A stretch of DNA of 23,464 nt, taken from positions 16,885-40,348 of the forward strand of contig CAZELK010000008.1 in the NCBI GenBank assembly GCA_964513145.1. Direction: 5' to 3'. This document shows positions 1 through 23,464 of the stretch, one piece after another; the stretch's first letter is position 1; each line of letters starts with the position of its first letter. Both the position numbers and the translations under genes were made by a program. This DNA is from Candidatus Woesearchaeota archaeon (GTDB lineage: Archaea > Nanobdellota > Nanobdellia > SCGC-AAA011-G17 > JACPIM01). The notes below the pieces were generated by a model. It was not told the DNA's origin. It did no database searches and saw only the letters and a program-made list of their open reading frames with translations.

Positions 1-41
1 ATAGAAACTGGTTAGCTGCTAAAGGAGTTCTTGGAATGTAA
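1..41 (+). CDS. possible 3' end of an upstream gene (...RNWLAAKGVLGM*), unidentified
   Basis: Open frame from base 3 to TAA at 39-41, followed by a TATA-like element for the next gene; too short to identify. Confidence 0.3.
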   Translation, partial: RNWLAAKGVLGM

Positions 42-44
42 AAC

Positions 45-52
45 TTAATAAA
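45..52 (+). promoter_or_regulatory. TATA-box candidate (TTAATAAA) for ORF 75
   Basis: 22 nt between the box and the ATG, the same spacing as several other promoters in the window. Confidence 0.4.
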
Positions 53-74
53 TTTTTGTTAGAATCTAAAATTC

Positions 75-1517
75 ATGAATATCAAAGAATTTTTAAAAAA
101 GACCGAAGTTAAAATATTTTTTACAGTTTACATAGTTTACCTAGTATTTATTTCAAATTACGGCGGGAATTATATGGCAGATTCAATGCTAACAGGAACA
201 ATCTCTTTAGTTGAAAAACAAACCCTGGCAATAGACGATTATGTTTCAGATGTGTGCAAAAAAACTGGATGTGATCACGCCTATTACAAGGGTCATTTTT
301 ATTCTGGATTTGCTCCAGGTCCGACTTCCTTAGCTGCGCCAATTTACTTAATAGCTTATCAATTTCTAGATAATTTTCTGCCTGAAACTTTATTTAACAA
401 TACAAAAACAGAAATTAAGTTAATAATCCTTAATATTTTAGTTACAATTTTGATTGCTTCATTGCTGTCAGCATTAACATCTGTATTAATATATAAAATA
501 AGTTCATATTTTACTGAAAATGAAAATACAAAAATATTCGTTTCTCTTGCTTTAAGTTTTTCAACCTTATTTTTATTATATTCAACTGGTTATTATGCAA
601 GGATTCTGGCTTCTTTTTTCAGCATTTTTGCATTTTATAAATTAATAAAAATAAAGCATAAAGGAATAAATAAAAAAGATTTATTTCTGGCTGGTTTGTC
701 TTCATCAGTTGCAATATCTATGGATTATCCGCATTTTATAATTTCATTTGTTCTATTTTGTTATTTATTGACGTTTTTAAGAGACAAAAGAATATTTTAT
801 TTTATAGCTGCTTCAATCCTGCCAGTTATATTAATTCTAGGCTATCACTATATAATTTTTGGAAATATATTCCAAACTCCCGAACATTTAAGAGCCAATA
901 TCGAGAATATGGAGGGCTTAAGCAAGGGCTTTGGCGGTTTTAATTATCCCCATTTGGACAAATTATTTCTATATTTATTTAGCCCAGAACGCGGAGTATT
1001 TTTTTATAACCCAATATTTTTGCTTTCTTTATATGGAATATTCTTCGGAATAAAAAAGAATAAATTTGAAATGCTGACTATCTTGTTCGTCACTATTTTA
1101 ACATACTTGTTTTATTCTTCAAGTGTCTGGCCATGGTGGTGGGACGGAAGTTACGGCCCGAGATATTTATTAGTTATGTTTCCTTTTCTAATATTGCCGT
1201 TAAATTTTGTTTTAGAAAAAGTTAACAAATTTTTAATTTATATGTTATTGTCAATATCCTTTATTTTTAGTTTATTTGGCGCAATGTTTGATAGGACTGG
1301 CTTTTGGACATACCCTTTTGATATTTTAAATCCGATATTTAATTCTTATTTGCCTTTATTTTTATCAAGAGGTTTCTCAAATTATACATTGAATATAATA
1401 AGTTACAGGCTGTATGAATTGCCAGTTTATTTAATTAATCTAATATTTTTTATTGAAATATTTTTTATTATATTTCTGATAAAATTTATTTGGTCTAGAA
1501 ATGATTCTAATCTATAA
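75..1517 (+). CDS. polytopic membrane protein, probable GT-C fold (PMT/ArnT-like) glycosyltransferase
   Basis: 480 aa with many hydrophobic helices; N-terminal loop D-H..GHFYSGFAPG; later motifs SPERGVFFYNP and WWWDGSYGPRYL of a type seen in lipid-linked-sugar transferases; adjacent to nucleotide-sugar genes. Confidence 0.6.
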   Translation: MNIKEFLKKTEVKIFFTVYIVYLVFISNYGGNYMADSMLTGTISLVEKQTLAIDDYVSDVCKKTGCDHAYYKGHFYSGFAPGPTSLAAPIYLIAYQFLDNFLPETLFNNTKTEIKLIILNILVTILIASLLSALTSVLIYKISSYFTENENTKIFVSLALSFSTLFLLYSTGYYARILASFFSIFAFYKLIKIKHKGINKKDLFLAGLSSSVAISMDYPHFIISFVLFCYLLTFLRDKRIFYFIAASILPVILILGYHYIIFGNIFQTPEHLRANIENMEGLSKGFGGFNYPHLDKLFLYLFSPERGVFFYNPIFLLSLYGIFFGIKKNKFEMLTILFVTILTYLFYSSSVWPWWWDGSYGPRYLLVMFPFLILPLNFVLEKVNKFLIYMLLSISFIFSLFGAMFDRTGFWTYPFDILNPIFNSYLPLFLSRGFSNYTLNIISYRLYELPVYLINLIFFIEIFFIIFLIKFIWSRNDSNL

Positions 1518-1830
1518 AAAGAGGGTCAATAGAAAAAATAATTGGTTTATCTGTTGATGAAATAAATCTAAAATTTTTATAAATGACTTCATGACTATAG
1601 TTTGGACGAAGATTGCTGTCATTATTATTTAATTCTATAACTTGTGCGCCAGCACCAATTAAGCTCTCAATTCCTCTTGGAGTAATATAATATTTTTCAG
1701 AATTTTCAATAGGAATTCTGCTTGAGTTTCGTTTTTTTACAAATTTAAGCAAAAGCCCTGCTCTTATCTTATAAGAACTATTTTCATCCACAAATAATCC
1801 CGGCACTATTTCAAATTTATTTTGGGGCAT
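1507..1830 (-). CDS. hypothetical protein (107 aa)
   Basis: Starts 1 nt after the dehydrogenase stop (TAA-A-ATG); protein-like composition; 3' end overlaps the convergent gene by 11 nt. Confidence 0.65.
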   Translation of the reverse strand: MPQNKFEIVPGLFVDENSSYKIRAGLLLKFVKKRNSSRIPIENSEKYYITPRGIESLIGAGAQVIELNNNDSNLRPNYSHEVIYKNFRFISSTDKPIIFSIDPLFID

Positions 1831-1831
1831 T

Positions 1832-2788
1832 TTAATTTTTATTATTAGATAAATCCAAAGCTATTTTTAAAGCACTTAATGCATCTTCCCCACAAATGGG
1901 AAAGTCTTTATTATCTCTTATGCAGTTCAAGAAAGTTTGTAATTCAACTTTCAAAGGTTCTTCTTTTTTAATATCTATGTTAACTTTTGTTGGTTTTCCA
2001 AATTTTATTACAAAATCTCCAAAATCATCAAAATCTTTGACATAGTTGCTTTTATACACATCCAATTCCTGGGTAATGTAATTTAATTCAGCATATCCTC
2101 TTGATCCAGTAACATTCAATAATCTTATTTTTATAGGCGTAATCCAGTTAACTTGAATAAATGCATTTGTATGTCCATATCTCAATAACAAATCAGCATA
2201 ATCTCCATTGTTTACTATTGCATTACCTAAAGATCCATAAAATTTAGTCGGCTTTTTGTTAAGAAGATAATTGAAAATATCAATATCATGAACAGCCAAA
2301 TCTATAATTACATTTGTATCTCTAACTTTTGGAGGAATAACTCCAACCCTTCTGCATATAATAGAACTTATCTCCCCAAGTTCAAAATTATCCAAAATTT
2401 CTTTTAACTTTATTACAGCTGGGTTAAATCTCTCAATATGCCCGACCATAAATTTTACATTGTTTTCTTTTGCTTTTTTTATTATGTCTTCAGCTTTATC
2501 CGCACTATCAGCAATTGGTTTTTCAAGCAAAAATGGGATTTTTTTATTTATTACATCTAAAGCAACTTGTGCATGAAATGAAGTTGGAACAACAATTGAG
2601 ACAGCATCCAATTTCTCTTTTTCAAGCATTTCTTTGTAATCTTTATAATACCTGCATTTATGCTTTTCACTTACTTTTTTTCCTAGAATATCATTTAGAT
2701 CGCTTACAGCTACTAATTCAGATATTTCAGAATAAATCCTGGCATGGTTGCTACCCATATTCCCAATGCCAATTACTCCAACCCTCAT
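1832..2788 (-). CDS. Gfo/Idh/MocA oxidoreductase, probable UDP-GlcNAcA 3-dehydrogenase (WbpB/WlbA-like)
   Basis: Rossmann GVIGIGNMG, EKP motif (LLEKPIA), GHIERFNPA, DLAVHDID; ATGA overlap with a DegT-family gene. Confidence 0.88.
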   Translation of the reverse strand: MRVGVIGIGNMGSNHARIYSEISELVAVSDLNDILGKKVSEKHKCRYYKDYKEMLEKEKLDAVSIVVPTSFHAQVALDVINKKIPFLLEKPIADSADKAEDIIKKAKENNVKFMVGHIERFNPAVIKLKEILDNFELGEISSIICRRVGVIPPKVRDTNVIIDLAVHDIDIFNYLLNKKPTKFYGSLGNAIVNNGDYADLLLRYGHTNAFIQVNWITPIKIRLLNVTGSRGYAELNYITQELDVYKSNYVKDFDDFGDFVIKFGKPTKVNIDIKKEEPLKVELQTFLNCIRDNKDFPICGEDALSALKIALDLSNNKN

Positions 2789-3858
2789 GTTGTTTCCTTA
2801 AGGGTTTTTATAATATAATCAAGATCATTTTTTGTCAAGCTTGGGTGTATAGGCAAAGACAAAACTTTTCCTGAAACTCTTTGCGAAACTTCCAAACCAT
2901 TTCCATTATATCCAAGTTTTTTGTAAAAAGGTTGCTCAAAAATTGGTTTTGGATAAAATATATCTGCTTTTATTTCCTTTTCATGAAGTTTTTTCAAAAC
3001 ATTGTCCCTATTATCTATCATTATAGTGAACTGGTGAAAAACATGTTTGTGGTTTTGCGGAATGCTTGGCAAAATAATTTTTGTGTCTTTTAAATTTCTT
3101 ATTAAATAATCAGCATTTTTCATTCTCTTTTTATTAAACTCATTTAATTTTTTTAATTGTTCTATCCCTATAGCTGCAGCAATATTTGTCATCCTAAAAT
3201 TAAGACCAAAAATTTCATGATTATATCTTATTTTTGATCCATGACTTATTATCATTTTTGATTTTTCGAAGATATTTTGGTTGTTTGTAGTAATCATCCC
3301 ACCCTCACCAGTCATCATGTTCTTTGTCGGGTAAAAAGAAAAACATCCAGTTCCGAATGAACCGGCTTTTTTGCCTTTAAACTCAGCCCCATGTGCCTGC
3401 GCATTGTCCTCAATTAAAATCAAGTTATTGTCATTTGCTATTTTGCAAATTTTATCCATGTCGGGAGTTAAACCAAAAAGAGAAACTGAAACTATTGCTT
3501 TTGTTTTATTATTTATATTTTCTTTTATTAAATCAGGATTTATATTAAAAGTTCTTTCTTCTATATCAACAAAAACTGGTTTTGCTCCAACAGACAAGAT
3601 AGAATTTGCGCTCGCTATAAAAGTAAATGGTGTTGTAATAACTTCATCGCCATTTCCTATTCCATGAGCAATTAAAGAAGTTTGCAATGCAGTAGTTCCA
3701 GAAGAAGTTGCTATAGCATATTTTGTACCAATGTATTTAGCAAAATTTTCTTCAAATTCCTGGACATTTTTCCCCTGAGCCAGCATCCCTGACTTTAGTA
3801 CATCAATAACTGCCTTAATTTCCTCTTCTCCTATAATTGGTTTAGCAATGTTTATCAT
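2785..3858 (-). CDS. DegT/DnrJ/EryC1/StrS PLP aminotransferase (WbpE/WlbC-like)
   Basis: SSGTTAL, TPFTFIASAN, IEDNAQAHGA, FSFYPTKNM (PLP lysine) GEGG, NFRMTNIAAA, LSLPIHP. Confidence 0.93.
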   Translation of the reverse strand: MINIAKPIIGEEEIKAVIDVLKSGMLAQGKNVQEFEENFAKYIGTKYAIATSSGTTALQTSLIAHGIGNGDEVITTPFTFIASANSILSVGAKPVFVDIEERTFNINPDLIKENINNKTKAIVSVSLFGLTPDMDKICKIANDNNLILIEDNAQAHGAEFKGKKAGSFGTGCFSFYPTKNMMTGEGGMITTNNQNIFEKSKMIISHGSKIRYNHEIFGLNFRMTNIAAAIGIEQLKKLNEFNKKRMKNADYLIRNLKDTKIILPSIPQNHKHVFHQFTIMIDNRDNVLKKLHEKEIKADIFYPKPIFEQPFYKKLGYNGNGLEVSQRVSGKVLSLPIHPSLTKNDLDYIIKTLKETT

Positions 3859-3881
3859 TAATTTTTTAGGAAATAAAAATC

Positions 3882-3889
3882 TATTTAAA
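3882..3889. promoter_or_regulatory. shared bidirectional TATA box candidate (TATTTAAA / TTTAAATA)
   Basis: Near the centre of a 53-nt divergent gap; 23 nt from the minus-strand ATG (3858) and 22 nt from the plus-strand ATG (3912). Confidence 0.5.
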
Positions 3890-3911
3890 GGTATTTATTG
3901 TAGTCATTGCA

Positions 3912-4541
3912 ATGGATATTTTATGTATTGATATGGACAATACTATCATAGATTCTGACAAGCCCCATTTATTGGGATACATAAAAGCATTTAAAGAAAA
4001 TAACTTGAAAAAAGTTTCCCAAAAAGATATTAAAAAGCATTTCGGTCTTGTAAGTTCTGAGATTATAAGAAGATTATTTCCCGAGTTATCTAATACAGAA
4101 ATAAAAAAAGTTCTAAATGATAATGAAAGATTTTTCATTGAATCAAAAAAACACTTAAAGGCTTTTCCAGGCGTTAAAAAGACTTTAGAGATTCTAAGGA
4201 AAAAATACAAATTAGTTTTAATTTCAAATTGTAATACAAATGAAATAAAAATATCACTGAATAGGGCAAAAATTAACCAAAAATTATTTAGTCTTTTAAT
4301 AAGCAGCAATGATGTAAAAAACCCCAAGCCTAAGCCAGATGAGATACTGTTTGCTGAAAGAAAATTAAAGCAGAAAGTAAGTTATGTAATTGGTGATAGC
4401 ATATATGATATTCAAGCAGGAAAAAAGGCAAAAGTCAAAACCATAGCAGTAATAACAGGCAACAATACAAAATCACAATTAAAAAAAGAAAAACCAGACT
4501 ATATTATTGATAACTTTAACAATGTTCTAAAAATATTATAA
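3912..4541 (+). CDS. HAD-family phosphatase (phosphoglycolate phosphatase/PpaX-like)
   Basis: Motif I DMDNT, motif II ISN, motif III KPKPD, motif IV VIGDSIYDIQAG. Confidence 0.9.
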   Translation: MDILCIDMDNTIIDSDKPHLLGYIKAFKENNLKKVSQKDIKKHFGLVSSEIIRRLFPELSNTEIKKVLNDNERFFIESKKHLKAFPGVKKTLEILRKKYKLVLISNCNTNEIKISLNRAKINQKLFSLLISSNDVKNPKPKPDEILFAERKLKQKVSYVIGDSIYDIQAGKKAKVKTIAVITGNNTKSQLKKEKPDYIIDNFNNVLKIL

Positions 4542-4612
4542 AACAAAGTATATATTGTCATGTATAAATATTTTTAAATATCATTTGAGAGTGATAAACA
4601 CTCTGAGGAAGA

Positions 4613-4813
4613 ATGCAATATTCATTAAAAAATCAGCAAACAGGGGAAGTAAAGAATTATGAAGTATCATACTCGCAAGTATTGCAAGAAAAAACAAACA
4701 GGTTATTGACAACATTGATTATTCTTATATTTACCCTAATATTAATAATTGGTTATGTTTTAGTAGAAGTAAACCAGTATGATATAATCTCAAGAATAAT
4801 TTATAAATATTAA
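4613..4813 (+). CDS. small single-pass membrane protein (66 aa), hypothetical
   Basis: GAGG upstream of the ATG, TATA-like TTTAAATA at ~4573-4580, one hydrophobic segment (LLTTLIILIFTLILIIGYVLV). Confidence 0.6.
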   Translation: MQYSLKNQQTGEVKNYEVSYSQVLQEKTNRLLTTLIILIFTLILIIGYVLVEVNQYDIISRIIYKY

Positions 4814-4986
4814 TTTGGAAATTTAATTCTTTTAAATTTATTTTTTGATAATAAATTTCTAATCCAGAAATCTTTTTGTAATTTTAATGACATTGGTTTT
4901 TTCTCAGTAATAATGTGCAAGTGATTGTATTTTACTAATATTTTGTAATCTCTTAGAAATTCAGGCAATAACTCTTCTGGAAACAT
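4810..4986 (-). CDS. small hypothetical protein (58 aa, MFPEELLPEFLRDYKILVKYNHLHIITEKKPMSLKLQKDFWIRNLLSKNKFKRIKFPN), not in ORF track
   Basis: Manual translation; TTTATATA box 22 nt upstream; stop codon interlocks with the stop of ORF 4613-4813 (TTAA at 4810-4813); fills an otherwise empty gap. Confidence 0.6.
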   Translation of the reverse strand: MFPEELLPEFLRDYKILVKYNHLHIITEKKPMSLKLQKDFWIRNLLSKNKFKRIKFPN

Positions 4987-5008
4987 TAAACTTTAGTGTT
5001 TGATTTAA

Positions 5009-5016
5009 TATATAAA
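5009..5016 (-). promoter_or_regulatory. TATA box (TTTATATA) for the 58-aa ORF
   Basis: Consensus archaeal TATA with an A-rich BRE-like stretch upstream; 22 nt to the ATG. Confidence 0.5.
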
Positions 5017-5087
5017 TCTTGGTTTTTAAATAAAATAAGTGTTGTCGTAACAACTGAAACAACAAAAACATTAATTTAAAGATAATA

Positions 5088-5095
5088 TTTATAAA
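5088..5095 (+). promoter_or_regulatory. TATA box (TTTATAAA) for the PIN-rpoE operon
   Basis: Consensus archaeal TATA; 22 nt to the ATG at 5118. Confidence 0.55.
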
Positions 5096-5117
5096 CCATA
5101 TTAGAAATAAACCTAGA

Positions 5118-5480
5118 ATGTATAGAGTCATTATTGATACTGATTTTTTGCTGCATTCTGTAACAAATAAAGTGGATATATTCTCAGAATTAACCAGGGT
5201 TTGCAATTTTCCTTTCAAAGTTTATATAATAGATAAGACAATAGACGAATTAAGAAATAAAAAAAATGAAAAACTGGCTCTGAGTTTAATTAAAAATAAA
5301 GTTGAACTAATAAAAACAGAGAAAAACAAAAGTGTGGATGAACTTCTTTTAAGCTTAAATCATGCAAATATTGTTGTTTGCACTAATGATACAAAACTTA
5401 AGGAAAAGCTTAAAAAGAGAAATATTCCAATTATAACCTTGAGGCAAGGAAAATACCTAGTGATAGATAATGTATTATAA
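5118..5480 (+). CDS. PIN-domain protein (Fcf1/Utp24-like)
   Basis: VIIDTDFL, SVDELL, VCTNDTKLK acidic PIN motifs; conserved position upstream of rpoE. Confidence 0.88.
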   Translation: MYRVIIDTDFLLHSVTNKVDIFSELTRVCNFPFKVYIIDKTIDELRNKKNEKLALSLIKNKVELIKTEKNKSVDELLLSLNHANIVVCTNDTKLKEKLKKRNIPIITLRQGKYLVIDNVL

Positions 5481-6060
5481 AATCTTTGTAAAAACTTTTG
5501 TAAGAGTACCACCAACTAATTTTGGTGAAGACATTAGAAGTATAATTTTAAATATACTTAATGAACAATTTAATAATTATGTTTCTGAAAAATTAGGCAT
5601 AGTAGTCGGAGTTTATGATGTTTTAGAAACTGGAGAGGGTGTAATAATCCCAGGAGATGGTGCTGCTTATTATGAAACTAAATTTATATTAATTTCATTT
5701 AAGCCAGATCAGCAAGAAGTTATCTTAGGGGTAATTTCTGATATAACAGACTTTGGTGCGTTTATTAACTTGGGGGCAATCGAAGGTATGATTCATGTTA
5801 GCCAGACAATGGATGATTTTGTTAGTTTCTCCAAAGCTAATGTTTTAACAGGTAAAGAAACAAAAAAAGTTTTAAAAGTGGGAGATAAATGCAGGGCGAG
5901 GATTGTAGCAGTTTCATATAAAGACCTGGCAAATCCTAAAGTTGGTTTGACAATGAGGCAGCCGTTTTTGGGGGCGTTAAACTGGATTGAAGATGATCTT
6001 AAAAATAATTCAAAGGTTATAGAAGAAAAAACAGAAAAGCCCAAAAAGAAAAATGAGTAA
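5470..6060 (+). CDS. rpoE: RNA polymerase subunit E' (Rpo7)
   Basis: VRVPP, IIPGDGAAY, FGAFINLG.IEGMIHVSQ (S1 fold), LTMRQPFLG. Confidence 0.96.
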   Translation: MYYKIFVKTFVRVPPTNFGEDIRSIILNILNEQFNNYVSEKLGIVVGVYDVLETGEGVIIPGDGAAYYETKFILISFKPDQQEVILGVISDITDFGAFINLGAIEGMIHVSQTMDDFVSFSKANVLTGKETKKVLKVGDKCRARIVAVSYKDLANPKVGLTMRQPFLGALNWIEDDLKNNSKVIEEKTEKPKKKNE

Positions 6061-6313
6061 AAACCAAAAATTATATTGCGACAATCCACAATGTGGCGGA
6101 GAAATTAAAGATAATATGTTAATGTATAATCATGAAGAAAAAGAACTTTATCATGTTGGGGATTGCACATTAATAGCTGGCGCATCCAAAGCATTCAAAA
6201 AAGGAGTTATGGGTTTTATGAATATAAAACCTTTAAACAAAAAAGAAGCATTAAAATTATTAAGTGATGGTAAATTAAAGCAAACTGGCTTGGAAAAAAA
6301 ATTATCTGAATAA
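6053..6313 (+). CDS. hypothetical 86-aa protein with a putative Zn-binding motif (C-x4-C-x19-H-x3-C)
   Basis: Overlaps rpoE by 8 nt and ends 2 nt before spt4; CDNPQC...YHVGDC. Confidence 0.75.
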   Translation: MSKNQKLYCDNPQCGGEIKDNMLMYNHEEKELYHVGDCTLIAGASKAFKKGVMGFMNIKPLNKKEALKLLSDGKLKQTGLEKKLSE

Positions 6314-6315
6314 AA

Positions 6316-6501
6316 ATGGTAAAAAAAGTTTGTAGAAAATGCAAGTTGTTGTTTGAAGGAAATATGTGTCCTTTATGCAAAGGTGACCAATTTGGTGAAG
6401 GCTGGAAAGGGAGAATTGTTGTAATAGATGTAAATAAATCTGAGATAGCAAAAAAAGTTGGTTATACTGTAAAAGGCGAATATGCAATAAAGGTTAAATA
6501 A
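6316..6501 (+). CDS. spt4: transcription elongation factor Spt4 (RpoE'')
   Basis: CRKCK...CPLC zinc ribbon, WKGRIVVID, SEIAKK..G.YAIKV. Confidence 0.95.
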   Translation: MVKKVCRKCKLLFEGNMCPLCKGDQFGEGWKGRIVVIDVNKSEIAKKVGYTVKGEYAIKVK

Positions 6502-6502
6502 A

Positions 6503-6793
6503 ATGGAAATACTTCAAGAAAAAGAAAATAAATTATTGCACAGAAAAGAAATTCTACTAAAAACAAATTTTGAAAAAAGTACACCAAGTAAAGAAGAAAT
6601 AACAAAACAATTGGTAAATAAATTAAAAGTTGATCCTGAAGTTCTAAAATTAGATAAAGTTAAGCAAAAGTTCGGAGAAAGAAGTGCGGATATTACAGCA
6701 TATGTTTACAAAGATAAAGAAAGCTTAAAACAAGTTGAAGTAAAAAATAAAAAAGTGAAAAAAGAAGCCAAAAAAACAGAAGAGCAAAAATAG
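6503..6793 (+). CDS. rps24e: 30S ribosomal protein S24e
   Basis: KENKLLHRKEI, TPSKEEI, KQKFG, AYVYKD; operon position. Confidence 0.93.
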   Translation: MEILQEKENKLLHRKEILLKTNFEKSTPSKEEITKQLVNKLKVDPEVLKLDKVKQKFGERSADITAYVYKDKESLKQVEVKNKKVKKEAKKTEEQK

Positions 6794-6795
6794 AT

Positions 6796-6978
6796 ATGGC
6801 AAAACAGAAACCAAAAAATAAAAGACCAAGCAAAAGATGGGAAAAATATAAAGTTAATTCTGGTAAATTAATTAGAAGTAAAACATGTCCGAAATGTGGT
6901 GACGGTATATTTATGGGTGAACACAAAGACAGGTTTTTCTGTGGGAAATGCCATTATTCTGAATTTAAAAGCAAATAA
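6796..6978 (+). CDS. rps27ae: 30S ribosomal protein S27ae
   Basis: CPKCGDGIFMGEHKDRFFCGKC. Confidence 0.96.
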   Translation: MAKQKPKNKRPSKRWEKYKVNSGKLIRSKTCPKCGDGIFMGEHKDRFFCGKCHYSEFKSK

Positions 6979-7083
6979 ATTTTAAAATTGACTGCTCAGT
7001 AGAAGTGCTTAAATCTGGGGAGAAATATGGGATTTTGGATTTCTTAAAAATTTAATTTATATGTAATGCCATTAAAAGCTGGT

Positions 7084-7103
7084 TTGGTGCTATTTCGCAC
7101 CAA
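7084..7103. other. GC-rich inverted repeat TTGGTGC-N6-GCACCAA (hairpin or operator)
   Basis: Perfect 7-bp stem in the AT-rich rps27ae-tRNA intergenic region. Confidence 0.45.
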
Positions 7104-7120
7104 CCCCACAAAAGCAAAGC

Positions 7121-7128
7121 TTTATAAA
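7121..7128 (+). promoter_or_regulatory. TATA box candidate (TTTATAAA) upstream of the tRNA-rpo cluster
   Basis: Consensus TATA preceded by an AAAGCAAAGC BRE-like stretch; the box is palindromic, so direction is not certain. Confidence 0.4.
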
Positions 7129-7290
7129 TAAAAAAATTAGCGATTTTCTGTACAGAATGAAAAAATAACCAGGGTTCTGTAAGCTAAAAGGAGCTCATGA
7201 TAATATCATCACTTTTTAATCCAAAAATTACGTTAAACTTAGTATTTTCTATATTAAATTTTACTATTTCACACTTCAATCATCAAAAAA

Positions 7291-7380
7291 GCCCTGGTGG
7301 TGTAGTGGTTTATCATCTGGCCCTGTCGAGGCGTAGACCTTAGAAAGGCCAGGACCCGGGTTCAACTCCCGGTCAGGGCG
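7291..7380 (+). tRNA. tRNA-Asp(GUC) with a 17-nt intron at 37/38; CCA not encoded
   Basis: Acceptor GCCCTGG/TCAGGGC, anticodon stem TGGCC/GGCCA, loop CT-GTC-G|A, T-arm CCGGG-TTCAACT-CCCGG; 73 nt after intron removal. Confidence 0.93.
7329..7345 (+). other. tRNA-Asp intron (AGGCGTAGACCTTAGAA)
   Basis: Removal restores a 7-nt anticodon loop; relaxed bulge-helix-bulge (C32-G, U33-A, G34-U, U35/U mismatch; bulges CG|A and AA|A). Confidence 0.8.
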
Positions 7381-7413
7381 TTGGGCCGGTAGCTCAGGTT
7401 GGCAGAGCACTTG

Positions 7414-7441
7414 TATAAGTTATGCTAAACTTATGGGTGAA
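7414..7441 (+). other. tRNA-Lys intron 1 (28 nt, non-canonical position 30/31)
   Basis: Central helix CACT(7408-7411)/GGTG(7436-7439), 3' bulge AA|G, 5' bulge TG|T, intron hairpin ATAAGTT/AACTTAT. Confidence 0.8.
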
Positions 7442-7448
7442 GCTTTTA

Positions 7449-7461
7449 AACCCTTGAAGAT
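7449..7461 (+). other. tRNA-Lys intron 2 (13 nt, canonical position 37/38)
   Basis: Central helix CTTT(32-35)/GAAG(7456-7459), 3' bulge AT|A, 5' bulge TA|A. Confidence 0.8.
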
Positions 7462-7513
7462 ACCAAGGGGTCGTGGGTTCAAATCCCATCCGGCCCGTAC
7501 AATAAAAAACAAA

Positions 7514-7759
7514 ATGAAAGAAAACTTCAATATATTTGATCATATTTTGGTACCGAAACATGTACTCTTAAATCAAGAAGAGGTTACAAATTTATTAAAA
7601 AAATACAATATTAATTTAAATCAATTGCCCAAAATATCAATAAAAGACCCGGCTGCAAAAATTCTTAATGCGAAAAAAGAAGATGTTATAAAAATAATAA
7701 GAAAAAGTGAAACAGCTGGTTTAAGCGAATTTTATCGGGTTGTGGTTGGAGAAGAATGA
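7514..7759 (+). CDS. rpoH: RNA polymerase subunit H (Rpo5), 81 aa
   Basis: DHILVPKHVLL, QLPKISIKDPA, IKIIRKSETAG..FYRVV; start moved from 7433 (inside tRNA-Lys) to ATG 7514. Confidence 0.95.
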   Translation: MKENFNIFDHILVPKHVLLNQEEVTNLLKKYNINLNQLPKISIKDPAAKILNAKKEDVIKIIRKSETAGLSEFYRVVVGEE

Positions 7760-10731
7760 GGAATATAAGCTTAGTTAAAAAATATTTTGAAGAACATTCT
7801 TTGATTCAGTCAAATATAGAATCTTTCAATAATTTCATAGAAAAGGGAATGCATGACATAATAAAAGAAATAGGAGACATTATACCAGCAATTATACCTG
7901 AAGAGATCCAAGATTTTAAAATTAAATTAGACGAAATTCAAGTTGGAAAGCCACAAATTATCGAAGCTGACGGAAGCAAGAAAGATATTTATCCTATAGA
8001 AGCGAGGATGAGAAAAATAACTTATTCAGCCCCGATCTTCTTAAAAGTTAGTGCACATATTGATGGTGTTCAAAGGGAATCTTTTATTACACAAGTTGGA
8101 AAATTACCAATCATGGTAAAGAGCAAATATTGCCATCTTAGTAATTTGAAGAGAGAAGAACTTATAGCAAAAGGAGAAGACCCAGATGACCCTGGCGGGT
8201 ATTTTATACTAAATGGCAATGAGAGGGTTTTGATTACAGTAGAAGACCTTGTATCGAATAAAATGTTTGTAGAAAAAACAAATGTTGGACCAAGTGAATA
8301 TGTTGGGAAAGTATTTTCTGAAATGGGGGCTTACAGGGTTCCACATCTTATTGAATTAATGAAAGATGGGAATATTTATTTAAGCTTTACAAGATTCAAA
8401 AGAATTCCTATCATAGTTATTATCAAGGCTTTAGGATTAACAAAGGACAGGGACATAGCTGAATCTATTGCAAGTGAGAAAGAATATGATGAAATTTTTA
8501 TTAATCTTTATAATTCAATGGAAGTAAAAACAGAAGAAGATGCACAGGAATATGTTGCAAAGAAATTGAATTTTAATCAGCCCAAAGATGTGAGACTTGG
8601 AAAAGTAAAAGAAAATTTTGACAAGTATTTGTTGCCTCATCTAGGAACTTCTCCAAAAGACAGACTGTATAAAGCACTTAATCTTTGCAAGCTAATTAAA
8701 AAATATCTTATAATTTCCAAAGAGAGAATTAAAATTGACAAAGACCATTACATGAACAAGAGACTTAAATTAAGCGGAGACTTATTGGGAGACTTGTTCA
8801 GGGTTAATCTAAGGTCATTGGTTAATGATTTATTATATAATTTTCAAAGACTAGTAAAAAGAGGAAAATTCAATTCAGTTAAAATAATTATCAGGGACAA
8901 ATTATTGACATCAAGAATCAACAGTGCAATGGCTACAGGTGCGTGGGTTGGCGGAAGAAAAGGAGTGAGCCAAAATATTGACAGGACTAATTTTTTAGCT
9001 TCATTATCACATTTACAAAGAGTAGTTTCATTATTATCCTCAACACAAGAGAATTTTGAAGCAAGAGGATTACATCCCACCCATTATGGAAGACTTTGCT
9101 TAAGTAAGAATACTAATGTTTTGTTGGCAGATAAAAAAACAACAAGAACTTTGGAACAACTTCAAAATTGTTGGAAACACCATAATTTGATTACTTATAA
9201 TAAGGATTCAAAGGAGTTTATCCAGTCATCTATTTCAACTTATTTTTCTTCGAATCCAAGGTTAATGAATAAAAAAGTTTTTTCTATTTACTCGGAAAGT
9301 GGAAGAGAAATTATAGCTACTGAAGATCATCCATTTTTAACACAAAGAGGATGGATGGATGCCGGCAAATTAAATAAAACTGATTTAGTTGCTGTTTATC
9401 CGATGTTAGAAACTTTTAAAACACCAAACCCCCCATCTATAGAAAATGGTGAGGTAATAGTAGATGAAAGTATAATTAAAGCATTATATCCCAAAAGATA
9501 TAAACATTATATTAAGGAATTAAAAGAAAGGGAACTTTTGCCTTTTACTGTAAACAATTACTGGGCAGAAATAATAGCAAGATTACAAGCGCATTTATTT
9601 ACAGACGGGCATTGTGGAAAAAATAATTTAGAATTTTATTTAGGTTGTCTGGAAGATGCAGAAGAAGTTGCAAATGAAATTAAGCAATTAAAGTTCGTAC
9701 CATCAAAAATAAATAAAAAAGTAAGCAAGGCAAAAATAAATGGAAGAGAAACTATAACAACTACTTACAGGTTTACAAAGGGCGGTTCATTACATGCCTT
9801 GTTAGTTGCTTTAGGAACTCCGATCGGTAAAAAAACAAACTTATCTTATTCTATACCAAACTGGATTAAGAAAGCGGAAATGTCTGTAAAAAGAGAATTT
9901 TTAGCAACCTATATGGGTGGAGATGGTGGAAAACCCAGATGTGAATCTGCTGGGTTGGGTAAAATAAAAATAGAAGATTTGTCTTTCCATAAAAATATTA
10001 TTTTAAAAAATGATGGTTTAAAATTTGCTGAAGAATTATCTCAGTTATTTACCCAATTTGGTATAAATATATTAAGAATAGATATTCTACCAGGACATAA
10101 AAGAAAAGACGGCTCTGAAACTATAAAAATAGAATTAGTATTTGCAAAAAGTAATAAGAATTCATGTAACTTACTTAATAAAATTGGTTTTAGATATTGT
10201 AAACAAAAAAACAATAATTCATTATACATTGGCGAATGGTTAAGATTACACGAAAAAGCAATTCAGGAAAAAATAACTCTTAAAAAAAGAATAAGAAAAT
10301 TATATTCTGAAGGGAGAACACCCAAAGAAATTTCAAATATAATCTCAAACGTGAGTTATAGGATGATTAATTCCTGGTTATTTGAAAGAAAATATAATCA
10401 TACAAATGCAGGAAAAACAAAATTAGTATCGTTTAATACATGGCTTGAAGGAGCAACCAAAAATTTGGAAGGGACTGGTTTAGTTTGGGAAAGAATCACA
10501 GATAAAATAGAAACAGAATTAGATGATGTAAGAGATATAACAACAACAGAAAATACGCATACATTTATTGCTAACGGCTTTGTTACTCATAATTGTCCTA
10601 TAGAGACTCCTGAAGGTACTTCAATAGGTTTGAGAAAGAATTTATCTTTACTTTGCACTATTACACAAGAGATTATACAAGAAGAGAAAATTAAAAAATC
10701 TCTAGAAAATCTGGGGTTAAAATCAAAATAA
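7756..10731 (+). CDS. rpoB2: RNA polymerase subunit B'' (Rpo2N) with one intein; 492 aa after splicing
   Basis: DPGGYFILNGNERV, SHLQRV, RGLHPTHYGRL|CPIETPEG; ATGA overlap with rpoH. Confidence 0.96.
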   Translation: MRNISLVKKYFEEHSLIQSNIESFNNFIEKGMHDIIKEIGDIIPAIIPEEIQDFKIKLDEIQVGKPQIIEADGSKKDIYPIEARMRKITYSAPIFLKVSAHIDGVQRESFITQVGKLPIMVKSKYCHLSNLKREELIAKGEDPDDPGGYFILNGNERVLITVEDLVSNKMFVEKTNVGPSEYVGKVFSEMGAYRVPHLIELMKDGNIYLSFTRFKRIPIIVIIKALGLTKDRDIAESIASEKEYDEIFINLYNSMEVKTEEDAQEYVAKKLNFNQPKDVRLGKVKENFDKYLLPHLGTSPKDRLYKALNLCKLIKKYLIISKERIKIDKDHYMNKRLKLSGDLLGDLFRVNLRSLVNDLLYNFQRLVKRGKFNSVKIIIRDKLLTSRINSAMATGAWVGGRKGVSQNIDRTNFLASLSHLQRVVSLLSSTQENFEARGLHPTHYGRLCLSKNTNVLLADKKTTRTLEQLQNCWKHHNLITYNKDSKEFIQSSISTYFSSNPRLMNKKVFSIYSESGREIIATEDHPFLTQRGWMDAGKLNKTDLVAVYPMLETFKTPNPPSIENGEVIVDESIIKALYPKRYKHYIKELKERELLPFTVNNYWAEIIARLQAHLFTDGHCGKNNLEFYLGCLEDAEEVANEIKQLKFVPSKINKKVSKAKINGRETITTTYRFTKGGSLHALLVALGTPIGKKTNLSYSIPNWIKKAEMSVKREFLATYMGGDGGKPRCESAGLGKIKIEDLSFHKNIILKNDGLKFAEELSQLFTQFGINILRIDILPGHKRKDGSETIKIELVFAKSNKNSCNLLNKIGFRYCKQKNNNSLYIGEWLRLHEKAIQEKITLKKRIRKLYSEGRTPKEISNIISNVSYRMINSWLFERKYNHTNAGKTKLVSFNTWLEGATKNLEGTGLVWERITDKIETELDDVRDITTTENTHTFIANGFVTHNCPIETPEGTSIGLRKNLSLLCTITQEIIQEEKIKKSLENLGLKSK
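9097..10593 (+). mobile_element. intein in RpoB'' (499 aa, LAGLIDADG homing endonuclease)
   Basis: Starts CLSKNT (block A); block B ATEDHPF; ends FIANGFVTHN before +1 Cys; LAGLIDADG-type blocks ARLQAHLFTDG and FLATYMGGDG; removal restores HYGRL-CPIETPEG. Confidence 0.95.
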
Positions 10732-10732
10732 A

Positions 10733-12535
10733 ATGACAGATGTATATTTGGATGAAAGGTATGTAGGAAAGGTAGACAATCCACAAGAATTTATAGATAA
10801 TATTAAACAAGAAAGAAGAAAAAATAAATTACCTTCCTCACTAAATGTTTCTTATGATAAGAACCTTAAAGAAATTTATGTAGAAATATCAAGGGGGAGG
10901 GCAGTCAGGCCTTTAATTGTTACTGAAAATGGAAAGAGCAAATTAACTTCTGATATTGTCAAGGAAATTGAAGACAACAAAATAACTTGGAAAGATTTAA
11001 TCCAAAGGGGGATAATTGAATATTTAGATGCAAGAGAAGAAGAGTCTGCTTTGGTAGCTTTAAAAGAAGAAGAGATTACAAAAGAACATACCCATCTTGA
11101 AATAAGTCCATCAATGATATTGGGCTTAACAACATCATTAGTGCCTTTTTCAAATTATGGACAAAGTTCAAGATTAAACAGGGGAAGCAAAACACAAAAG
11201 CAGGCTTTAGGATTGTATATTGCTAATTTTATATTAAGGATGGATACTGATGTGAGTGTTCTTCAATATCCCCAAAGACCAATTGTTCAAACAGTAATGC
11301 ATAATCTTTCTGGTTATGACCAGCATCCTTCTGGACAAAATGTTGTTATTGCTGTCATGAGTTATGAAGGGTATAACATGCAGGATTCAATTGTTGTTAA
11401 TAAAGGATCTATTGAAAGGGGACTGGCAAGATCATTTTACTTTAGACCTTATGGAGCAGAAGAATTAAGATATTCCGGGGGATTAATAGATGAAATAGGA
11501 GTTCCTGATAAAGAAGTCAAGGGATATAGATCTGAAAAAGATTATAGATTATTAGAAGAAGATGGAATAATTTATCCTGAAGCTAGAATAAAAACAGATG
11601 ATGTTCTTATAGGGAAAACTTCACCACCAAGATTTTTAGGTGAATTAGAAGAGTTTAGCATTGCAGCAAGCACAAGAAGAGAAAGTTCAATTACTGTCAA
11701 GCATGGAGAGGGCGGAACAGTTGACATGGTTGTGTTAACTGAAAATGAAGAAGGGAACAAAGTTGTTCAAGTAAGAATAAGGGATGAAAGAATACCTGAA
11801 GTTGGGGACAAATTTGCTTCCCGCCATGGTCAGAAAGGGGTAATTGGTTTATTAGTTCCGCATTCAGACATGCCTTTTTCAGCTTCTGGCATTATTCCTG
11901 ATATGATATTCTCGCCGCACTCAATTCCTTCAAGAATGACAATTTCACATTTAATAGAAATCTTGGGGGGTAAAGTTGGGGCTTTATCTGGAAAATACAT
12001 TGATGGAACAATTTTCGAGAGCCAGTCTGAAAAACAATTAAGAGAAAACCTGAAAGAGTTAGGATTTAGAGCAAATGGCACTGAAAAAATGTACAATGGA
12101 ATAACAGGAGAAGAATTCGTGGTTGATATTTACATAGGAGACATGTATTATCTGAAATTAAAACACATGGTTGCAAATAAATTACATTCAAGAGCATCAG
12201 GAAGAATACAATTATTAACAAGACAGCCAATTGAAGGCAGAAGCAAGGGTGGTGGTTTGAGACTAGGAGAAATGGAGAAAGACTGTTTTGTAGCACATGG
12301 TTCTTCATTACTATTGAAAGAAAGATTTGATTCTGATAAAACAACTGTACATGTATGTGAGAATTGCGGATTTTTAGCTGTAAGCGATTCTTATAGAAAC
12401 AAGAGATTCTGCATAGCTTGTGGAGGTAATGTTGTTATTACACCTATAGAATTAAGTTATGCATTCAAATTATTATTGGATGAATTAAAATCACTTTGTA
12501 TTTATCCAAAATTAAGGCTGGTGAGCAAGTACTAA
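10733..12535 (+). CDS. rpoB1: RNA polymerase subunit B' (Rpo2C)
   Basis: GYNMQDS, GDKFASRHGQKG, SRMTI, GGLRLGEMEKDC. Confidence 0.96.
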   Translation: MTDVYLDERYVGKVDNPQEFIDNIKQERRKNKLPSSLNVSYDKNLKEIYVEISRGRAVRPLIVTENGKSKLTSDIVKEIEDNKITWKDLIQRGIIEYLDAREEESALVALKEEEITKEHTHLEISPSMILGLTTSLVPFSNYGQSSRLNRGSKTQKQALGLYIANFILRMDTDVSVLQYPQRPIVQTVMHNLSGYDQHPSGQNVVIAVMSYEGYNMQDSIVVNKGSIERGLARSFYFRPYGAEELRYSGGLIDEIGVPDKEVKGYRSEKDYRLLEEDGIIYPEARIKTDDVLIGKTSPPRFLGELEEFSIAASTRRESSITVKHGEGGTVDMVVLTENEEGNKVVQVRIRDERIPEVGDKFASRHGQKGVIGLLVPHSDMPFSASGIIPDMIFSPHSIPSRMTISHLIEILGGKVGALSGKYIDGTIFESQSEKQLRENLKELGFRANGTEKMYNGITGEEFVVDIYIGDMYYLKLKHMVANKLHSRASGRIQLLTRQPIEGRSKGGGLRLGEMEKDCFVAHGSSLLLKERFDSDKTTVHVCENCGFLAVSDSYRNKRFCIACGGNVVITPIELSYAFKLLLDELKSLCIYPKLRLVSKY

Positions 12536-12536
12536 A

Positions 12537-16628
<4,092 letters not shown>

Positions 16629-16629
16629 A

Positions 16630-17844
16630 ATGGAAGAGATATTTGAAGAATATAAAAGCAAATTACCATTGAAAATACTAGATGACCTTAAAAAAGAAAT
16701 TGCCAAGGTAAAATTAACAAAAAAAGAACTTGAGCAAATTCTTTTAAAAACAAAAGAAGTTTATGAAAATTCCAAAATTCATCCTGGTGAGTCTATAGGA
16801 ATTATTACTGCAGAAAGTTTTGGAGAACCTGGAACACAAATGGTTTTAAATGTATTCCACTTTGCAGGTGTAGCTGAACTTAGCGTAAGTTCTGGATTGC
16901 CAAGAATAATTGAAGTTTTGGATGCAAGAAAGATAATAAAAACGCCAATGATGAAAATTTTTATTAATTCCCCGCATAATAAAGATCCCAAAAAAGTCAG
17001 AAAGATAGCTTCAATGATAAAGCAAGTCAACTTGAAAGAAATTGCAACTGATTTTGCAATTGATATCTCTAAACTTGAAATTAATGTTTTATTAAACAGG
17101 AAAAAAATGAGAGATTTAAGCATTGATGATGAAAATTTAATAAAAGTTTTAACTGAAGCTGCAAAAAATGTAAATTTAAGATTGCATGAAGACAAATTAA
17201 TACTTAAACCCAAAACTGAAGAAAATGAATTACAAAATTTGTATAAATTAAAAGAAAAAATAAAAGAATTAAGAGTAAGCGGCATAGAAAAAGTTGAACA
17301 AGTTTTACCTGTAAAAGAAAATAATGAATTCGTTATCTTAACAGCAGGCACAAATTTGAAAGAAGTAATGGAAATGAAAGATATTGATTTTGCAAGAACT
17401 ATGACAAATGACATTTTTGAAATACACAAGGTTTTAGGGATTGAGGCTACAAGACAGGCAATAATAAATGAGATTGCAAAAATTTACGAAGACCAGGGTT
17501 TAGATGTTGACATGAGGCACATGATGTTTATGGCTGATATAATCACAAATTCAGGAAGAATAAGGGGCATAACAAGAAGTGGAATTACAAGTGAAAAGGA
17601 AAGTGTTTTAGCAAGGGCTTCATTCGAAACACCAATAAAACATATAATAAATGCGAGCTTAGTTGGTGAGGAAGATAAGTTAAACTCAGTAATAGAAAAT
17701 GTAATGTTAAACCAGCCAGTGCCATTAGGAACTGGCTTGCCAGATTTAGTCTTAAAAATCTCGGGGATTACAAAAGAATTAAATGAAGATAAGCCTAAAA
17801 AAACAGAAACAGAAGAAAAAAAGAAGATTAAGGTGATAGAATGA
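16630..17844 (+). CDS. rpoA2: RNA polymerase subunit A'' (Rpo1C)
   Basis: GEPGTQM..N.FHFAG trigger loop, GLPRIIEV, SVLARASFET, GTG. Confidence 0.96.
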   Translation: MEEIFEEYKSKLPLKILDDLKKEIAKVKLTKKELEQILLKTKEVYENSKIHPGESIGIITAESFGEPGTQMVLNVFHFAGVAELSVSSGLPRIIEVLDARKIIKTPMMKIFINSPHNKDPKKVRKIASMIKQVNLKEIATDFAIDISKLEINVLLNRKKMRDLSIDDENLIKVLTEAAKNVNLRLHEDKLILKPKTEENELQNLYKLKEKIKELRVSGIEKVEQVLPVKENNEFVILTAGTNLKEVMEMKDIDFARTMTNDIFEIHKVLGIEATRQAIINEIAKIYEDQGLDVDMRHMMFMADIITNSGRIRGITRSGITSEKESVLARASFETPIKHIINASLVGEEDKLNSVIENVMLNQPVPLGTGLPDLVLKISGITKELNEDKPKKTETEEKKKIKVIE

Positions 17845-18095
17845 GCTTAGAATTATTAAAGAAAAGTCTAAAAGAAGACAAATTGGTTTATGGTTTTAAA
17901 AATACTTTAACAAATTTAAAAAATGGAAAAACCCTAAAAATATTTTTAGCAAAAAATTGTCCCCCAGAATTAAGTGGTGAAGTAAAAAAATATAATGATG
18001 TGGAGATCATTGAATTAAAAGAACCAAACAAAGAGCTTGCTTTAATTTGCAAGAAAAAATTCTCAGTTAATTTATTAAGCACAGTGAAAAAGTAA
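17841..18095 (+). CDS. rpl30e: 50S ribosomal protein L30e (short, divergent)
   Basis: KLVYG.K.T, IFLAKNCP, ELALICKKKF; conserved position after rpoA''; GGTGA SD upstream. Confidence 0.85.
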   Translation: MSLELLKKSLKEDKLVYGFKNTLTNLKNGKTLKIFLAKNCPPELSGEVKKYNDVEIIELKEPNKELALICKKKFSVNLLSTVKK

Positions 18096-18503
18096 ATGAA
18101 AATAGATATAACTTTAATCGGCTACATAACTATGTTTGAAAATATTACCAGAACACAGGTTAAAGATTGCTTTATTAATAAAAACAATCAGGTTGTATTT
18201 GTAGTAAAACCTGGACAGGGAAGCAAGGCAGTTGGAAAGAATGCGTTTAATCTTAAAAGAATTGAAAATTTACTTCATAAAAAAATTAAAGTCATAGAGT
18301 TTAATGAAAAACCCGAAGAATTTGTGAAAAACATAATATACCCTTTAAAGAGCCCAGAAATTAAACTTGAAAATGAAACTATAATTATTAAAACAGACTC
18401 AACACATTTAAAGGCGCTTTTATTAGGAAGGGACAAGGCTAATCTGAAAGAATTACAGGAAACTATGAATAAATATTTTAAAGTTTCAGTCATAATAAAT
18501 TGA
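18096..18503 (+). CDS. nusA: archaeal NusA (KH-domain) transcription factor
   Basis: ITMFENITRTQVKDC, KAVGKNA.NLK, KVIEF; position between rpl30e and rps12. Confidence 0.9.
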   Translation: MKIDITLIGYITMFENITRTQVKDCFINKNNQVVFVVKPGQGSKAVGKNAFNLKRIENLLHKKIKVIEFNEKPEEFVKNIIYPLKSPEIKLENETIIIKTDSTHLKALLLGRDKANLKELQETMNKYFKVSVIIN

Positions 18504-18508
18504 AAAAC

Positions 18509-18516
18509 TTTATAAA
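18509..18516 (+). promoter_or_regulatory. internal TATA box (TTTATAAA) for rps12-rps7
   Basis: BRE-like GAAAAAC immediately upstream; 25 nt to the rps12 ATG. Confidence 0.5.
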
Positions 18517-18541
18517 TTAAGATTTTTACAAAAGATTTACT

Positions 18542-18979
18542 ATGGGGAAAAAATCCAAGGGCTTAGGGTCAGGAAAGAAATTAAAAGTTAGAAGAAAAAA
18601 GTACAGATGGAATAATAAATGGTTTACTAGAAGAGCCCTGGATTTAAAGAAAAAATCAGATCCAATGGAAGGATCTTGTGCTGCTAAAGCAATAGTTCTT
18701 GAAAAGAGACAAGTTGAAGCTAAGCAGCCAAATTCGGCAATGAGAAAGGCTGTAAAATGCCAATTGACAAAAAACGGCAGACAGATTACTGCTTTTGTTC
18801 CTGGATATAATGCCATAAAATTTATAGATGAACATGATGAGATTATTGTTGAAGGACTTGGCGGAATTTATGGAAAAGCAAAAGGCGATATTCCGGGAAT
18901 CAGATGGAAGGTTTCCAAAGTTAATGATCAAAGTTTGCCTGCATTAGTCAAAGGCAGAATAGAAAAGGGAAGAAGATAA
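18542..18979 (+). CDS. rps12: 30S ribosomal protein S12
   Basis: [27 protein letters not shown]. Confidence 0.97.
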
Positions 18980-19578
18980 TGACTAAAATTCTTTTATTTA
19001 ACAAATGGGACACAAGCGAGATAACAGTTACAGATCCTGGAATTAAGGAATATATAAACTTAAAACCTATTTTTGTTCCAAAGACTGGCGGAAAGAATGT
19101 AAAAATAAAATTTCACAAAAGCAAAAATAATATTGTTGAAAGACTGGCAAATAAATTAATGACTCCAGGACACAGAAGCAAGGAACACAGAATAACTTCA
19201 GGGTATTGCACTGGAAAAAGTTTGACAGCACTAAAAATTGTAAAAAGTGCTTTTGAGATTATAGAAAAAAAATTAAATCAAAATCCTATAAAAGTTTTTG
19301 TCAAGGCTGTAGAAAATTCTGCTCCAAGGGAAGAAATTACTTCTATTGAATATGGCGGTGCGCGTTATCCACAGGCTGTTGATTGTTCGCCGCAGAGAAG
19401 AATTGATGTTGCCTTAAGATTAATGACACAAGGCGCATACCAGAAGGCTTTTAGAAGCAAGCAAACAGCAGATGAATGCTTGGCAGATGAGATAATGAAA
19501 GCTTTTCAGATGGACAATAAGTCTACTGCAATTGCAAAAAAATTAGAGTTAGAAAGACAAGCTGAAGCAAGCAGATAA
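18979..19578 (+). CDS. rps7: 30S ribosomal protein S7
   Basis: NIVERL, NPIKVFVKAVENSAPREE, AVDCSPQRRID, LERQAEASR. Confidence 0.97.
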   Translation: MTKILLFNKWDTSEITVTDPGIKEYINLKPIFVPKTGGKNVKIKFHKSKNNIVERLANKLMTPGHRSKEHRITSGYCTGKSLTALKIVKSAFEIIEKKLNQNPIKVFVKAVENSAPREEITSIEYGGARYPQAVDCSPQRRIDVALRLMTQGAYQKAFRSKQTADECLADEIMKAFQMDNKSTAIAKKLELERQAEASR

Positions 19579-19648
19579 AAAATAATTTTGCCTTTCGTTT
19601 GTTTGAGTGAATTTAGTGCTTATAGGCTTTCTTTGTTTTTTACCCCCT
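19573..19648 (+). repeat. imperfect direct repeat, copy 1 (left boundary of islet)
   Basis: AGATAAAAAATAATTTTG matches 23283-23300 at 17/18; TTATAGGCTTTCTTTGTTTTTTACCCCCT matches 23336-23364 at 27/29. Confidence 0.8.
19628..19641 (+). terminator. oligo-T terminator candidate after rps7
   Basis: TTTCTTTGTTTTTT about 50 nt after the rps7 stop; archaeal terminators are T-tracts. Confidence 0.4.
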
Positions 19649-19666
19649 ATTTTCGTTATAAATTAA

Positions 19667-19709
19667 GCAGACAGATTTTTTTATTGGTTTGTCTGCCAGA
19701 ACTATTCTG
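19667..19709. other. two adjacent inverted repeats (GCAGACAGA-N12-TTTGTCTGC; CAGAA-CTA-TTCTG)
   Basis: 9-bp stem with one G-T pair followed directly by a 5-bp inverted repeat, between the convergent rps7 and islet genes. Confidence 0.4.
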
Positions 19710-19901
19710 ACAATTATATTAAGAATTACATTGTAAATAAATATGATAATGAGAGAGAAAAACAAGAGGATTAATTGAGGAAACTTATTGTGAATTGGAA
19801 ATAAAGACTGATATGAAACTAAGATAGATGTAGAAAACCACACCTTTAGATTTAGGAACTGTTTAAGACAATATGAAGATTGAAGATTTTTATTAGGCGA
19901 A

Positions 19902-21269
19902 CTACAAATCGATATTATACATAGTAAGTTCTTTCAAAAGTGCTTCATTATTGGTAAAAAGGAGGGTGTGCATTCCTGCTTTTTGAGCAGGAACAATATC
20001 CTTATCTTCACTATCTCCAACATAGATTATTTCATTCGGATTGAGTCCTGATTTTTGGATTGCTTGATTAAAAATGTCAAGGTCAGGCTTCATTTTTCCA
20101 ATTTCAAAGGAAGGAATTAAATAATCAAAGCAAGATAATATTCCGAGTTTGTTAAGAATTTTTATTGTAAATTGGTCAACATTCGCAATAAGCCCTATCT
20201 TGAATCCTTTAACTTTTAAATTCATGAGGAGTTGTTTTGTTCCTTCAAAGAGTTCTGACTTGTTTATCAAGTCGTTAATGAACTCTTGTTCTTCCCAGAT
20301 GAACTTGGCAGAGTTTTGAGGTTTGATTTTGGATGTGAGTTCTTTTAGTGCGGATGGCAAGTCTTTGTTTTTTCGAAGGAGGAAGATTTCATTAAATATT
20401 TTAGAGTATTCTTTTGGTGTTAGCGAAATATGATGTTTTGCAAGAAACGCTGATAAATCTATTGTTTCAAGGAAGCTTCTTTTAAGCAGTGTGCCAGAAA
20501 GGTCAAAGAATACTGCTTTGATTTTGTGTTTTGTAATTTCAATTTTGTCGCCTATTCGTATGTTTTTTTCTGAAGCCAAGTTTTGCCTTACTTTAGCTAC
20601 TTCAAGAAGCCCACCAAGTGAGCTTCCGTGATAAAGTGTGAGTGTTCCTGTATCTAAATCCATGAAACGTTCGCTTACTATGGCCTGACCAATACTTTTA
20701 CCGTTGTGTTTAACTTCATAAAATATTCCTTTTTCTATTTTTGGATTGCTGTGTATTTTTGGATTTCCAAAATTATCAATGTGAACTACTGTGTTTTCCT
20801 GAATGACAATTCTCTTAAGCTTATTGATTTCAAAAGGTTCTCCAATTTTTTCAATCTTTTCTTCATCTAATAATTGTACAAGAATTGGACAGTATGCATC
20901 GCGTCCTCCAAAGGGAGATATTGATTGTCGTTTGACATTACGTACTACTTTTATCTTGAAGTCATCTAGAATCCATGTGAGAGTTCCATTGTTTCCTGCT
21001 ACAAAAGTGTGACCTTTAGTAGTTTGTACAACAATTCTCTCGTGACGTTCCTTGTTGGGTGAGCATAATATGAAGAAAATTGTTTCTGGAGGAAACACAT
21101 CGCACAATAGTCTACTCAGGAACGCTGCATTAGTAATGGAGAATTTCTCAACAGAGACTATTGGTGCGATTTCAACGTTTGGGTTTTTAATCAACTTCTT
21201 TAAAGTGCCGAACAGTTCCACTGCTGCGACATCGGCACAATCAGTTATTATGACTACTTCCTTTTTCAT
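19902..21269 (-). CDS. fusion protein: divergent SAM-dependent halogenase/SAM hydroxide adenosyltransferase (DUF62) domain + C-terminal HAD hydrolase
   Basis: Residues 1-~247: IITD, SITNAAF, FPPETIF, FVAGNNGTL, PFGGRDAYCP, VVHIDNFGN, GSSLGGLLEVA, IGDKI. Residues ~248-455: FFDLSGTL, GLIAN, KMKPD, YVGDSEDKDI. Confidence 0.85.
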   Translation of the reverse strand: MKKEVVIITDCADVAAVELFGTLKKLIKNPNVEIAPIVSVEKFSITNAAFLSRLLCDVFPPETIFFILCSPNKERHERIVVQTTKGHTFVAGNNGTLTWILDDFKIKVVRNVKRQSISPFGGRDAYCPILVQLLDEEKIEKIGEPFEINKLKRIVIQENTVVHIDNFGNPKIHSNPKIEKGIFYEVKHNGKSIGQAIVSERFMDLDTGTLTLYHGSSLGGLLEVAKVRQNLASEKNIRIGDKIEITKHKIKAVFFDLSGTLLKRSFLETIDLSAFLAKHHISLTPKEYSKIFNEIFLLRKNKDLPSALKELTSKIKPQNSAKFIWEEQEFINDLINKSELFEGTKQLLMNLKVKGFKIGLIANVDQFTIKILNKLGILSCFDYLIPSFEIGKMKPDLDIFNQAIQKSGLNPNEIIYVGDSEDKDIVPAQKAGMHTLLFTNNEALLKELTMYNIDL

Positions 21270-22129
21270 TGGGAAACTCCTACATTTGCAAGTTGTTTAA
21301 GTTTGTGGAGAAGTTTATCAGTTGTAATTGCTTGCGATTCAACAACATATGTTAAATCTTCTTTAGCCATTCGGTCTTCAATAAGACTATACAACTTTAT
21401 AAGAGGAAGCCGATGATTTCCTATTTTCCACAAGAATGCTTCATCAAGATTATCAAGTGTTAACAGCTCGTCAAGTGCTTTCACAAGCGGACGTTCAAGT
21501 TTGAAATAGAATTTTTTATGTGCTTGCTCTTCAACGTGACTCATTAGTTCTTTTACTGCTTGTGCATTGCTCAGAGGTGAAGCAAGCTCCTCTTCAGTGA
21601 ATCCTGTATGAAGATAAACTCGTTCTTGAAGATATCTTCTAGAATCTGGCTTGCCTGCCATTGCAAGACTTTTATGAATATACATCAACAGTGGTGCAGA
21701 AGGAGTCTCGGGAGTTTGCAATAAATAATTTTCTTCATCACATAACCAAATTTTACGCTTTGCGACATCAGTCCATAGGTCAACATGACGTTTTAGATTA
21801 ATTGGAATACCGTACTGTGCTTTGAACATATTGTTTAATTCTGTACAAAAGTCGTTAAGTTCTCCCCAGCTCGCACTTTGGAAATTCGTGCATAATGTAT
21901 ACGCCTCTGAGAAAAAACCCCTGATTGACCCGAGCCAATGGCGATATCGAGCAAGATATTCTTCAGGAGGCAACAATATTAAATCTTTATCACTTTGCTT
22001 TTTTTGCTCATCATTCCTTGATATTATTTTAATCTTAGAAAATTGCCTTATCTCATCAGAAGTCATCAGAGTATCTAGTGTAAAGACTGGAAGCATTGGC
22101 ATTTGTGGAAACAAAACAGCAGAGTTCAT
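21266..22129 (-). CDS. hypothetical protein (287 aa), no family recognised
   Basis: Long ORF coupled by ATGA overlaps on both sides; helical, soluble composition. Confidence 0.8.
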   Translation of the reverse strand: MNSAVLFPQMPMLPVFTLDTLMTSDEIRQFSKIKIISRNDEQKKQSDKDLILLPPEEYLARYRHWLGSIRGFFSEAYTLCTNFQSASWGELNDFCTELNNMFKAQYGIPINLKRHVDLWTDVAKRKIWLCDEENYLLQTPETPSAPLLMYIHKSLAMAGKPDSRRYLQERVYLHTGFTEEELASPLSNAQAVKELMSHVEEQAHKKFYFKLERPLVKALDELLTLDNLDEAFLWKIGNHRLPLIKLYSLIEDRMAKEDLTYVVESQAITTDKLLHKLKQLANVGVSQ

Positions 22130-23049
22130 TGCTTCACATATCCTCGTTTAAACCACTCTTTGAGTTTGTTCATTGTAAATTTCATGGTTGGTTTTCCTTC
22201 GTAACATTTATCATGGTTAAGTGCATGGCTTTTTGTATCTGCAAAGAATGCAGAGAGTAGTGAGAAATATTTCTTTACTTCTTCTGCTGTTGGGGTGAAT
22301 ACTTGGTTTACTGATTCAGCTTGTTTAGGGTGAATTATTTGTTTTCCAGTTACGCCTATTCTTTTTCCGAATTCACACTCTTTGACAAGTGTTGCGAGGT
22401 CGTTAAATCTACGATATGGTGTATCTAAGACATCAATACCTTGAAGCTTTGCTGCTCTGATTATGTCACAAAGCGCGGTTGTGAGCAGAGGATTTTCATA
22501 CGTGGGACTTCGTTCAATTCCTAGTTCCATTGATAAATCTCCTGCTCCGAACGCAAGTGCATCACCTTCTGATAAAACTTGGGATATATCTCTTATGTTA
22601 TACCAGCCACGCAAAGTTTCAACGAGTGCTATTCTTTTAACGCTCTTTGGAAGAATTTTTGTAATTGTTTCAACTTCTTCAGGTGAATTTATTTTAGTGA
22701 GCATAAATGTGTCAAATTTATAATTTGCTTGTTCAACATCTTGTTTCCAAATTCCTGAATCAGCAGAGTTAATGCGAAGAATATATTCTACTCCTTGTCT
22801 TTTTTGAGGTATGCACAAAATATTTTTTCGTGCATCTTCTTTTTTGTCAAGGGGGATGCTGTCTTCAAGGTCAAATATAACACTATCAATTTGAGTTTTG
22901 TCAAGTTTTTCAAAAAATTCAGGCTTGACTAAAGGCACATAGAGAAGTGAGCGGCGTTTATAGGTGGTAGTGTGCGTCGCCACAACATCTGCTACTTTGG
23001 TCTCTACTTCAAAGGTTGTTTGCGTTGGGGTGTAGATTAACTTTGTCAT
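22126..23049 (-). CDS. HpcH/HpaI aldolase-citrate lyase family (CitE/malyl-CoA lyase-like), 307 aa
   Basis: RRSLLYVP, IFDLEDS, LRINS, LVET, FGAGDL, GKQIIHPKQ, VFTPT; start placed at ATG 23049 because the upstream TTG/GTG lie in a GGTGA Shine-Dalgarno (23055-23059). Confidence 0.9.
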   Translation of the reverse strand: MTKLIYTPTQTTFEVETKVADVVATHTTTYKRRSLLYVPLVKPEFFEKLDKTQIDSVIFDLEDSIPLDKKEDARKNILCIPQKRQGVEYILRINSADSGIWKQDVEQANYKFDTFMLTKINSPEEVETITKILPKSVKRIALVETLRGWYNIRDISQVLSEGDALAFGAGDLSMELGIERSPTYENPLLTTALCDIIRAAKLQGIDVLDTPYRRFNDLATLVKECEFGKRIGVTGKQIIHPKQAESVNQVFTPTAEEVKKYFSLLSAFFADTKSHALNHDKCYEGKPTMKFTMNKLKEWFKRGYVKQ

Positions 23050-23094
23050 AATATTCACCAAATAAAAATTTAATTATTGTTAAGTAATAAATAG

Positions 23095-23102
23095 TATATA
23101 AA
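23095..23102 (-). promoter_or_regulatory. TATA box (TTTATATA) for the islet operon
   Basis: Consensus box about 45 nt upstream of ATG 23049, leaving room for a short SD-containing leader. Confidence 0.5.
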
Positions 23103-23109
23103 CGTTCGC

Positions 23110-23180
23110 TTGGTACTGTCCTAATATAGAAATGTTAAATAAGTGAGCGGAAATCTGCGAGCTTTTAGCTCGCGTACCAA
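23110..23180. other. nested inverted-repeat element: TTGGTAC...GTACCAA enclosing hairpin GCGAGCT-TTT-AGCTCGC
   Basis: Two perfect 7-bp stems (23110-23116/23174-23180 and 23157-23163/23167-23173). Confidence 0.5.
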
Positions 23181-23282
23181 CCTTTAGATTGGAGATGGAT
23201 AGCGATAAATATTCTTTCTCTTTATTATTCTTGTAGTAAAATGATGTGTCCCACAAGAAGGTGAGGCAACATGTTATATTAT

Positions 23283-23364
23283 AGATAAATAATAATTTTG
23301 TCTCTTGTTGTTTTGCCATTAATATTAATTTATGTTTATAGGCTTTCTCTGTTTTTTACCTCCT
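23283..23364 (+). repeat. imperfect direct repeat, copy 2 (right boundary of islet)
   Basis: Matches 19573-19648; the spacer between the two conserved blocks is 6 nt longer. Confidence 0.8.
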
Positions 23365-23464
23365 TTATAAACGTTTATAAAAAACACTACATTTGTAATT
23401 TTCTTAAAGGGCTCTGGTGCAATCCTCTGATAATTATAATAAGATAATTTAGCTTTCTGTCTAA

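Follow-up and report, generated by a model that had tools for sequence, protein, structure and literature searches.

DPANN archaea are thought to live by a minimal, host-dependent metabolism, and the question raised by the locus described here is where a compact three-gene operon in one of them came from and what it may do. The host, a tiny archaeon of symbiotic type, belongs to the Woesearchaeota and has a genome of 0.98 Mb. The stretch of DNA analysed, called the window below, comprises 23,464 nt of Candidatus Woesearchaeota archaeon (assembly GCA_964513145.1, contig CAZELK010000008.1, positions 16,885-40,348 of the forward strand). The ORF reading places three ORFs in the same direction on its minus strand, at 19902-21269, 21266-22129 and 22126-23061, which in 5' to 3' order encode a CitE/HpcH-type lyase, a protein that we call X, and a fusion of a DUF62-like domain with a HAD domain. 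The features of the locus are the following:

18979..19578, plus strand: rps7, ribosomal protein S7 (Pfam Ribosomal_S7, 4.5e-41)
19573..19648, no strand: left direct repeat, starting with the final sense codon of rps7 and its stop codon
19902..20522, minus strand: HAD-superfamily domain, non-canonical, residues ~250-455 of the fusion (HAD_2, Hydrolase)
20526..21269, minus strand: DUF62-like (SAM_HAT) domain of a divergent clade, here DUF62* (PF01887, 57.6 bits; PF20257, 25.5 bits)
21266..22129, minus strand: protein X, 287 aa, of no known family
22126..23049, minus strand: CitE/HpcH-type Mg-dependent acyl-CoA C-C lyase-like protein (PF03328, 128.2 bits)
23055..23102, minus strand: putative promoter and ribosome-binding region (TATA-like TTTATATA at 23102-23095, SD-like GGTGA at 23059-23055)
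23283..23364, no strand: right direct repeat (repeat search and alignment)
23410..23464, no strand: terminus of an IS5-like multicopy insertion sequence, inside which the contig ends

Structure and foreign origin of the islet

The first-pass annotation of this DNA had described a compact module with ATGA-overlap junctions behind a single promoter and Shine-Dalgarno sequence, and direct reading of the sequence agrees with it. Both junctions read CAATGAA with a 4-nt overlap, upstream of the internal start codons are AGGAG and GAGG motifs, and the three co-directional genes are read as co-transcribed. The lyase ORF likelier starts at the ATG at 23049 than at the ORF end at 23061, and the SD-like GGTGA lies 5 nt upstream of that ATG. 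The archaeal TATA-like box further upstream is the putative promoter of the operon. All three ORFs are intact (307 aa for the lyase, 287 aa for X and 455 aa for the fusion). The only other ORFs of the islet are two small ones, of 67 and 79 aa, without a Pfam match, and no integrase, recombinase or other transfer gene was found within it.

The composition of the operon departs from that of its genome, as had been suspected from a frequent use of CGN arginine codons, against the AGA and AGG of the host, and from a modestly raised GC content. CGN codons account for 7/12, 8/13 and 8/14 of the arginine codons in the three genes, or 23/39 when pooled, against 9.4% genome-wide (binomial tail 2e-14), and the three genes occupy ranks 1-3 among the 485 genes with at least 8 arginine codons. 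Their GC content is 0.35-0.37, compared with a genome mean of 0.29 (z = 1.5-2.1). The codon and tetranucleotide analysis proposed earlier found the segment atypical on both counts: by synonymous-codon likelihood the genes rank 8th, 10th and 11th of 533 (z ~ -3.2), and the tetranucleotide distance of the segment is in the top 2% among the 3.2-kb windows of the genome. Protein X has no credible match among 400 further genomes from this phylum, two from the same genus and three from the same family included, and among the 401 phylum genomes sampled a full-length CitE-like protein occurs in this genome and about two others, and strong DUF62* matches in this genome and one other.

The islet starts at the stop codon of rps7, the final gene of the native RNAP-L30e-NusA-S12-S7 block, whose product is 64-78% identical to the S7 proteins of five genomes of the same family. 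It is bracketed by imperfect direct repeats of ~76-82 nt, collinear at a spacing of 3710-3716, which contain two repeat families, D2 (32 nt, 91%) and D3 (33 nt, 82%), and form a pair unique to the islet within the genome. Two relatives (G060 and G142) each have one related copy downstream of rps7. The repeats are diverged copies of a native downstream or intergenic element and bracket an islet of ~3.7 kb. In all five relatives other genes occupy the region after rps7; in those of the same genus, rps7 is followed by a few unrelated small genes, a 562-aa gene and EF-2, without the islet. On the other side, 45 nt from the islet and outside it, lies the IS5-like element. The final 53 nt of the window are identical at seven contig ends of the assembly, and a copy of this terminus in G142, 80% identical, adjoins a 272-aa DDE_Tnp_1/DUF772 transposase gene. 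That both flanks, rps7 and the insertion-sequence end common to seven contig ends, are native argues against a chimeric assembly.

Taken with the atypical composition and the absence from relatives, the direct repeats and the adjoining insertion sequence make horizontal acquisition of the operon, already proposed in the first-pass annotation, well supported. The locus offers a clean example of insertion at the end of the S12-S7 block, presumably via recombination on a native intergenic element, with repeats only 82-91% identical. It resembles small operon-end islets of DPANN and CPR genomes in its atypical composition, its absence from sister genomes, its direct repeats, the insertion sequence alongside and its position in a variable spacer that separates conserved ribosomal genes from EF-2, but differs from them in having neither an integrase nor a tRNA target and in that the repeats are a diverged native element.

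The encoded proteins

The first gene, the sole one of its kind in the genome, matches HpcH_HpaI (PF03328) far above the cut-off of 25. Its motifs DLEDS (60-64), E144 (VETLRG), D171 (GAGDL) and GKQ-IHP line up with DCEDGV, VETAMG and GGEDF of CLYBL and also with RipC, and the signature together with the Glu and Asp positions is invariant in alignment A5. We take E144 and D171 to be the metal-ligand positions known from CitE structures. The nearest solved structures are those of CLYBL (5vxc) and a RipC-type protein (3qll); identity is 31% to E. coli CitE and 46% to the CitE-like protein encoded just ahead of the X homologue at a second locus, L008. The protein stays under the NCBIfam equivalog cut-offs for CitE (TIGR01588, 105 vs 443) and RipC (NF038242, 123 vs 375), and the operon contains no citD, citF, citG, citX, CoA-transferase or hydratase partner. 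With CLYBL citramalyl-CoA lyase, Yersinia RipC, malyl-CoA lyase and CitE it shares the HpcH_HpaI TIM barrel, DLED, Glu144/Asp171 and GKQxIHP; unlike these enzymes it is paired with protein X, and it carries a C-terminal YEGKP...RGY-K tail that is complete otherwise only in the CitE-like protein of L008, the sole X-linked CitE-like relative with readable sequence for this comparison.

Protein X represents a previously undescribed protein family. It has no match in Pfam, NCBIfam, PHROG or PADLOC, and only five relatives were found among 1.84 billion representative proteins; eleven residues (P55, F102, K113, T139, L223, D226, N227, E230, W234, Y247 and D271) are invariant in all six members. The AF2 model (pLDDT 89, pTM 0.86) confidently predicts an all-alpha fold, for which fold comparison returned no convincing match (best VIA Z 6.4; Foldseek E > 0.1). 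A CitG-like identity was ruled out (hhalign probability 0.4%).

In the third protein, a DUF62* domain and a HAD domain are joined without a linker in one 455-aa ORF, a fusion not found outside the islet. The DUF62* part scores well above the cut-off for SAM_HAT_N (26.3) and is borderline for SAM_HAT_C, exactly at the cut-off of 25.5. The His-Arg-Asp catalytic triad is strictly conserved in DUF62 SAM hydrolases and absent from SAM-dependent halogenases (PMC10491745). Here, according to alignments to 2zbu, MJ1651 and PH0463 and the seven-member clade alignment A4, Arg78 is retained, the canonical His is Gly121 and the canonical Asp is Ser70, a position occupied by Asn in the remainder of the clade. 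With two triad residues replaced, a canonical SAM hydrolase was rejected as an identity for the domain, which also scores 37.2 bits on the (R)-SAM hydrolase equivalog NF058624 against a cut-off of 350. The clade profile nevertheless matches the DUF62 proteins of the PDB at 2e-17 to 4e-10, and, like the hydrolases PH0463, MJ1651 and StDUF62, the protein has the two-domain SAM_HAT fold and retains the TD..., GRD, DNFG and GSS-G-LE motifs; unlike them it has a broken triad and a HAD fusion, and its clade occurs in biosynthetic-looking cassettes rather than as solitary genes. Relatives of the domain are found mainly in the host-dependent lineages CPR, DPANN and Chlamydiae. In other genomes, members of the clade stand in cassettes of a plainly biosynthetic kind, which combine PAPS synthesis with a sulfotransferase, an AsnB-like gene and a radical-SAM gene, pair a PEP mutase and Ldh_2, or contain aaRS-like paralogues.

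The HAD part matches HAD_2 (4.1e-22, 79.6 bits) and Hydrolase (2.9e-21, 77.2 bits), and its best NCBIfam match, TIGR02253, reaches 105 bits against a cut-off of 170. In HAD enzymes the second Asp of motif I (DxDx(T/V)) is the general acid/base and the Ser/Thr of motif II is a hallmark residue. Both are missing here, where motif I reads D256-L-S258-G-T and motif II L-I-A362-N363; the genome's own HAD protein (3912-4541) has DMDNT and LISN. In the alignments the Lys of motif III (K394-P-D) and the acidic residues of motif IV (G-D419-S-E-D422-K-D424) are retained.

Related cassettes and possible functions

The X-bearing cassette is very rare and scattered over unrelated taxa. A CitE-type gene lies directly before X at three of the six X loci, the islet and two other contigs. 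On one of the latter, P0046, the order by family-level assignment is alpha/beta hydrolase, HpcH, X, MBL, B12-binding radical SAM and DUF62; at L008 the HpcH gene overlaps X and another gene continues after it. At L009 and L010 X overlaps a radical-SAM gene, and on contig P0050 it is followed by a HAD gene, the sole such adjacency. The co-occurrence sought for the three genes was borne out in part: the CitE-X pair recurs, on one contig together with DUF62, and the exact trio, like the fusion, was found in the islet only. We found no description of the combination in the literature, in line with the earlier failure to recognise it. The P0046 cassette, the only other full one, likewise sits at the 3' end of a nusA-rps12 block.

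The operon of this recently acquired islet is a trimmed variant of the rare cassette, and we give an even chance to the explanation that it converts a small metabolite and serves neither housekeeping nor defence. The CitE-like enzyme, which has intact metal-ligand and signature motifs, would then catalyse a Claisen-type reaction on a hydroxy-acyl thioester, either cleaving or forming a C-C bond. Protein X, judging from gene adjacency alone, would be a partner subunit of the lyase, acting in substrate binding or in catalysis through its conserved Lys/Asp-Asn-x-x-Glu/Tyr/Asp constellation. The DUF62* domain may bind SAM or another adenosyl compound; with the Asp and His that activate water missing, it would not be a SAM hydrolase, and it may instead pass the adenosyl group to a different nucleophile or do no more than bind a nucleoside. 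The fused HAD domain, which keeps the Asp nucleophile but neither the general acid nor the hydroxyl of motif II, would process the product otherwise than by ordinary sugar-phosphate hydrolysis.

The same substitutions in both fusion domains could alternatively mean a loss of catalysis, and the operon lacks the radical-SAM and MBL genes known from the fuller cassette and could therefore be a non-functional remnant. Decay of a larger radical-SAM cassette, deprived of its key enzymes during transfer or later and left without a pathway function, is in our judgement unlikely, yet it is the strongest of the alternatives. It draws on the P0046 cassette, with its B12-binding radical-SAM enzyme and MBL hydrolase between X and DUF62, on the continuation of L008 past X, on the substituted hallmark positions and on an active insertion sequence so close by. 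However, the three ORFs are intact, with precise overlaps, SD-like motifs and no scars; the DUF62* substitutions are common to the whole clade and thus not recent damage; an identical CitE-like protein is present in four further sequencing runs; and the 15 radical-SAM genes of the genome could complement in trans.

A role in conflict, whether by depleting or modifying SAM or a nucleotide during infection or by making a nucleoside antimetabolite against host or competitors, appears rather improbable, and nothing supports the defence role considered in the first-pass annotation: neither X nor the lyase has a PADLOC or PHROG match, and the HAD domain has only a generic hydrolase match in PADLOC. 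The cassette is, to be sure, mobile, rare, patchy and adjacent to an insertion sequence, on contig P0046 a PemK/MazE pair and a PD-(D/E)XK gene lie no more than 4 kb away, and most DUF62* relatives belong to host-dependent organisms. Some of these lie beside PAPS and sulfotransferase genes, a combination that occurs in clusters for 5'-O-sulfamoyl-adenosine antibiotics (PMC10946740). The islet, however, lacks the sulfation genes as well as any sensor, nuclease or abortive-infection-type effector, and the phage, plasmid and IMG/VR collections contain no homologue.

A bolder version of adenosyl transfer, to which we assign a low probability, is that the DUF62* clade consists of new SAM-dependent 5'-adenosyl transferases and that its member here, with the lyase and X, builds an adenosine-organic-acid conjugate. 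The nucleophile would be anionic, neither water nor halide (a carboxylate, thio-acid, sulfate or phosph(on)ate), and the clade so defined spans DPANN archaea, CPR bacteria, Chlamydiae and a few other MAGs.

It is quite doubtful that X and the HAD domain tailor a three-carbon phosphonate or sulfonate acid by acting on an intermediate of the phosphono- or sulfo-pyruvate type. The CitE-like protein falls within the PEP/pyruvate-domain superfamily, the X homologue of P0050 has among its neighbours a Ppd/ComDE-like TPP decarboxylase, a methyltransferase and HADs, DUF62* homologues neighbour PEP mutase, Ldh_2 (ComC family), enolase-like and PEP-utiliser proteins, and B12-binding radical-SAM enzymes accompany X elsewhere. 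Nevertheless, the genome has no PEP mutase, its only TPP_enzyme_C match is weak and unlinked, the lyase signature is the CitE-type DLED and not a PEP-mutase motif, and the link runs solely through neighbours of neighbours.

Least probable is the SalL/SalN logic of the first-pass annotation, in which a SalL/FlA-like halogenase or hydrolase would work with a SalN-like HAD phosphatase and a CitE-type enzyme to produce or detoxify an acyl-CoA precursor that is halogenated and derived from SAM: as in the salinosporamide (SalL/SalN) and fluorometabolite (FlA) systems, a SAM enzyme of the DUF62 fold, a HAD protein and an acyl-CoA-level enzyme share one locus, and the missing triad of halogenases is partly matched here, but the clade profile reaches only E = 0.32 against the fluorinase FlA, over about 70 residues, compared with 1e-10 to 1e-17 against DUF62 hydrolases, the domain shows no clear specific similarity to FlA or SalL, the three-gene operon has no (purine) nucleoside phosphorylase, kinase, isomerase, dehydratase or other downstream sugar enzyme, the non-canonical HAD domain lacks the two residues expected of a SalN-like sugar-phosphate phosphatase, and CitE-like or HAD genes adjoin none of 19 genomic DUF62* loci. 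On halogenation in itself the evidence speaks neither in favour nor decisively against.

Significance for DPANN archaea and the DUF62 family

A cassette of such extreme rarity probably matters little ecologically; its value is enzymological. A freshly acquired enzyme cassette in a DPANN archaeon indicates what such cells import as worthwhile. Protein X adds an undescribed family, with a confidently predicted all-alpha fold, whose genes keep company with those for CitE-type lyases, radical-SAM enzymes or HAD proteins. If the adenosyl-transferase proposal were true, its product would be an ATP-independent 'adenylate mimic' of genome-reduced symbionts, which would use it either as an antimetabolite or as a handle for activation. 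For the DUF62 family, a clade that has lost the water-activating residues and is enriched in host-dependent lineages points to adenosyl transfer beyond hydrolysis and halogenation.

The islet downstream of rps7 and its composition

The genome under study (G000) is a 0.98-Mb assembly of 18 contigs with 29% GC and an estimated completeness of 98.8%, and the window is the final 23.5 kb of its contig C8. A minus-strand operon follows rps7 on an islet of about 3.7 kb, arranged as follows:

7.7-19.6 kb, plus strand: archaeal RNA polymerase subunit genes, then L30e, NusA, S12 and S7
19902-21269, minus strand: DUF62-HAD fusion ORF, SAM_HAT_N and SAM_HAT_C with a HAD domain directly after
21266-22129, minus strand: ORF of protein X (287 aa), without a Pfam or NCBIfam match
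22126-23049, minus strand: CitE/HpcH_HpaI lyase ORF (Pfam/NCBIfam domain, 128 bits)
SD-like GGTGA, 5 nt upstream of the lyase ATG at 23049
23102-23095: TATA-like TTTATATA, read from the sequence

ORF, Pfam and NCBIfam results agree with the gene content given for this operon in the first-pass annotation, and the CAATGAA that it read at both junctions is present, the stop/start overlaps being ATGA. The internal starts, of X and of the fusion, are preceded by AGGAG and GAGG motifs, and the TATA-like element is the putative promoter of the operon. Two further small ORFs of 67 and 79 aa (19640-19843 and 23080-23319, both minus strand) have no family match and are probably not genes; the start of the latter falls within the right direct repeat described below.

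The operon had been called foreign on account of CGN-rich arginine codons and a modestly raised GC, and both features hold against a baseline of 833 long ORFs called across the genome. CGN codons make up 57-62% of arginine codons in the three genes vs 9.4% overall, which places them first, second and third among the 485 genes that have 8 or more arginine codons (23 of 39 pooled; binomial tail 2e-14), and their GC is 0.35-0.37 vs 0.29 for the genome. Among 533 genes scored for synonymous-codon likelihood they come 8th, 10th and 11th (z about -3.2), and in tetranucleotide distance the operon is among the top 2% of 3.2-kb windows, so that the codon and tetranucleotide check likewise found an atypical composition. 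The three genes are also rare in the phylum, sampled here with 401 genomes: about three carry a full-length CitE-like gene, two have strong matches to the divergent DUF62 (SAM_HAT) clade of the fusion, here DUF62*, and no credible match to X was found in the sample, two same-genus and three same-family genomes included. Taken with the direct repeats and the adjacent IS, composition and rarity support well the view that the islet was horizontally acquired, an event that is in itself unsurprising in a DPANN genome.

Two other regions of G000 were noted. By composition the most atypical stretch of the genome is C1:3.5-24 kb, where GC reaches 0.48 and codon-usage likelihoods are at their lowest; it may be an rRNA operon read as ORFs or a second foreign island. 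Radical-SAM matches number 15 (C1:76-108 kb, C8:13.8-15.8 kb and elsewhere), seven of them within 32 kb on C1; many of the ORFs are 470-530 aa long, a size typical of B12-binding radical-SAM enzymes.

Direct repeats and the insertion site

The islet is flanked by a collinear imperfect direct repeat (19573-19648 and 23283-23364; blocks 82-91% identical), which starts with the last codon and the stop codon of rps7 and has no other copies in G000. Two relatives have a single related copy downstream of rps7, so that the repeat is a native intergenic element duplicated around the insert. A search of Rfam, made with an RNA gene in mind, gave no match to the repeat, and the idea that its right copy holds a remnant of the rps7 3' end was rejected because tblastn gave no support. 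No integrase was found within the islet; incoming DNA bearing a diverged version of the intergenic element probably recombined at the site.

The order in same-genus genomes is rps7, one or two unrelated small genes, a gene of 551-562 aa and EF-2, and the G000 homologues of the last two are at the end of contig C1. This changing gene content between rps7 and EF-2 indicates that the islet sits in a naturally variable spacer. A chimeric assembly was rejected, native sequence being present on both flanks, and an identical lyase protein occurs in four other sequencing runs. Beyond the spacer, EF-2 of two relatives (loci L019 and L020) has forms of ~727 and ~874 aa inside one 90%-identity cluster, and its position in G000 (C1, about 211.4-214.0 kb, reverse strand) holds an 872-aa ORF; an intein or another insertion in EF-2 is possible.

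The contig enters IS-type sequence, identical at seven contig ends, 45 nt past the right repeat. The identical 53-nt sequence (GGCTCTGGTGCAATCC...) is found at window 23410-23464, at the start of C8 and at the ends of C3, C6, C10, C13 and C17, and a diverged copy terminates C1. In the relative G142, an 80%-identical copy adjoins a gene for a 272-aa DDE_Tnp_1/DUF772 (IS5-like) transposase. It appears, then, that the seven ends are the end of an active multicopy IS5-like element, the source of the assembly fragmentation; its interior is absent from the G000 assembly.

Protein X and its neighbours in other organisms

No relative of X came from a word-indexed search, while phmmer, run exhaustively against 1.84 billion representative proteins, recovered five (P0046-P0050; 25-38% identity), and all six members are without a Pfam, NCBIfam, PHROG or PADLOC match. 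The structure of X is predicted with high confidence to be all-helical (pLDDT 89, pTM 0.86), and Foldseek against PDB and BFVD returned nothing at E < 0.1. The best VIA-align match, the rifampin-binding-domain fold of rifampin phosphotransferase, reached a Z of only 6.4, below values that helical proteins attain by chance, and is not claimed. A metallopeptidase (ESM-Atlas scores <= 0.89, low recognition), a divergent CitG (hhalign probability 0.4%) and kinship with the PEP-utiliser proteins neighbouring DUF62* (0.2%) were likewise discarded. The invariant polar residues K113, T139, D226-N227-x-x-E230, Y247 and D271 look like a putative active or ligand site.

Gene contexts of the five relatives of X:

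P0046 (ENA ERZ1761208): alpha/beta hydrolase, HpcH, X, MBL hydrolase, B12-binding radical-SAM, DUF62
P0047: short contig, without a readable X context
P0048 (locus L008): HpcH gene with an ATGA overlap with X; a further gene after X
P0049: X overlaps a radical-SAM gene; type IX secretion (T9SS) sorting-domain protein on the same contig
P0050: HAD after X; TPP decarboxylase and methyltransferase nearby

The GC content of these contigs runs from 24% to 58%, which indicates that the X family is scattered among unrelated organisms. HpcH directly precedes X in the contigs of P0046 and L008 also, so that by gene order the CitE-like gene and X form a conserved, co-evolving pair; the HpcH of L008 is, at 46% identity, the closest to the G000 lyase among the CitE-like proteins found. 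DUF62, HAD and radical-SAM genes recur as accessories. Thus the co-occurrence looked for in other neighbourhoods was found in part: the pair recurs in two contigs, one of them with DUF62, and G000 alone was found to have the trio in this exact form and the fusion of DUF62 with HAD. X and DUF62* profiles were negative in 80 further CitE-like metagenome loci, no further X loci turned up when JGI metagenomes, GTDB genomes and IMG/VR were scanned by pattern, and tblastn found no X in phage and plasmid collections. The literature search returned no description of this gene combination, which the first-pass annotation had not recognised either.

The cassette of P0046, the only fuller version found, is followed by rps12 and a NusA-like gene, convergent with it, which places it too beyond the 3' end of such a block (nusA-rps12); that of the window follows rps12-rps7. 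The similar position may reflect an integration hotspot common to both, recombination on conserved flanking sequence, or chance.

Catalytic residues and the proposed cassette

The lyase (31% identical to E. coli CitE) retains the CitE DLED signature and the Glu/Asp positions aligned with CLYBL and RipC, which we take to be the metal-ligand positions of CitE-type enzymes. It scores far under every NCBIfam equivalog cut-off, and the operon has none of the usual partner genes of known CitE-type lyases.

The DUF62 domain of the fusion is 36-39% identical to other members of DUF62*. [quoted passage not shown] In alignments with PH0463, MJ1651 and 2zbu, Arg is retained, Gly stands in place of His, and the Asp position is Ser in G000 and Asn in other DUF62* members. 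Against fluorinase the DUF62* profile reaches only E = 0.32, which shows no specific similarity. Of the HAD motifs, the nucleophile Asp256, the Lys and the acidic residues of motif IV are all present in the fused HAD domain; Asp+2 is Ser and the Ser/Thr of motif II is Ala, whereas another HAD of G000 is canonical at both columns. The analogy with SalL/SalN first suggested fails on catalytic residues and on absent pathway partners.

Among GTDB representative genomes, DUF62* is found in Micrarchaeota, Woesearchaeota, several Patescibacteria, Chlamydiae and a few proteobacterial MAGs. Host-dependent lineages (CPR, DPANN, Chlamydiae) predominate, and the clade has three conserved settings:

Setting i (L003, L110, L115, L118, L026): Gmk-like kinase, AsnB-like amidotransferase, unknown ~580-aa protein, DUF62*, radical-SAM or enolase-like, Sulfotransfer_3-like, CysD/CysNC
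Setting ii (L114, L120, L121, L119): PEP-utiliser protein, Ldh_2, DUF62*, HIT-like protein, PEP mutase
Archaeal setting (L109, L146, L024): DUF62* directly after TyrRS/TrpRS-like paralogues

None of them includes a CitE-like, X or HAD gene. They look biosynthetic and not housekeeping, which supports the idea that DUF62* may handle an adenosyl or SAM-derived intermediate. With its PAPS and sulfotransferase genes, setting i recalls 5'-O-sulfamoyl-adenosine antibiotic clusters (PMC10946740), and the settings may merit separate study.

The best-supported reading is that the islet would be a transferred, trimmed small-molecule cassette, in which a thioester C-C lyase may act with the new partner protein X and an adenosyl domain fused to an atypical HAD, the DUF62* domain possibly serving in non-hydrolytic adenosyl binding or adenosyl transfer. 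Its serious rival is a decayed remnant of a larger cassette. For the defence role also proposed at first, searches of defence, phage, plasmid and IMG/VR data gave no positive evidence: X and the lyase matched nothing in PADLOC or PHROG, and X had no homologues in the phage, plasmid and IMG/VR collections. A phosphonate or sulfonate link would draw only on neighbours of neighbours, and G000 is without PEP mutase. The earlier interpretation is supported in part: the horizontal acquisition and the compact module stand, and the SalL/SalN logic and the defence role are unsupported. As a trimmed cassette or otherwise, the islet provides a new protein family, X, and a DUF62 clade without the triad, which are concrete leads for enzymology.
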